A stretch of 64,000 bases of DNA from NCBI GenBank assembly GCA_017647405.1, contig JAGCKR010000063.1, forward strand, positions 6,956-70,955. The letters run 5' to 3'. Source of the DNA: Alphaproteobacteria bacterium (GTDB lineage Bacteria; Pseudomonadota; Alphaproteobacteria; CAAHEQ01; UBA3637). The notes beneath the pieces are model-generated. The model made no database searches and was not told the origin of the DNA. It worked only from the letters and a program-made list of their open reading frames with translations. The position numbers were made by a program, and so were the translations under genes. This document shows, piece after piece, positions 1 through 64,000 of the stretch (the stretch's first letter is position 1; each line of letters begins with the position of its first letter).

Positions 1-617
1 ATATTATCGCCTATTATAAAAATATCCAACAAGCACGCATGAATGAAAAGCTATTAATGCCAACCTATGATTTTAAACTGATACAAAAAAATTATCTTTA
101 TAATTGCAACAAAATGATACAGCAATCAAAAAAGAATTTATTGTTTTCATTCCTTCTAAATCAATGTAAAAAAAATCTTATTCAAATTGGAAATTCTTCT
201 TTGCAAATTTTAGACGAGAAAAAAGAGATTATTCACGGCGATTTTCATCATAATAATTTATTATTTCAAAATAATAAATTGGTAGCCGTTTTGGATTTGG
301 AAGATTTAGGATATGGATATAAAAGCGAAGACTTGCTTCGTTTTATTTTATGCCTCATTGCGCGACAACCATTCTTTTATCCCAGAAAAAAATATTTATA
401 CTCTTATTTGAAATATATAACCAAAGAATTTAAATATTCTGAAGATGAATGGATTGCCGGTCTTAATTCATTTACGTTGCAAAAATATAAAAAAATGTTT
501 TCCAAAGTACGTAAAGCAAATTTTTCAAACGCAAAAAAAATGATACAGATTTTGTTTTTCATGCGCCAATATAAACTTATTGAGGCATACTTTAACAAAG
601 AACTACATAGAACTTAA
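1..617 (+). CDS. APH/choline-kinase-fold phosphotransferase, C-terminal part (5' end outside window)
   Basis: The frame of ORF 39..617 stays open back to base 3. It contains the kinase catalytic-loop signature IIHGDFHHNNLLF followed by LDLEDLGYG. The HGD motif sits too near the listed Met for a complete fold, so the N-lobe is probably upstream of the window. Confidence 0.6.
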   Translation, partial: IIAYYKNIQQARMNEKLLMPTYDFKLIQKNYLYNCNKMIQQSKKNLLFSFLLNQCKKNLIQIGNSSLQILDEKKEIIHGDFHHNNLLFQNNKLVAVLDLEDLGYGYKSEDLLRFILCLIARQPFFYPRKKYLYSYLKYITKEFKYSEDEWIAGLNSFTLQKYKKMFSKVRKANFSNAKKMIQILFFMRQYKLIEAYFNKELHRT

Positions 618-2209
618 TCTGCTAAACTCTTTTCTTTTTCAACATCCTGATTTTCCAATCCGGCTAAGCGGATAATGGTATGAATCACATGTTCCGTATT
701 ATATTCTTTCTTCTGATTTTGATAAAGATTGTAAACAACTTTTTTCCTCATATCTCGGTATTTATCAGAAACCCATAAAACAAAAGGAATTGCTGTCATC
801 GGCTCATTTGCTAATTCAGAATGCCCCAAAATTTTTGTTTCGGATGTATCATAAATATCCTCACCATGATCACTAAAATATAAACAAAAAGAAACTTCTT
901 CTTGTTTTTGTGTCATTTGAATAATTTCATTAACAACATAATCCGTGTATCGGATAGAATCATCATATGCATTTAAAAGCTGATGACCTTGAGCGGTTAA
1001 ATTTTTATTTTTTAAATAATCCTTAAAATGCGCCCAATCAGAAGGATATCTGTTTGTATAAGCAGAATGCGAACCGATTAAATGCACAAACACAACTTTT
1101 TTATGAGATGATTTATCATTTAAAATTCTTTCGATATCCGGCAACATATCTCCATCAAAACCCGTTTTTTCAAACCGTTTCATTCCACTAAAATTATATG
1201 ACTTTTCCCAATCAGCATGAGAAGAAATTGCTGTTATCAATGTATCAGACAAAGCATATTGATTTGAAAGCCAATAAGTTTTAAAACCAGCCTGTTTAAA
1301 ATAATTAACAATCGTTCCTTTTTCAGTTAAAAAATTCATCTTTCCTTCTTCTGCAAATGTTAGCACTCGTTCTAAAACAGGCATTGTTTGAGCAAAAGGA
1401 GATTTAACATTTTCAAAAACAAATAAATCTTTTTTTCTAGCATCAGAGAAAGGAGTTGTTTGCCTTGAATATCCATATAAAGATAAATGGGCTCTGTTTG
1501 CCGATTCCCCAATAATAACAACATATGTTTCAGGATCATCTTCTTTAGCATCTGAAAGAATATTTTGAAATGGTTCCGCTTTATTTTTTGCCAAAGCTTC
1601 TTTTAATTCTGCATATGTTTTTTTATACAAGAAAAAATGATAAATAACATTACTATATGGATTTAATACATACCCATCTTTAAATTTAAATCCTTTTTTA
1701 AAAAGATTTCTGATAAAGGGAATACCTAAAATCAAACAAATCAAACTACCAATAGCTCTTTCATTCCAGTTCAGCGTTGGAACAGATAAGCTAACAATAA
1801 AAAAGATAGGTAAAATCAAACAAATACCAGCTAAACAAAAAATTAAAGCCGGTATATTTTGCGTTAAAAATTCTTTTGTTTCTTTCATATTTGAAACAAA
1901 TAAGGTAAAAAACGTATTCAATCCCACTCTGGTTTTAAAAAAATATATATGCCCGATTTCTAACAACATTAACGGGATAAAAATAAAATGAAGAAGAAGT
2001 AAATATCCTTTAATAAAAGAAGGAAAAAGAAAAAGAGGGATAATCATTAAAAAACAAATCGGAAAAGTGCGCATCACATCTTTTAAAAACAACTTATAAA
2101 ACAATTTATTTTTTAAATCCGCCTGTTTAATCGATTTAAAAAAAGTATAAAAAAGTGGCAAAAAACCAATTAAAAAGATATAAAATGAAGCAAAAATTAG
2201 ATTTGACAT
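614..2209 (-). CDS. Membrane-anchored phosphoethanolamine transferase (sulfatase superfamily, EptA/EptB-like)
   Basis: The protein is 531 aa with a multi-TM N-terminus. Its catalytic domain carries VVIIGESANRAHLSLYGYSRQTTPF, HLIGSHSAYTNRYP and YFSDHGE, which are typical of lipid A/LPS-core PEtN transferases. Confidence 0.85.
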   Translation of the reverse strand: MSNLIFASFYIFLIGFLPLFYTFFKSIKQADLKNKLFYKLFLKDVMRTFPICFLMIIPLFLFPSFIKGYLLLLHFIFIPLMLLEIGHIYFFKTRVGLNTFFTLFVSNMKETKEFLTQNIPALIFCLAGICLILPIFFIVSLSVPTLNWNERAIGSLICLILGIPFIRNLFKKGFKFKDGYVLNPYSNVIYHFFLYKKTYAELKEALAKNKAEPFQNILSDAKEDDPETYVVIIGESANRAHLSLYGYSRQTTPFSDARKKDLFVFENVKSPFAQTMPVLERVLTFAEEGKMNFLTEKGTIVNYFKQAGFKTYWLSNQYALSDTLITAISSHADWEKSYNFSGMKRFEKTGFDGDMLPDIERILNDKSSHKKVVFVHLIGSHSAYTNRYPSDWAHFKDYLKNKNLTAQGHQLLNAYDDSIRYTDYVVNEIIQMTQKQEEVSFCLYFSDHGEDIYDTSETKILGHSELANEPMTAIPFVLWVSDKYRDMRKKVVYNLYQNQKKEYNTEHVIHTIIRLAGLENQDVEKEKSLAD

Positions 2210-2267
2210 TTTTAAAGTATCCTGTAGAATAAAAACAACGAAAATATCTTACTGAAAGGGCTTAAAA

Positions 2268-3515
2268 ATGTCAACATTAATCAGGCATGTTTTACTGGAT
2301 AACAAACCGGTTGATATTCTTATCAATCATAACAAAATTGAAAAAATTGCCGATCATATTCCAACAGCTCTTTCAGATGAAATTATTATGGGTGAAGGTA
2401 AAGCGATTACGCCTGCTTTTTATAATATGCACACCCATTCTGCTATGACATTATTTAGAGGTATTGGAGAAGACAAAAATTTATTTGATTGGTTACAAAC
2501 AGATATTTGGCCTCGTGAAGAAAAGTTAACAAATGAACAAGTTTATCATGCATCAAAACTTTCTATTTTAGAAATGATAAAATCCGGAACGGTTTTATTT
2601 AACGACATGTATCCTTTTGCTGCTCAAACAGAAAAGGCGGCTGATGAAATGGGTGTTAAAATGCTTTCTTCTTGCGTTGCATTTGATTTATTTAATCCAA
2701 AAATGACAGAAGAAAAGAAAAAGTCTATGACAGAATTTATGGAAAGAAAAATATCATCCTCTTTTATAAAAAAAACCGTTTCTTGTCATGCAGTTTATAC
2801 CGTTTCTGAAGAACTTTTATGCTTTGCGCGCGATTTGGCTTTAAAACATCATTCTTTTTTGCATATCCACTTAGCTGAAACACAAAAAGAAGTTTCTGAC
2901 TCCATTGAAAAAACAGGACTAACACCAACAGCTTATTTAGATAAACTTGGTCTTTTAACAAATAAAACCATCTTAGCGCATTGTGTTTGGCTTAATGAAG
3001 AAGATAGAAAAATCATTAAAGAAAGAGGATGTTTAATTGCCCACTGTCCAACATCAAATTTAAAACTTAATTCTGGTCAAATGCCTTTTAATCTTTATAA
3101 AGAAGAGGGCCTTAAAATTTCACTTGGCACAGATGGCGCCTCATCAAATAATTCTCTTAGCATGTTCAGTGAAATGAAAATAGCAGCTTTATCAGCAAAA
3201 GGGCAATCTCAAAACATAACCGCAGGAAAAGTTGATCAAATTTTGCATATGAGTCAAAAAGAAGCGCCCCAATTTTTAGGGATTAATGCCGGAGAAATCG
3301 CGGAAGGAACTATTGCTGATTTTATTCTTTTGGATTTAAATAATACACAACTTCAACCTCAATCTTACTTAAAATCCCATCTTGTTTATAGTGCAGAATC
3401 AAATTGTGTTACTGATGTTTGTTCAAACGGGCGGTTTATCTTGAAAGATAAGTACCACCCGTTTGAAAATGAAATTATTGATTCATTTTTAAAGGCATCT
3501 AAATCAATTCTTTAA
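2268..3515 (+). CDS. Amidohydrolase-superfamily deaminase (5'-methylthioadenosine/S-adenosylhomocysteine deaminase-like)
   Basis: The protein is 415 aa. It has the metal-binding HTHSAMTLFRG motif near the N-terminus, HIHLAET, and a C-terminal LGTDGASSNN motif typical of the MtaD/chlorohydrolase group. Confidence 0.75.
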   Translation: MSTLIRHVLLDNKPVDILINHNKIEKIADHIPTALSDEIIMGEGKAITPAFYNMHTHSAMTLFRGIGEDKNLFDWLQTDIWPREEKLTNEQVYHASKLSILEMIKSGTVLFNDMYPFAAQTEKAADEMGVKMLSSCVAFDLFNPKMTEEKKKSMTEFMERKISSSFIKKTVSCHAVYTVSEELLCFARDLALKHHSFLHIHLAETQKEVSDSIEKTGLTPTAYLDKLGLLTNKTILAHCVWLNEEDRKIIKERGCLIAHCPTSNLKLNSGQMPFNLYKEEGLKISLGTDGASSNNSLSMFSEMKIAALSAKGQSQNITAGKVDQILHMSQKEAPQFLGINAGEIAEGTIADFILLDLNNTQLQPQSYLKSHLVYSAESNCVTDVCSNGRFILKDKYHPFENEIIDSFLKASKSIL

Positions 3516-4463
3516 TCCCTTTTTTGATTGATATAGAGAAAATAAAATTCCTAATGCCAAAATACCAAAAGTAACAATTAAAGAAATGCTTGTTGTTACT
3601 TTTAATCCAATATATGGCAAAAAGATTTTTGAACCGATAAAAATCAAAACAAAAGAAAGCGCATGTTTCAAATAAATAAACTTTGAAACAGCTTGCGCCA
3701 ATAAAAAGTATAAAGAACGCAAACCTAAAATAGCAAAAATATTACTTGTATATACAACAAAAACATCCTGAGTAATCAAGAAAATTGCCGGAATGCTATC
3801 TATCGCAAAAATAACATCCATTGTTTCAATAATAACTAATGCTAAAAACAATGGAGTTGCCACCCATTTCCCAGACTGTTTGATAAAGAAATGTTCTTCA
3901 TGAATTTTATTTGTCATCGGCAAATATTTTTTTATAAAAGAAAGCATTTTTCCTTCTGTTTCAGCTGCCTCTTCATCATCCTTTCCCTTCATTGTTTCCA
4001 AAAGCATTTTGGCACCTGTATAAATTAAAAAAGCTGAGAAAAAATATAAAACCAAATGGAACCGACTAACCAACTGCGCGCCAATCAAAATCATAATCGC
4101 TCGCATAACAACAGCACCTAAAACACCCCAAAATAATACACGATGTTGATACATTGCCGGTACTTTTAATGATGTAAAAATAAGGGATATAACAAAAATA
4201 TTATCCATAGATAAACTAAATTCAACTAAATATCCCGTATAAAAAAGCATGCCGGTTTCCATGCCTTTTTCATAAAGAACAAAAAGACCAAATAACAATG
4301 AAATAATCACATATGAAAGGCAAATTTTAAAAGTTACTTTCATTGTTGGTGTTTCTGATTTCTTATGAAAAACAAATAAATCCAAAAACAAAATAGTACA
4401 AACAATCGTTCCAAAAATTCCCCACATCACGCCTGTGGATAAGTGTGATAACGCCTCTAACAT
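3504..4463 (-). CDS. TerC/Alx family integral membrane protein
   Basis: The protein is 319 aa and polytopic. It carries the duplicated TerC motifs LSMDNIFVISLIF and AIDSIPAIFLITQD. Confidence 0.85.
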   Translation of the reverse strand: MLEALSHLSTGVMWGIFGTIVCTILFLDLFVFHKKSETPTMKVTFKICLSYVIISLLFGLFVLYEKGMETGMLFYTGYLVEFSLSMDNIFVISLIFTSLKVPAMYQHRVLFWGVLGAVVMRAIMILIGAQLVSRFHLVLYFFSAFLIYTGAKMLLETMKGKDDEEAAETEGKMLSFIKKYLPMTNKIHEEHFFIKQSGKWVATPLFLALVIIETMDVIFAIDSIPAIFLITQDVFVVYTSNIFAILGLRSLYFLLAQAVSKFIYLKHALSFVLIFIGSKIFLPYIGLKVTTSISLIVTFGILALGILFSLYQSKKGLKN

Positions 4464-5014
4464 TTATCATTTTCCTTTGTTAATAAATTATCCCTATTTT
4501 CATTTAAAAATGGTCGCCGGTCGGGATTTAACGCCAACCCTTTTTGAACAAATTCTTCCCATGGGAACGTTACCCCTGGATCAAACTTTCTTTCAGGAGC
4601 AATATCAGAATGAGCCACAACATTTTCAGGTTTAATATTATATCTTTTCATAAGATCTTCGCAAAGCAAAAGACCTGAATTAATTTGGGCTCTTGTAAAC
4701 TCTTCAAAACTTCTTTCTCCCGTTGGAGAACATTGAAACTCAATTCCAATTGAATGAGAATTAATATCTTCTTTGATGTCGCCCCACGAAGAAATACCAG
4801 CATGCCAAGCTCTTTTTTCTTCCGGAATAACCTGATAAATTGTTCCATCACGATCAATCACATAATGAGAGCTGACTCTTCCCCCCTCTTCTTTTTCAAT
4901 AAAATACCAAAGAGTTTCTTCCAAATTTTTTGTTGCTGTTGCATGAAAAACAATCATATCAATAGCGGTTTTTCTTTCATCAAAATGAGTGGATAGTTTT
5001 TGAATAATTTTCAT
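4457..5014 (-). CDS. ampD: N-acetylmuramoyl-L-alanine amidase, AmpD-like (Amidase_2 fold)
   Basis: The protein is 185 aa with MIVFHATAT, SSHYVIDRDGTIYQ, AWHAGISSW and NSHSIGIEF. It overlaps ruvC and terC by a few nt, which suggests an operon. Confidence 0.8.
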   Translation of the reverse strand: MKIIQKLSTHFDERKTAIDMIVFHATATKNLEETLWYFIEKEEGGRVSSHYVIDRDGTIYQVIPEEKRAWHAGISSWGDIKEDINSHSIGIEFQCSPTGERSFEEFTRAQINSGLLLCEDLMKRYNIKPENVVAHSDIAPERKFDPGVTFPWEEFVQKGLALNPDRRPFLNENRDNLLTKENDKC

Positions 5015-5514
5015 GCTTTCTCCATCATCTTTTTAAGCGAAATCGGTCTCATAAAACTATGACACAAAGAAATTGCCAAAGCATCTGCTGCATCTGGTGG
5101 AATTTTTTCCGGAACACTTTTTAATAGTGTTCTCACCATCATATCTACTTGCTTTTTATCTGCATGCCCAACACCCACAACCATTTTTTTTATCTGATTT
5201 GGCGTATATTCAGCAACAGGAATATTAAATAAGGCAGGGGTTAATAAAACAACACCTCTTGCTTGTCCCAATTTCAATGTTGATGTTGGATTGTTATTAA
5301 CAAATGTTTCTTCAACCGCCGCCTCATCCGGTTGATAAGCTTCAATCACTTTTTTTAAATCAGTATGCAACTGTCCCAATCGATTGCAAAGCTGATTTTC
5401 CGTTTCCGGATTAATAACACCGGCTGCAATAAAACGCAAACGGGAGCCATCTTTTTCGATGACTCCCCATCCTGTGTGTCTTAATCCCGGATCAAGTCCT
5501 AAGATACGGACCAT
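5011..5514 (-). CDS. ruvC: Holliday junction resolvase RuvC
   Basis: The N-terminus MVRILGLDPGLRHTGWGVIE is canonical for RuvC. The 167-aa size and the position downstream of yebC fit the usual arrangement. Confidence 0.95.
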   Translation of the reverse strand: MVRILGLDPGLRHTGWGVIEKDGSRLRFIAAGVINPETENQLCNRLGQLHTDLKKVIEAYQPDEAAVEETFVNNNPTSTLKLGQARGVVLLTPALFNIPVAEYTPNQIKKMVVGVGHADKKQVDMMVRTLLKSVPEKIPPDAADALAISLCHSFMRPISLKKMMEKA

Positions 5515-5517
5515 CGA

Positions 5518-6270
5518 TTATTCTCCCAATTGTGCCATAATTTCTTCTGAAATATCCGCATTTGTAATAACACGTTGAACGTCATCATCTTCATTGAGAG
5601 CATCCAAAAACCGCATCAATTTTTGAGCTGTTTCTAAATCTGTAATTTCTTTTTGAACCATTGGTTTCCAATCGCGTCTGGCAACATTTGGTGTTCCAAG
5701 CTTAGATTCCAAAGCATCACGAACAGCCCCTAAATCATCAACTTGGCAAATGATTTCATGCGTTTCATCTGTTGAAACAACGTCATCGGCACCAGCATCT
5801 AAAGCGGCTTCAAAAATAGCATCCGGCGTTCCAACCGCAACCGGATATTCGATATAACCAATCCGCTCAAAGTTAAAAGTAACTGAACCTGTTTCACCCA
5901 AAGCTCCACCGCTTTTTGAAAATAATGAACGCAAAACAGGAGCCGTTCTGGCACGATTATCCGTTAAAGCTTCAACAATAACTGAAACTTTACCAGGGCC
6001 CATCCCTTCATATCTGACTTCTTCATAATTAGATGTATCTGTTCCTTGAGTTCCCTTTAAAATGGCGCGCTCAATATTATCTTTTGGCATATTTTCAGAA
6101 CGAGCCGTTTGAATAGCCAATCTTAAACGCGGATTTGCAGCTGGATCCCCACCACCTGTTTTGGCGGCAACTGTAATTTCTCTGGCCAATTTTGAAAAGA
6201 TTTTGGCGCGCATTTTATCCTGCGCCCCTTTACGATACATAATATTTTTAAACTGTGAATGTCCTGCCAT
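5518..6270 (-). CDS. yebC: YebC/PmpR family DNA-binding transcriptional regulator
   Basis: The N-terminus [28 protein letters not shown] is canonical, the protein is 250 aa, and yebC-ruvC linkage is conserved. Confidence 0.95.
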
Positions 6271-6315
6271 ACTTTTTCCTTTATAAATGATTAAAAAATA
6301 GTTTCTGAATTTATA

Positions 6316-7128
6316 TCATACTTCATGCGTATTTTCAAGTGTTTGCCCCAATCGAACAGGGAAAATTTCTTTGGCAAAGCCTGTTTTTTCGTCAATATCC
6401 GCAATAACGGCACAAAATGTTGAATTTTTTTCAGCCGGCTCCAACCTGCTTCTTTTGGCATCAGTTAAAAATCTTGGGAAAGCAGATTCCTTTTTCATAC
6501 CAATCACCGAATCATAATCTCCACACATTCCCACATCCGAAATATATGCTGTCCCAGAGGATAAAACATGCGCATCCGCTGTTGGAATATGGGTATGTGT
6601 TCCCACAACCAAAGAAGCATGTCCATCCAAATAATGCCCTAAAGCAACTTTTTCAGCTGTTGCTTCCGCATGAAAATCAACAACCAAAACATCATAATCT
6701 TTTCCTTTTTTATATGCTTGAAGCCATTTTTGGATCGATTCAAAAGCGCTTTCACTTGTTCGCATAAAAACATTTCCGATCAACTGAACAACTGCAACTT
6801 TTACACCATTAGCATCTTGAAGAATTGTAAACCCCCTACCAATTGTATTTTCAGGATAATTCATGGGGCGAATAATATTATCTTCAGAATTTAAAATCGG
6901 GAAAATATCCGCTTTATCAAACGAATGATTTCCAAGAGTAATCACGTTAACACCAGCATTCAAAAAAGCACTATATATTTTAGGCGTTATGCCAAAACCA
7001 TGTGCAGCATTTTCGCCATTAACAATAATAAAATCCAATTCAAATTTTTCTTTTAATTTTGGCAAATATGATAAAACCAACTTTCTGCCGGCTTTACCGA
7101 CAACATCACCACAAAACAATATTTTCAT
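6316..7128 (-). CDS. YmdB-like metallophosphoesterase
   Basis: The protein is 270 aa. It carries MKILFCGDVVGKAGR, VNGENAAHGFG, DFHAEATAEK and GTHTHIPTAD, which are typical of the YmdB family. Confidence 0.85.
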   Translation of the reverse strand: MKILFCGDVVGKAGRKLVLSYLPKLKEKFELDFIIVNGENAAHGFGITPKIYSAFLNAGVNVITLGNHSFDKADIFPILNSEDNIIRPMNYPENTIGRGFTILQDANGVKVAVVQLIGNVFMRTSESAFESIQKWLQAYKKGKDYDVLVVDFHAEATAEKVALGHYLDGHASLVVGTHTHIPTADAHVLSSGTAYISDVGMCGDYDSVIGMKKESAFPRFLTDAKRSRLEPAEKNSTFCAVIADIDEKTGFAKEIFPVRLGQTLENTHEV

Positions 7129-7131
7129 TTT

Positions 7132-7458
7132 TTATTCTTCTTCAACTTCTTTTTCAGATAAACTATCTGTCAATGAATTAATTTTCATTGTTAAATTTTG
7201 AATCAAATCCACAACTTGTTTTTGATTTTCAAGATAACCTGCTGTTTGTGAATTTTTTTCAATCTGGCTTTTTTCTTCTGCAAGCAATAAACACAACATC
7301 GCCAACAACTGACCTTCTTGCATAAATCCGATTGACTTTAACAACTTTTCTGCGCGTGCATCTAAATTTTCAGCCAAAGAAGACATGTAACCTTCTTGCC
7401 CATCTGCACAAGAAAATTTATAATATCTTCCGCCGATTTTTAATGAAACAACAGCCAT
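7132..7458 (-). CDS. zapA: Cell division protein ZapA
   Basis: The protein is 108 aa with an N-terminal VSLKIGGRYYKFSCADGQE followed by a coiled-coil tail. Confidence 0.8.
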   Translation of the reverse strand: MAVVSLKIGGRYYKFSCADGQEGYMSSLAENLDARAEKLLKSIGFMQEGQLLAMLCLLLAEEKSQIEKNSQTAGYLENQKQVVDLIQNLTMKINSLTDSLSEKEVEEE

Positions 7459-7652
7459 TACTCACTCCCTTGATCTTGATGATATGCCAATAAAGCACTA
7501 TCCAACCTTGAATATGTTGTGTGGATAACTTTTTTTAACTCATCCACCTTTGCAATAGATTGTTCTTTATCTTTTTTGGTTTGCAATAACGCCGTCTCCA
7601 AAGAAACCAAAGCTTGTTCCAACCCATTAATTGCTTTTTTAATTTCTTCCAT
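7458..7652 (-). CDS. Small coiled-coil protein upstream of zapA (DUF4164 / ZauP-ZapB-like)
   Basis: The protein is 64 aa and predicted all-helical with heptad repeats. Its stop overlaps the zapA start. This position matches the alphaproteobacterial zapA partner gene. Confidence 0.55.
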   Translation of the reverse strand: MEEIKKAINGLEQALVSLETALLQTKKDKEQSIAKVDELKKVIHTTYSRLDSALLAYHQDQGSE

Positions 7653-7659
7653 GTGTCAC

Positions 7660-8253
7660 CTATACATTTCGTCTGGCCTTAAATGCAAGTTGCAAAGTGC
7701 CGTCATCCAAATAATCCAACTCTCCTCCCACAGGAACACCTCTGGAAAGCGTTGAAACATTAACATCATATTCACTCAATCTATCAGACAGATAATGAAC
7801 TGTTGTTTGCCCTTCCACCGTTGCAGGAAGAGCCAAAACAATTTCTTTTACCGTTCCCTGCGCCACTTTTTGAATTAATCCATCGATTGATAATTCATCC
7901 GGACCAATACCATCAAGCGCCGATAAAACGCCACCCAAAACATGGTAAACACCTTTAAAAGCACCTGCTCTTTCAAGCGCCCACAAATCTGCCACATCTT
8001 GAACAACACAAACAAGCGTTTTATCTCGCTTTTCATCTTGACAAATAGCGCAAGGTTTTAATGTATCCATATTACCACAAACAGGACAGGCATCCACCTT
8101 TTCAAGAACGGTTTGCATAGCAGTCACAAGTGGAACAAATTTACTTTCTTTTTGCCTTAATAATGATAAAACTGCCCGTCTTGCAGACCTTGGTCCCAAA
8201 GCAGGCAGTTTTGAAAGCAAACCTATTAACTGTTCCAGTTCCGGTGCTGCCAT
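7660..8253 (-). CDS. recR: Recombination protein RecR
   Basis: The protein is 197 aa with the zinc finger CPVCGNMDTLKPCAICQD and a Toprim region VCVVQDVADLWALE. ybaB-recR linkage is conserved. Confidence 0.95.
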   Translation of the reverse strand: MAAPELEQLIGLLSKLPALGPRSARRAVLSLLRQKESKFVPLVTAMQTVLEKVDACPVCGNMDTLKPCAICQDEKRDKTLVCVVQDVADLWALERAGAFKGVYHVLGGVLSALDGIGPDELSIDGLIQKVAQGTVKEIVLALPATVEGQTTVHYLSDRLSEYDVNVSTLSRGVPVGGELDYLDDGTLQLAFKARRNV

Positions 8254-8263
8254 TTTTTAATCC

Positions 8264-8587
8264 TTAAAACGGCATTTTAAAGCCTGATGGAAGACCGAGC
8301 GAAGATTGAATCCGTTCCATTTCACTAGCCATTGTTGCATCAACGCTTTCATAAGCAGAACGCATAGCAACCAAAACCAAATCTTCCAATGTTTCTGTAT
8401 CAGATGCATCAACAACAGATGGATCGATTGAAACTTTAACAGGAATATGCTTGCCCGTTACCGTTACTTTAACAGCACCACCAGCTGCAACCCCTTCAAA
8501 TTCTTGCTTTTCCATTTTTTGTTGCAAGATTGTCATTTGAGATTGAACCATTTGTGCTTTCTTCATCAAATCGCCGATATTACGCAT
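8264..8587 (-). CDS. ybaB: Nucleoid-associated protein YbaB/EbfC
   Basis: The sequence MRNIGDLMKKAQMVQSQM... is typical of the family. I chose the internal ATG at 8587 because AAGGAG lies 7 nt upstream. The ORF track extends to 8611. Confidence 0.9.
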   Translation of the reverse strand: MRNIGDLMKKAQMVQSQMTILQQKMEKQEFEGVAAGGAVKVTVTGKHIPVKVSIDPSVVDASDTETLEDLVLVAMRSAYESVDATMASEMERIQSSLGLPSGFKMPF

Positions 8588-8773
8588 ACTTTTCTCCTTA
8601 AAAATAAACAAATTGACATTATTTTTGCTTATTATAGAAAAAAAACTTTTAAAAGTAAATGATTATCTTTCACTTTTAATAAAAAGATTTAAGAAAAAAA
8701 AGGCTTTTCAGCATTTTCATTTAAAAGTTGCAATACTTCAAAAAAGAAAAGAAGAGTTAAATAGAAAAGGCGG

Positions 8774-10642
8774 TTAAAAACCACCGCCTCCCCCGCCACC
8801 GGAACCACCACCAGAACCACCACCAGAACCACCGCCGGATCCTCCCGATGAAGAACTAGGTGGAGTTGATGCACTATGCAAACAGGAGCTAACACTTGAA
8901 AAAACAGCAGCATCTGAAAAAACATTGTCATTCGGCGGTATAAAATTAAAGTATGTTTCCATTTTTTCATACCACTGATTTTGTAACCCAAGCAAAATGG
9001 CATAAGGCAGCAACTTTTCCATTTCAGCTTGCTCTGGTGTTTGATGTTTTAAATCATCCACTCCATTTAGAAACATTTCTATTCCTTCTAAATGTTCTAT
9101 CAAACCTAAACCTTTATCATAAACGCGAACAATAATGTATTTATAAAAAGCAACAATACAAGAAAATAAAAAGACAAAACACCATACTTTATAATCTGCC
9201 ATACTTGTTATAAGCTCATCAACCTCTTTTAATAATAAATCTGAAAGCTCATATATAGCATGTAAAAACAAGAAACTAAAACAAGCTAAAAAAACCGTCA
9301 ATATGATCACACCAACTGCAATTATAAGCCAATTTTTACCTCTTGTAAAAACACTTAAAACAACATTTGAAAACCCAAGCGTTACACCACCCAAGATAAG
9401 AGAAACAAATAAAAACGAAAAATCTTTAAAGTATAACATAAAAAAACAAAAGCAAAAAACAAACATCAAAAATTTAAATATCAAAAGACATTTTGTATTG
9501 TATTTAAACAATACAGATGTCTGTTTTTCAGAATATTGTTTATACTCTTCAACATACTTTACAAACGAAGAACTATATACCCCCTTTTTAAGCGAATACT
9601 TGTTTTTTGCCCTTTCGATAAAAAACTTTTCATCTGAATTACTGGGTTTTATCTTCATATTTTTTTCAAGGGTTATTCCTTTTTTATCGGTTTTTATTTT
9701 TAACAACCCTTTTTGCGAAAGAGCTGCTAAATGCGGCATGATTAAATCACAAGAATCAATACCTAAACATTGACAATTCTTAAGCAAAAATAAAGCGCCC
9801 AATTTATTAAATTTAGGGATATCAAATCGCGGATAAACCGGCCTTCTTATACCGTCTTCTCCATGTTTTTTCCATGAAAAATAAGCATAATATGCTAACC
9901 AATAGAACACAAAAAGTATAACTATTATAAATAAAATATTTACATACTTATTAAAAGGAAAACCTGGCTCTTGTATTTTAAAAAAACCAGAATTAAAAAC
10001 TGTTCTTAACGTCAAGGCTTCGTGTTTTTTTAATCCATTTGGTAAATGAATTAAAATTTGATTATCTTGTTTTAAAAAGGAAGTGTCTTGATTTTTTGAG
10101 CCATATTTCCCGAAAAATACTTTTGGTTCTTCTGCCAATGTAACACCAGAGGGCAAGCGAACAATGGCTATAACGTCCAAAATATCAAAAGCCCATTCTG
10201 TTCCAATCAAATTATAATAAAACTCATCTTTTGTTTTTTCTTTATTTCGCCTTACAATATTTTGATATTTATATGTTATTTTATATTCATAAACCCCCGG
10301 ATAAATATATCGTTTCATATCCCCCAAATAAACACGTTTTTGATTATCTCCCCTTCCGGTGCTATAAGGAATAGCTTGCCCATTTCTTGTCACAGATAAA
10401 ATTGAAACGGGCGTTTTTTCTCCCTCATAACGTGTTGGCAAATCCCTATAAATACCTCTTTTAATATCCTTACCTTGCGCTCTTACTTTAATTGTTTCAT
10501 TCACAAGTAAAGACGAATCTTGATTTAATTCGGCATAAATATGATAAGATAAAATTTCTTCTTTTTGCACCTCAGCTTTTGCTGTTGAAAAACAAAAGAA
10601 ACTTAATATAAAAACAAAAAGAAAGATCGCTTTTTTAATCAT
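8774..10642 (-). CDS. DUF2207-family membrane protein with Gly/Ser-rich C-terminal tail
   Basis: The protein is 622 aa with a signal peptide (MIKKAIFLFVFILSFFCFSTAKA) and an N-terminal extracytoplasmic domain. It has several TM helices and ends in PPSSSSGGSGGGSGGGSGGGSGGGGGGGF. It is translationally coupled to lemA by a 1-nt overlap. Confidence 0.75.
   Translation of the reverse strand: MIKKAIFLFVFILSFFCFSTAKAEVQKEEILSYHIYAELNQDSSLLVNETIKVRAQGKDIKRGIYRDLPTRYEGEKTPVSILSVTRNGQAIPYSTGRGDNQKRVYLGDMKRYIYPGVYEYKITYKYQNIVRRNKEKTKDEFYYNLIGTEWAFDILDVIAIVRLPSGVTLAEEPKVFFGKYGSKNQDTSFLKQDNQILIHLPNGLKKHEALTLRTVFNSGFFKIQEPGFPFNKYVNILFIIVILFVFYWLAYYAYFSWKKHGEDGIRRPVYPRFDIPKFNKLGALFLLKNCQCLGIDSCDLIMPHLAALSQKGLLKIKTDKKGITLEKNMKIKPSNSDEKFFIERAKNKYSLKKGVYSSSFVKYVEEYKQYSEKQTSVLFKYNTKCLLIFKFLMFVFCFCFFMLYFKDFSFLFVSLILGGVTLGFSNVVLSVFTRGKNWLIIAVGVIILTVFLACFSFLFLHAIYELSDLLLKEVDELITSMADYKVWCFVFLFSCIVAFYKYIIVRVYDKGLGLIEHLEGIEMFLNGVDDLKHQTPEQAEMEKLLPYAILLGLQNQWYEKMETYFNFIPPNDNVFSDAAVFSSVSSCLHSASTPPSSSSGGSGGGSGGGSGGGSGGGGGGGF
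8801..8836 (-). repeat. Three tandem 12-nt repeats encoding the (GGGS)n tail of the DUF2207 protein
   Basis: The plus strand reads ggaaccaccacc / agaaccaccacc / agaaccaccgcc. This forms a GC-rich islet in an AT-rich genome. Confidence 0.8.
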
Positions 10643-11184
10643 TATAAAAAATCCTTCACATTCGGAACTAATTTTTCATGTTCACCATCTAACTGAAAAA
10701 AAGGCTTATCAGTAAGCGCAAATAATTTTTTTAGCAAACAAACGGGAAATAAATTAATAAAAGAGTTAAATTTTCTAACAACCCCATTATAATAACGCCG
10801 AGCATATTGCAAATCATCTTCAATCAACGATAATTCTTTTTGTATTTTTAAAAATGCCACATCTGCTTTTAAGTTTGGATGGCTTTCTTTTAATCCCAAA
10901 ATAGTGCATAAGCCATGTTCAAACTGATTTTCAAAACTCTCTTTTTCTTTTAATGTTTTTTGATTCATTGTTTGTGTTCTAAGACGCGCCACTTCTTCAA
11001 ATGTTTTTGCTTCATGATCACAATATGTTGAAACCGTTTTCACAAGATTAGGCACCAAATCATACCGGCGTTTCAATTGCACATCAACTCCACTTTCGGC
11101 TTCAAGAATCAAATTTTTAAGATGAATAGATTTATTATAGATAAAAATTAATCCAAGTATAAAAGCCAAAATCAAAATAATCAT
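10642..11184 (-). CDS. lemA: LemA family protein
   Basis: The protein is 180 aa with an N-terminal TM anchor. It carries LKRRYDLVPNLV and RRYYNGVVRKFN, which are typical of LemA. Confidence 0.85.
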   Translation of the reverse strand: MIILILAFILGLIFIYNKSIHLKNLILEAESGVDVQLKRRYDLVPNLVKTVSTYCDHEAKTFEEVARLRTQTMNQKTLKEKESFENQFEHGLCTILGLKESHPNLKADVAFLKIQKELSLIEDDLQYARRYYNGVVRKFNSFINLFPVCLLKKLFALTDKPFFQLDGEHEKLVPNVKDFL

Positions 11185-11275
11185 ATCAAATCTCCCTACT
11201 CATTTTTTTATAAAACAAAAAATATCTGAATACAAGAATAATCACCCAATGATAAAAAAATAAAAAAACAAACCC

Positions 11276-11303
11276 TTGACAAGAAGATTTTATTTACTAT
11301 ACT
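11276..11303 (+). promoter_or_regulatory. Candidate sigma70-type promoter for lepA
   Basis: TTGACA (11276-11281), a 16-nt spacer, then TATACT (11298-11303). AT-rich DNA produces such matches by chance. Confidence 0.35.
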
Positions 11304-11466
11304 GAAGAAGAAAGTTCGAGTTATAATGAACACGAATTTTTGTTACTTTTACCCTAAAACGTTTATCATTTTTTGATAGGCGTTTTTTTCTTTTTCAACT
11401 TCTTTGAAAAGCTTGATTTTTTGATTTTTTTTTGATATGATATGCCAAAATTAAAAGGAAAGAAAA

Positions 11467-13269
11467 ATGACAGACTTATCACATATCAGAAACTTTTCAA
11501 TCGTGGCTCATATTGACCATGGCAAATCAACATTAGCTGACCGCCTCATCCAAAAATGTGGTGCAGTGACTGATCGCGAAATGAAAGAACAGCTTTTAGA
11601 TAATATGGATATTGAACGCGAGCGCGGTATCACGATTAAGGCTCAAACCGTTCGCTTAAACTATAAAGCTAAAGATGGCAAAGATTATATTTTAAATCTG
11701 ATTGACACGCCGGGACATGTTGACTTTGGATATGAAGTTAGCCGATCATTGGCCGCTTGTGAGGGCTCTTTATTGGTTGTTGATGCTTCACAAGGTGTGG
11801 AAGCACAAACGCTTGCCAACGTTTATAAAGCGCTTGATGCTAATCATGAAATTGTTCCTGTGATTAACAAAATTGATTTACCGGCAGCGGAACCAGATAG
11901 GGTTAAAGCTCAAATTGAAGATGTAATCGGTATTGATGCCTCTGAAGCTCCGTTGATTTCAGCCAAAACAGGCATTGGCATTGATGAAGTTTTAGAAACA
12001 ATTGTAACAAAATTACCAGCGCCTACCGGGAATGAAGAATCCTCTCTCAAAGCAATGCTTGTTGATTCTTGGTATGATTCATATCTTGGCATTATTGTTT
12101 TGGTTCGTGTAATTGACGGAACTCTTAAAAAGGGCATGAATATCAAAATGATGGCAACAAATGCTTCCTATAAAGTGGAACGTTTAGGCCATTTTACCCC
12201 TAAAATGCAAGACACAACCGAACTTAAAACGGGCGAACTTGGTTTCATTATTTGCGGAATCAAATCCATTGGAGAAACACGCGTAGGGGATACAATTACA
12301 GATGAAAAAAATCCAACAGCAGAAGCTCTCCCCGGTTTTAAACCAAGCTTAAGTGTTGTTTTTTGCTCTCTTTTCCCTGTGGATATGAGTGATTATGAAA
12401 ACTTAAAAGAATCACTTGGAAAATTGCAATTAAATGATGCCTCTTTCCAATTTACACCAGATAAATCTCAAGCATTAGGTCAAGGTTTTAGATGTGGATT
12501 TTTAGGCCTTTTGCATATGGAAATTATTCAAGAACGGTTAAGTCGGGAATTCAATCTTGATTTGATTACAACAGCTCCATCCGTTGCCTATAATGTTCAT
12601 TTAACAAACGGAACAATGCACACAATGCACAATCCAGCAGATATGCCAGACCCCTCTTCTATTGCTTTTATTGAAGAACCTTGGGTTAAGGCCAGCATTT
12701 TAACACCTGATGAATATCTGGGCAGTATTTTGCAACTTTGCACGGAACGACGCGGTGTTCAAAAAGATTTAACTTATGTTGGTAACCGCGCAATGGTTGT
12801 TTATCATTTACCACTCAATGAAATTGTTTTTGATTTTTATGATCGACTTAAATCTATTTCCAGAGGGTACGCCAGCTTTGATTATGAAATTGCAGATTAT
12901 GAAAAAAGCGATTTGGTACGTGTAAATATCATGGTTCATGGCGAACAGGTTGATGCTCTTGCCTTTTTGGCGCATCGCTCACAAGCAGAACGACGCGGAC
13001 GCCAAATCTGTGAACGGTTAAAGACACTGATCCCCAGACATCAATTCAAAATTCCAATTCAAGCCAGTATCGGTGGAAAAATTATCGCCCGTGAAGATAT
13101 TTCAGCATACCGAAAAGACGTGACGGCCAAATGTTATGGTGGGGATATTACAAGAAAACGCAAACTTCTTGAAAAACAAAAAGAAGGTAAGAAAAGAATG
13201 CGTCAATTCGGTAATGTTGAAATTCCACAAACCGCCTTTATTAACGCCCTTAAAATCGGCGATGAATAA
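11467..13269 (+). CDS. lepA: Translation elongation factor 4 (LepA)
   Basis: The protein is 600 aa. It carries [29 protein letters not shown] and NKIDL, plus the LepA-specific C-terminal domain. Confidence 0.97.
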
Positions 13270-13312
13270 ATTTTCTTAAATTCATTAAAAAATTAAGTAT
13301 TTGTTTAAAAAA

Positions 13313-13344
13313 TAAGCGCGCAACCCTTGACTTTTGCGCGCTTA
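13313..13344. promoter_or_regulatory. Perfect 11-bp GC-rich inverted repeat spanning the groESL -35 element
   Basis: TAAGCGCGCAA (13313-13323), a 10-nt spacer (cccttgactt), then TTGCGCGCTTA (13334-13344). The spacer contains the CTTGAC -35 hexamer. No T-run follows on the plus strand. Confidence 0.5.
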
Positions 13345-13356
13345 CATACTATTTAA
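13326..13356 (+). promoter_or_regulatory. Candidate heat-shock/housekeeping promoter of groESL
   Basis: CTTGAC (13326-13331), a 17-nt spacer, then CTATTTAA. It can also be read as TTGACT-N17-TATTTA. The pattern CTTGA(C/T)-N17-CTA is shared with the grpE upstream region. Confidence 0.4.
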
Positions 13357-13392
13357 TATACACCATTATTAAACAGAAAGGAAGTAAATAAA

Positions 13393-13680
13393 ATGAACTT
13401 TAAACCATTACTTGATCGCGTTGTTATCAAACGCACGCAAGAAGAAAACAGAACTGCCGGCGGTATTATCATTCCGGATACGGCAAAAGAAAAACCGTCA
13501 CAAGGTGTTGTTGTTTCTGTTGGCCCTGGTGGTCGCGATGAAAGAGGCACTCTCATTGAAATGACGCTTAAAGCCGGTGATAAAGTTTTATTTAGCAAAT
13601 GGTCAGGAACAGAAGTCAAAATCAATGGGGAAGACTTGTTGATTATGAAAGAATCAGATGTTCTTGGTATTTTAGAATAA
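13393..13680 (+). CDS. groES: Co-chaperonin GroES
   Basis: The protein is 95 aa. It carries [14 protein letters not shown] and [13 protein letters not shown] (the mobile loop). Confidence 0.97.
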
Positions 13681-13685
13681 GTTAA

Positions 13686-15347
<1,662 letters not shown>

Positions 15348-15370
15348 TTCCAAACACCATTTAAAACTAA

Positions 15371-15403
15371 AAAAATCTCGCTTTATTCAGGCGGGATTTT
15401 TTT
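15371..15403 (+). terminator. Rho-independent terminator after groEL
   Basis: The stem is ATCTCGC / GCGGGAT (7 bp including one G-U), with a 9-nt loop followed by TTTTTT. Confidence 0.7.
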
Positions 15404-15522
15404 ATGCCCTCTTTCTTTTCAATATCTTTAACAATGACCTTTATTACCTAAATTAATTCATCTAAATCCATTTCAGTTTCAAAAGCATTTCCAAAGATAG
15501 ACCTTAAAGAAATATTTCCTCT

Positions 15523-15577
15523 CCTTATAAAAAAAACCGCCTTACGGCGGTTCTTTAATGGCGGAGAATACAGGACT
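15523..15577 (-). repeat. Duplicate of the tRNA-Ser 3' end (19 nt) plus its downstream hairpin
   Basis: ccttataaaaaaaaccgccttacggcggttctttaatggcggagaatacaggact matches 15734-15787 with one mismatch and one 1-nt indel. The second copy belongs to the intact tRNA-Ser and its flank, about 210 bp away. Confidence 0.85.
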
Positions 15578-15768
15578 ACGCAATCATCGATTGCTCTTTC
15601 TCAATTCCACCTATATTTCTGCTTCGGCAAATATAAATTTTCCTTGCCTCAATAAGGTTCATTGGCGTGCTCATAAAAAATGTTATTTAAACATTTTTTA
15701 CTCCGCGCCCTCTCGGTTCGAGTACCTTTCTCGCCTTATAAAAAAACCGCCTTACGGCGGTTCTTTAA

Positions 15769-15855
15769 TGGCGGAGAGTACAGGACTCGAACCTGTGCAT
15801 CATTTTCATGATGACGGATTAGCAATCCGCTGCATTACCACTCTGCCAACTCTCC
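15769..15855 (-). tRNA. tRNA-Ser (anticodon GCU), class II with long variable arm
   Basis: The reverse complement reads GGAGAGTTGGCAGAGTGGTAATGCAGCGGATTGCTAATCCGTCATCATGAAAATGATGCACAGGTTCGAGTCCTGTACTCTCCGCCA. The anticodon loop is TTGCTAA, the T-loop is GGTTCGAGTCC, and CCA is encoded. Confidence 0.95.
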
Positions 15856-15925
15856 AAAGTGATAAGTTATCCTATCAACTTTTAAACTAATTGTCAACAA
15901 AATTTTATCTAAAGCAAAAAAATCT

Positions 15926-16387
15926 TTAATCTTTATGATAAGGATGACCATCTAAAATCGTTTTTGCCCGATAAATTTGTTCAGCTAAAACAACTCTAGC
16001 CAACATATGGGGCAATGTCATTCGCCCAAAAGAAAGCTTATAATCTGCTTTTTCTTTTAAAATATCCGCATGACCATTTGCCCCACCAATTAAAAAAGAA
16101 ATACTCTGTGTACCCTCATCTATCCATTTCCCCAACAGAAGAGCAAATTCCCTAGATGACGGCGTTTTTCCCTTTTCATCAAGAGCAATAATTTTTCCAC
16201 CCGCAGGAACACTGGAAAGCAACAAATTCGATTCGGCTTCCTTTAACTGATCAACCGGCAATGCTCTTTTTTCTTCAAACTCTTTAATTGAAACAGACCA
16301 TTTTGTTTTCTTTAAATAATCTTGAATCAATTCATCTTCCGGCGTATTTTTCTTAAGCTTTCCAATCGCTGAAATAATTATTTGCAT
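15926..16387 (-). CDS. rlmH: 23S rRNA (pseudouridine1915-N3)-methyltransferase RlmH
   Basis: The protein is SPOUT-family and about 153 aa. It carries IALDEKGK, FLIGGANG, and an LSFGRMTLPHMLARVVLAEQIYRA tail. The start was taken at MQIIISAIGKLKK. Confidence 0.9.
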   Translation of the reverse strand: MQIIISAIGKLKKNTPEDELIQDYLKKTKWSVSIKEFEEKRALPVDQLKEAESNLLLSSVPAGGKIIALDEKGKTPSSREFALLLGKWIDEGTQSISFLIGGANGHADILKEKADYKLSFGRMTLPHMLARVVLAEQIYRAKTILDGHPYHKD

Positions 16388-16803
16388 GAACACGTCCGTT
16401 TCTTATATTTATTCGGAATTAAATCCCAAATAGAAACAACTTCAAATCCATCTTTATTATCCGCAGGCACAATCACTTCTGCATCAGGACCATAATCTGC
16501 AATATATTCTCGACACTTTCCACAAGGAGAAATCACATAGCCCTCTTCATCGCGCACAGCAACAATCATTTTTACCTTCATATCTTTTTCGGCTGTTGCT
16601 GCATGTCCAATCGTGATAATTTCCGCACAAGTGGCAATAGAAGGTTGCGTTGTTCCCAAGTGTAGCGCTGTATAAATATTTCCACTTTCTGTAACCAAGG
16701 CTGCGGCCACAACAAAATGATGACCATCTTTTTGATAACGTTTTTTTAACAAATCCTGTGCCGCTTTAATAAGTTTTTTAGGGGTTACTTTTCTTTTAAG
16801 CAT
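16378..16803 (-). CDS. cdd: Cytidine/deoxycytidine deaminase-fold protein (small tetrameric Cdd / blasticidin-S deaminase type)
   Basis: The protein is 141 aa. Zinc ligands are present in TCAEIITIG and SPCGKCREYI. Confidence 0.75.
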   Translation of the reverse strand: MLKRKVTPKKLIKAAQDLLKKRYQKDGHHFVVAAALVTESGNIYTALHLGTTQPSIATCAEIITIGHAATAEKDMKVKMIVAVRDEEGYVISPCGKCREYIADYGPDAEVIVPADNKDGFEVVSIWDLIPNKYKKRTCSCK

Positions 16804-16805
16804 GA

Positions 16806-17585
16806 TTATTCTCCCGCAATAGCTTCAACCATAATATCCAAAGAATCACGTTCAGTTTGTTTATAATCAACAACCTCCGATTTTACTGGTTCAACCGCTT
16901 TTTTAACCTCATCGATAACCTCTTTTTTCACTTCTTGTTTCACAGCTTCTGCTTTTTTATTCACATCTTTTTTCACTTCTTTAATTAAAGAATCCAATGC
17001 TTTTTTATCCGTATTTTTCGGTCTTGGCTGATTCTTTAATTGCGTACCGATTTTCGGTTGATCTTTTTCTGCTGATGTATCTTTTTTCACTTTTAAATCT
17101 TTTAATACACTTTCCGGAACAAAATATTCAAGCATACCAACTGTCTTTTTAATATAGGTGACCGATCCATTTTCTTTTTCAATATCTGCCATTTGTTTTT
17201 CAGATAAAATCATTGAAACTCCGATATACAAAAGTGAAAGCAAAAGAGCGGCTCTTATTCCACCAAACACAATTCCCAAAATCCGATCTAAACCACTTAA
17301 AGAACTATTGCGCAAACGTTTGGTGATTTGCGAATTAACAATGGTCATAACAATTAAAATTGAAAGCGCAACAACAGCTGACCCAACCACACCGGCAACA
17401 ATTTCATTATCAAAAACACCGCTAAGCAATCCTTTCATTGGAACAAATCCATATAAAGCCCCTATACCAGCCAAAATCCATGAGGAAATGCATAATAATT
17501 CACACACAAGCCCTCGATAGAGTGCAAATAAAATAGATAAAACCAATGTGATAATCACGATGATGTCAATAATTCCAATAACCAT
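16806..17585 (-). CDS. cvpA: CvpA family membrane protein with Lys/Glu-rich C-terminal extension
   Basis: The N-terminus MVIGIIDIIVIITLVLSILFALYRGLV and the four TM helices are typical of CvpA. The C-terminal ~90 aa is low-complexity and K/E/V-rich. Confidence 0.8.
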   Translation of the reverse strand: MVIGIIDIIVIITLVLSILFALYRGLVCELLCISSWILAGIGALYGFVPMKGLLSGVFDNEIVAGVVGSAVVALSILIVMTIVNSQITKRLRNSSLSGLDRILGIVFGGIRAALLLSLLYIGVSMILSEKQMADIEKENGSVTYIKKTVGMLEYFVPESVLKDLKVKKDTSAEKDQPKIGTQLKNQPRPKNTDKKALDSLIKEVKKDVNKKAEAVKQEVKKEVIDEVKKAVEPVKSEVVDYKQTERDSLDIMVEAIAGE

Positions 17586-17594
17586 TTTTCTCTC

Positions 17595-18977
17595 CTATCC
17601 TTGAAACGAATCAATCAATGTTTTTAAATGACCAATTTCGGTTATTCTTAAATCCGGTGATTTTTTTACTTTTTTTCTTTCGGGTGGCACCAAAGCTTTT
17701 TCAAATCCAAGTTTGGAAGCCTCTTTTAATCTTAAATCTGGCTGAGGTACGTTTCTGATTTCGCCAGATAAACCAATCTCTCCAAAAATAACCATATCAG
17801 CCGGCATCGGCTTTTGAACCAATGCAGATACAACCGCACTGGCAACAGCTAAATCACAGGCTGGTTCTGTTATCTTTAAACCGCCGGCAACATTTAAAAA
17901 CACATCTTTTCCGGCTAATGTTACCCCACATCTAGCTTCTAGCACCGCTAAAATCATTGATAAGCGATTGCTATCCCAACCAACCACAGCTCTTCTCGGA
18001 GCAGATCCTGCCTGAGGCGCAACCAACGCCTGAATTTCAACCAACAAAGGGCGCGATCCTTCAATCCCTGCAAAAACACAACTACCGGCAATATTTCCAC
18101 GCCGTTCAGCTAAAAACAAAGCCGACGGATTTGGCACTTCGGAAAGACCGGATTCTCGCATTTCAAAAACACCAATTTCATCCGTTGCCCCAAAACGGTT
18201 TTTAACCGACCGTAAAATGCGGAAATGATGCCCTCTATCCCCTTCAAAATAAAGAACTGTATCTACCATATGTTCCAAAACTCTTGGACCGGCAAGTGTT
18301 CCTTCTTTTGTTACATGCCCAACCAAAAAAAGAACAAAATTTCTTCTTTTTGCTAACCTTATCAATTCATGACCAGCAGCCCTGACCTGTCCAACTGTTC
18401 CCGGAGCTGAATCTAATGTATCCGTATACATCGTTTGAATCGAGTCAATCACAACAACATCCGGCGCCTCATCAACATCTAATGAGGCAACAATATCTCT
18501 GACACTAATACTGCTTGCCAAATCAACTGGGGCTTTTGAAAGTCCCAATCGCATAGCTCTTAAACGCACTTGATCCGTTGATTCTTCACCCGAAATATAC
18601 ACACACTTAATCGGCGCCCCCTCTTTATTCACGCCACCGGATAAATTCGCAACTGTTTGCAACAATAATGTTGATTTCCCAATTCCGGGATCACCACCAA
18701 CCAAAATAACCGAACCGGGGACCAAACCAGAACCACAAACCCGATCTAATTCTTGAATGTTTGACTTAAGACGAAAAACAATTTCAGGGGCACCACTTAA
18801 ATCTGAAAATTCAATTTTTTTTCCTCCCACACCACCGGTTGAAGTTTTGATTTCTTTTTGCGGTAACGCTTCTTCCGAAATCGTGTTCCATTCCCCACAA
18901 GCTTCGCATTTTCCCGTCCATCTCGGATAAACCGTTCCACAATTTTGACAAACAAATTGCGATGTTTTTTTTGCCAT
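17595..18977 (-). CDS. radA: DNA repair protein RadA/Sms
   Basis: The protein is 460 aa. It has the zinc finger CQNCGTVYPRWTGKCEACGEWNT, the Walker A motif GDPGIGKSTLLLQ, KNRFG, and a Lon-like C-terminal domain. Confidence 0.97.
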   Translation of the reverse strand: MAKKTSQFVCQNCGTVYPRWTGKCEACGEWNTISEEALPQKEIKTSTGGVGGKKIEFSDLSGAPEIVFRLKSNIQELDRVCGSGLVPGSVILVGGDPGIGKSTLLLQTVANLSGGVNKEGAPIKCVYISGEESTDQVRLRAMRLGLSKAPVDLASSISVRDIVASLDVDEAPDVVVIDSIQTMYTDTLDSAPGTVGQVRAAGHELIRLAKRRNFVLFLVGHVTKEGTLAGPRVLEHMVDTVLYFEGDRGHHFRILRSVKNRFGATDEIGVFEMRESGLSEVPNPSALFLAERRGNIAGSCVFAGIEGSRPLLVEIQALVAPQAGSAPRRAVVGWDSNRLSMILAVLEARCGVTLAGKDVFLNVAGGLKITEPACDLAVASAVVSALVQKPMPADMVIFGEIGLSGEIRNVPQPDLRLKEASKLGFEKALVPPERKKVKKSPDLRITEIGHLKTLIDSFQG

Positions 18978-19765
18978 TATTCAGCCTCTTTCCCCTCAAC
19001 AAAAATTGGTCCTTTTGAACTACCGGCCACAAATTGGCGTACATATGGATTTTTTGTTTTATCTAATTCTTTAACCGTACCAATCCAAATAATTTCACCC
19101 TCATACAGCATGGCAATCCGATCGGCAATTTTTCTGGCTGAAGCCATATCATGTGTGATTGTTAAAGCGGTTGCTCCCAACGTTTTCACACAAGACCGAA
19201 TTAAATCATTAATCACATCAGACATAATCGGATCAAGACCTGTTGTCGGCTCATCAAAAAAGATAATATTTGGATTATTAGCAATAGCTCTTGCAAGACC
19301 AACCCTCTTTTTCATACCACCAGACAAATCTGCCGGATAAACATCAGCAACTTGGTTGGGTAATCCAACCTGAGCCAATTTTTTAATTGCTAATTTTTTA
19401 GCCTTTTCCGCATCTGTTTTTTTATTTTGCAAAAGTTGAAACGATATATTTTCCCAAACATTTAAACTATCAAAAAGAGCACCACTTTGAAAAAGCATTC
19501 CAATTTGTGAACGCGTTTTTTCCTGTTCTTTTCTTGATAATTTATCAAGTCTTTTGCCATCAATTTCAACATATCCTTTATCCGGATTTAATAGACCTAA
19601 AATGCATTTTAAAGTCACTGATTTCCCTGTGCCGGAACCACCAATAATTACCAATGATTCGCCTTTTTTGATTTCCAAATCAACACCGGACAAAACCTTT
19701 TTATTTCCAAAAGATTTATGAACATTTACCAATCTTAATTTAATTTGTTCCTTTGTTTCAGCCAT
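18977..19765 (-). CDS. mlaF: ABC transporter ATP-binding protein MlaF (phospholipid transport)
   Basis: The protein is 262 aa. It carries the Walker A motif GGSGTGKS, the signature LSGGMKKRVGLARA, and FFDEPTTGLDP. It lies adjacent to the MlaE permease gene. Confidence 0.85.
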   Translation of the reverse strand: MAETKEQIKLRLVNVHKSFGNKKVLSGVDLEIKKGESLVIIGGSGTGKSVTLKCILGLLNPDKGYVEIDGKRLDKLSRKEQEKTRSQIGMLFQSGALFDSLNVWENISFQLLQNKKTDAEKAKKLAIKKLAQVGLPNQVADVYPADLSGGMKKRVGLARAIANNPNIIFFDEPTTGLDPIMSDVINDLIRSCVKTLGATALTITHDMASARKIADRIAMLYEGEIIWIGTVKELDKTKNPYVRQFVAGSSKGPIFVEGKEAE

Positions 19766-19776
19766 CTTTTTTATCC

Positions 19777-20595
19777 TTAAACAGCAAAGAATACTTCTGT
19801 TAAAATATAGTTGAAAATCAAAATCAAAATACTTGAAGAAACAACGGCATTTGTTGTTGCCTGACCAACCCCTTGCGCTCCACCTTTTGAGTTAAAGCCA
19901 TTATAACAACCAAGTAAAGTGATGATAAAACCAAACACTGCCGCTTTTGTTAACCCAGAAATCAAATCCATTGGTTTTAAATATTCCCAAGTGCTAACAA
20001 GATATGTTGTTGCATTAAAATCAAGTTTTGAAACCCCAATCATATATCCACCACAAATGCCAATAACATCACCGATTAAAACCAAAACCGGCAACATAAT
20101 CACTCCAGCAATCACTCTTGGCACAATTAAATATTTTATCGGATTTGTTGAAAGAGTTGAAAGTGCATCAATTTGTTCTGTCACACGCATTGTTCCAATT
20201 TCAGCAGCCATAGCAGCACCAATACGACCAGCCACCATAAGCCCAGCCATCACAGGCGCAAGTTCTCGTGTTACCGCAACTAACACAACCAATGATACAG
20301 CTCCTTCTGCTGAAAACTGAGAAAAACCACTATATGTTTGAAGAGCAATAACCATACCGGAAAATAAAGTTGTTAACGCAACCACCGGCAATGAATAAAA
20401 ACCAATTTCAATAAGTTGGCGTAAAAGTGCTTTAAAATAAAGCGGCGGTGTTAAACAATGATAAATTGTTTCGCCGGCAAATATACCCAATGATCCAGCG
20501 CTTCTAAAAAACGCCAAGACCACACGCCCCAACTTGTTCACAAAATCAATAAACGGTGTGACAAGCGGTATATATGTTTCAGATTTTTTTCGCAT
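19777..20595 (-). CDS. mlaE: ABC transporter permease MlaE
   Basis: The protein is a polytopic permease with family-typical segments RQLIEIGFYSLPVVALT and ELAPVMAGLMVAGRIGAAMAAEIGTMRVTEQIDAL. The start was set at the ATG at 20595; the track ORF extends to 20652. Confidence 0.85.
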   Translation of the reverse strand: MRKKSETYIPLVTPFIDFVNKLGRVVLAFFRSAGSLGIFAGETIYHCLTPPLYFKALLRQLIEIGFYSLPVVALTTLFSGMVIALQTYSGFSQFSAEGAVSLVVLVAVTRELAPVMAGLMVAGRIGAAMAAEIGTMRVTEQIDALSTLSTNPIKYLIVPRVIAGVIMLPVLVLIGDVIGICGGYMIGVSKLDFNATTYLVSTWEYLKPMDLISGLTKAAVFGFIITLLGCYNGFNSKGGAQGVGQATTNAVVSSSILILIFNYILTEVFFAV

Positions 20596-20698
20596 ATTGA
20601 ACCCTATATATCCATAGTTTACTCTTTGTTCACTATACCCGCCCAAATCCAAAAAAGCAAGAAGAAATAATATATTCTAAAAAGACAGATTTCTGCAT

Positions 20699-20726
20699 AA
20701 AAAAAAGAGAGCTTTCACTCTCTTTT
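20699..20726 (-). terminator. Rho-independent terminator after the 249-aa orphan gene
   Basis: On the minus strand the stem is AAAAGAGAG / CTCTCTTTT with a 6-nt loop, followed by a T-run. Confidence 0.6.
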
Positions 20727-20736
20727 CCTTCCCTTT

Positions 20737-21486
20737 TTATCCGGCATTTTCTTTATTTTGCATCATGCCCATATATTGAACGGTTGTTAACTTCATTGGA
20801 ATATCAAACAAAGTAATTGGTGAACCATTCGGTTTTGTATAGCTCTTTAAAAATACATCAGGCTTTACAACAGAAATTTTTCCTTCATCTTTCACCACAA
20901 CACATCCGTTTTCATACGTTTGTTTTGAAAGTTTTGGATCGCTAAAACAAACAGAGCCTAAAAAACGAATAGCTTGCGCAGAGGATTTATTTTTATATTT
21001 ATGAAAACCTAATTGCTCAAAACCAGTATCCCATACCTCAATTAAATTCATATTATTTGCAACATCTTTTTTATTGGATTGAGAAACATCTGTTAATCCA
21101 AGCGCATGCGTATATTTCAAAAAAAGTTTAATTTTATCTTTATCCAATTTGTCAGGTTGATTATTTGATAATTGCATCACTTTTTTTAAAAGGGCTTTTC
21201 CTTGAACAGGCGAAACATCATTAATAACAACAACTCCCTCACCATCAGATTGAACCGTTTGCCATGTTTTATCTTTTGAATTTAAAAAAACAAGGTCTTT
21301 TTCTGATGACTTTCCCCCTTTAGAAACAAAAACACCGGTCCCGCTATTCAAAGAAGGGATCGGCAAAACAAAACTTTGCGCCGCCGGAATTACCGATAGC
21401 GCATTTTGAAAATTCAAGTCTGTTTCATTAATAATCGCCACTTTGTCCTCCATTTTGTTTTGACTAGTTAAACATCTTTTTTTCAA
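20737..21486 (-). CDS. Hypothetical protein (no recognisable family, no signal peptide)
   Basis: The ORF is 249 aa and is flanked by terminator hairpins on both sides, so it is a monocistronic unit. The ORF-track start at 21486 is TTG. The first ATG (MEDKVAI...) is at 21453. Confidence 0.5.
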   Translation of the reverse strand: MKKRCLTSQNKMEDKVAIINETDLNFQNALSVIPAAQSFVLPIPSLNSGTGVFVSKGGKSSEKDLVFLNSKDKTWQTVQSDGEGVVVINDVSPVQGKALLKKVMQLSNNQPDKLDKDKIKLFLKYTHALGLTDVSQSNKKDVANNMNLIEVWDTGFEQLGFHKYKNKSSAQAIRFLGSVCFSDPKLSKQTYENGCVVVKDEGKISVVKPDVFLKSYTKPNGSPITLFDIPMKLTTVQYMGMMQNKENAG

Positions 21487-21497
21487 AAAAGCAAGAC

Positions 21498-21530
21498 AAA
21501 AAAACGGCTCTTTTCTAGAACCGCTTTTTT
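21498..21530 (-). terminator. Rho-independent terminator after the RND pump gene
   Basis: The minus strand reads AAAAAAGCGGTTCTAGAAAAGAGCCGTTTTTTT, a 6-7 bp stem with a G-U pair and a T-run. Confidence 0.6.
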
Positions 21531-21550
21531 ATTTTATAATTGTTTGTTTT

Positions 21551-24500
21551 TTATTTTATTTTTTGTTTCTTCCTATGTTTCTTTTCAAATTTTTCAAACA
21601 GTGTTTGAACTAAAACATAAAATAACGGAATCACAAAAAGACCCACAACCGTTCCAAATACCATTCCCCAAAAAACAGGAACGCCAATTGCCCTTCTGCT
21701 CGCTGCGGCAGCACCGGTTGCAACAATCATCGGCCATACACCTAAAATAAATGAAAAGGCTGTCATTAAAACTGCTCTAAAACGCTCTCTTAACCCTTTT
21801 AATGCAGCATTCACAATCGTTGCACCTTTCAAGCGTTCTTCCTTGGCAAACTCAACAATTAAAATGGCATTTTTACTTGCCAAACCAACAAGTAAAATTA
21901 ACCCTAATTGAGCATAGATACTTAAAGAAAGACCGGAAAAAAAGAGTCCAATTAAAGCACCGTTTATCGCAATAATTAAAGAAAGCAAAACAGAGATCGG
22001 AACAATAAAACTTTCATATTGTGCAACCAAGAAAAGATAAGCGAAAATAATTGCAAAAGCTAAAAGATATCCAACCTGACCACTAGAATTTTTTTCTTGA
22101 TAACTCATACCGGACCAAGCAATATCATATCCTTTTGGCAATTCTTTCACAAGGTTTTCAACGTCTTTCATCGCCTGCCCTGTACTAAAACCCTGTTTTT
22201 GAGCAGCAGTTACACCAGCTGCCGGATATTGATTATATCGTTCCACTGTTCTAGGTGCTAACACTTTTTTAAGCTCAATCAATCCCCTTAATGGCACACG
22301 TTCATTATTTTCATTTAAAACATATAAATCGTTAATGCTTTCAATATCTTGTCGATATTTCCAATCCGATTGGAGCATCACTTTATTCACCTGCGTTCCG
22401 ATATTAACATCGTTTACATAGGCAGAACCTAAATAACTTTCTATTGTGCTAAAAATATTACCAATCGGAACCTTCATGCTTTCTGCTTTTTCCCTATCAA
22501 TTTCTAAAAATATATTTGGTGTTTTAGCATTGAAATTTGTATATGCATATTGAACAGAAGGCAACTGATTAACCTTACTTAAAAATCCTTGCAAAGAAGC
22601 ATCTAATTTTTGATAGTCAATACTTTCCTTAGATTGCAAACGAATATCTAAACCACCAACCGTTCCAAGTCCAGGAATGGCAGGCATTTCAAAGAACTGA
22701 AATTCAGCTTCTGGGAAAGCGGCTGTTTTTGCACGCAAACGATTTAAAATTTCTGTTGAATATTCCGAAGCGTCTGTCCGTTCACCCCATGGTTTTAAAA
22801 CGATAAATGCCATCGAAACATTTTCTCCACGACCAGCAAGTAAACTTGCCCCAACAACATTTGAAACACCTTCTACGCTTTTTTCAGTAAGAATGATTTC
22901 ATTCACCTTATCCATCATTTCATGTGATCTTTTTTTGGAAGCCCCTTCTGGTAATTGCATACTCATCACAATCACCCCTTGGTCTTCACTTGGGATAAAT
23001 GATGTTTTAGAAGCTGAAAACAATGCATAACCCAAAAGGCAAAGCAATGCAAAAATAGTTGTAATTACCGGAATTTTTTTTGCAATTAATGAAACAACAA
23101 CCGCATAAAAACGAATAATTTTTGAAATCTTATTATTCACATTTGCAAAAAATCCTTTTTTACGTGGTTTAATTTTTTTGATAAGTAATGAGCAAAGAGC
23201 CGGTGACAATGTTAATGCATTTAATAATGAAAATAAAATAGCCGTTGAAATAGTAACAGAAAACTGTTGATAAATTTGACCAACAATCCCATCCAAAAAT
23301 CCAACAGGAACAAAAATGGCAAGTAATACCAAACTCATTGCAACTAAGGCGCCAGAAATTTCGCCCATAGCTTTCCACGTTGCATCATAGGAACTCATAT
23401 TTTCATTTTGCATTAAATGCACAACGCGCTCAACCACAACAATTGCATCATCAACAACCAAACCAATTGCCAATAATAAAGCAAAAAGAGTGAACATATT
23501 AATACTATATCCAAGCGCCAAAATAACCGCAAATGTTCCCAAAATTGAAACCGGAATAGTTAAAGAAGGGATAAGAGTTGAATAAAAATCTTGCAAAAAG
23601 AAATAGCAAACCCCAATCACCAAAATAAGCGTAAACAATAAAGTAAACACAACTTCTTCAACAGAAGCATCAATATATTTTGTTGAATCATATCCGAATT
23701 TATATTCTAATCCTTTTGGAAAAGATTTCGAAAGTTCACTAACTGTTTTTTTAACATTTTCCATCGTTTCCAATGCATTAGCACCTGAGGAAAGAGAAAT
23801 AGAAAGTGTGATAGACGGTTTCCCGTTATACAGTCCGCTCACAGCATAAGTTTCTTGACCAATTTCAACTCTGGCAATATCTTTTAATCGAACCAATCCT
23901 CCTTGTGCTGCTGTTCTGATAATTATTTGCTCAAATTCTTCCGGTGTTTCCATTCTGCCTCTTGTTTGCAGTGTATAAACCATCGGATTTAAAGCCTCTG
24001 TCGGTGCGGCACCCACCTTCCCAAGTGATGGTTGATAGTTTTGATCTGAAATTGATTTATAAACATCATCCGCCGTTAAATTAAGCGATGCCATTTTATC
24101 AACATTTAACCAAATTCGCATACTGAGTTTAGAACCATAAACAGTCACACCACCAACGCCGCTAACCTTTGATAATGCCCGCTCAACATTATTGTAAACA
24201 TAATTGGCAATTTCCTGATCTTTTAACGTTCCATCCGGTGACATAAAAACAACAAAACCCAAAACATTCGATGATTCACGCTTAACAGAAACGCCCTGTC
24301 TTGTTACCTCTTGAGGTAATTTTGGTGTTGCCTGTTGAATCCGATTTTGCACCTTCACTTGTGCAATATCTGGATCAATACCGGTTTTAAAAGTGACCTT
24401 TAAATTATAAACACCATCTTCAGACGTTGATTTCATATAAATCATGTCTTCAACGCCATTAATTTCATCTTCAAGAGGAATACCGATTGTTTTCGCAATC

Positions 24501-24670
24501 ACATCCGCACTAGCACCGGGATAATTTGCCCGAACAGAAATTTCAGGTGGCGTTACTTCCGGATACAACGCTATCGGAAGTTTAAATAATGCAATCAATC
24601 CAACTAAAACAATAACAATGGAAATGACGAAAGAAAATCTTGGTCTTCTGATAAAAAATCCGGCAAACAT
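21551..24670 (-). CDS. RND-family multidrug efflux permease (AcrB/HAE1-like)
   Basis: The protein is 1039 aa with 12-TM architecture. It has the canonical N-terminus [33 protein letters not shown], and two large periplasmic loops. Confidence 0.95.
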
Positions 24671-24682
24671 ATCAAACTCCCT

Positions 24683-25792
24683 TTATTTTATAACATCAAC
24701 AAGAGTTGCATTAACCAGCATACCGTTTTTAACTTTTTGAAGACCTTGAACAATCACTTTATCATCCGCATTTAATCCGGATAAAACAACTTGCATATCT
24801 TCATAAACATCACCTAATGTGATATATTTTTGTTTAACAATTCCATCTGCAGTAACTGTCATAACATAAGCACCATGAACATCTGCCGCTAATGCTAATT
24901 GAGGAACTAATAGAGAATCATTTCCTAACGAATATCTGAAATAAATGTCAACATAGTTACCCGGAACCAAAGCATTATCAGCATTTTCCATATCTAAATA
25001 AACCGGAATTGTGGCTGTTTGCGCATTAACCTCATTTCCCGCAAATAATTCCTTTGCATTAACGGTTTTAATTTGACTATTAGGCAAAACAACATCCACA
25101 AACATTTCTTCGCTATTCTTCATTTTTTCCATAAAGGCAGAACGTTCCTTATCTGTCACTGAAAAAGCTATTCTGATAGGATTTGTTTGAACAATGCGTG
25201 CTAACTTTTGAGTATTCGGGCTTACCAAATTTCCTTTCGTCACCAATGCTTTACCAATATGCCCTGAAATAGGGGCCTTAATTTCAGAATGGTCAAGATC
25301 TAATCTAGCCCGTTCAACATCAGCTTCTGCACGAACCAAATCACTTAAAGCCATTTCAAATTTTTTATCTGGCACATCACCACTATCATGTAGCTTTTTA
25401 ACCCGATCATATTCCTTTAATAATTCCCAATGACGCGCTTCGGCCGATTTTAAATCAGCCTTATATTTTCGTTGTTCAATAACAAAAATTTTTTCTCCTT
25501 CATTAACGAAAGAACCGTCTTTAAACAAGATTTCTTCCAAATAACCAGAGACCTGAGGGATAATATCCACACTGTTAACCGCTTCAACCTCAGCAATATA
25601 TTTTTTACGAGCTGAAATATTTTTCGTTGTTAATCCTTTTACCAAAACATATGGTGTTTGAATTTCATGTCCCGCATTGCGAGACGGAATCATTTTACCA
25701 TGCAAATACCACCCAAAAATCATAAAAAGAACGGCATAAAAAACTTTGCGCCAAATCTTTGTACTCTTAATTTTTTTAACTTTCATCAACAA
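24683..25792 (-). CDS. RND efflux periplasmic adaptor (membrane fusion protein)
   Basis: The protein is 369 aa with an N-terminal anchor, a lipoyl/hairpin region (SGYLEEILFKDGSFVNEGEKIFVIEQ ... APISGHIGKALVTKGNLV), and a beta-barrel C-terminus. Confidence 0.9.
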   Translation of the reverse strand: MLMKVKKIKSTKIWRKVFYAVLFMIFGWYLHGKMIPSRNAGHEIQTPYVLVKGLTTKNISARKKYIAEVEAVNSVDIIPQVSGYLEEILFKDGSFVNEGEKIFVIEQRKYKADLKSAEARHWELLKEYDRVKKLHDSGDVPDKKFEMALSDLVRAEADVERARLDLDHSEIKAPISGHIGKALVTKGNLVSPNTQKLARIVQTNPIRIAFSVTDKERSAFMEKMKNSEEMFVDVVLPNSQIKTVNAKELFAGNEVNAQTATIPVYLDMENADNALVPGNYVDIYFRYSLGNDSLLVPQLALAADVHGAYVMTVTADGIVKQKYITLGDVYEDMQVVLSGLNADDKVIVQGLQKVKNGMLVNATLVDVIK

Positions 25793-25867
25793 ACCCTTTT
25801 TATTTTAATAAAACATGACAAAATTTATATAAAAAACCAAAAAAAATCAAGTTCAAAAAAACAACCG

Positions 25868-26311
25868 TCACCCTTTTAATGATTTTTTATCTTCCGGAGG
25901 CAATTGAATAATTGAATGAAAAATTGCTCCAGACGGCAATTTTGTACTCACAATTCTTAAATCGTCATCTTGATTTAACCCCATTTTATCAATTAAATAT
26001 TTTGCCTTTGTTTCCAAAATTTGGCTTTTTTCTCCAACTTCATTCATATATGTCGGATGCCATTTTTTAAGCCATCTAGAAACCGATTGTGTTGTTACCC
26101 CAATGACCGGCGCAATTTGCCTCATCGACATACCAGACAAATAAAGAGTATGACTTATCAACTTGATAAACATAGGTTTTCCAGCAGGCGCCAACTTTGT
26201 AAACTGATATCCACACGACTTACACTTATACCGCTGAGCTCCAAAAACAAGCCCGTTTTTAACAAATTCTAACGCACCACATTTTATGCATTTTACATGG
26301 ATTTTCTTCAT
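25868..26311 (-). CDS. IS1 InsA-like zinc-ribbon + helix-turn-helix protein (solo; no transposase catalytic ORF)
   Basis: CIKCGALEFVKNGLVFGAQRYKCKSCGYQFT (zinc ribbon) is followed by MSMRQIAPVIGVTTQSVSRWLKKW (HTH). This is the same architecture as IS1 InsA. I found no InsB-like ORF or terminal inverted repeats nearby. The start was taken at MKKIHVKC. Confidence 0.6.
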   Translation of the reverse strand: MKKIHVKCIKCGALEFVKNGLVFGAQRYKCKSCGYQFTKLAPAGKPMFIKLISHTLYLSGMSMRQIAPVIGVTTQSVSRWLKKWHPTYMNEVGEKSQILETKAKYLIDKMGLNQDDDLRIVSTKLPSGAIFHSIIQLPPEDKKSLKG

Positions 26312-26379
26312 AAAAACACATAATATCATTAAAAAAGTTATATTTCAACATGTATTTTTTTAAAAAAAGAGTGAATTAC

Positions 26380-26408
26380 TTGACAGAGAACTTCTTTATA
26401 TTTATAAA
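26380..26408 (+). promoter_or_regulatory. Candidate sigma70 promoter for the mechanosensitive channel gene
   Basis: TTGACA (26380-26385), a 17-nt spacer, then TATAAA (26403-26408), about 38 nt before the ATG. Confidence 0.4.
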
Positions 26409-26446
26409 CAAATCAATTACTTTTACATAAAATTAAGGATATAATA

Positions 26447-28843
26447 ATGTTACGTTTATTTTTTTTAAGTATCTTTTTTTTAAATTTTATATGTTCTCCG
26501 ATTTTGGCTCAACAAGATTTAACAAATATGCAGGAGTCACAACCCTTAACAATTACTCAAATTACAAAAAAACTTCAAGAAATTGAAATTAGCATTTCTA
26601 AAAATGCTCCCTCAAAAAATGAATCCATCAACTTGGTTAAACAGCTTACCTCATATTACAATAACTTGCAGTTAAAAAAAGATACTGACTCAAAAACATT
26701 ATCTGATTTTCAAAAAAAGATTGCTGCTCTAGGTGAAATTCACGAAGGCGAACAGGAAACCAAAGAAATCGCTCAACAGCGCGAACAATTTATAAAAGAG
26801 ATTGAAACCATTAAAGCTGAAATTTCAAAAACTGATTTGGCAATAAATCAAATCGATAATCTTAATCAAAAAGTGGCATCATTAAGAGCAAAAGGATTAT
26901 TTGAAACATTAATGGTTAAAGAGGCATCCATTCTTGACTTTAAAGAACTGTCCGGCGCACTGGTTAATTTTGGTTCTTTTTTATGGCATTTATTAGAGTA
27001 TCCTCTCTCTTGGTATCAAGCACAAACAAAAGAAATTCAAACAAACACGCTGCACCGATTAATTTCTCTGTGCCTTTGGGCAATTACATCTCTTGTTCTT
27101 GCAATTATTTTAAATATTTTTGTGCGCAAAAAATTGGGATATGATTTACCTATTGAAAAACCAACTTATACTCAAAAAGTGAAAGCTGCCTTTTTTATGA
27201 TTGTGGCAAGAGCCATTATTCCGGCAGCTATACCTGTTGCATTTTTATTATGGCGATCACAAAATCCCGATTTTTTAACTGGTCAATTTGGTACCCTTAT
27301 TGATATTTTTGCCCATTATCTTATTTATTTGTTTTTCTTCACCGGTCTTGCAAGCGTTTTATTCACACCTAAAAAAACACAGTGGCGTTTAATTGAGGTT
27401 AGCAATGAAAAGGCTCTCGATATTTCCAAATCACTTATCTACTCGATTTATATACTTTGTTTCTTTTCATTTTTGCATGTAGTAGCTCAAAAACTCTCCG
27501 CGACACCAGAAACAATTTATGCAATCAAGATGATTAATAACTTTGTTAAATCCGGCTGTATTATTCTTTTATCTTTAAATTTACTTTATAACAATAAAAC
27601 ATTAACAGATGAAGAATTAAATGAAGAAAAAGAGGTTCAAGGACTTTCCTTATCATCAAAATTGGCCATTTTGATCTCTTTGGGCAGTTTTATTGTGCTT
27701 TGTTACTCACTGCTCGGATATGTAAAACTTGCTGAATATATTTTTAACAGATTTATTGTTAGTGTTGGATTTATTGTTATCGGTTATATTTTTCAAAAAT
27801 TTATTTTTGTTGTGTTTCATCAAATTATCAACAAAAAATTCTTCGGGAAAAATTTACGTATCACAAAATATCGGATCAAACGCCTAGAAATATTATTCAA
27901 CATACTGACCATTCCTCTTGTTGGCGGATTTATCACTCTTTGTGTTTTAGCTGTTTGGGGTGTTTCTGTTGATATTATGGTTCAAAATATTAAAAAAGTT
28001 TTAGTTGGATTTAATATTGGAGATATGCATGTTTCCATCACCTCAATTTTAATGGGACTGATTGCATTTTTTGTAACTCACTCTATTTTTAAAGCCATTA
28101 AAAACAGTTTGACAGAGGGTAAATTATCTGATGTATTTGATCTGGATATCGGTGTAAAAACATCAATGGCAGCCCTACTTGGATTTGTTGGAACCATTTT
28201 AGCCCTCATAGTCGGATTAAGCGTTATGGGCGGTAGTTTAAAGGGATTGGCTTTGGCTGCTGGTGCTCTTTCTCTTGGTGCCGGTCTTGGTCTTCAAAAT
28301 GTTGTAAATAATTTTGTATCGGGAATTATTTTATTGTTTGAACGCCCCTTTAAAATTGGTGATTGGATTTTAGTTGATCAATATGAAGGGATTGTTAAAC
28401 AAATCAATATGCGATCAACTCAAATTGAAACATTTAACAAGGCAAATGTTATTATTCCAAACGCAACTTTATTATCCACAAGCTTGATTAATATGACATA
28501 TAAAAATAAGCAAGCTCGCGTTGATTTACTTGTTGGGGTTGATTATAACAGCGATATTGAACTGGTTAAATCAACATTATTAGAATGCGCAAAAGATACA
28601 AAAAATATTTTGCAAAATCCATCCCCTTATGTTGCATTTCTCTCTCTTGCCGAAAACTGTATCAATTTCAGATTAAGTTTTTATATTTCTGATGTTGGGA
28701 ATAAGCTTTCTATACAAACAGAAGTTTATACTTTAATAGTTGAAAAATTCCGCGAACGCAACATCAACATTCCATTTCCACAACGTGTTTTGCATGTTAA
28801 AAATGAAACTGACTTAAAAGATATTGATATTGTTTCTGACTAA
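26447..28843 (+). CDS. Large MscS-family mechanosensitive channel (MscK/KefA-like)
   Basis: The protein is 798 aa with a signal peptide, a coiled-coil periplasmic domain and about 10 TM helices. Its MscS core carries GLGLQNVVNNFVSGIILLFERPFKIGDWI. Confidence 0.9.
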   Translation: MLRLFFLSIFFLNFICSPILAQQDLTNMQESQPLTITQITKKLQEIEISISKNAPSKNESINLVKQLTSYYNNLQLKKDTDSKTLSDFQKKIAALGEIHEGEQETKEIAQQREQFIKEIETIKAEISKTDLAINQIDNLNQKVASLRAKGLFETLMVKEASILDFKELSGALVNFGSFLWHLLEYPLSWYQAQTKEIQTNTLHRLISLCLWAITSLVLAIILNIFVRKKLGYDLPIEKPTYTQKVKAAFFMIVARAIIPAAIPVAFLLWRSQNPDFLTGQFGTLIDIFAHYLIYLFFFTGLASVLFTPKKTQWRLIEVSNEKALDISKSLIYSIYILCFFSFLHVVAQKLSATPETIYAIKMINNFVKSGCIILLSLNLLYNNKTLTDEELNEEKEVQGLSLSSKLAILISLGSFIVLCYSLLGYVKLAEYIFNRFIVSVGFIVIGYIFQKFIFVVFHQIINKKFFGKNLRITKYRIKRLEILFNILTIPLVGGFITLCVLAVWGVSVDIMVQNIKKVLVGFNIGDMHVSITSILMGLIAFFVTHSIFKAIKNSLTEGKLSDVFDLDIGVKTSMAALLGFVGTILALIVGLSVMGGSLKGLALAAGALSLGAGLGLQNVVNNFVSGIILLFERPFKIGDWILVDQYEGIVKQINMRSTQIETFNKANVIIPNATLLSTSLINMTYKNKQARVDLLVGVDYNSDIELVKSTLLECAKDTKNILQNPSPYVAFLSLAENCINFRLSFYISDVGNKLSIQTEVYTLIVEKFRERNINIPFPQRVLHVKNETDLKDIDIVSD

Positions 28844-28882
28844 TAAAAAAATCCCCACTCAATAAGAATGGGGATTTTTTTT
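28844..28882. terminator. Bidirectional rho-independent terminator (mscK-like / rdgB convergent)
   Basis: AAAAAAATCCCCA-ctcaataagaa-TGGGGATTTTTTTT. Confidence 0.8.
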
Positions 28883-28892
28883 ATCCGAGATT

Positions 28893-29477
28893 TTATTCAC
28901 GTGTCGCTAAAAAATCATATACTTGTTGAATGGCCTTTGAGCGATGAGAAATTTTATTTTTAGTTTCTGCATCAATATTTCCCAACGTCATATCAAACCC
29001 ATCAGGAATAAACATAGGATCATAACCAAATCCATTTGTTCCACTTGGGCTTTCTGCCATTTGACCATGCATATATCCTTTAAAAACATAATATTCAGTT
29101 TCACTAAAAGCCAACACCATCACACTGGTATAATAAGCTTTTTTTGACTTATCCTTTAAAGCACCTGCAATATATTCAAATGTTTCCGGATAACCACCAT
29201 GCAACTGAGCAAAACGAGCCGAATAAACACCCGGAGCGCCATCCAATCCTTCAATAGATAAACCTGCATCTTCCGCTAAAACAGGACGACCTAAAAATTT
29301 AACCCCTGCCAAAGCTTTAATAAGCGCATTTTCTTCAAATGTTTTTCCTGTTTCTTCAACATCCGGCAAATTGCATTCATCACCTCCAATAATTTGAACG
29401 CCAAGCGGTGATAAAATAGCACTAACTTCTTCAACCTTATGGGTATTATGTGTTGCAAAAATAATGGCTCTTCTCAT
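28893..29477 (-). CDS. rdgB: Non-canonical purine NTP pyrophosphatase RdgB/HAM1
   Basis: The protein is 194 aa. It carries IIFATHNTHKVEE, EDAGLSIEGLDGAPGVYSARF, GFGYDPMF and SHRSKA. Confidence 0.93.
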   Translation of the reverse strand: MRRAIIFATHNTHKVEEVSAILSPLGVQIIGGDECNLPDVEETGKTFEENALIKALAGVKFLGRPVLAEDAGLSIEGLDGAPGVYSARFAQLHGGYPETFEYIAGALKDKSKKAYYTSVMVLAFSETEYYVFKGYMHGQMAESPSGTNGFGYDPMFIPDGFDMTLGNIDAETKNKISHRSKAIQQVYDFLATRE

Positions 29478-30197
29478 TTATTCTACTCCCAAAACTTCTT
29501 TTTGTTTTTGAATCAATTCATTAATCCCTTTTTGCGCCAATTTTAAAAGTTCTGTTAATTCATCCGGTGTAAATGATCCATTTTCAGCTGTTCCTTGCAC
29601 CTCAATTAAAGTACCTTTATCCGTCATAACAAAATTTGAATCTGTTTCTGCGTTTGAATCTTCCAAATAATCTAAATCCAAAACAGGAACTCCTTGAAAA
29701 ATACCACAAGAAACAGCCGCAATAAAATTGGTTATCGGCATTGATTTGATTTTTCCTTGAGCCAATAATTTTTGACAGGCCAAATAAAGAGCAACAAATC
29801 CTCCCGTTACCGAAGCTGTTCTGGTTCCACCATCTGCTTGAATCACATCACAATCAACCTTAATATTAATGTTTTCAATTGCGCGTAAATTAATCCCTGC
29901 TCTTAAAGCTCTTCCAATCAAACGTTGAATTTCCTGAGTTCTTCCTGATTGTCCTTTTTTAGCTTCACGATCAACACGTGTCCCTGTTGCTCTTGGAATC
30001 ATACCATATTCAGCAGTCACCCAACCCTGACCGGAATTCTTAAGCCATGTTGGAACTTTTTCTTCAATCGTTGCAGTACAAATAACTTGTGTATCACCGG
30101 CTTTAATCAAACAAGATCCTTCCGCATGCTTATTTACATTAATCTCAAGTGAAACATGTCTCAGTTCATTTGCTTGTCTTTTTGATGGTCTTTGCAT
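29478..30197 (-). CDS. rph: Ribonuclease PH
   Basis: The protein is 239 aa. It carries [32 protein letters not shown] and [18 protein letters not shown]. Confidence 0.96.
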
Positions 30198-30287
30198 ATC
30201 TTTCTCCTTATTACTTTTATTTGCTTCGGATTATAGTGATTTTCAGCCTCTAAATCAACCTTTTTTTAAAAAGTGACACCATGCCCT

Positions 30288-30318
30288 CTTGATTTTTTAA
30301 AGAAAAACATCTACATAT
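30288..30318 (+). promoter_or_regulatory. Candidate heat-shock-type promoter of grpE
   Basis: CTTGAT (30288-30293), a 17-nt spacer, then CTACATAT. This matches the CTTGA(C/T)-N17-CTA layout upstream of groES. I cannot discriminate sigma32 from sigma70 by eye. Confidence 0.35.
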
Positions 30319-30358
30319 ATGCATATTCGTTTTGATAAAAAGCATGGAGTTATAACTA

Positions 30359-30943
30359 ATGACTAAAAAAGAAAAAAAAGCCGAACAAAAAGAAGAAGCT
30401 GTTTTAAAAAATGCTTCGGCCATTGTTGAAGAAGCTGAAATGCCTCAACAAGAAAATTCAGCTGAACAATTATTAGAAGAAATTCAAAAATGGAAAGATT
30501 TGGCTTTACGCTCTCAAGCCGAAATGGAAAATTTAAGAAAAAGAACACAAATTGATATCGAAAAGGCTCATAAATATGCCATTGTTTCTTTTGCTAAAGA
30601 ATTATTACCTGTTGATGATTGTTTAACCGGCGCTATTAACCATGCCAAAACAGGCATTGAAAAGTTAGAACAAGAAGGGAATGAAGAATGCGTCACATTC
30701 TTAAAAAATCTTCTTAAAGGCGTTGAGATGACTCAAAAACAACTTTCAACAGCTTTTGAACATAACACCATTCAAAAAATGCCTTCACTTGGAATTGTTT
30801 TTGATCCAAACATGCATAAAGTTATTCAAGAAATTGAAGATGACAGTAAAGAACCAGGGACCATTGTTCAAGAACTTCAATCAGGCTATACAATTGCAGG
30901 TGATCGCGTTTTAAGAGAAGCAATGGTTATTGTTTCAAAATAA
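30359..30943 (+). CDS. grpE: Nucleotide exchange factor GrpE
   Basis: The protein is 194 aa. It carries LRSQAEMENLRKRT, FDPNMHKVIQE and GYTIAGDRVLREAMVIVSK. Confidence 0.95.
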   Translation: MTKKEKKAEQKEEAVLKNASAIVEEAEMPQQENSAEQLLEEIQKWKDLALRSQAEMENLRKRTQIDIEKAHKYAIVSFAKELLPVDDCLTGAINHAKTGIEKLEQEGNEECVTFLKNLLKGVEMTQKQLSTAFEHNTIQKMPSLGIVFDPNMHKVIQEIEDDSKEPGTIVQELQSGYTIAGDRVLREAMVIVSK

Positions 30944-30957
30944 TTTTTTTTACCCCT

Positions 30958-30989
30958 AAAAAAGCATGCATTTTAATGTGTGCTTTTTT
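30958..30989 (+). terminator. Rho-independent terminator after grpE
   Basis: The stem is GCATGCA / TGTGTGC (7 bp including two G-U pairs), with a 6-nt loop and then TTTTTT. Confidence 0.55.
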
Positions 30990-31084
30990 GTTTTTTTTCC
31001 ATAAAAAACAAAGAAAAAACTTGCTTATTATAAAAAAATTCGTATACTTTTTTTGAAATGTGAAATTAATATGACGGAGGATCT

Positions 31085-33697
31085 ATGGCAGATATAACAG
31101 AAGAACAAAAAAAAGTTGTAGACGGTATTGTTGAAAATGTTAAAAAAGCACAAGCCATTTTTGCAACTTTTTCACAAGAACAAGTTGATGAAATTTTCAG
31201 AGCAGCATCTGTTGCAGCCTGTTCAGCTCGTATCCCGCTTGCCAAACAAGCAGTTGCCGAAACAGGAATGGGCATTGTTGAAGATAAAGTGATTAAAAAC
31301 CACTTTGCTGCTGAATATATTTACAACTCATATAAAAATGAAAAAACATGTGGTGTTATTTGTAAAGATGCCGAACATGGGTTCACAAGAATTGCAGAAC
31401 CTGTCGGTTTAATTGCAGGTATTGTTCCAACAACAAACCCAACATCAACAGCTATATTTAAAGCCCTCATTGCTTTAAAAACAAGAAATGGTATCATTTT
31501 CGCCCCACACCCACGTGCAAAAGGATGCACAAACGAAGCCGCTCGCATCGTTTTAGAAGCTGCTGTTAAAGCCGGCGCTCCAGAAGGCATCATTGGATGG
31601 CTTGATGAAATCACACCGGCAATTACCGGTTACTTGATGGGTCATAAGGATATTTCTCTTATCTTGGCAACAGGTGGTCCGGGTATGGTAAAAGCAGCAT
31701 ATAGCTCAGGAACACCGGCTATCGGTGTTGGCGCCGGAAACACACCGGTTATCATTGATGAAACAGCTGAAATCAAAATGGCTGTCAGCTCTGTTATTAT
31801 GAGTAAAACATTTGACAACGGTATGATTTGCGCGTCTGAACAAGCTATCGTTGCTCTTGAAAGTGTTTATGAAGATATCAAAGCTGAATTCATTAAACGC
31901 GGGTGCGTTTTTGTTTCAGAAAAAGATCGTAAAAAATTAAGAGATATCATTTTTGTTGATGGCAAATTAAATTCAGGAATCGTTGGTCAACCGGCTTATA
32001 AAATTGCTGAAATGGCCGGTATTAAAGTACCTGTTTCAACAAAAATTTTAATCGCTGAATCAGATAAAATTGAAGATTCAAACCCATTTGCCCATGAAAA
32101 ACTTTCACCGGTTTTAGGCTTCTTTAAAGCAAAAACATTTGAAGAAGCTGTTGAAAAAGCTCAAAAACTTATTGTCTTGGGAGGGGCTGGACATACATCT
32201 GTTTTATATACATCTGAAAAAAATAAAGACAGAATTGACCTTTTCTCTAAAACATTAACAACAGCCAGAACTCTTATCAATATGCCTGCTTCTCAAGGGG
32301 CTATCGGTGATCTTTATAACTTTAGATTAGCACCATCATTGACATTGGGTTGTGGTTCATGGGGCGGAAATGCCGTCAGCGAAAACATAGGAGTAAAACA
32401 TTTAATGAACGTTAAATCAGTTGCCGAACGTCGCGAAAATATGTTGTGGTTTAAAACACCTGAAAAAATTTATTTCAAACGCGGATGCCTTGATTTTGCT
32501 TTAGCAGAATTGCAAGGTCATAAAAAAGCATTTATTGTTACAGACAGTACGATGACAAAAATCGGCGTCACAGAACGTATTGCCGGTATTTTAGAAAAAA
32601 ATGGTATGGCCTATCAAGTTTTCGACCAGGTAAAACCGGATCCAGATTTATCCACAATTGATATTATTTTGGAACAGGTTCGCCGTTTTGAACCAGATGT
32701 TTTTGTTGCCGTCGGCGGTGGTTCTCCAATGGATGCAACCAAAATTGTTTGGCTCATGTATGAACATCCGGAACTCAAATTCTCCGATATCGCCATGCGC
32801 TTTATGGATATTCGTAAAAAAATCGTTGAATTCCCAAAAATGGGTCAAAAATCAAAAATGGTTGCCATTCCAACAACATCTGGAACCGGTTCTGAAGTAA
32901 CACCATTTACAGTTATCACAGACGATAAAACAAATCAAAAATATCCGATTACAGACTATGAAATCTTGCCAAATATGGCTATTGTTGATCCGGATTTAGC
33001 AATGAGCATGCCAAAAGGTTTAACTGCTTTTTCCGGCATTGACGTTTTGACACACGCCTTAGAAGCATATACTTCCATCTTTGCAAATAACTTGTCAGAT
33101 GGTCAAGCTTTAGAAGCCGCCAGATTGGTCTTCAAATATTTAGCCCGCTCATATCACAACGGTGCAGAAGATCCAAAAGCCAGAGAAAAAATGCATTATG
33201 CCGCTACATTAGCTGGTCAAGCATTTGCAAACTCTTTCTTAGGGTTGTGTCACTCAATGGCTCATAAATTGGGTGGGGAATTCCATGTTGCTCACGGGTT
33301 AGCAAATGCTCTTTTGTTACCTTATATTGTAAAATATAACGCAACAGATGCCCCAACAAAACAAGGCACATTCCCGCAATATAAATACCCATTTGTTAAA
33401 TCTCGTTATGCTAGATTTGCTGATATCTTAGGTTTAACAGAAGGAATTAAAGCCGGTGATGATGATGCCAAGGTTCAACGCTTAGTCGAAGCCATTCAAG
33501 CATTAAAAGCCGAAATCAATATTCCAATGTCTATTAAAGAAGCCAATGTTGATGAAAAAGCTTTCTTAGCTTGTATTGACACATTATCAGAAAAAGCTTT
33601 TGACGATCAATGCACAAGCTGTAATGCTCGTTATCCGCTCATTTCTGAAATCAAAGATTTATATTTAGATGCTTACTATGGTAAAAAACTTTATTAA
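31085..33697 (+). CDS. adhE: Bifunctional acetaldehyde-CoA/alcohol dehydrogenase AdhE
   Basis: The protein is 870 aa. The N-terminal ALDH domain has the catalytic Cys in NGMICASEQA. The C-terminal iron-ADH domain carries GGGSPMDATK and CHSMAHKLGGEFHVAHG. Confidence 0.95.
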   Translation: MADITEEQKKVVDGIVENVKKAQAIFATFSQEQVDEIFRAASVAACSARIPLAKQAVAETGMGIVEDKVIKNHFAAEYIYNSYKNEKTCGVICKDAEHGFTRIAEPVGLIAGIVPTTNPTSTAIFKALIALKTRNGIIFAPHPRAKGCTNEAARIVLEAAVKAGAPEGIIGWLDEITPAITGYLMGHKDISLILATGGPGMVKAAYSSGTPAIGVGAGNTPVIIDETAEIKMAVSSVIMSKTFDNGMICASEQAIVALESVYEDIKAEFIKRGCVFVSEKDRKKLRDIIFVDGKLNSGIVGQPAYKIAEMAGIKVPVSTKILIAESDKIEDSNPFAHEKLSPVLGFFKAKTFEEAVEKAQKLIVLGGAGHTSVLYTSEKNKDRIDLFSKTLTTARTLINMPASQGAIGDLYNFRLAPSLTLGCGSWGGNAVSENIGVKHLMNVKSVAERRENMLWFKTPEKIYFKRGCLDFALAELQGHKKAFIVTDSTMTKIGVTERIAGILEKNGMAYQVFDQVKPDPDLSTIDIILEQVRRFEPDVFVAVGGGSPMDATKIVWLMYEHPELKFSDIAMRFMDIRKKIVEFPKMGQKSKMVAIPTTSGTGSEVTPFTVITDDKTNQKYPITDYEILPNMAIVDPDLAMSMPKGLTAFSGIDVLTHALEAYTSIFANNLSDGQALEAARLVFKYLARSYHNGAEDPKAREKMHYAATLAGQAFANSFLGLCHSMAHKLGGEFHVAHGLANALLLPYIVKYNATDAPTKQGTFPQYKYPFVKSRYARFADILGLTEGIKAGDDDAKVQRLVEAIQALKAEINIPMSIKEANVDEKAFLACIDTLSEKAFDDQCTSCNARYPLISEIKDLYLDAYYGKKLY

Positions 33698-33718
33698 GCA
33701 ATAAATAAAATTTAATAT

Positions 33719-33746
33719 AAAAAGGCGGTCATCTGACCGCCTTTTT
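33719..33746. terminator. Bidirectional terminator (adhE / rsmE convergent)
   Basis: AAAAGGCGGTCA-tc-TGACCGCCTTTTTT, with a perfect 8-bp GC-rich stem. Confidence 0.85.
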
Positions 33747-33779
33747 TATTTCTTATTTTTAATATTATCAAATAAATCT

Positions 33780-34475
33780 TTAATAATTATAAACCCATGC
33801 ACCCAAAATCGCAATAGAGGCTGTTTCGGCTCGTAAAATCGTATCTCCTAAATGAATTGGCACAATATTTTTTTGAGCATTTATAAAACTTATTTCTCCC
33901 TCTGTAAAACCACCTTCCGGTCCAATAATAAACGCTGGATTTTTAATATCAGAAAGTACTATGGAACCAGAATTCCCTCTTTCAGTTAAAAAAACCGGAA
34001 TTGCTTGCGCTGGTAATTTTAAAAATAAATCTTTTAAAAGAATTGGTTCAAAAATTTGAGGAATATCCAATCGTTCACACTGCTCTGCTGCCTCTTCAAC
34101 AATTAAATTCGCTCTTTCAATATTAAATCCGCGCACAACAGTTCTCTCTGTTATTAACGGGTAAATCTTTGTAACACCTAACTCAGTGGCCTTCTCTAAA
34201 ACAAGAGTCATATTCTCTTTCTTGATAAGGGCCGGACATAAAATAACCTCAGGTCTTATTGTTTGATTTTTTGTTTGCTCCATAATTTCTAACAAACAAG
34301 TTTTTTTCTTTACATCCGTAAGACGCGCTTTAAATTCTCCATCTACCCCATTAAAAATCAAAAGTTCAGAACCTTCTTTTTGGCGCATCACATGAATTAA
34401 ATAATGTGCTTTTCTTTCATCCAAAGAAAGGATTCTTCCTGTGGATAACTTTTCTTTTATAAATAATCTAATCAT
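33780..34475 (-). CDS. rsmE: 16S rRNA (uracil1498-N3)-methyltransferase RsmE
   Basis: The protein is 231 aa. It has a PUA-like N-terminus (HYLIHVMRQKEGSEL), ERTVVR, and the SPOUT C-terminus IIGPEGGFTEGEI ... LGDTILRAETASI. Confidence 0.9.
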   Translation of the reverse strand: MIRLFIKEKLSTGRILSLDERKAHYLIHVMRQKEGSELLIFNGVDGEFKARLTDVKKKTCLLEIMEQTKNQTIRPEVILCPALIKKENMTLVLEKATELGVTKIYPLITERTVVRGFNIERANLIVEEAAEQCERLDIPQIFEPILLKDLFLKLPAQAIPVFLTERGNSGSIVLSDIKNPAFIIGPEGGFTEGEISFINAQKNIVPIHLGDTILRAETASIAILGAWVYNY

Positions 34476-36520
34476 CTTTTTTTCCTATGAGAAGAAAGGG
34501 GCAATCCCTCAATCCAAACAAGCGTCACGTCATCTTGGGGAGGTGGCGGTATCATTTTAAAGAAAAGCTGCATTAATTCAGAAACAGCTTCCCGACTATC
34601 TTTATATTCTAAAACAGTTTGTAATAAACTTAAAAGCCCTTCTGTTCCTAAACGAAGTCCATCGGCCGACATTTCCTCAGTCAATGCATCGCTATATAAA
34701 ATCAACTTATCTCCGGCACAAAAATCTATTTTATAATCATCATATTTAGCTTCCGGACTAATCCCTAACGGCAACCCTTGTGTTGAAAGCAATAAAATGC
34801 CATTTCGTGTTTTTAAAAAGGGAGCCGGAGAACCTGCGCCAGCATAAGAAAGTGTTTGAGCATTCGTATCAAAAATGCAAAAGAAAAATGTTGCATATTG
34901 CCCACGTGGCAATAATTGGCACAACTGCAAATTTAAAAGGCGCAAAAAGTCTGATGGATTTTTAACTTCATCTTTTAGCTGATGAACAAGCGCATGCAAT
35001 CTAAACGTATTTAATGCTGCTGAAAGACCATGACCTGAAAAATCACATAAAAATAAACCGAATTTTTTCTCAGATAACTCTATAATTTGCCAAAAATCAC
35101 CACCTAATCTATCAGATGGAGAAAAATATGAGGCAATATCAATATGGCATTTTTCTCTGATGTTTTCAATAACATCAACTGTTGGCAATAAAGAACGTTG
35201 CATTCCTTGAGAAATTTTCATCTCTTCATTTAATTGATCTAATTGTGTTGATAAATATTCAACCAATTTTTTATTTTCCAAATGCACACGCACACGCGTA
35301 AAAAATTCCAATGGATTAATCGGCTTTGTAATAAAATCAGCGGCACCAGCCTTAAATGTTCTGTCTCTTGCTTCGCGAGTGTCACTAGATGTTTGAATCA
35401 AAATTGGAATATTTTTAACTTCTGGAATTTGTTTCAAAGAAAGTAACACATCATATCCATCCATATTTTCCATGACAATATCCAAAATAATCAGGTCTGG
35501 ATGAAAAGAAATAGCTTTTTCAATACCATCTTCTCCCGTTGAGGCAATTTCTATTTTATGAACCCCAATTTGAGTTAAAAGTCCCGCCAATAAAGCTTGA
35601 TTACTTTTATTATCTTCAATAATCAAAACTTTTCCACTAGAAATATCTGTTTGAGTAACAAACTCAGGAACAGATGCTAAATTCTGAATAGATTGATTTT
35701 CCTTGTTTTCTTTTAAGAAAGAAAGAGTAATTTCCTTGCCATAATTATCAATGGTACAAGAATCAACGGCATGCGCAATAATCTGAAGACCACGACCGCT
35801 TTTTGATGATACATCACCAGAGCTTCTTTTTAAAATTTGCTCTAAAGAATACCCCACACCTTCATCTTTAATCTTAATCTCCAATCGGGTTTTATTCCAT
35901 ACCGAACAAATAGAGATTGCTTTTTGTGCAAAAGCCGGCGTATTCAACCTTCTGGCAATCAAATCCAAATATGAAACAAAACCAACAACATCCTGTCTCA
36001 TTGAACTTGAAAGTTGTAAATTCCCATGAAAAAGACCATTTACTAACGACTCATGCACCGCTAAGTGAATAGCTTGCTTCCTAGCATCAGAAAACTTTCT
36101 TCGTTGTTGTAATGCATTTGTAAAAACATGAGCCACATCATACCGATAAACCATCGGCCCGGTTAAAAGCAAACTCAAAGAGAAAGGGTGTTTCCATTTT
36201 TTTTGCTGTTCAACAAAATCAACTATACTTTTCTTTGTTGCATTCGCATCAATAATACAAGCAACAGGCAATTTTAAAATTTCACGCCCTCGTTCTTCAG
36301 AAACCTCCGGCGTCACAACAACATATAAAATCGGATGACCTTTTTTAAGAGGTGTAACTAAAAACGGATCTTTTTCATTTGGCCAAAGAGGAAGTTTAAC
36401 CCAAGATGAAATTTTCTTCATCTTTTCAAGACTCACACCCACGCCCGTTAAACATATTTCTGTCTCTCTCATAAGGTCAAGTATAATAAAACAATCAGAA
36501 AAAACAAGTTTTTTTATCAC
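34472..36520 (-). CDS. Multidomain signalling protein: unknown N-domain + RsbW/SpoIIAB-like HATPase kinase domain + receiver (REC) + PP2C/SpoIIE phosphatase
   Basis: The protein is 682 aa. The kinase-like region has an N-box (HESLVNGLFHGN), a G1 box (IKDEGVGY) and a G2 box (SGRGLQII). The REC domain carries VLIIEDN, DLIILDIVMENMDGYDVL and FITKP. The PP2C domain carries LGGDFWQI, CDFSGHGLSAAL and LILYSDALTE. A 4-nt overlap links it to rsmE. Confidence 0.75.
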   Translation of the reverse strand: MIKKLVFSDCFIILDLMRETEICLTGVGVSLEKMKKISSWVKLPLWPNEKDPFLVTPLKKGHPILYVVVTPEVSEERGREILKLPVACIIDANATKKSIVDFVEQQKKWKHPFSLSLLLTGPMVYRYDVAHVFTNALQQRRKFSDARKQAIHLAVHESLVNGLFHGNLQLSSSMRQDVVGFVSYLDLIARRLNTPAFAQKAISICSVWNKTRLEIKIKDEGVGYSLEQILKRSSGDVSSKSGRGLQIIAHAVDSCTIDNYGKEITLSFLKENKENQSIQNLASVPEFVTQTDISSGKVLIIEDNKSNQALLAGLLTQIGVHKIEIASTGEDGIEKAISFHPDLIILDIVMENMDGYDVLLSLKQIPEVKNIPILIQTSSDTREARDRTFKAGAADFITKPINPLEFFTRVRVHLENKKLVEYLSTQLDQLNEEMKISQGMQRSLLPTVDVIENIREKCHIDIASYFSPSDRLGGDFWQIIELSEKKFGLFLCDFSGHGLSAALNTFRLHALVHQLKDEVKNPSDFLRLLNLQLCQLLPRGQYATFFFCIFDTNAQTLSYAGAGSPAPFLKTRNGILLLSTQGLPLGISPEAKYDDYKIDFCAGDKLILYSDALTEEMSADGLRLGTEGLLSLLQTVLEYKDSREAVSELMQLFFKMIPPPPQDDVTLVWIEGLPLSSHRKKR

Positions 36521-36621
36521 TACATGAAAAAAACTTTGCTCTTTTTTTCTCTTTTTGTTATATTAAACCTATTAATCAACGCTTGTTTTTCTGAAAAACA
36601 AGATAACTGAAAGGATAGAAG

Positions 36622-38178
36622 ATGAAAAAAGTTAATCCCGTTATGATTTCAGGTAAAGAAGTTATCCCTTTGATTGAAGGGGGAAAAGGTATTGCTGTTT
36701 CAGACGGGCAATCTTCCGGTGCCTGGGCAAAAGCCGGCGCTGTCGGAACAATTTCAGGGGTGTTTGCTGATGAATATGATGAAAACGGCAAAATAATTCC
36801 TAAAGTTTACCAACACAAAACCAGACCAGAACGCCACCAAGAACTTATTGAAATGTCAATTAGAGGCGGAATTTCACAGGCAAAATTAGCGCATGAAATT
36901 GCTGGCGGAAATGGACGAATTCATATGAATGTCCTGTGGGAAATGGGGGGAAGTATCCCTATTTTGGAAGGCGTGATGAATTCTTGCGAACAAGTGATGC
37001 GAAACCTCGTTGAAAAAGCACCTGAAAAATATCAGGAAAAAATCACTGCTGTTGGAGAAAAAGTTCAAGAAACATTAGGTTCTCTTCGCTTTCAATATCA
37101 AAAACGAATGAATGAAGCTGTTCCGGTTGTAGATGGTATGTTGGATAAAGTTCATAATCTTGTTCATGGAATTACTTGTGGTGCCGGTATGCCATATAAA
37201 TTGGCAGAAATTGCCTCAAAATATGGTTTATATTATTACCCAATTGTTTCATCTGCCAGAGCATTCCGTGCCTTATGGCTTAGAAGCTATAAAAACTGCA
37301 TGGAATATTTAGGTGGCGTTGTTTATGAAGATCCATGGAGAGCTGGCGGACATAACGGTTTATCAAACTCTGAAAATCCTGAAATACCAGAAAGCCCGTA
37401 TCAAAGACTTGTTGATTTAAGAAAACAATTAAATGAATATGGATTACAACATGTTCCTCTCATTATGGCGGGGGGTGTCTGGAATTTAAAAGAATTTGAA
37501 GATTTGATTGATAATCCGGAAATCGGCCCCATCGCCTTCCAACTCGGAACACGCCCATTACTCACAAAAGAAAGCCCAGTTGCAAAAGCATGGCAAGGTT
37601 GCTTAAGAGCACTCAAAAAAGGAGATATCATCCTTCAAAGATTTTCTCCAACAGGTTTTTACTCTTCTGCAGTGAACAATAAATTTTTAAAAACACTGAT
37701 GGAAAGAAAAGATACTGAAATGCCATATATGGAAAAAGCAGAGGGCATTTTTGTAAAACCGTTTGTGTTAAATGCCGCTCTCACTGTTTATTTGACTGAA
37801 CATGATTTTAAGCGTGCAAATGAGTTCTTAAAAGGTTCACGTCCTGTTGTTGCCAGAACTCCGGATAACTCCATTATTTTCTTAACAAATGAAGAAAATG
37901 AACAAATCAAACAAGACAGAGCTAATTGTGTTGGCTGTTTGTCAGCTTGCGCTTTCTCTGGTTGGTCACAGGCTGATGGTCATTTAGATAGGTTGCCGGA
38001 TTCTCGTTCGTTTTGTATCAATAAAACATTGACTGCTATTGCTCATGGAGAAAGTATTGATAATAACTTGATGTTCTGTGGCCATAGTGGTTATCGATTC
38101 GGGGAAGACCCAATGTATAAAAATGGGAATATTCCAAGCGTTCAAGAATTGATTGATGCTTTACTTCAAGGAAAGTAA
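36622..38178 (+). CDS. FMN-dependent oxidoreductase of the nitronate monooxygenase (NMO/2-nitropropane dioxygenase/FabK-like) family, long form
   Basis: The protein is 518 aa. It carries PLIEGGKGIAVSDG, GITCGAGMPYK and IMAGGVWN, arranged as in NMO TIM barrels but with insertions and a Cys-rich C-terminal part (CVGCLSACAFSGW). Confidence 0.6.
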   Translation: MKKVNPVMISGKEVIPLIEGGKGIAVSDGQSSGAWAKAGAVGTISGVFADEYDENGKIIPKVYQHKTRPERHQELIEMSIRGGISQAKLAHEIAGGNGRIHMNVLWEMGGSIPILEGVMNSCEQVMRNLVEKAPEKYQEKITAVGEKVQETLGSLRFQYQKRMNEAVPVVDGMLDKVHNLVHGITCGAGMPYKLAEIASKYGLYYYPIVSSARAFRALWLRSYKNCMEYLGGVVYEDPWRAGGHNGLSNSENPEIPESPYQRLVDLRKQLNEYGLQHVPLIMAGGVWNLKEFEDLIDNPEIGPIAFQLGTRPLLTKESPVAKAWQGCLRALKKGDIILQRFSPTGFYSSAVNNKFLKTLMERKDTEMPYMEKAEGIFVKPFVLNAALTVYLTEHDFKRANEFLKGSRPVVARTPDNSIIFLTNEENEQIKQDRANCVGCLSACAFSGWSQADGHLDRLPDSRSFCINKTLTAIAHGESIDNNLMFCGHSGYRFGEDPMYKNGNIPSVQELIDALLQGK

Positions 38179-38200
38179 TTCTGAAAAATACTAGAATGAT

Positions 38201-38230
38201 AAAAAAGCGGATTTAAAAATCCGCTTTTTT
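38201..38230. terminator. Bidirectional terminator (NMO-like / GT11 convergent)
   Basis: AAAAAAGCGGATTT-aaaa-ATCCGCTTTTTT. Confidence 0.8.
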
Positions 38231-39647
38231 ATTTAACAGTCACAAACTCTTGCTTGTCCTTATCAAAATAATGCTTATCAACCTCAATTACAACGAAATT
38301 AGGCGCATTAACTTCTTTAATCCAATTAAGATTCCAACTAATATGTTTATCAGGCGCAATAATAATCTTATTTTTATTTTTGCTTAAAAAAGATCCCCAC
38401 CATGAAAAAGAAGAATTTGCATTAACAAAATGTTTGCATTCAGCCATTAATTGCAAATCTTCATAGTCTCTTTTTGTCCAATCAACATAAACGTGAGGTG
38501 CATCAATTTTGATATTTTCTTTAGCCCACTTCATATCATTCGAAAAAACATAAAAAACAGGATTTTTTACATTTCTCTTAATATAATCAATTGCTTTCGA
38601 ATAATAATCTTGCGTTAACAAAATATACCCTTGCTTGATATAATCACCTCGTCTAACATGAAGAGAAACGGCATTTTCATTTTTCATCTTATCCATTGTT
38701 TCTCGACTTTTATCCGAAACTTCATTTTTGAAAATCATATTTTCACGAATATAATCTTCATGCCCTATAAAATTTTTCCACGACTGTAAGTAACCTTTTA
38801 CCATAAAACAGTTACTATCGTAAGAAACATGATGTGAAGAAGCGCAAAACTTCAAGCCCAAAGCTCTCTTAACAAATTCCGGTAATTGATGGTAATGTCC
38901 TGTCGGTCTATTTGATGTTGCTTTTACAGGCAAATCTAAAAAATTATCTAGATACCAGTTATGCATCTTTAAGGGTTCTTTATTATTTGCACGTGCATGA
39001 ATAACTGCACTCCAATACATAAACAACTGATTTCCAAGTCCACCACGTGGGGGTCCAACTTCAACATATTTTTTAAAATCTACAAATCCATTCTTTTTTA
39101 AATAAGGCTCCAAATCATATTTTTCATCACTTAAATAAAAAGAGGAGTCATTCTTTTTTAAAAAAACCTCAACACCGTGCTTTAACCATCCTAAAACCGT
39201 TTTTTGATCATTTTCTTCTACAACAATAGCGCAATCATTTTTTGAACGACAAAGCATTTTTTTATCGATTGAACGATACATTCTGCTTTTCCATAACCGA
39301 TGGGTAACCCATGGTATCTCACTATCTATAGAAGAACATTTTTCATTCAAAACCCTTTTTAAGCGATTCTCATCAAACGATTTGGTTTCAATGTTCTTTT
39401 TAATAATTTCATTGTTATATAAACAAAGATGAGCATTTCCAATCTTTTCAATTTCTTCCGGAGAAAAAAACTTTTTCAAAAAAGTTTCTCGTCTTTCTTG
39501 TTCATTAAAAATGGTTTCTTCAAGACCCCAAAAATAATGCTCTGGAATCTGCTCTTCTAACGGCACTGTTTTTTCCTCAGAATACCTTGAAAAAAACAAA
39601 CAAAAAACTGTAAAAAAAAGAGTAAATATTTTCAAAACATCCCCCAT
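38229..39647 (-). CDS. Glycosyltransferase family 11 (alpha-1,2-fucosyltransferase-like) with ~190-aa N-terminal extension
   Basis: The protein is 472 aa with an N-terminal hydrophobic anchor or signal (IFTLFFTVFCLFF). GT11 motifs lie in the C-terminal 280 aa: GGLGNQLFMYWSA, HVRRGDYIKQG and NSSFSWWGSFL. Confidence 0.75.
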   Translation of the reverse strand: MGDVLKIFTLFFTVFCLFFSRYSEEKTVPLEEQIPEHYFWGLEETIFNEQERRETFLKKFFSPEEIEKIGNAHLCLYNNEIIKKNIETKSFDENRLKRVLNEKCSSIDSEIPWVTHRLWKSRMYRSIDKKMLCRSKNDCAIVVEENDQKTVLGWLKHGVEVFLKKNDSSFYLSDEKYDLEPYLKKNGFVDFKKYVEVGPPRGGLGNQLFMYWSAVIHARANNKEPLKMHNWYLDNFLDLPVKATSNRPTGHYHQLPEFVKRALGLKFCASSHHVSYDSNCFMVKGYLQSWKNFIGHEDYIRENMIFKNEVSDKSRETMDKMKNENAVSLHVRRGDYIKQGYILLTQDYYSKAIDYIKRNVKNPVFYVFSNDMKWAKENIKIDAPHVYVDWTKRDYEDLQLMAECKHFVNANSSFSWWGSFLSKNKNKIIIAPDKHISWNLNWIKEVNAPNFVVIEVDKHYFDKDKQEFVTVK

Positions 39648-39786
39648 CTTCTTTTTTAAGAAAGTTACATAAATTATAAAAAGATGTCAATGTTAAATAG
39701 AGAAATTTTTATACACACTTTTTATTTGCAATTTATTTTTCTTTTGATTAGAATGAAATAAACTATTTTTAGGGAAGGGATTTATC

Positions 39787-41076
39787 ATGCGTATTCGTTC
39801 ATTTATGCTCTTATCCGCTGTTGCTTTCATGTACACAGGCCTTCATGCTTCTTCTTCAACATTAACTCCTATTGTTTGTCAAAAGAAAAAATGTTATCCA
39901 GCAACTGCTGCTCTATCCAGAGAAAGCCTGTTTAATCGTATTCAATCCCTCATAGAGAAAAATTCAAATCAAAATATTTTACTTTGTGAAGCAAACCCAC
40001 AATCTAAAATGTGTTTAACAAAAGGCTTTTCTTTGCCTTTACAAACAGGTTCAATTTATACGGAGTTAAACTTTCTTTCTGCAAAAATAATCGGCAATAA
40101 AATTATTGAAAAAACAACAGGAACAGATCTTATTGTTGATTACAAAACAAAATCGGATACTATTTTCCCAACCTGTCAAACAGCTCCTACAAGATTGGGT
40201 GTTTTAGCAAATGACGCTGTTCAAATTATATCACCCGACTTTACATGCAATTTCGGCCAATCAAATAAAACTGTCATTAGCTTAAATTATACAGTTGATT
40301 ATATCAATTTTGATAACGGCTCCATTGGAGCATATTACTCTATTGCCGCCGGAGAACGTTTAAGCGGACAAAAATCTGGATATATGTTATTCAGATTTGC
40401 GCACCCTAGCGTATCTAATGAACAATTCCCCATGCCGGAAATTTTGCATGCTTATAAAATTGAACAACAAAGAGCTCATACAAATATTTCACCGATATGG
40501 ATGAAACCTTCACCCATTTTAAATGTTGAAACGCCTGAAGTTATTACCCAACCAGATGGATCTTTGGTTATTCGAGATAATCCTTCCAGCACACAACAAC
40601 CGGTAAAAAATGTACCCTCAACAACTGGACTGATTACTCAAGAAAAAAATGTCTTACCTCCCGTAAACGGATTGAGAAAAACTGTTACAATTAAAAAACA
40701 AATTTTCCAAAAAGGAAAACCTGTTGTTTATGAAGAAAATGTTCACAGATACGTACAAAAAGATAAAAATGCTCCTTTTATAGAGGAAGAAAAAGCCATT
40801 CAATTACAAAAAGCTGCTGAACCAGATATTCCTCAAATGCCAAAACCTGTAAATGCATTATCTTCAGGATCAATCCCCTCAATTATACCTGAATATATTT
40901 TTCCACATGAAGTAACACTAACTCAAGAAGAGGTTGCCAAAATTCAAGAACAGTTACCTATGGAAAACAACGTGCAAAATCTCCAAAAAGAAATACCAGC
41001 AGCCGATTCAGAAGCAACTGAGCCATCTGGAATAAAAAAACTTTGGGGAAAAATTGAAAAATTATTTTACTTTTAA
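39787..41076 (+). CDS. Hypothetical secreted protein
   Basis: The protein is 429 aa with a signal peptide (MRIRSFMLLSAVAFMYTGLHASSS). The N-terminal half is Cys-containing and the C-terminal half is Pro/Gln/Glu-rich. I recognise no family. The M16 peptidase gene follows 10 nt downstream. Confidence 0.55.
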   Translation: MRIRSFMLLSAVAFMYTGLHASSSTLTPIVCQKKKCYPATAALSRESLFNRIQSLIEKNSNQNILLCEANPQSKMCLTKGFSLPLQTGSIYTELNFLSAKIIGNKIIEKTTGTDLIVDYKTKSDTIFPTCQTAPTRLGVLANDAVQIISPDFTCNFGQSNKTVISLNYTVDYINFDNGSIGAYYSIAAGERLSGQKSGYMLFRFAHPSVSNEQFPMPEILHAYKIEQQRAHTNISPIWMKPSPILNVETPEVITQPDGSLVIRDNPSSTQQPVKNVPSTTGLITQEKNVLPPVNGLRKTVTIKKQIFQKGKPVVYEENVHRYVQKDKNAPFIEEEKAIQLQKAAEPDIPQMPKPVNALSSGSIPSIIPEYIFPHEVTLTQEEVAKIQEQLPMENNVQNLQKEIPAADSEATEPSGIKKLWGKIEKLFYF

Positions 41077-41086
41077 TGGATAGATA

Positions 41087-42340
41087 ATGTTACAAACAAC
41101 TACTTTAAAAAATAAAATTCGAGTTATCACTGATTCTGATGCAAATGCCGAAAGTGTTTCTTTAGGTGTTTGGGTAAATGTTGGTGCCCGCTTTGAAACA
41201 GAAAAAATAAATGGCATTTCTCATATGTTAGAACATATGGCATTTAAAGGAACCATTTCACGTTCAGCTTTTCAAATTTCAAAAGAAATTGAGGATGTGG
41301 GCGGATTTATCAATGCCTACACCGGAAAAAACATGACCGCCTATTATGTTCGTGTATTAAAAGAGCATCAAGAAAAGGGCCTTGATATTATTGCTGATAT
41401 TTTGCAAAATTCCATTATGGATAAAGAAGAACTTCAAAAAGAAAAAGGGGTTATTATCCAAGAAATAAATATGCAAAATGACACGCCTGATGATTTGGTT
41501 TTTGATTATTTTAATGAGGTCGCCTATCCAAATCAACCATTGGGTCGATCCATTTTAGGAACAGTTGAAACAGTTAAAAGCATTTCAAGTGAAGACTTGC
41601 TTAATTATATGCATACTGAATATACAACACCTCGAATTATTATTAGCGCTTCAGGAGCTGTTAATCATCAAGAATTTGTTTCTCAATGTGAAGAAAAATT
41701 TACCTCGTTTAAAAAAACAAAAAGACCAGATGTGCCAAAAGCGCTTTATAAAGGGGGTGAAAAGCGTGTTTTAAAACCAAATGAACAAGTGAACCTTGTT
41801 TTAGGATTTGAAGGCGTTTCTTATTCTGATGAAGAGTATTATGCTTATAAAATCCTGTCTGGTGTTTTAGGTGGAGGCATGTCATCCAGATTATTTCAAG
41901 AAATCAGAGAGGAACGCGGTCTTGTTTATTCAATCTATGCCTTTTCTTCTTCAGAAACCGATACGGGAATTTTTGGAGTTTATGCCGGAACAGGAGAAAA
42001 AGAGGTTAAAGAATTAATCCCTGTACTATGCGATGAATTAACCAAATTACCGCATACATTAACCGATGAAGAAATTGAAAGAGCAAAAGCAAGATTAAAG
42101 GCCGGTCTTTTAATGCGACATGAAAACATTTCTGCCCATGCGGAAATGAATGCGATTGACACAATTTTATATGGCAGGGTTATTTCAAAAGAGGAAGTTA
42201 TCAGAAAGATAGAAGATGTTTCAAAAGAAAATCTTGAAAAGATTTCGAAAGAATTAATCAAAAAACCTTTAACTCTTTCTGCATTAGGACCCATTAGCGA
42301 AATCATGCCAATGGAAAAAATTCTAGATAGATTAAAATAA
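41087..42340 (+). CDS. M16 family zinc metallopeptidase (mitochondrial-processing-peptidase-like/pitrilysin family)
   Basis: The protein is 417 aa with the inverted zinc motif HMLEHMAFKGT (HxxEH) and a downstream glutamate region (EIEDVGG...NAYT). Confidence 0.9.
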   Translation: MLQTTTLKNKIRVITDSDANAESVSLGVWVNVGARFETEKINGISHMLEHMAFKGTISRSAFQISKEIEDVGGFINAYTGKNMTAYYVRVLKEHQEKGLDIIADILQNSIMDKEELQKEKGVIIQEINMQNDTPDDLVFDYFNEVAYPNQPLGRSILGTVETVKSISSEDLLNYMHTEYTTPRIIISASGAVNHQEFVSQCEEKFTSFKKTKRPDVPKALYKGGEKRVLKPNEQVNLVLGFEGVSYSDEEYYAYKILSGVLGGGMSSRLFQEIREERGLVYSIYAFSSSETDTGIFGVYAGTGEKEVKELIPVLCDELTKLPHTLTDEEIERAKARLKAGLLMRHENISAHAEMNAIDTILYGRVISKEEVIRKIEDVSKENLEKISKELIKKPLTLSALGPISEIMPMEKILDRLK

Positions 42341-42422
42341 TCTATACCATTGATAGAGTTAAATCTTATTGTGTTTATCAAAAAAACACCTAATTTTCTT
42401 GTATCTTTAATAAGGAAAACAA

Positions 42423-43100
42423 ATGCCAAATTTTGAATTAGAAAAAGAAATTTGCCCAAACGGGTTTGTTTTTGGAATTGATGAAGCAGGTCGCGGGCCT
42501 TGGTGTGGGCCAGTTGTTGCTGCGTGTGTCTGTTGGCCACATTATAACATCCCTAACGAACTGGCAGAGCAAATCGATGATTCCAAAAAACTAACTGCAC
42601 AAAAACGAGAAGTTCTTTTTGATGAAATTATGACCTCCAATGCATATATCGGTATTGGAATTGCTTCTTCAACGGAAATTGACGAAAAAAATATTTTAGC
42701 CGCAACATTTTTAGCTATGGAACGCGCGGTACAACAGGCTGAAGAAAATTTTCATCAAAAACCGGATGCCTTATTAATTGATGGTAACAGATTGCCAAAA
42801 AATTTATCTCTACCGGCAAAAGCCATTATTAAAGGTGATCATTTATCTCTTTCAATTGCAGCGGCATCTATTGTTGCAAAAGTAACACGTGATAAACTAA
42901 TGAAAGAGCTTTCTAAAACATATCCTCAATATGGGTGGGAAAAAAATGCCGGTTATGGCACAAAAGAGCATATTGAAGCTATTGAAAAATACGGAATCAC
43001 ATCTATACACCGCAGATCCTATGCGCCAATAAAACGATTTTTAGCGGGTGAAAACGTTGCCCCCAAAAAAGAAAAACAAGAACAACTATCTCTTCTTTAA
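42423..43100 (+). CDS. rnhB: Ribonuclease HII
   Basis: The protein is 225 aa. It carries GIDEAGRGPWCGPVVAA, DDSKKLT and SIAAASIVAKVTRD. Confidence 0.95.
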   Translation: MPNFELEKEICPNGFVFGIDEAGRGPWCGPVVAACVCWPHYNIPNELAEQIDDSKKLTAQKREVLFDEIMTSNAYIGIGIASSTEIDEKNILAATFLAMERAVQQAEENFHQKPDALLIDGNRLPKNLSLPAKAIIKGDHLSLSIAAASIVAKVTRDKLMKELSKTYPQYGWEKNAGYGTKEHIEAIEKYGITSIHRRSYAPIKRFLAGENVAPKKEKQEQLSLL

Positions 43101-43104
43101 TATG

Positions 43105-43134
43105 AAAAAACCCTTCCATTTAGGAAGGGTTTTT
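43105..43134. terminator. Bidirectional terminator (rnhB / K-E-rich ORF convergent)
   Basis: AAAAAACCCTTCC-attta-GGAAGGGTTTTT. Confidence 0.8.
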
Positions 43135-43139
43135 AACAA

Positions 43140-44549
43140 TTATCTTTCCTTTTCATTTAATTTTAAAAGCACTTTCTTTTTTTCTTCTTTTTTCACTTCT
43201 TCTGTTTTTTTAGATTCAACAGCTGTTTCAACAACTTTTTTCACATCTTCCTTTTTCTCAACTTTTGGCAAGTTTTCAGCTCCTTTTTGAGAAGAAATTT
43301 CTTGAACAACAGCTTTTTCCTTATCCGTTATTTCTTTTGTTTCGCCCCAAACTTTATTTTGCTTTGATTTTAAATCCACTTCTCTGTCATTCTTTCCTTT
43401 TTCAGCCATCTGATGCGTAAAGATAGGTTTAGCCTCTTCTAAAAGTTGCTTATTTAAAGATTCCTCCGGCTTAATACCAAAGAGTTTATACATTTCTTCA
43501 ACACCTTTAACAACCCCTCCGGCAGCCTTTCCAACCTCATTATCAAAACGAACAGAACTGGCTATTTCCTTTAACCCGGAAACAGATTGACCAACTTTAC
43601 CGGCACGCAATCTTGAAATTTGCAGTTTAACAACATCCGATGAGGAACGCATCAATGATTTTAAATTCTTTCGCATACTATCGCGAATTTTATCATATTT
43701 ACCGACCATTTTTTCAGCATTTTGAAAAGTTTTTTGAAATTCTTTATCCTGCATCATCTCTTGTAAAAAATCTTTATTTTCAGGTTTTTTCAAGATTTCA
43801 AGTCCTTGCTTTTGCTCTCTCGGATCTTTATTTTTCAACTTTTGATTAATAAACTCTTTCTTTTGCTCAGGTGTCATCCGATTAAAATCAGGTTGAACAG
43901 GTTTTTCACCTGGACGTAAAGGCCTGTTTTGTCTATTCACCGGCTGCCCTTTTGAATGCGCACGGTCATCTTGTTGTTTCTTCTTGGCCTCCTCATACAT
44001 CTCATCTTTTTCTTTTTTTGTCATAGCACCACGACGCGCCGTTCCTTTAAAAGTGGCATCCATTGCCGGCATATCAAGTTTGGGAATCCCAAGAAATTCT
44101 GATTGTGAAATATATTTCGGTTTCTTTTGTTCCGGATCCCATGGACTAACAATCCCCTGCTCCAAATCATCAATTTCTTTTTCTAAGTCGGAAAGCTCTT
44201 TTTCATTTTTGTTAATGAAAAATAAAACGTAATTAAGACCGCGTTTAATCCACTTTTTATACTTTAATAGTTTCTTTTTAGGATGTGTTGGATCTTCATC
44301 CTCTTCATCGTCATCATCATCTTTTTTAGGAGACAAAACATCATCTCGATATTCATCTTCTTCGAGCTGATAAGGAAATTCATTTTGAATATCTCGTTCA
44401 ATTTGCTCTAATTCTTCCGTTTTATTCTGAACAAATTTTTCAGCGATTTCTAAGCCTTTTTCAATGCGGCCTTTTTTCTTTTTCAACTTTGAAATTTGTT
44501 GTTCTTGAGTCAACTGTTCTTGCATAAACACCTCCGCCTTTTTGTTCAT
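43140..44549 (-). CDS. Hypothetical highly charged (Lys/Glu/Asp/Gln-rich) protein
   Basis: The ORF is 469 aa with no signal peptide or TM segment. It has an acidic run (KKDDDDDEEDEDP), coiled-coil-like segments and a lysine-rich C-terminus. I recognise no family. Confidence 0.5.
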   Translation of the reverse strand: MNKKAEVFMQEQLTQEQQISKLKKKKGRIEKGLEIAEKFVQNKTEELEQIERDIQNEFPYQLEEDEYRDDVLSPKKDDDDDEEDEDPTHPKKKLLKYKKWIKRGLNYVLFFINKNEKELSDLEKEIDDLEQGIVSPWDPEQKKPKYISQSEFLGIPKLDMPAMDATFKGTARRGAMTKKEKDEMYEEAKKKQQDDRAHSKGQPVNRQNRPLRPGEKPVQPDFNRMTPEQKKEFINQKLKNKDPREQKQGLEILKKPENKDFLQEMMQDKEFQKTFQNAEKMVGKYDKIRDSMRKNLKSLMRSSSDVVKLQISRLRAGKVGQSVSGLKEIASSVRFDNEVGKAAGGVVKGVEEMYKLFGIKPEESLNKQLLEEAKPIFTHQMAEKGKNDREVDLKSKQNKVWGETKEITDKEKAVVQEISSQKGAENLPKVEKKEDVKKVVETAVESKKTEEVKKEEKKKVLLKLNEKER

Positions 44550-44585
44550 TATACTTTATTTAAACAAAATTGCAAATCAAAAAAT

Positions 44586-45272
44586 TTAACGCAAAACCAA
44601 TCTGTTAAAATCATTTTGAAGGGTCTGAATTAACTCATTATTTTCAAAAAAAGAATCTATTTCACTTTGAGATGGCGGATTGGTATCTCCAGGAAAAGTA
44701 CGATATTTCTGAAGGGCAAATTGAGGAATACGATATTCTTTTAACTGTGATGCAAGTAAATAAATATCTTCAATGGTTAAATGTTTCGGATCTAAAGTGG
44801 TTCGAACTTCAAAATCAATGTCTGAATCTGATAAAATTTTCAATGTTTCAAAAACTAAGGAGGAAATTTTTTCTCTTCCGGATAAAAGATGATATTTTTC
44901 TTTTGGTGCTTTAACATCTAATCCCACCCAATCAATGAATGGTAAGATTTCTTTTATTTTTTGTGGATAAATACCGCTTGTATGAATAGCCACCTGAAAA
45001 CCCAACCCTTTAATATCTTGAACGGCTTTTAAAATATCTGATTGCATCAAAGGTTCACCGCCTGATAAAACAACTCCATCCAATCTTTTTTTACGTTCAG
45101 AAAAAAAGCTTATAACTTCATTCCAAGAAAGAGTCCCTGTCTGATTAAAATCCTGCAAATTTGGATTATGACAATATGGGCATTTTAAAGGACAGCCTTG
45201 AAAAAAAACAACACCAGCCAAACGATTCGGGAAATCAATTGTTGTAAACGGCACTAATCCCGCAACTTTCAT
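44586..45272 (-). CDS. nrdG: Anaerobic ribonucleoside-triphosphate reductase activating protein (radical SAM)
   Basis: The protein is 228 aa. It has the CX3CX2C cluster in FFQGCPLKCPYCHNP and the motif GVVLSGGEPL. It lies immediately downstream of nrdD. Confidence 0.9.
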   Translation of the reverse strand: MKVAGLVPFTTIDFPNRLAGVVFFQGCPLKCPYCHNPNLQDFNQTGTLSWNEVISFFSERKKRLDGVVLSGGEPLMQSDILKAVQDIKGLGFQVAIHTSGIYPQKIKEILPFIDWVGLDVKAPKEKYHLLSGREKISSLVFETLKILSDSDIDFEVRTTLDPKHLTIEDIYLLASQLKEYRIPQFALQKYRTFPGDTNPPSQSEIDSFFENNELIQTLQNDFNRLVLR

Positions 45273-45326
45273 TTTTTATCCTTTCATAAGAAAACAGCCG
45301 CTTTTTTTCAAGCGGCTGTATATCTT

Positions 45327-45512
45327 TTAAATGGCCACTGGCATATTGCACTCGGCACAATTTTCTTCAACAAACCAAACGCGTTCTTCAAATTCAGATT
45401 TTTTGCCTTTATTGAAGTGACTAAACGGTCTAAAATATCCCATAACACGGGTCCAGCATTCAACTTGTTGTCTTTCATTTTGGCATTCAGCCAAGATTTC
45501 AGCATCAGTCAT
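45327..45512 (-). CDS. Stand-alone glycyl-radical segment of class III ribonucleotide reductase (61 aa)
   Basis: It contains TRVMGYFRPFSHFNKGKKSEFEERV, the NrdD C-terminal glycyl-radical signature (RVxGY...N.GK..E...R). There are four Cys residues (C10, C19, C52, C55). Its own TAAGGAG Shine-Dalgarno site lies 7 nt upstream of the ATG. Confidence 0.75.
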   Translation of the reverse strand: MTDAEILAECQNERQQVECWTRVMGYFRPFSHFNKGKKSEFEERVWFVEENCAECNMPVAI

Positions 45513-45530
45513 TTTTTAGTCTCCTTAAAA

Positions 45531-47585
45531 TTAAGATTGAGTTTCCATTTCTTTACGTTTACGTTCAATCAATTCTTTATCGCAAAGCGGACAGAATTTA
45601 TGTTCCCCACTAATATATCCATGTTTTGGACAAATTGAATAAACTGGCGTAATAGAAACGTATGGTAAACGATAGTTTTCCAACACACGGCGAACCAATG
45701 CTTTACAAGCAGAAGACGAGGAGATTCTTTCACTCATATAAAGGTGCAACACTGTCCCGCCGGTGTATTGTGTTTGTAAATCATCTTGATAATCAAGCGC
45801 TGTAAACGGATCATCAGTAAATCCAACAGGTAATTGAGAACTATTTGTATAATATGGAGCTTCTTTTGTTCCAGCTTGAATAATATCTGGGAAACGCTTT
45901 TGATCCTCTCTGGCAAAACGATATGTTGTTCCTTCTGCCGGCGTTGCTTCCAAGTTATACATATTTCCTGTTTCTGCTTGATAATCAAGCATTTTTTCAC
46001 GAATATGTGTTAAGAATTTTTGAGCAAATTCGCGTCCCCATGACGTTGTGATATTTTCTCTATCACCTGTAAAGTTACGAATCATTTCATTGATACCATT
46101 CACACCAATCGTTGAGAAGTGGCTTCTAAATGTGCCCAAATATCTTTTCGTATATGGATATAATCCTCTGTCCATATGCATGGCAATAACTTTACGTTTA
46201 ATTTCAAGAGATGTTTTTGCCAATTCCAAAAGTTCATCCAAACGAGCAAAAAGATTTTCTTCTTTGCCTTTGTGCAAATATCCCAAACGAGCACAGTTAA
46301 TAGTAACCACCCCGATTGAACCTGTTTGCTCGGCAGATCCAAATAAACCACCACCACGTTTTTTAAGCTCAGTTAAATCCAAGCGCAAACGACAACACAT
46401 TGAGCGAACATCACTTGGTTTCATATCTGAATTAACATAGTTTGAAAAATACGGCAATCCATATTTAGCTGTCATTTCAAAGAGATATTCTGTGTTTGGT
46501 GATTCCCATGGGAATTCATTTGTGATATTATATGTTGGAATTGGGAATGTAAACGGACGACCTTTTGCATCACCGGCAGCCATCACTTCTAAGAAAGCGC
46601 GGTTAATCATATCCATTTCTTCTTGCAATTCACCATAGGTAAATTCTTGAACTTCTCCGCCAATAATCGGATGACGATCTTTTAAGTCGGCTGGACATGT
46701 CCAGTCAAAAGTCAAGTTTGTAAACGGTGTTTGTGTTCCCCAACGAGATGGCACATTCAAATTGAAAATGAATGATTGCATTGCTTGCTTAACTTCATCA
46801 TATGTCAATTTTTCAATTCTGACAAACGGAGCTAAATATGTATCCGCTGAAGAAAAGGCTTGAGCCCCTGCCCATTCATTTTGAAGTGTTCCTAAGAAGT
46901 TAATCATTTGAGAGAAGGCTGAAACCAAGTGCCGTGGCGGTTTAGATTCCGTTTTATTGGCAACGCCATTAAAGCCTTCTTCAAGTAAAACACGCAAAGA
47001 CCAACCAGCACAGTAACCAGCCAACATATCTAAGTCATGGATATGATAATCGCCATTTCTATGTGCTTCTCCGATTTCCGGTGTATAAATATGGTTGAGC
47101 CAGTAGTTAGCAACAACTTTACCGGAAACATTTAAAATTAAACCGCCCAAAGAATAGCCTTGGTTTGCATTAGCATTTACACGCCAATCAGAACGATCCA
47201 AATATTCATTAATAGAGGAAATGGCATCAATAACAGCTTTTTTATCACGGCGCATTTTATCGCGTTGTTCACGATAGATAATATAAGAACGAGCTGTTTT
47301 ATAGTAGTTTGAAGAAATAAGAACTTGTTCTACAACATCTTGGATTTGTTCAATCGCAGGGATCACACCATAGGCAAATTTATGTTTTAAAACTTTAATA
47401 ACTTGACGTGTTAAAAGCCAGGCTTCATCCATGCCAAATTCATTTGTGGCATCGCCTGCTTTTCCGATAGCTAAAGCGATTTTGGCCGCATCAAAAGCAT
47501 GTTTTTCCCCATCTCTTTTGATAACTTCGGTCAATGGACCTAAGTCTAAACCCTCACGTTCGTCTTTTTGAACAACTTCTAACAT
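45531..47585 (-). CDS. nrdD: Anaerobic ribonucleoside-triphosphate reductase NrdD, large part lacking the glycyl-radical C-terminus
   Basis: The protein is 684 aa with an N-terminal ATP-cone (VIKRDGEKHAFDAAKI) and a class III core (MCCRLRLD, GSIGVVTIN). It ends at ...SICPKHGYISGEHKFCPLCDKELIERKRKEMETQS without an RVxGY motif. Confidence 0.9.
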   Translation of the reverse strand: MLEVVQKDEREGLDLGPLTEVIKRDGEKHAFDAAKIALAIGKAGDATNEFGMDEAWLLTRQVIKVLKHKFAYGVIPAIEQIQDVVEQVLISSNYYKTARSYIIYREQRDKMRRDKKAVIDAISSINEYLDRSDWRVNANANQGYSLGGLILNVSGKVVANYWLNHIYTPEIGEAHRNGDYHIHDLDMLAGYCAGWSLRVLLEEGFNGVANKTESKPPRHLVSAFSQMINFLGTLQNEWAGAQAFSSADTYLAPFVRIEKLTYDEVKQAMQSFIFNLNVPSRWGTQTPFTNLTFDWTCPADLKDRHPIIGGEVQEFTYGELQEEMDMINRAFLEVMAAGDAKGRPFTFPIPTYNITNEFPWESPNTEYLFEMTAKYGLPYFSNYVNSDMKPSDVRSMCCRLRLDLTELKKRGGGLFGSAEQTGSIGVVTINCARLGYLHKGKEENLFARLDELLELAKTSLEIKRKVIAMHMDRGLYPYTKRYLGTFRSHFSTIGVNGINEMIRNFTGDRENITTSWGREFAQKFLTHIREKMLDYQAETGNMYNLEATPAEGTTYRFAREDQKRFPDIIQAGTKEAPYYTNSSQLPVGFTDDPFTALDYQDDLQTQYTGGTVLHLYMSERISSSSACKALVRRVLENYRLPYVSITPVYSICPKHGYISGEHKFCPLCDKELIERKRKEMETQS

Positions 47586-47623
47586 TTTGCCAAGTCTCCT
47601 TCACTAAACATCGTTTAACAATA

Positions 47624-47663
47624 AACACTATATGCAGTCCTTAGTAACAACATATAGTGTTTA
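47624..47663 (-). promoter_or_regulatory. NrdR-box-like inverted repeat in the nrdD leader/promoter
   Basis: There is a perfect 12-bp inverted repeat: AAACACTATATG (47624-47635), a 16-nt spacer, then CATATAGTGTTT (47652-47663). Each arm resembles a half of the NrdR-box consensus acaCwAtATaTwGtgt. TTGACA lies about 45 nt upstream on the coding strand. Confidence 0.45.
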
Positions 47664-48057
47664 TTGAACTACATTTTGTATTAATTAACTCTACTCAGAG
47701 TTAACTTGTCAATACCTTTTTTTTGTTTTTTTTAATTAAATTTTTAAGTGTTTAATTTTATGTATTTATTTGTCATAAAAAAATATAAAAAGCAAATTTT
47801 TTTAGTGACAAAAGTGTCAATCGAATCGCATGTAACCCTTTAATAACACTTATTTTTTTGACAAAAAATATTCCATATTTTAGTTGTTTTTAAAACAAGT
47901 ATTTAAAAATAAAACAAAAATTTTTATTAGGCAAAATTATCGCCAAAAGCGAGTCGTTTTTCCTTAACAAAAACATAAATTTTTATTTACAATTTAATAC
48001 TGAAAATTATATAATCCTTTTCATGGATAATTTTTTAAGATTACCGACCTAAAAAAT

Positions 48058-48096
48058 AATAAAAAGAGGTGGGTTGGAGTCCACCTCTTTATTTTT
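48058..48096. terminator. Terminator after the outer-membrane protein gene (bidirectional shape)
   Basis: AAAAAGAGGTGG-gttggagt-CCACCTCTTTATTTTT. Confidence 0.8.
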
Positions 48097-48116
48097 GGAT
48101 TATTCTATTATTTATT

Positions 48117-48725
48117 TTAGAAAGAAACTCTTACCCCCGTATAAAATTCATGTGCCGATGTATCAAGACTAATACCATATTTTTCAAAATCACCATAATC
48201 CATATAGCGATAACCTGCATCAATAGCAAAATGATCCGTGATATCATAAGAAATACCTGCCCCTGCTTGCCAAGCAAAGTTTGTTTTCTTAATGTTACCT
48301 GAATATCCCAAAATATCAGCCGTCCCTTTTACATGAGAAACACCTATCCCAGCACCAATATATGGAGTTAATGCAGTCCCTGTTGGCAAATGATAATATG
48401 TATTTAACATAACCGATTGGGTTTCCACTTCAAAATCAATTAAACCATATGGCTTTGTTGAATTAGCGTTTTTGCTGTATTCAAGCTCCGCTCTCAATAT
48501 CCCATTTGAATTCTTATGTGCCACACCAACTGCCACACCAAATCCAGCAACATCTTCATCAACCGTTGTAACATCATATCCACTAGCTGTAACATCAGCA
48601 TCAAAAAGAGAATATTTTGCCTTAACACTCATATACGTTTTAATATCCTCTGAGTTTTGTTGCATTTGAGCTTGAGCATTAAAACAAAATAAGGAAACAA
48701 CGCCCAATAAAAAATATTTTTTCAT
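48117..48725 (-). CDS. Small outer-membrane beta-barrel protein (OmpA-like/Opa-like 8-strand porin family)
   Basis: The protein is 202 aa with a signal peptide (MKKYFLLGVVSLFCFNAQA). It shows alternating aromatic/hydrophobic beta-strand patterns and a C-terminal ...YTGVRVSF ending in Phe. Confidence 0.8.
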   Translation of the reverse strand: MKKYFLLGVVSLFCFNAQAQMQQNSEDIKTYMSVKAKYSLFDADVTASGYDVTTVDEDVAGFGVAVGVAHKNSNGILRAELEYSKNANSTKPYGLIDFEVETQSVMLNTYYHLPTGTALTPYIGAGIGVSHVKGTADILGYSGNIKKTNFAWQAGAGISYDITDHFAIDAGYRYMDYGDFEKYGISLDTSAHEFYTGVRVSF

Positions 48726-48945
48726 CCTTAACTTCCTTTCAAAATAAAATAAAATCGCCTGATGAGGGCGACTGGAAGTTGGAAACTACTAGCATGAATA
48801 GTGCGATATATTGGCTAAAAAGCGTATTTTACCGCCTTCCAGTCATACTGGAAAGCGTGTAAAATTTTCGTCTTTACACCTAGACGCATGCTAAGAGGTT
48901 TCCACACCTCAGATGAAACATCACTTCATCCGTTTTTAAGTCTAT
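48726..48945 (-). promoter_or_regulatory. Structured ~200-nt leader (or independent sRNA) ending in an intrinsic terminator just upstream of the OMP start codon
   Basis: The minus strand carries four elements. (1) A long-range helix, GGAAACCTCTTAGCATG...CATGCTAGTAGTTTCC. (2) Two internal hairpins, GTGTAAA/TTTACAC and CGCTTTCCAG/CTGGAAGGCG. (3) A downstream CTTCCAGTC able to pair alternatively with GACTGGAAG. (4) A terminator, AGTCGCC-ctcatca-GGCGATT followed by TTATTTTATTTT, then GAAAGGAAG and the ATG. Confidence 0.45.
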
Positions 48946-49145
48946 ATATAAAAGTTAAAAAATTCAAGATAAAAAGCAACCCATCTTTTAGTTTTATCTT
49001 TTTTATTGTATCAAAATGAAAAACATACTTATCTCCCCCCCCTCTTATCCCTCACCTGAGAAGAACCATCTTGTCTAACACCCTCCCCACTCCGATCCCA
49101 ATAGAACCTTCTTGCCTGGGTTCTTTACCTCTTTTTCTCTTCCAA

Positions 49146-49197
49146 TTAAAAAAACCGACCAAAAGGCCGGTTTTTATTGAATCCAAGTGAAGGGAAT
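49146..49197 (-). repeat. Diverged duplicate of the tRNA-Gly 3' end plus its downstream hairpin
   Basis: ttaaaaaaaccgaccaaaaggccggtttttattgaatccaagtgaagggaat aligns with 49314-49366 (acaaaaaaaccgaccaaagggtcggcttttttgttggagcgagtgaagggaat). The 12-mer agtgaagggaat is identical to the tRNA-Gly T-arm/acceptor segment. Confidence 0.75.
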
Positions 49198-49347
49198 GCT
49201 CGTGATTTATCACTCGTCCCTCGCTTGCTCGGGACCGTCCTTATCGGACGTCCGCTCCTTTCCAGTCGCGACCGAACCCTCTGCTCGGGTTCTTATCCCC
49301 TTTCCTACTTCCAACAAAAAAACCGACCAAAGGGTCGGCTTTTTTGT

Positions 49348-49421
49348 TGGAGCGAGTGAAGGGAATCAAACCCTCGTCTTAAGCTTGGGAAGCTTCCGCT
49401 CTACCATTGAGCTACACTCGC
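49348..49421 (-). tRNA. tRNA-Gly (anticodon CCC)
   Basis: The reverse complement reads GCGAGTGTAGCTCAATGGTAGAGCGGAAGCTTCCCAAGCTTAAGACGAGGGTTTGATTCCCTTCACTCGCTCCA. The anticodon loop is TTCCCAA and CCA is encoded. Confidence 0.93.
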
Positions 49422-49564
49422 TTAAAACAAAGTTATAGTAATCCTTTTTAATTAAAAATGCAATACCCATTCTTAAAAAAATCTATTTTTCCCCTCTTGC
49501 CAATTTAATTAAAATCTATTAACATATTTTTGCAAAAATTAACTTCCAAACAAATAGAGGAATT

Positions 49565-50527
49565 ATGAAAAAAACAAACCTAAAGCGTCTGTTAAAAAAA
49601 GCAATATCATGGGCCGGCTTATTCTTTTTTGTTATTGCCGCCGTTATGCTTTATTTTCAGCTTTCAAAATATCCACCGGAAGATATTAAAAATGCCCTTT
49701 TTAATATTCCCACAAAAAATTTGATTTACGCTTGCATCGCCTCTTTCTTAGGATATGTTGCTCTTTCAACTTATGATTTTTTAGCACTCAAATATATTAA
49801 AAGAAAACTAGAAAGTTGGAAATGGATTTTAGTTGGATTTATCGGCTATTCCGTCAGCAATAATGCCGGACATGCCATTGTTTCTGGTGGAACAGTCCGA
49901 TACCGTTTTTATACCAGATGGCGCTTCCGTGGTTCTGAAATCGTTAAAATGGTCACATTTTCAGGATTCACATATCTGATCGCCTGTTTCTTTTTAACGG
50001 TTGTCGGCTATTTACTTACCCCAGAACAAGCATTTGGCTCTGCTCAAGCATCGCATATCACAACATTATTGGTTGCTCTTGGTTCGTTTATCGGTCTTGT
50101 AGGCTATTTCCTCTTGTGTGCCTTTTATAAAAAGCCAATTAAAATCGGCCAAATTTCCTTAAATATGCCCTCCGTAAAAATGGGTCTAGCCCAAATGTTT
50201 TTAGGTAGTTTTGATATCGTTTTAGCTTCTTTTGTTTTATATTTTTGCCTTATTCCATTTATAGAAATCCCGTTTCATATTTTTATTGGAGTCTTTTTAG
50301 TTGCACAAGTTTTAGGTGTTTTCAGCCAAGTACCTGGCGGGTTGGGTGTTTTTGAAGGATTATTCTTAGCTATTATTCCTTCTGATGCAAACACAGCTCA
50401 TTTATTCGGTGCTTTAATCGCGTATCGCATTATTTATTATGTATTACCACTTATTTTATCAGGTATTGTTTTATTCCTCTATGAGGGTATCTTAAAAAAG
50501 AAAAAAGCACGTATAAGATCAAAATAA
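49565..50527 (+). CDS. Polytopic membrane protein, lysylphosphatidylglycerol-synthase-TM-region/UPF0104 (flippase-like) family
   Basis: The protein is 320 aa with about 8 TM helices. A basic N-terminus (KRLLKKAISW) is followed by a motif pattern (LSTYDFLALKYI, SNNAGHAIVSGGTVRYRFY, PGGLGVFEG) typical of this family. Confidence 0.55.
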   Translation: MKKTNLKRLLKKAISWAGLFFFVIAAVMLYFQLSKYPPEDIKNALFNIPTKNLIYACIASFLGYVALSTYDFLALKYIKRKLESWKWILVGFIGYSVSNNAGHAIVSGGTVRYRFYTRWRFRGSEIVKMVTFSGFTYLIACFFLTVVGYLLTPEQAFGSAQASHITTLLVALGSFIGLVGYFLLCAFYKKPIKIGQISLNMPSVKMGLAQMFLGSFDIVLASFVLYFCLIPFIEIPFHIFIGVFLVAQVLGVFSQVPGGLGVFEGLFLAIIPSDANTAHLFGALIAYRIIYYVLPLILSGIVLFLYEGILKKKKARIRSK

Positions 50528-50531
50528 ACAT

Positions 50532-50564
50532 AAAAAAAAGCGAGTTATAAAAACTCGCTTTTTT
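50532..50564. terminator. Bidirectional terminator
   Basis: AAAAAAAAGCGAGTT-ataaa-AACTCGCTTTTTT. Confidence 0.8.
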
Positions 50565-51060
50565 ATTTTATAACCTCATTTGGATATATGCCATAAAGAT
50601 TAATACGCTTAACCCAGCCTTTTATCTTTTTTTCACCGGTATCAAACTCTAATTCACAAAAATCATTTTTAAATGGGCAAGATTCAACTTTGGCTAACAC
50701 ATCCTTTGTTGCATAAGCTTTAATTTTAGAAGAGATATCCGCTTTTCTAAAAACATCAGAATCCTGTTTTAAAAGAACATATCTAACACCAGAAATCATT
50801 CGACGGTGAACCCAACCAATTGTACCATCAATTTCTCTAATTTGACGCCAAAGTTCATGCTCATCAATGACTTCTACTGGATAATTCTTTTTTTTATATA
50901 CATACTTAATTGGATATCGACTTCCGGGACCCGTTCTTAAATTCACTTCTCCCATTTTCAAAGAAACAAATCTGGGTACAACTAGTTGCTCTTGCGCCTG
51001 TAACGGCGCTAAAAAGCCAACAGAAAGCAAAAACAAAACAAGAGGGAGTTTCATGTTCAT
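50563..51060 (-). CDS. Secreted SH3-like domain protein (alphaproteobacterial DUF1058 type)
   Basis: The protein is 165 aa with a signal peptide (LPLVLFLLSVGFLAPLQAQ). It carries PRFVSLKMGEVNLRTGPGSRYPIKYVYKKKNYPVEVIDEHELWRQIREIDGTIGWVH. Confidence 0.7.
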   Translation of the reverse strand: MNMKLPLVLFLLSVGFLAPLQAQEQLVVPRFVSLKMGEVNLRTGPGSRYPIKYVYKKKNYPVEVIDEHELWRQIREIDGTIGWVHRRMISGVRYVLLKQDSDVFRKADISSKIKAYATKDVLAKVESCPFKNDFCELEFDTGEKKIKGWVKRINLYGIYPNEVIK

Positions 51061-51063
51061 ATG

Positions 51064-51594
51064 CTATTTAACCCTCATACGAATAGATTTAACCGGTCTT
51101 CGTTGGGATGTTGGTTCAGCAACATCTTCCGGCTCACTTTCTTGTTGTTTCTTATCTACCCACAAATCAGATACAGGTGTTGCATCCGTTTCTTCATTCG
51201 ATTCTACTTCATTCCAACATACCTGCTCCACCGGGGAAATAACTAATTCAGCAATCACATCTCCCCGATTAATAAATTGAGCTTTTGAGCTATCATTTTT
51301 AATAAGAACAAATACAGGTCCACGATCTGCCGGATTCAAAATGGATGGTGCTGATTTAACAATAAGCCCTTTTTCTTTCACTAACTCCGGCACAGAAATA
51401 ATAAAACCACATAACCCTCTTGGAATACCGATTGAAAAACCAATTGGCAAACAAACAACATCTCCTGATTCTAATTTGATTACATCAGGAATTGCAGCCA
51501 TTAATGAAAGACCCATATGGTCTTTTGTTTCATACATCGGTAAAGGCAACCCATACCCATCCGCCGTCCGAAGAATTTGTAATTTTGGGGCCAT
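51064..51594 (-). CDS. dUTPase-fold protein with degenerate catalytic motifs and an acidic/basic C-terminal tail
   Basis: The protein is 176 aa and aligns by eye along the whole trimeric dUTPase core (LPLPMYETKDHMGLSL..., KLESGDVVCLPIGFSIGIP, GDVIAELVISPVEQV). Conserved motif residues are replaced and motif V is absent; see the corresponding finding. Confidence 0.6.
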   Translation of the reverse strand: MAPKLQILRTADGYGLPLPMYETKDHMGLSLMAAIPDVIKLESGDVVCLPIGFSIGIPRGLCGFIISVPELVKEKGLIVKSAPSILNPADRGPVFVLIKNDSSKAQFINRGDVIAELVISPVEQVCWNEVESNEETDATPVSDLWVDKKQQESEPEDVAEPTSQRRPVKSIRMRVK

Positions 51595-51784
51595 TTTTGA
51601 TCCTCTACATGTTCTGCTGAAATAAAAATGTATATTTTTTTAACATATTGACACTCACCTAAAAAAAAGTCAAGATAAAATATACACTTATTTTTATATA
51701 AACTCTCTCATTAAATAAAAAAACAACCGATAAAATTAATTAAAAAAAGACATCAAATAAATGAATCGCATGGTTTCTAAAGAT

Positions 51785-51815
51785 AAAAAAAGGAGCGATT
51801 GCTCGCTCCTTTTTT
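51785..51815 (-). terminator. Rho-independent terminator after rpoC
   Basis: The minus strand reads AAAAAAGGAGCGAGCAATCGCTCCTTTTTTT. Confidence 0.8.
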
Positions 51816-51822
51816 CTTCTGA

Positions 51823-54800
51823 TTAAGAAACTGTTGTTTCTTTTTGTGCTTCCAAAATCTCTTTATCCCGTTGGGCAGCGATTTTGCGTAATCTTTGCAT
51901 TTGAGCACCAGTTCCTGCCGGGATTAAACGTCCAACAATAACGTTTTCTTTAAGTCCGGCAAGCTTATCTCTACGACCAGCTGTTGCAGCTTCCGTTAAC
52001 ACACGTGTTGTTTCTTGGAAGGAGGCCGCTGAGATAAATGAACTTGTCTGCAAGCTGGCTTTTGTGATACCCAACAAGACTGGGGCGGCAACTGCCGGAC
52101 GACCATTCATTTTGAGTGTTTTTTCATTTTCAGCCTGTAAAACTTCTTTATCAACTTGTTCACCTGTTAATAATGTTGTATCACCAGCATCAATAACTTC
52201 AAGACGTTGCATCATTTGACGAACAATCACTTCAATGTGTTTATCATTAATTTTAACACCTTGTAAACGATAAACAGCTTGAACTTCTTTAATCAAATAA
52301 TGAGCCAATGCTTCAACACCCATCACACGCAAAATATCATGCGGATCCAAAGCGCCTTCAACAATCATATCGCCTTTACGAACAATATCACCTTCATGAA
52401 CAGCAATTGAACGACCTTTTGGAATGAGGTATTCTCTTGTTGTTTCACCGTCTTCACCAATAATCATGATGCGGCGTTTTGTTTTAAAGTCAACACCGTA
52501 TTCAACGCGACCATCAATTTCAGCAATAATTGCTGCATCTTTCGGACAACGAGCTTCAAAGAGTTCAGCCACACGAGGCAAACCACCTGTAATATCTCTT
52601 GTTTTTGTGGATTCACGAGGCAATCTGGCTAACACGTCACCAACTTGAACTTTTTGACCGTTTGAAACGCTAACAACAGCATCAACCGGCAAGTAGTAAC
52701 GAGCTTCCATACCATTACCAAACTTAAAGATTTCACCTTTGTCATCAAGCAAAACAAGATGCGGTTTACGTTCTGTTTTTGATGTTGCCGGTCTCATAAC
52801 CACTTTAGATGTCAAACCTGTTGCATCATCAACAACTTCACGAACTGTTTCACCTTCAACTAAATCTTCAAATTTAACAGTACCGGATTTATCAACGATA
52901 ATTGGCATTGTATATGGATCCCAATCAGCAATACGAGAACCTTTTGTTACCTTATCATTGTTTTCAACTAACAAACGGGCACCATACGGCAATTTGTGAC
53001 GAGCTTTTTCGCGATTGTTTGCATCCAACAATGAAACTTCGCAGTTTCTTGCCAATACAATCTTATCACCTTTTGAGTCCGTAATAATATTGCAGTTAGA
53101 AATACGAACTTTCGCATCAAAACCAACATCAATACTTGATTGTTCAGCACCACGTTGCGCCGCACCACCGATGTGGAATGTACGCATGGTGAGCTGTGTA
53201 CCCGGTTCACCAATGGATTGGGCTGCGATAATACCAACAACTTCACCCAAGTTCACCGGCGTTCCACGTGATAAGTCACGACCATAACAGCAAGCACAGA
53301 TACCGTTTTCAGCTTCACATGTTAAAACAGAACGGATACGAACCGATTCAACACCGACTGAGTCAATCTTTTCAACATCAACTTCATCGATAAGTTTATT
53401 TTTCGGAACGATAACTTCACCTGTTTCCGGATCAACAATATCTTCAGCAGCCGTTCTACCCAAAATACGTTCACCGGTTGTTGCAATCACATCGCCACCT
53501 TCAATAATCGGCTGAATGGTGATGCCATTATCCGTACCACAATCATCTATCGTAATAATAGCATCTTGGGCAACGTCTACCAAACGACGGGTCAAGTAAC
53601 CGGAGTTCGCTGTTTTCAAAGCAGTATCTGCCAAACCTTTACGAGCACCGTGTGTGGAGTTAAAGTATTCCATAACGGTTAACCCTTCTTTAAAGTTAGA
53701 TGTAATCGGTGTTTCAATAATTTCACCTGATGGTTTAGCCATTAAACCACGCATACCAGCAAGCTGTCTCATCTGAGCGGCACTACCACGAGCACCTGAG
53801 TGAGCCATCATATAAACTGAGTTAACTGGTTTACCAACTTCTGTTTTTGAAATTTCTTTCATCATGGCATCGGCAATTGCATCTGTACATGAAGCCCAAG
53901 AGTCAACAACTTTATTGTATTTTTCAAGACGTGTAATCAAACCATCTTGATATTGACGTTCATATTCTGCTGTTTTTTGTTTTGTTTCTTCCAACAATGT
54001 TTTCTTTTCTGCCGGAACAATCAAATCATCTTTACCAAATGAAATACCGGAAAGAGCTGCTTGACGATAACCAAGACCCATCACTCTGTCAGCAAAAATA
54101 CAGGTTTCTTTTTGACCGCAATAACGATAAACAGCATCAATAATATCTGAAACCTCTTTTTTACGGATCAAACGGTTCATTAAACTAAACGGAATCTTGC
54201 TGTTATCTGGCAAAATAGAAGCCAATTTAACACGGCCCGGTGTTGTTTCAACAACACGTGTGCGTTTTTGACCATCATCTTCCATAATTGTTAAACGAAC
54301 TTTAATTTTTGCATGTAATGAAACTTGTTTTTCAAATAAGGCATGTTCAATTTCTTGCGGATCTGCAAAAATCATACCTTCACCTTTTTCACCATCACGT
54401 TGCATTGAAAGATAATACAAACCTAAAATAATATCTTGTGTTGGCACAATAATCGGCTTACCACTAGCAGGTGACAAAATATTGTTTGTACTCATCATCA
54501 AAACACGAGCTTCTAATTGAGCCTCTGTTGAAAGAGGAACGTGAACAGCCATCTGGTCACCGTCAAAGTCAGCGTTAAATGCTGTACAAACAAGTGGATG
54601 TAACTGAATGGCTTTACCTTCAATCAAAACCGGTTCAAAAGCTTGAATACCCAAACGGTGCAATGTCGGCGCACGGTTCAACAACACAGGGTGTTCACGG
54701 ATAACTTCTGATAAAATATCCCAAACTTCCGGTTTTTCTTTTTCAACCATTTTCTTGGCGGCCTTAATTGTTGAAGCCAAACCACGTTGTTCTAATTTAG

Positions 54801-55950
54801 AGTAAATAAACGGTTTAAATAATTCCAAAGCCATACGTTTTGGCAACCCACATTGATGCAACATCAATTCAGGACCAACCGTAATAACTGAACGACCTGA
54901 ATAGTCCACACGTTTACCAAGCAAGTTTTGACGGAAACGACCTTGTTTACCTTTGAGCATATCGGCTAATGATTTAAGCGGACGTTTATTAATTCCTGCA
55001 ACAGCGCGACCTCTGCGACCATTATCGAACAAAGCATCAACAGCTTCTTGAAGCATACGTTTTTCATTACGGATAATGATTTCAGGTGCACGCAACTCTA
55101 ACAATCTCTTTAAACGATTGTTTCTGTTAATAACACGACGATACAAATCATTTAAATCAGATGTTGCAAAACGACCACCATCTAATGGAACCAATGGGCG
55201 CAATTCAGGTGGAATAACCGGCAACACATCCAAAACCATCCATTCAGGACGAGAACCTGATTCTAAAAATGCTTCAACAAGTTTCAATTTTTTAACGATT
55301 TTTTTGCGTTTCATATCGCTTGTTGTTCCAATCAAATCAGCACGCAGATTTGCAGCTTCTGCAGCTAAATCGATTTGAGAAAGCATTTCTTTAATAGCTT
55401 CAGCACCAATACCAACACGGAAAGAATCTTCACCATATTCTTCCAAAGCAGCTTGATATTGTTCTTCATTTAATAAATCATGCAATTTTAAGGATGTTAA
55501 ACCCGGTTCAATAACAATATATTTTTCAAAATAAAGAACAGCTTCCAAATTTTTAAGCATCATATCAAGTAATGTGCCGATACGACTTGGAAGTGATTTT
55601 AAAAACCAAATATGTGTAACCGGACAGGCCAATTCAATATGACCCATTCTTTCGCGACGAACTTTTGATAATGTGACTTCAACACCGCACTTTTCGCAAG
55701 TAATACCGCGATATTTCATTCTTTTATATTTACCGCACAAACATTCATAATCTTTAACAGGACCAAAGATTTTTGCACAGAATAAACCATCTTTTTCTGG
55801 CTTAAATGTACGGTAGTTAATTGTTTCAGGACGTGTTACTTCACCAAAAGACCATGCTCTGATTTTTTCTGGTGATGCAATGGAAATGCGGATATCGTCA
55901 AAAGACTGTGGTGATGCAACTTGTCCAAAAGTAGAAATTAAATCATTCAT
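51823..55950 (-). CDS. rpoC: DNA-directed RNA polymerase subunit beta'
   Basis: The protein is 1375 aa. It has zinc-binding [23 protein letters not shown] and the catalytic NADFDGDQM. Confidence 0.99.
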
Positions 55951-56010
55951 CTGTTTTACCTCTTTTATTTTATTGAGCGGGAAGAGGTTAAAAACCCCTT
56001 CCCTATGAAA

Positions 56011-59000
56011 TTATTTGTCGTTTTGGTTTAATTCAACATCCAAGCCTAAAGAACGCATTTCTTTAACGAGAACGTTAAATGATTCAGGAATACCTGCTTC
56101 AAAGTTATTGTCGCCTCTGATAATTGTTTCATAAGCTTTAATACGGCCTGAAACGTCATCAGATTTGATTGTGAGCATTTCTTGCAATGTATAGGCAGCC
56201 CCATAAGCTTCCAATGCCCACACTTCCATTTCACCAAATCTCTGACCACCAAACTGGGCTTTACCACCGAGTGGTTGTTGTGTAACCAAGCTGTACGGTC
56301 CAATAGAACGAGCGTGAATTTTTTCATCAACCAAGTGGTGCAATTTTAACATATACATGTAACCAATTGTCACTTTGCGATCAAACGGTTCACCGGTCAA
56401 ACCATCATATAATGTAACTTGTCCTGATGAACTCAAACCAGCCATTGTTAACATATTGCTGATATCATCTTGATGAGCCCCATCGAAAACTGGTGTTGCA
56501 ATTGGAACACCCTTCTTCAAGTTTTCACTCATTGCAAGCAATGCTGTGTCATCCATCGGCGCAACTTTGTTGTTATATTCACGATCACCATAAACTTCTT
56601 TAAGTTTAGCGCGCAAATCTTCAACTTTTGCATGTTGAGCTTTTACTTCATCCACAACAGCACCGATCTGACGACCAAGTTCACGACAAGCATACCCCAA
56701 ATGTGTTTCCAAAATCTGACCAACATTCATACGAGATGGCACACCAAGAGGATTCAAAACGATATCCATTGGACGACCTTCTTCTGTGTATGGCATATCT
56801 TCGATTGGTAATACACGGGAAACCACACCTTTGTTTCCATGGCGACCAGACATTTTATCACCCGGTTGCAATTTCCGTTTTGTAGCAATAAAGACTTTGA
56901 CTTTTTTCAATTCACCAGCCATCATTTCATCGCCACGTTGCAATTTTTCCACACGGTTTTCGAATTTTTCTTGTAATTCTTTTTCAGCTTGATTGAGTGT
57001 TTCAATCAATTCTTCAACCTGTATCATCGCTGTATCATCAGCAATACTGATGCGACGCAAATTATAATTTGCAACATCCTTTAAGTTTTCTTCCGTTAAA
57101 ACAGTACCGGATTTAAATCCTTCTGCTTTAGCAACTTTTTGACCAATCAAAATAGCGCGGATACGATCATAGAATGATTTTTGCAAAATAGCTTTTTCAT
57201 CATCTCTGTCTTTTGCTAAACGACTGATTTCAGCTTGTTCAATCGCTAAAGCGCGTTCGTCTTTTTCAATACCTCTACGCGTAAAGACACGAACATCAAT
57301 AACCGTTCCAAAAACCCCAGGAGGAACACGCAAAGAAGAATCTCTAACATCTGCGGCTTTTTCACCAAAGATTGTGCGGAGTAATTTTTCTTCCGGAGTC
57401 ATGATTGTTTCACCTTTTGGTGTTACTTTACCAACCAAGATGTCGCCGGCTTTAACTTCTGCACCGATGTAAACAATACCTGTTTCATCAAGATTTTTAA
57501 GACCTTCTTCACCAACATTTGGAATATCGCGCGTAATTTCTTCTTGACCTAATTTTGTATCGCGAGCAACAACTTCAAACTCTTCCAAGTGAATAGATGT
57601 AAAGACATCATCACGAGCAATTCTTTCAGAAATCAAAATAGAGTCTTCGTAGTTGTAACCATTCCATGGCATAAAGGCAACAAAAACGTTACGTCCCAAA
57701 GCCAATTCACCTAATTGTGTACAAGGGCCATCAGCAATAATATCACCTTTGCGAACAATTTCACCTGTTTTTACAAGTGGTTGTTGAGTCATACATGTTC
57801 CTTGGTTAGAACGTTGGAATTTAGCCAATGTATAAATATCAACACCTGCACTTGTTGTTGTTAATTCATCAGTTGCTTGAATAACAATACGTGAAGAATC
57901 AACTTGTGTGACAATACCTGAACGTTTAGCAGTAATTGCAGCTTTTGAATCCTTTGCAACAACAGCTTCCATCCCTGTACCAACAAGCGGAGCTTCCACT
58001 TTTAACAATGGAACACCTTGTTTCTGCATGTTAGATCCCATCAAAGCGCGGTTAGCGTCATCGTTTTCCAAGAACGGAATAAGAGATGCGGCAACAGATA
58101 CAACTTGTTTTGGTGAAACGTCAATCATATCGATTTCGCTTGGCTTAGCTTGTAAAACTTCACCAGCGCGACGTGCTGTAACAAATTCTTCCAAAAATTC
58201 GCCTTGTTCATTTAATTTTGCATTTGCCTGAGCAATTGTATATTTTGCTTCTTCCATAGCGGATAAATAAACAACATCAGATGATACCTTACCATCAACA
58301 ACTTTGCGATATGGACTTTCAATAAAACCATATTTATTTACTTTTGCATAGCTTGCCAAAGAGTTAATCAAACCGATGTTTTGACCTTCCGGAGATTCAA
58401 TCGGACAAATACGTCCATAATGTGTTGGATGAACGTCACGAACTTCCATACCGGCTCTATCACGAGTCAACCCACCAGGACCTAAAGCTGACAAACGACG
58501 TTTGTGCGTAATTTCAGACAATGGGTTGTTTTGATCCATAAATTGAGATAATTGTGAAGAGGCAAAGAATTCACGAACTGCAGCTGAAAGAGGTTTTGCA
58601 TTGATTAAATCATATGGCATCACTGAATCAATTTCACTGGATGTCATCCGTTCGCGAATCATTCTTTCCATACGAAGCAAGCCAAGACGATATTGATTTT
58701 CCATCAATTCACCAACGGAACGAACACGACGGTTTCCAAGGTTATCAATATCATCAATTTGACCTTTACCATCTTTCAACTCAACTAATGTTTTTAAGAT
58801 TCTTAAGATATCATCTTTTCTTAAAACACGAACAGAATCAGGAACTTCTTCTGTATCAATGCCTAATCTTAAATTCATTTTTACACGACCGACAGCAGAT
58901 AAATCATATCTTTCCAAATCAAAGAACATGCTGCGGAATAAGGCATCAGCTGTTTCAACAACCGGTAATTCACCTGGACGCATAATTTTATAAATATCAA

Positions 59001-60177
59001 TTAATGCTTCTTCTCTTGTTGTGTTTTTATCAGCAACCAATGTATTGCGAATATATGGACCAACATTCACATAATCGATATGCAAAACGGGGATTTCTTT
59101 AATTTTAAGTTCATTAATTTTTGCAATATCATCTTCTGTGATTTCATCGCCAGCTTCCATAACAACTTCACCGGTTTTTTCATCAACAAAGTCAACAGCA
59201 ACAAAACGACCATATAATTCGGAAGCAGGAACAATATATTCTTCCAACCCATCTCTTTGAAGTTTGTTGGCTTTACCTAAATTGATTTTTTCACCAGCTT
59301 TCATCAATACTTCGCCTGTTTTGGCATCAATCAAATCGTGTGTTAATTTAACACCTTTCATTTGAGCCGGAACAAAAGCTGTTTTCCAACCTTTTTTATC
59401 TTTTTTGAAGACTGTTGTTTCATAGAAATAATTTAAAATTTCTTCTTTACCCATACCAAAAACTTCATCAGCTGACAATTCAGCGCCTTCAGCACGTTGA
59501 GCTTCTGTTTCAGCGCTATCTAAGGCATAAAGAAGTGAAGAAACCGGCAATTTGCGACGACGGTCAATGCGAACATATAATAAATCTTTCGCATCAAATT
59601 CAAAATCAATCCAAGAACCTCTGTACGGAATAATACGAGCAGCAAACAAATATTTGCCTGATGAATGAGTTTCCCCATTATCATGATCAAAGAAAACACC
59701 CGGAGAACGATGCATTTGAGAAACAACAACACGTTCTGTCCCGTTCACAATAAAGGTTCCTTTCTCCGTCATTAACGGTAAATCACCCATATATACATCT
59801 TGTTCTTTAATATCACGAATTGAACGAGCCCCTGTAACGGCATCAACATCCCAAACAACCAATCTTAATGTTGCACGAACCGGTGCAGAAAACGTTAAAC
59901 TACGCTTCAAACATTCATCAACATCAAATTTTGGAGCATCCAATTCATACTTGATAAACTCCAAATCTCCACGACCACCAAAATCATGAATTGGAAAAAC
60001 TGATTTAAAAACTTCTTGTAAGCCCGTATCCGTTCTTTTATCAACAGGAACACCCCATTGCAAAAATTCTTTATAAGAACTTGTTTGAACATCAATAAGA
60101 TTCGGCATTTCAACAACTGCTTCAATCTTACCAAAATTCTTACGAACTCTTCTACGATTGATTTCGGATTTTATCAT
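56011..60177 (-). CDS. rpoB: DNA-directed RNA polymerase subunit beta
   Basis: The protein is 1388 aa. It has the rifampicin-region sequence [34 protein letters not shown] and the C-terminal [19 protein letters not shown]. Confidence 0.99.
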
Positions 60178-60283
60178 GTGTACTTTTCCCCATTATCTAA
60201 TATAAACTTTCCGATTAACAGAATCGGAACCGATCTACTCAAGACCTGTCCATTTCACAATCAACGTTTTGAAACCCATAAAA

Positions 60284-60319
60284 TCAAAAAGGCTCGGGCA
60301 ATTCTTCACATTGCCAGCC
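60284..60319 (-). terminator. rplL-rpoB intergenic attenuator/partial terminator
   Basis: The minus strand reads GGCTGGCAAT-gtgaaga-ATTGCCCGAGCC followed by TTTTT. A second GC-rich hairpin (GGGTCGCGCT...AGCGTCGACCC) lies at about 60400-60432. The position matches the classical rplL-rpoB attenuator. Confidence 0.6.
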
Positions 60320-60465
60320 TCTTTAATTATTGTTTTTATAAGTTTTTTTTCGTTTTTTTTCATAAAATTGACAGGTCCTAAGTTAATGCACGCCTTTTGA
60401 CTTCAAGAGGGTCGACGCTGATTTTCATCGAGCGCGACCCACTTTTCATCTGTTTAAAGTTTAAA

Positions 60466-60831
<366 letters not shown>

Positions 60832-60901
60832 TTTATACTCCATAAATATTTTTAAAATGTGTTTCTACACATATTGAATTTGTTTAACAGGTTGACAGGA
60901 A

Positions 60902-61390
60902 TTAAGCAGCAGCTTCTTCTTTTTCTGAATAAGCTTTTGTAACCCGAGCCAATTGACCAGCAGGTGCCTGCAAAAGGCCAACCAACTTGCCGCGAAGTTC
61001 GTCCAAAGAAGGAAGAGATGCCAAAGATTCAACTGTCTTTACATCAATCTTTTCTCCGTTCATAACCCCGCCGACAACTTCAAAGCGATCGTTGTTTTTA
61101 GCCAATTTCACAACGGCTTTAGCTGCTGAAATAGGATCTTCAGAATATGCTAAAGCAGTCGGACCGACCATTAAATCAGAGATTGCTTCACAGGGAGTTC
61201 CTGCCAGAGCCAATTTTGTCAAACGATTTTTTGTTACACGATAGTTGGCTCCGTCTGCACGAACGTTATTACGCAATTCTGTTGTTTCTGCCATTGTAAT
61301 ACCTTTGTTTAAGGCAACAACAACGAGAGCAGCTTTGCTAAAAACGTCTTTCAATTCGGAAATCAACTGTTGTTTCTCTTCACGTTTCAC
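60902..61390 (-). CDS. rplJ: 50S ribosomal protein L10
   Basis: The protein is 162 aa with a GTG start at 61390. It carries ...KGITMAETTELRNNVRADGANYRVTKNRLTKLA. Confidence 0.95.
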   Translation of the reverse strand: MKREEKQQLISELKDVFSKAALVVVALNKGITMAETTELRNNVRADGANYRVTKNRLTKLALAGTPCEAISDLMVGPTALAYSEDPISAAKAVVKLAKNNDRFEVVGGVMNGEKIDVKTVESLASLPSLDELRGKLVGLLQAPAGQLARVTKAYSEKEEAAA

Positions 61391-61637
61391 TTTCTTGTCT
61401 CCGTGTATTAAAAAATAAAAGTTTCCTTTTACTTTTTGTTTAAACCAAGAGTTTTTGAAATCTCAAAAACTCCACTCTTGTCCTGTCCAGAAACATTCCT
61501 CTTTCATTCCTAATGGAATAACTGATTTCGTTTTCTGTCTGTGCCGGTGAAATGCTTCTCTTTAATTTTATCCCGTGATAAAAACCGACAGTCTTGGACA
61601 GGTTTATCGCCCCTCTTAACGAAGGGCGATGTTAAAA
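61391..61637 (-). promoter_or_regulatory. rplJ leader (candidate L10-L12 autoregulatory leader) with GC-rich helices
   Basis: This 247-nt untranslated spacer lies between rplA and rplJ. It has unusually GC-rich complementary segments (CCTGTCCAAGACTGTCGG ... CCGGCACAGACAG ... CTGGACAGG) and a hairpin ATCGCCC/GGGCGAT directly after rplA. Its position is equivalent to known L10 leaders. Confidence 0.45.
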
Positions 61638-62327
61638 TTATGCAACACTTGTTACTGTAACTTTAACACCAACACCTTGTGTTGTGCTTAAAGCAACTTG
61701 TTTCAAGTATACACCTTTTGAGGAAGCAGGTTTCAAAGCAACCAAAGCTTTCACAAAAGCAGCAGCGTTTTCTTGAATTTTTTCAGCTTCAAAACTGACT
61801 TTACCAATACCCGCATGAACAATACCAGCTGAATCAACACGGAATTGAACTTGACCGGCTTTAGCTGCTTTAACAGCTTCCGTTACATCCATTGTAACAG
61901 TACCGAGTTTTGGGTTTGGCATCAAGCCTTTCGGGCCCAAAATTTTACCCAAGCGACCAACAACACCCATCATATCTGGAGTTGCAATTAAACGTTGGAA
62001 ATTAATTTTGCCAGCCATAATATCTTGCATTAAATCTTCGTCACCAACGATGTCAGCACCGGCTTTTTTGGCTTCTTCAGCTTTCGGGCCTTTTGCAAAA
62101 ACAGCAACAGTTAACGTTTTGCCTGTACCGTTTGGCAAAGAAACAGCGCCTCTGATCATTTGATCAGATTGACGAGGATCAACACCTAAACTCACTGCAA
62201 TATCAACTGTTTCATCAAATTTTGCTGTTGCATTTTCTTTGATGAGTTTAACAGCATCTTGAATATCATAGACTTTTGAAGTATCAACAGCTTCGTAAGT
62301 TTTTCTTAATCTTTTACCGTATTTCAT
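61638..62327 (-). CDS. rplA: 50S ribosomal protein L1
   Basis: The protein is 229 aa. It carries [24 protein letters not shown] and [21 protein letters not shown]. Confidence 0.97.
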
Positions 62328-62331
62328 GCGC

Positions 62332-62760
62332 TTACTCCACTACTTCAATACCCATTGAACGAGCTTGACCAGCAACCATATCCATAGCCGCTTCAACTGT
62401 GTGACAGTTCATATCCGGCATTTTTTCTGTTGCGATTTGTTTAACTTGTTCTTTTGTGATTTTTGCAACTTTTTTACGACCTGGTTCTTTAGATGCGCTC
62501 TTTACGTTAGCAGCTTTTTTAATTAAATAGCTAACTGGAGGCAATTTTGTGACAAACGAAAATGTTCTGTCAGCATAAGCCGTAATAATAACTGGGATTG
62601 GTGTACCCGGTTCCATTTTTTGAGTTTTTGCATTAAATGCTTTACAAAACTCCATGATATTCAAACCACGTTGACCTAAAGCAGGCCCAACTGGTGGTGA
62701 AGGATTTGCTTTACCGGCTTCAATTTGAAGTTTGATAAAGCCAATTACTTTTTTTGCCAT
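62332..62760 (-). CDS. rplK: 50S ribosomal protein L11
   Basis: The protein starts [43 protein letters not shown]. The start was set at the ATG at 62760. Confidence 0.97.
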
Positions 62761-62886
62761 TTTTAAACCTCTAAAAATATAATTCAATCCAGTTTTTAAA
62801 GTTTGTGGTGCGATAATGGCCTATCTACCACGATTAAAAAGGAAATATGGATTGATTTTATTTCCCTTTTATTTCATTAAAAGGCC

Positions 62887-63414
62887 TTATGCCTTCTTAA
62901 CTTGTGTATAATTCAATTCAAGTGGTGTCAAACGACCAAAAATTGAAACAGACACTTTTAAACGTTCTTTTTCAGCATCCACTTCCTCAACAACACCTGT
63001 AAATGAAGCAAAAGGACCATCACAAACCATAATTTGTTCCCCAACTTCATAAACAACGCTTGATTTTGGTTTTTCAACCCCTTCTTTCACTTGACGCAAA
63101 ATACGTTGAACTTCAGCCTCTGTCATAGGAACAGGTTTTTTACCACCCAAAAACCCAGTTACTTTCGGTGTTGAACTGACCAAATGCCATGTTTCCGGTG
63201 TCATTTCCATTTTCACCAAAACATAACCCGGGAAAAACTTTCTTTCCGTTTCAACTTTTGCACCATTGCGCACACTGACAACATTTTCAGTTGGGACCAA
63301 AACATCCTCAACTCTATCAGTCATACCCTTTTTCTCTGCTTGTTCTTTAATAAAAGCAGCAATTTTATTTTCAAAACCCGAATATGTATGAACGATATAC
63401 CAGCGAGCAGCCAT
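62887..63414 (-). CDS. nusG: Transcription termination/antitermination factor NusG
   Basis: The protein starts MAARWYIVHTYSGFENK, carries FPGYVLVKM, and has a KOW region (GEQIMVCDGPFASFTGVVEEVD). The start was set at 63414. Confidence 0.95.
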   Translation of the reverse strand: MAARWYIVHTYSGFENKIAAFIKEQAEKKGMTDRVEDVLVPTENVVSVRNGAKVETERKFFPGYVLVKMEMTPETWHLVSSTPKVTGFLGGKKPVPMTEAEVQRILRQVKEGVEKPKSSVVYEVGEQIMVCDGPFASFTGVVEEVDAEKERLKVSVSIFGRLTPLELNYTQVKKA

Positions 63415-63418
63415 AAAC

Positions 63419-63607
63419 TTAACCTTCCAAAATAGCCTGAATAATTCCGGCAAAAATCATGTCAATAAAAAACAAAAATAAAGCAATCAAAACACTCATC
63501 ACAATCACAATAATAGAACCTTGCATTGTTTCTTTTCTCGTCGGCCATGTGATCTTTGTGACCTCTTGTTTTACCTGACGAACAAATTGTGCCATTGATA
63601 CTTTCAT
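63419..63607 (-). CDS. secE: Preprotein translocase subunit SecE
   Basis: The protein is about 60 aa. It carries FVRQVKQEVTKITWPTRKET followed by one TM helix. It sits between tRNA-Trp and nusG as in most bacteria. Confidence 0.9.
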   Translation of the reverse strand: MKVSMAQFVRQVKQEVTKITWPTRKETMQGSIIVIVMSVLIALFLFFIDMIFAGIIQAILEG

Positions 63608-63627
63608 TTAATTTTCCTCTTCTAAAT

Positions 63628-63703
63628 TGGCAGGGGCGGCAGGGATCGAACCCGCGACCTTCGGTTTTGGAGACCGACGCTCTACCAGTTGAGCTACACC
63701 CCT
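63628..63703 (-). tRNA. tRNA-Trp (anticodon CCA)
   Basis: The reverse complement reads AGGGGTGTAGCTCAACTGGTAGAGCGTCGGTCTCCAAAACCGAAGGTCGCGGGTTCGATCCCTGCCGCCCCTGCCA. The anticodon loop is CTCCAAA and CCA is encoded. Confidence 0.95.
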
Positions 63704-63747
63704 ATAAACCTACACGAAAACACTTCCGTGTAAAGAAAGACGGGGTT

Positions 63748-63776
63748 ATAATACACTTTTTTAAAAGAAATGTCAA
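63748..63776 (-). promoter_or_regulatory. Candidate sigma70 promoter for tRNA-Trp-secE-nusG
   Basis: On the minus strand: TTGACA (63776-63771), a 17-nt spacer, then TATTAT (63753-63748), about 45 nt upstream of the tRNA 5' end. Confidence 0.5.
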
Positions 63777-63820
63777 TAACTTTTTAAAATTATTTTATAA
63801 AACATATTATTTTACAAAGA

Positions 63821-64000
63821 CTACTCTTTTTCACGCCCTTTAGAGACAGATATTACATTTCGTTTTTCAATAATATTAGTTTTATTTTTTTGATCTAATG
63901 CTAAATCAAAAATACGCCCAATTGCGTAATTGTACCATTCATTTTGACGCAATTTTTTTTCAGTCTGTTGATTAGAAAAACGATACAAATTTTTTGTGGC
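63821..64000 (-). CDS. 3' end of an unidentified CDS running out of the window
   Basis: An open frame runs from the window edge to TAG (63821-63823). The last 59 aa are ATKNLYRFSNQQTEKKLRQNEWYNYAIGRIFDLALDQKNKTNIIEKRNVISVSKGREKE. I recognise no family. It is not on the supplied ORF track because it is under 60 aa within the window. Confidence 0.3.
   Translation of the reverse strand, partial: ATKNLYRFSNQQTEKKLRQNEWYNYAIGRIFDLALDQKNKTNIIEKRNVISVSKGREKE

Follow-up and report, generated by a model that had tools for sequence, protein, structure and literature searches.

The window analysed here, a stretch of 64,000 nt, raises a basic question: can a class III (anaerobic) ribonucleotide reductase (RNR) be built with its glycyl-radical site on a separate small protein? 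A first-pass annotation, made from the letters of the sequence, had described a 684-aa NrdD without the RVxGY motif and had located this motif on a 61-aa ORF 18 nt downstream. ORF and profile searches agree with that description. The two products are referred to below as L (large) and S (small), and their positions are as follows.

45531 to 47585, minus strand: nrdD large subunit (L), 684 aa, with matches to PF03477, PF13597 and NF006126.
45513 to 45533, minus strand: the junction (L stop codon TAA, 18-nt spacer and Shine-Dalgarno (SD) site), read from the sequence.
45327 to 45512, minus strand: nrdD small subunit (S), 61 aa, with the glycyl-radical loop, matching the C-terminus of NrdD profiles only.

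Profile alignment of both ORFs, one of three checks that the first-pass annotation had proposed, identified L as the NrdD body and S as the NrdD C-terminus. In profile searches, L covered positions 2-534 of 562 in PF13597 (591.7 bits, cut-off 26.2) and 3-661 of 684 in NF006126 (1142.8 bits, cut-off 548), and it scored above the cut-off of 326 in TIGR02487 (482.8 bits). The protein ends in ...SICPKHGYISGEHKFCPLCDKELIERKRKEMETQS, without a glycyl-radical loop, and the R[VI]xGY motif was absent when searched for in the whole L ORF. The match of S to NrdD profiles was confined to their final 36-40 positions (PF13597 526-561, E 5.7e-10), and L and S jointly span the NrdD family profile. The radical motif of S reads WTRVMGY / TRVMGYFRP, with the codon of Gly25 at 45440-45438. 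Against family profiles up to an E value of 10, S matched PF13597 only; no match to PF01228 (Gly_radical), Fe-S or rubredoxin families was obtained. With the motif absent from L and present on S, the locus would encode a two-piece enzyme whose large part is devoid of any radical domain, as had been proposed.

What does L retain? Four elements were located on it.

47256 to 47528, minus strand: ATP-cone, L residues 20-110 (PF03477 positions 2-88 of 88, E 7.9e-20).
46392 to 46397, minus strand: finger-loop pair Cys397-Cys398, invariant in the alignment.
45582 to 45632, minus strand: Zn ribbon CPKH-x9-CPLC, aligned to Thermotoga maritima NrdD (TmNrdD).
45534 to 45581, minus strand: L-specific C-terminal tail DKELIERKRKEMETQS, predicted to be helical and absent from one-piece NrdDs.

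The cysteine pair belongs to an MCCR motif (Met396-Arg399, 46389-46400, minus strand), which was found in all 85 L proteins compared, that is, 84 related ones and the window's own. MCCR is the variant of the SCCR finger-loop motif that marks group NrdDh4 within the RNRdb2 subclass NrdDh (PMC4493059); L carries this variant and, by the MCCR motif alone, would be placed in that group. The Zn ribbon residues of L are Cys652, His655, Cys665 and Cys668, of which Cys652 and Cys665 are invariant in the alignment. In TmNrdD, Zn is held by CxxxHx6CxxC, at a site that follows the last barrel strand and precedes the Gly loop. The tail pattern D-x-E-[LI]-[ILAV]-x-x-K-[RK] is conserved among split forms and missing in a one-piece relative (L051). 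Class I and class II models matched L at the ATP-cone region only, and a split class II RNR (a NrdJ homologue with a B12-dependent core) was rejected because the core of L is class III.

On the coding strand, the junction reads, as the first-pass annotation had it, TAA TTT TAA GGA GAC TAA AAA ATG, with three in-frame TAA codons, two of them within the spacer, and an SD site belonging to S (AAGGAG at 45526-45521, 8 nt ahead of the S ATG at 45512). Both sides of the break also carry the extra residues that the annotation had noted: about 40 residues lie between CPLC of L and RVMGY of S, compared with the shorter one-piece linkers of T. maritima NrdD (CPVC-GKAKVDEYM-RIVGY) and L051 (CPTC-AEQGREQVCEIWT-RVMGY), and the surplus over one-piece NrdD amounts to about 25-30 residues in all. 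An nrdD interrupted by an intron, an intein or a HEG was rejected, since the spacer comprises 18 nt with an SD site and no mobile element; inteins are present in NrdD homologues, but at positions other than the break.

The activase gene and three putative regulatory elements flank the pair.

44586 to 45272, minus strand: nrdG, radical-SAM activase, 228 aa (TIGR02495 (NrdG2), 204.4 bits, cut-off 131.15; PF04055).
45294 to 45319, minus strand: terminator-like hairpin with T-run between S and nrdG (10-bp stem, 6 GC pairs).
47625 to 47660, minus strand: two NrdR-box-like sites, ACACTATATGTTGTTA and GGACTGCATATAGTGT, upstream of L (scored scan).

The nrdG gene starts 54 nt downstream of S and, by its TIGR02495 score, is intact, as had been stated; any function of the hairpin is presumptive. 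In the scored scan, the NrdR-like boxes of the window have 13/16 and 12/16 consensus matches, and a search for the NrdR consensus across the window with up to three mismatches gave no site. Most of the loci compared have NrdR boxes upstream of L, and better ones occur in the equivalent place in relatives, for example with 16/16 matches in L016.

Another important question is whether the break is an accident of one genome or a stable arrangement. To the window's own locus we added 84 related loci from independent assemblies, and L is followed by S in 80 of these 85. Three others run off the end of a contig, one is the one-piece L051, and in the last, a Holosporaceae MAG (L034), L is present while S and nrdG are absent within about 3 kb. 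The hosts of the L-S layout include Alphaproteobacteria, Burkholderiales, Rhodocyclales, Kangiella, Atopobiaceae, Elusimicrobiota, Obscuribacterales, Latescibacterota and Acidobacteria. Cupriavidus metallidurans, Ralstonia, Paracoccus and Bradyrhizobium have the layout as well, finished genomes and plasmids included, and plasmid pHG1 of C. necator H16 has the same L-S-activase order, with H16_RS32675 as its small ORF. The nrdDG enzyme of pHG1 is reported to be essential for complete denitrification (PMC2864759), a result that concerns nrdD and nrdG and not the small ORF; together with the identical layout, it lends indirect support to radical formation by NrdG and to NTP reduction. An arrangement peculiar to the source genome was therefore rejected, as many phyla and cultured model bacteria carry L-S. 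At 90% identity, at least 4814 stand-alone S clusters were counted, and another search gave 114 stand-alone clusters; among the best 120 of the at least 4814, S is 44-81 aa long. L is 84-99% identical over 120 clusters, with all lengths between 681 and 716 aa, and the Gly motif is missing from 102 of the 150 nearest representatives at 50% identity.

The dN/dS of the S core was 0 at dS 0.3-1.0 and 0.03-0.07 at dS 1.3-2.0; overall values were 0-0.19 for S and 0.01-0.10 for L. Both L and S are under strong purifying selection. Thus, the search of related genomes for the same split and the dN/dS check of the 61-aa ORF, the other two checks proposed, also came out in favour of the first-pass annotation. 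A phage-like contig carries a separate lineage, in which a 42-aa S of its own lies 16 nt past an L that ends in CPHCNK. When this phage-type S was compared with cultured phages by tblastn, three matches were obtained, two annotated as NrdD and one in an unannotated record. The fission is old: it has been inherited over a large clade and has an independent origin elsewhere at the same structural joint. Judged by these comparisons, the split can be regarded as real, conserved and common among bacteria.

How would such an enzyme work? Very probably, the product of the locus is a working class III RNR with two obligate subunits and an activase, its radical loop docking in trans. Since L has no radical domain, S must supply the glycyl radical and cannot be a mere spare. 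Apart from the radical site, everything would come from L, namely the ATP-cone for allosteric control, a ten-stranded barrel, the finger loop with its MCCR motif and the Zn ribbon, and S would represent the detached C-terminal glycyl-radical loop of NrdD. The break would sit in a surface linker just past the Zn ribbon, which in one-piece enzymes leads to the barrel-entering loop. Docking would be non-covalent, with Gly25 against the finger-loop cysteines, and the basic L-specific tail together with the N-terminal segment of S may help to retain the docked protein. NrdG would take the Gly hydrogen from S, free or docked, and catalysis would then take the same course as in NrdDh-type enzymes made of one piece. 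A single NrdR-controlled mRNA would carry both L and S, with a separate ribosome-binding site for S; in other lineages, the S start overlaps the L stop. By analogy, the precedent of GrcA shows that a non-covalent glycyl-radical domain may serve a glycyl radical enzyme.

Structure prediction with AF2 agrees in part with this picture. The model of L gave TM values of 0.70-0.75 against the class III RNR structures 8P2S, 4COL and 1H78. Run 1, with a shallow MSA, modelled L well and S below pLDDT 52; run 2, in which the MSA contained one-piece representatives and S sequences, improved S, and residues 398-650 of L collapsed, probably due to intein-rich MSA rows. For S, a beta-hairpin tipped by the Gly is predicted between two helices (pLDDT 74-87 over the hairpin part), and the L tail is predicted as a helix at residues 666-682 (pLDDT about 65-72). 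Because neither model is confident over the whole chain, we infer the docking of S from homology only. For comparison with one-piece NrdDs, the L and S sequences were concatenated; a PDB search with the 108-aa junction fragment gave no match, and the full L+S sequence did match.

A further step, which refines the two-subunit reading and does not exclude it, is to regard the split as adaptive: S would be loaded after activation by NrdG off the enzyme and replaced after cleavage by O2 at the Gly, so that discarding S spares the 78-kDa L, as a built-in counterpart of the repair of pyruvate formate-lyase (PFL) by GrcA. We consider this possible but tentative. Among the hosts are many facultative denitrifiers or microaerophiles passing through oxic-anoxic cycles (Cupriavidus, Ralstonia, Paracoccus, Bradyrhizobium, Thauera, Duganella and Kangiella), glycyl radical enzymes are cleaved by oxygen at the radical Gly, PFL being rescued by GrcA, and the GRD (glycyl-radical domain) shows high mobility and has to flip out for activation. 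The independent recurrence of the fission at the same joint points the same way, and the hairpin 3' of S could lift the dosage of L and S over that of NrdG. However, strict anaerobes (gut Atopobiaceae, Elusimicrobiota and gut Alphaproteobacteria) are also split, S and L are mostly translationally coupled or adjacent, which suggests synthesis at about 1:1 and no excess of S, additional S copies were not seen in the loci, and a free glycyl radical on a peptide of 6-7 kDa may be unstable. In its broad form, the idea that a large class III branch is two-component, with a free 5-8 kDa part activated by NrdG off L and swapped after O2 damage, is likewise doubtful at present; if true, it would apply to thousands of genomes, including those of C. 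necator, R. solanacearum, P. denitrificans and B. japonicum.

A metal-binding role of S is improbable. The four cysteines of the window S (Cys10, Cys19, Cys52 and Cys55) could bind zinc or iron, as do the small Fe-S or rubredoxin-like subunits of benzylsuccinate synthase (BSS), 4-hydroxyphenylacetate decarboxylase (HPAD) and 1-methylalkylsuccinate synthase (MASS), and the first-pass annotation had proposed a private zinc site. In most S proteins, position -8 or -6 relative to the Gly is indeed a Cys, and 172 of 231 contain one or more Cys in the tail. Nevertheless, Cys10 is confined to the nearest relatives and unconserved even among close ones, the C-terminal CxxC occurs in 16 of 231 S proteins, many have a single Cys, 59 of 231 have none in the tail, and the S proteins of Kangiella and Duganella end without one; the lack of a match to Fe-S or rubredoxin families also argues against a metal site. 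Because the four Cys are not conserved, the private zinc site is unsupported, and the Zn ribbon (CxxH...CxxC) remains on L.

If the stops were read through or bypassed, a full-length NrdD would be made and the two ORFs would be merely formal. The window S is indeed in frame with L, 18 nt away, but read-through of all three in-frame TAA codons would be needed here. Across loci, the L-S spacer ranges from -4 to +269 nt and is often out of frame in relatives, and L ends in TAA, TAG or TGA; on these two grounds, read-through is excluded, with hardly any probability left to it. Moreover, the S start codon is ATG in 77 loci and GTG in 3, nearly all related loci have an SD-like motif ahead of it, and in thousands of assemblies S has been called as a separate protein of 45-80 aa. 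A decaying pseudogene or misassembly, that is, a recent break of a normal nrdD, has nothing beyond the stop codons in its favour and a probability close to nil, being already refuted by the comparative sequence data: the same break in 80 of 85 loci from independent assemblies, finished genomes and plasmids, the high identity and narrow length range of L, dN/dS far below 1 for L and S, an intact nrdG and the NrdR boxes. The conserved layout, purifying selection, variable spacers and conserved starts bear out the earlier view that the break is no nonsense mutation, frameshift or assembly artefact.

Has this arrangement been described before? No description of a split NrdD, a separate glycyl-radical domain or the small ORF was found in the searchable literature, and to that extent the first-pass annotation, which was aware of no such description and asked for a database check, still stands; in databases, RefSeq already annotates both CDSs, the small one as "nrdD". 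L is named "ribonucleoside triphosphate reductase" and S "nrdD", "NrdD-like" or "hypothetical". The first-pass annotation had allowed that splits already annotated would make the case real but not novel, and at the database level this is what was found. In the C. metallidurans genome paper, NrdDG is given as Rmet_5137 and Rmet_5139, the intervening number remaining unnamed. Surveys that filter on length or on the Gly motif will drop or mis-score split NrdDs; one survey used a length filter of 400-1100 aa (PMC9531940).

Activation of glycyl radical enzymes is thought to need a C-terminal radical domain that swings to the activase and back, and a natural enzyme with its radical loop on a separate protein of 45-76 residues would show that the tether is dispensable. 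S would then be a minimal, tractable substrate for studies of activase recognition, radical installation and radical hand-over. If S is replaceable after oxygen cleavage, it would offer facultative anaerobes and denitrifiers a cheap restoration of anaerobic DNA synthesis. Several genetically tractable hosts have the L-S layout, and the question is therefore directly testable.

Among known systems, other glycyl radical enzymes also have small subunits that bind the catalytic one (HPAD gamma, BSS beta/gamma and MASS beta/gamma/delta), and some of these touch its glycyl-radical domain; however, they are metalloproteins of HiPIP or rubredoxin type and the large subunit keeps the radical Gly, whereas S is predicted to be the actual radical loop and lacks a conserved metal site. 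Phage nrdD genes with an intron, intein or homing endonuclease (T4 I-TevII; phiAS4) also consist of several coding pieces, but they are interrupted by a mobile element and spliced or broken elsewhere, whereas the L-S break is fixed at the joint between the Zn ribbon and the Gly loop. The split class II enzyme NrdJa/NrdJb (Pseudomonas aeruginosa, Thermus phage phiYS40) likewise comes from two successive ORFs that a short spacer separates, the second polypeptide carrying a C-terminal functional module, but it belongs to another RNR class with another cofactor and is biochemically characterised.

The relation to GrcA/YfiD that the first-pass annotation had drawn stands as a functional analogy and fails as sequence kinship, since the PFL-type Gly_radical family (PF01228) gave no match to S. 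Like S, GrcA is a small stand-alone glycyl-radical loop protein that presumably receives its radical from the cognate radical-SAM activase and works inserted non-covalently in a large barrel subunit. The role of GrcA is to back up PFL, which has its own domain, whereas S would be obligate, since L has none; S, unlike GrcA, is also encoded directly after L and would be co-transcribed with it. A 2026 review of glycyl radical enzymes knows small glycyl-radical "spare parts" for formate lyases only. A further close counterpart is provided by one-piece NrdDh enzymes (T. maritima NrdD, PDB 4COI/4U3E, and N. bacilliformis NrdD), with which the window enzyme shares the family (NF006126, PF13597), the fold, the CC finger loop, the CxxH...CxxC Zn ribbon, the R-V-x-G-Y loop, NrdG and NrdR control; unlike them, it has a chain break that parts the Zn ribbon from the radical loop, with the Gly on a separate protein.

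The class III reductase of the window is encoded, together with its activase, by the following features, all on the minus strand:

47625-47660, minus strand: two NrdR-box-like sites upstream of L, with 13/16 and 12/16 consensus matches (weak)
47585..45531, minus strand: ORF of the large subunit (L), 684 aa
L-S spacer, minus strand: 18 nt, the junction reading TAA TTT TAA GGA GAC TAA AAA, then ATG
45512..45327, minus strand: ORF of the small subunit (S), 61 aa
45319-45294, minus strand: GC-rich hairpin (10-bp stem) with a T-run, between S and nrdG
45272..44586, minus strand: nrdG ORF, 228 aa

Profile searches revealed an ATP-cone (PF03477, E 7.9e-20) and the class III barrel (PF13597, 591.7 bits) in L, whose best curated match was NF006126, 'ribonucleoside triphosphate reductase' (1142.8 bits, cut-off 548; profile positions 3-661 of 684). 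The sole matches of S were to the last 36-40 positions of NrdD profiles (PF13597 526-561, E 5.7e-10; NF006126 643-682), and the 228-aa protein is an NrdG2-type activase (TIGR02495, 204 bits vs. a cut-off of 131). The radical loop is thus the only element of an NrdDh-type class III reductase, the one-piece subclass that includes Thermotoga maritima NrdD (TmNrdD), that L lacks; S is the radical loop, and NrdG is encoded too. When the ORFs, junction and motif were re-examined, the sequence description in the first-pass annotation, a two-piece NrdD with its radical glycine on a 61-aa cistron, was found to be right in every detail.

The hairpin at 45294-45319 could act as a partial terminator that keeps activase dosage below that of L and S. 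The two NrdR-box-like sites also make an 11-bp perfect inverted repeat (AACACTATATG/CATATAGTGTT), and clearer NrdR-type boxes, single or tandem, stand upstream of L in relatives (loci L016, L011, L018-L023, L030-L050 and L081), some pairs being about 31-33 bp apart. Directly downstream of nrdG lies a 469-aa Lys/Glu-rich ORF (43140-44549, minus strand) with no NCBIfam match. A strong hairpin (48063-48090) follows the gene of a 202-aa beta-barrel outer-membrane protein (48117-48725, minus strand), whose match to the rickettsial adhesin Adr family is weak (NF052636, E 1.4e-12, below cut-off).

Where is the chain broken? In TmNrdD, the zinc ligands are CxxxHx6CxxC, and the ribbon that they form follows the last barrel strand and precedes the C-terminal loop with the radical glycine (PMC4493059). 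Alignment to TmNrdD places the ribbon CPKH-x9-CPLC within L, where it stays after the split. The TmNrdD loop follows directly on the same chain (CPVC-GKAKVDEYM-RIVGY), whereas L of the window continues for 16 residues (DKELIERKRKEMETQS) past the ribbon and then stops, and S has 21 residues ahead of RVMGY; the extra residues that had been proposed on both sides of the split are thus real. On the basis of this alignment and these flanking residues, the break lies in the surface linker after the zinc ribbon.

Another question is whether the split is peculiar to this contig. Searches with S returned 114 clusters at 90% identity, all of 50-86 aa and 54-97% identical, and searches with L at least 120 clusters (84-99% identity), all those listed having the truncated form (681-716 aa). 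Scanning a single genome for each species yielded 80 loci at 65-99% identity, which with four plasmid/chromid loci and the window made a set of 85. An S ORF follows L in 80 of them, so that the split, the Shine-Dalgarno (SD)-like motif and the small ORF sought in related genomes were indeed recovered. Three further loci end at a contig edge, one of them showing the first 12 residues of S there, and a single locus (L051, Desulfocurvus) has a one-piece gene. In the remaining one (L034, Holosporaceae MAG JAISZX010000101.1), the roughly 3 kb flanking L on each side contain neither S nor nrdG; S and NrdG may be encoded at another place, or the L gene may be a relic. By record title, the hosts comprise gut/rumen Alphaproteobacteria (the window's clade), Atopobiaceae/Coriobacteriales, Elusimicrobiota, Sutterella, Duganella, Undibacterium, Kangiella, Rhodocyclaceae, Thiobacillus, Methylophaga, Obscuribacterales, Latescibacterota and Acidobacteria. 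Two loci titled 'Lactobacillales' and 'Holdemanella biformis' (L025, L026) carry an alphaproteobacterial-type split nrdD, 75-77% identical to that of the window, in Firmicutes bins and are likely mis-binned contigs.

Across loci, the L-S spacer can be as long as +269 nt or as short as -4 nt, the latter in 12 loci with an ATGA or GTGA overlap; L ends in TAA, TAG or TGA, and S starts with ATG (77 loci) or GTG (3 loci), preceded in nearly all loci by an SD-like motif. Given these variable spacers and stops and the S starts, a one-piece protein cannot generally be made by read-through or frameshifting.

Strong purifying selection acts on both genes. The S core (37 codons) showed a dN of 0 in comparisons with the three closest relatives (dS 0.32-1.05) and a dN/dS of 0.03-0.07 at dS 1.3-2.0 within the window's clade; over the full length, dN/dS was 0.01-0.10 for L and 0.02-0.19 for S, so the 61-aa ORF is strongly constrained. 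The consensus of 231 S proteins was ERQPCEVWTRVMGYHRPVSSFNKGKKGEFAERRWFSE, with near-invariant WTRVMGY, RP, FN-GK, E and ER positions. A Cys before the radical glycine is nearly universal, at -8 in 147/231 and at -6 in 95/231; the window's clade has it at -6 (Cys19 in the window, 45456-45458). Cys10 is not conserved, the C-terminal CxxC is present in only 16/231 proteins, and the tail Cys is absent in 59/231. Thus, the earlier interpretation holds as regards a real, functional-looking two-cistron NrdD, but the private zinc site proposed for S is not supported.

With a cut-off of E 1e-3, the S protein of Cupriavidus metallidurans retrieved at least 4814 clusters, the best 120 all being 44-81 aa long. 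Among the best 150 50%-identity representatives of L (P0355-P0504), the Gly motif was absent from the last 90 residues in 102 and present in 48. Many representatives are 1000-1880 aa long and matched the query in 2-5 stretches, a pattern indicating that inteins occupy several sites, among them the CC finger-loop motif. Six Gly-less forms (P0363, P0370, P0399, P0402, P0425 and P0498) carry a thioredoxin-like C-terminal extension (...SAPTLVV...) at the radical-domain position, which could supply a thioredoxin-dependent NrdD with a fused reductant.

In a neighbour-joining tree of L proteins, a quick distance tree, all 80 locus-verified split forms fell into one clade of 98 leaves, which includes just three one-piece sequences (L051 from the Desulfocurvus MAG, P0366 and P0367); beyond this clade, one-piece and Gly-less forms are intermixed. 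The three nested one-piece proteins have a loop of the S type (WTRVMGY or WSRVMGY), without the L tail or the S N-terminal segment, and are probably secondary re-fusions. The representative P0441 (locus L085:1355-4334 on a phage-like contig with a terminase nearby) is a 944-aa Gly-less NrdD ending in CPHCNK. Its gene is preceded by nrdG and followed, after 16 nt, by an ORF of 42 aa for the radical loop (MDICGKECKVYSRVCGYIRP...); the extra tails are absent. It looks like an independent fission and, since it lies outside the split clade, suggests that the same joint was broken more than once. We read this tree as suggesting that a single old fission was rarely reversed by re-fusion and that other fissions occurred independently.

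Why the enzyme was split is a separate matter. Neutral fission that became fixed is a sufficient explanation. That S serves as a cheap, exchangeable radical cartridge for organisms meeting oxygen intermittently accords with the many facultative denitrifiers among the hosts, but strict anaerobes carry the split too, and we therefore regard this idea as rather unlikely.

The layout also occurs in model bacteria. A tblastn search of plasmids/chromids with S gave 161 records, including the Ralstonia solanacearum megaplasmid, C. metallidurans CH34, Paracoccus denitrificans and Bradyrhizobium. RefSeq annotates Azospira pAZI09 with a 2040-nt 'ribonucleoside triphosphate reductase', a 180-nt CDS 'nrdD, anaerobic ribonucleoside-triphosphate reductase' and then an activase, and C. 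necator H16 pHG1 with a 2031-nt L, a 201-nt 'nrdD' (WP_011154154.1) 142 nt downstream and then an activase. In the C. metallidurans genome paper, NrdDG is given as Rmet_5137 and Rmet_5139, the intermediate number being unnamed (PMC2864759); we infer that this number is the S ORF. The same paper states that the nrdDG enzyme of C. necator H16 pHG1 is essential for complete denitrification (PMC2864759), so that a system with the L-S-activase layout is reported to work in vivo at the level of nrdDG. Because the layout is very widespread and already recorded by databases, the window is one ordinary member of the set. No description of a split NrdD was found in open-access papers and preprints, including those on RNR evolution and recent class III structures, and the placement of the radical glycine of a class III reductase on a small subunit of its own appears to be undescribed in this searched literature. 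A 2026 review of glycyl-radical enzymes, which does not treat class III in depth, limits known small glycyl-radical spare parts to formate lyases. The layout is directly testable in tractable bacteria.

By homology, NrdG would make the glycyl radical, and the S beta-hairpin would enter the barrel of L and place Gly25 at the MCCR finger loop, where the radical glycine of TmNrdD is brought by its covalent loop. A docking clamp may be formed by the additional tail of L and the N-terminus of S, for both of which helices are predicted. AF2 on hand-fused L and S with a shallow alignment gave a confident L (TM up to 0.75 to class III RNR structures) but not a confident S; adding one-piece representatives and S sequences raised S to pLDDT 70-87, but L residues 398-650 collapsed. 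The predicted S has two helices (687-693 and 719-726) and, between them, a hairpin (704-707, 710-713) whose tip carries the Gly; AF2 on the fusion lends limited support to the proposed docking.

In T4-like phages, the genomes of which also encode NrdD, a conserved small ORF, vs.6, matches the Gly_radical Pfam family of pyruvate formate-lyase (PFL) type and represents a further glycyl-radical ORF that stands alone (PMC1524935). A split class II reductase, NrdJa/NrdJb, is well known. In a profile search, S was not a member of the family of GrcA, the autonomous glycyl-radical spare part of PFL. Since activation requires the mobile glycyl-radical domain to move out of the core, and GrcA can serve oxygen-damaged PFL, a radical loop acting in trans on NrdD is plausible by analogy.
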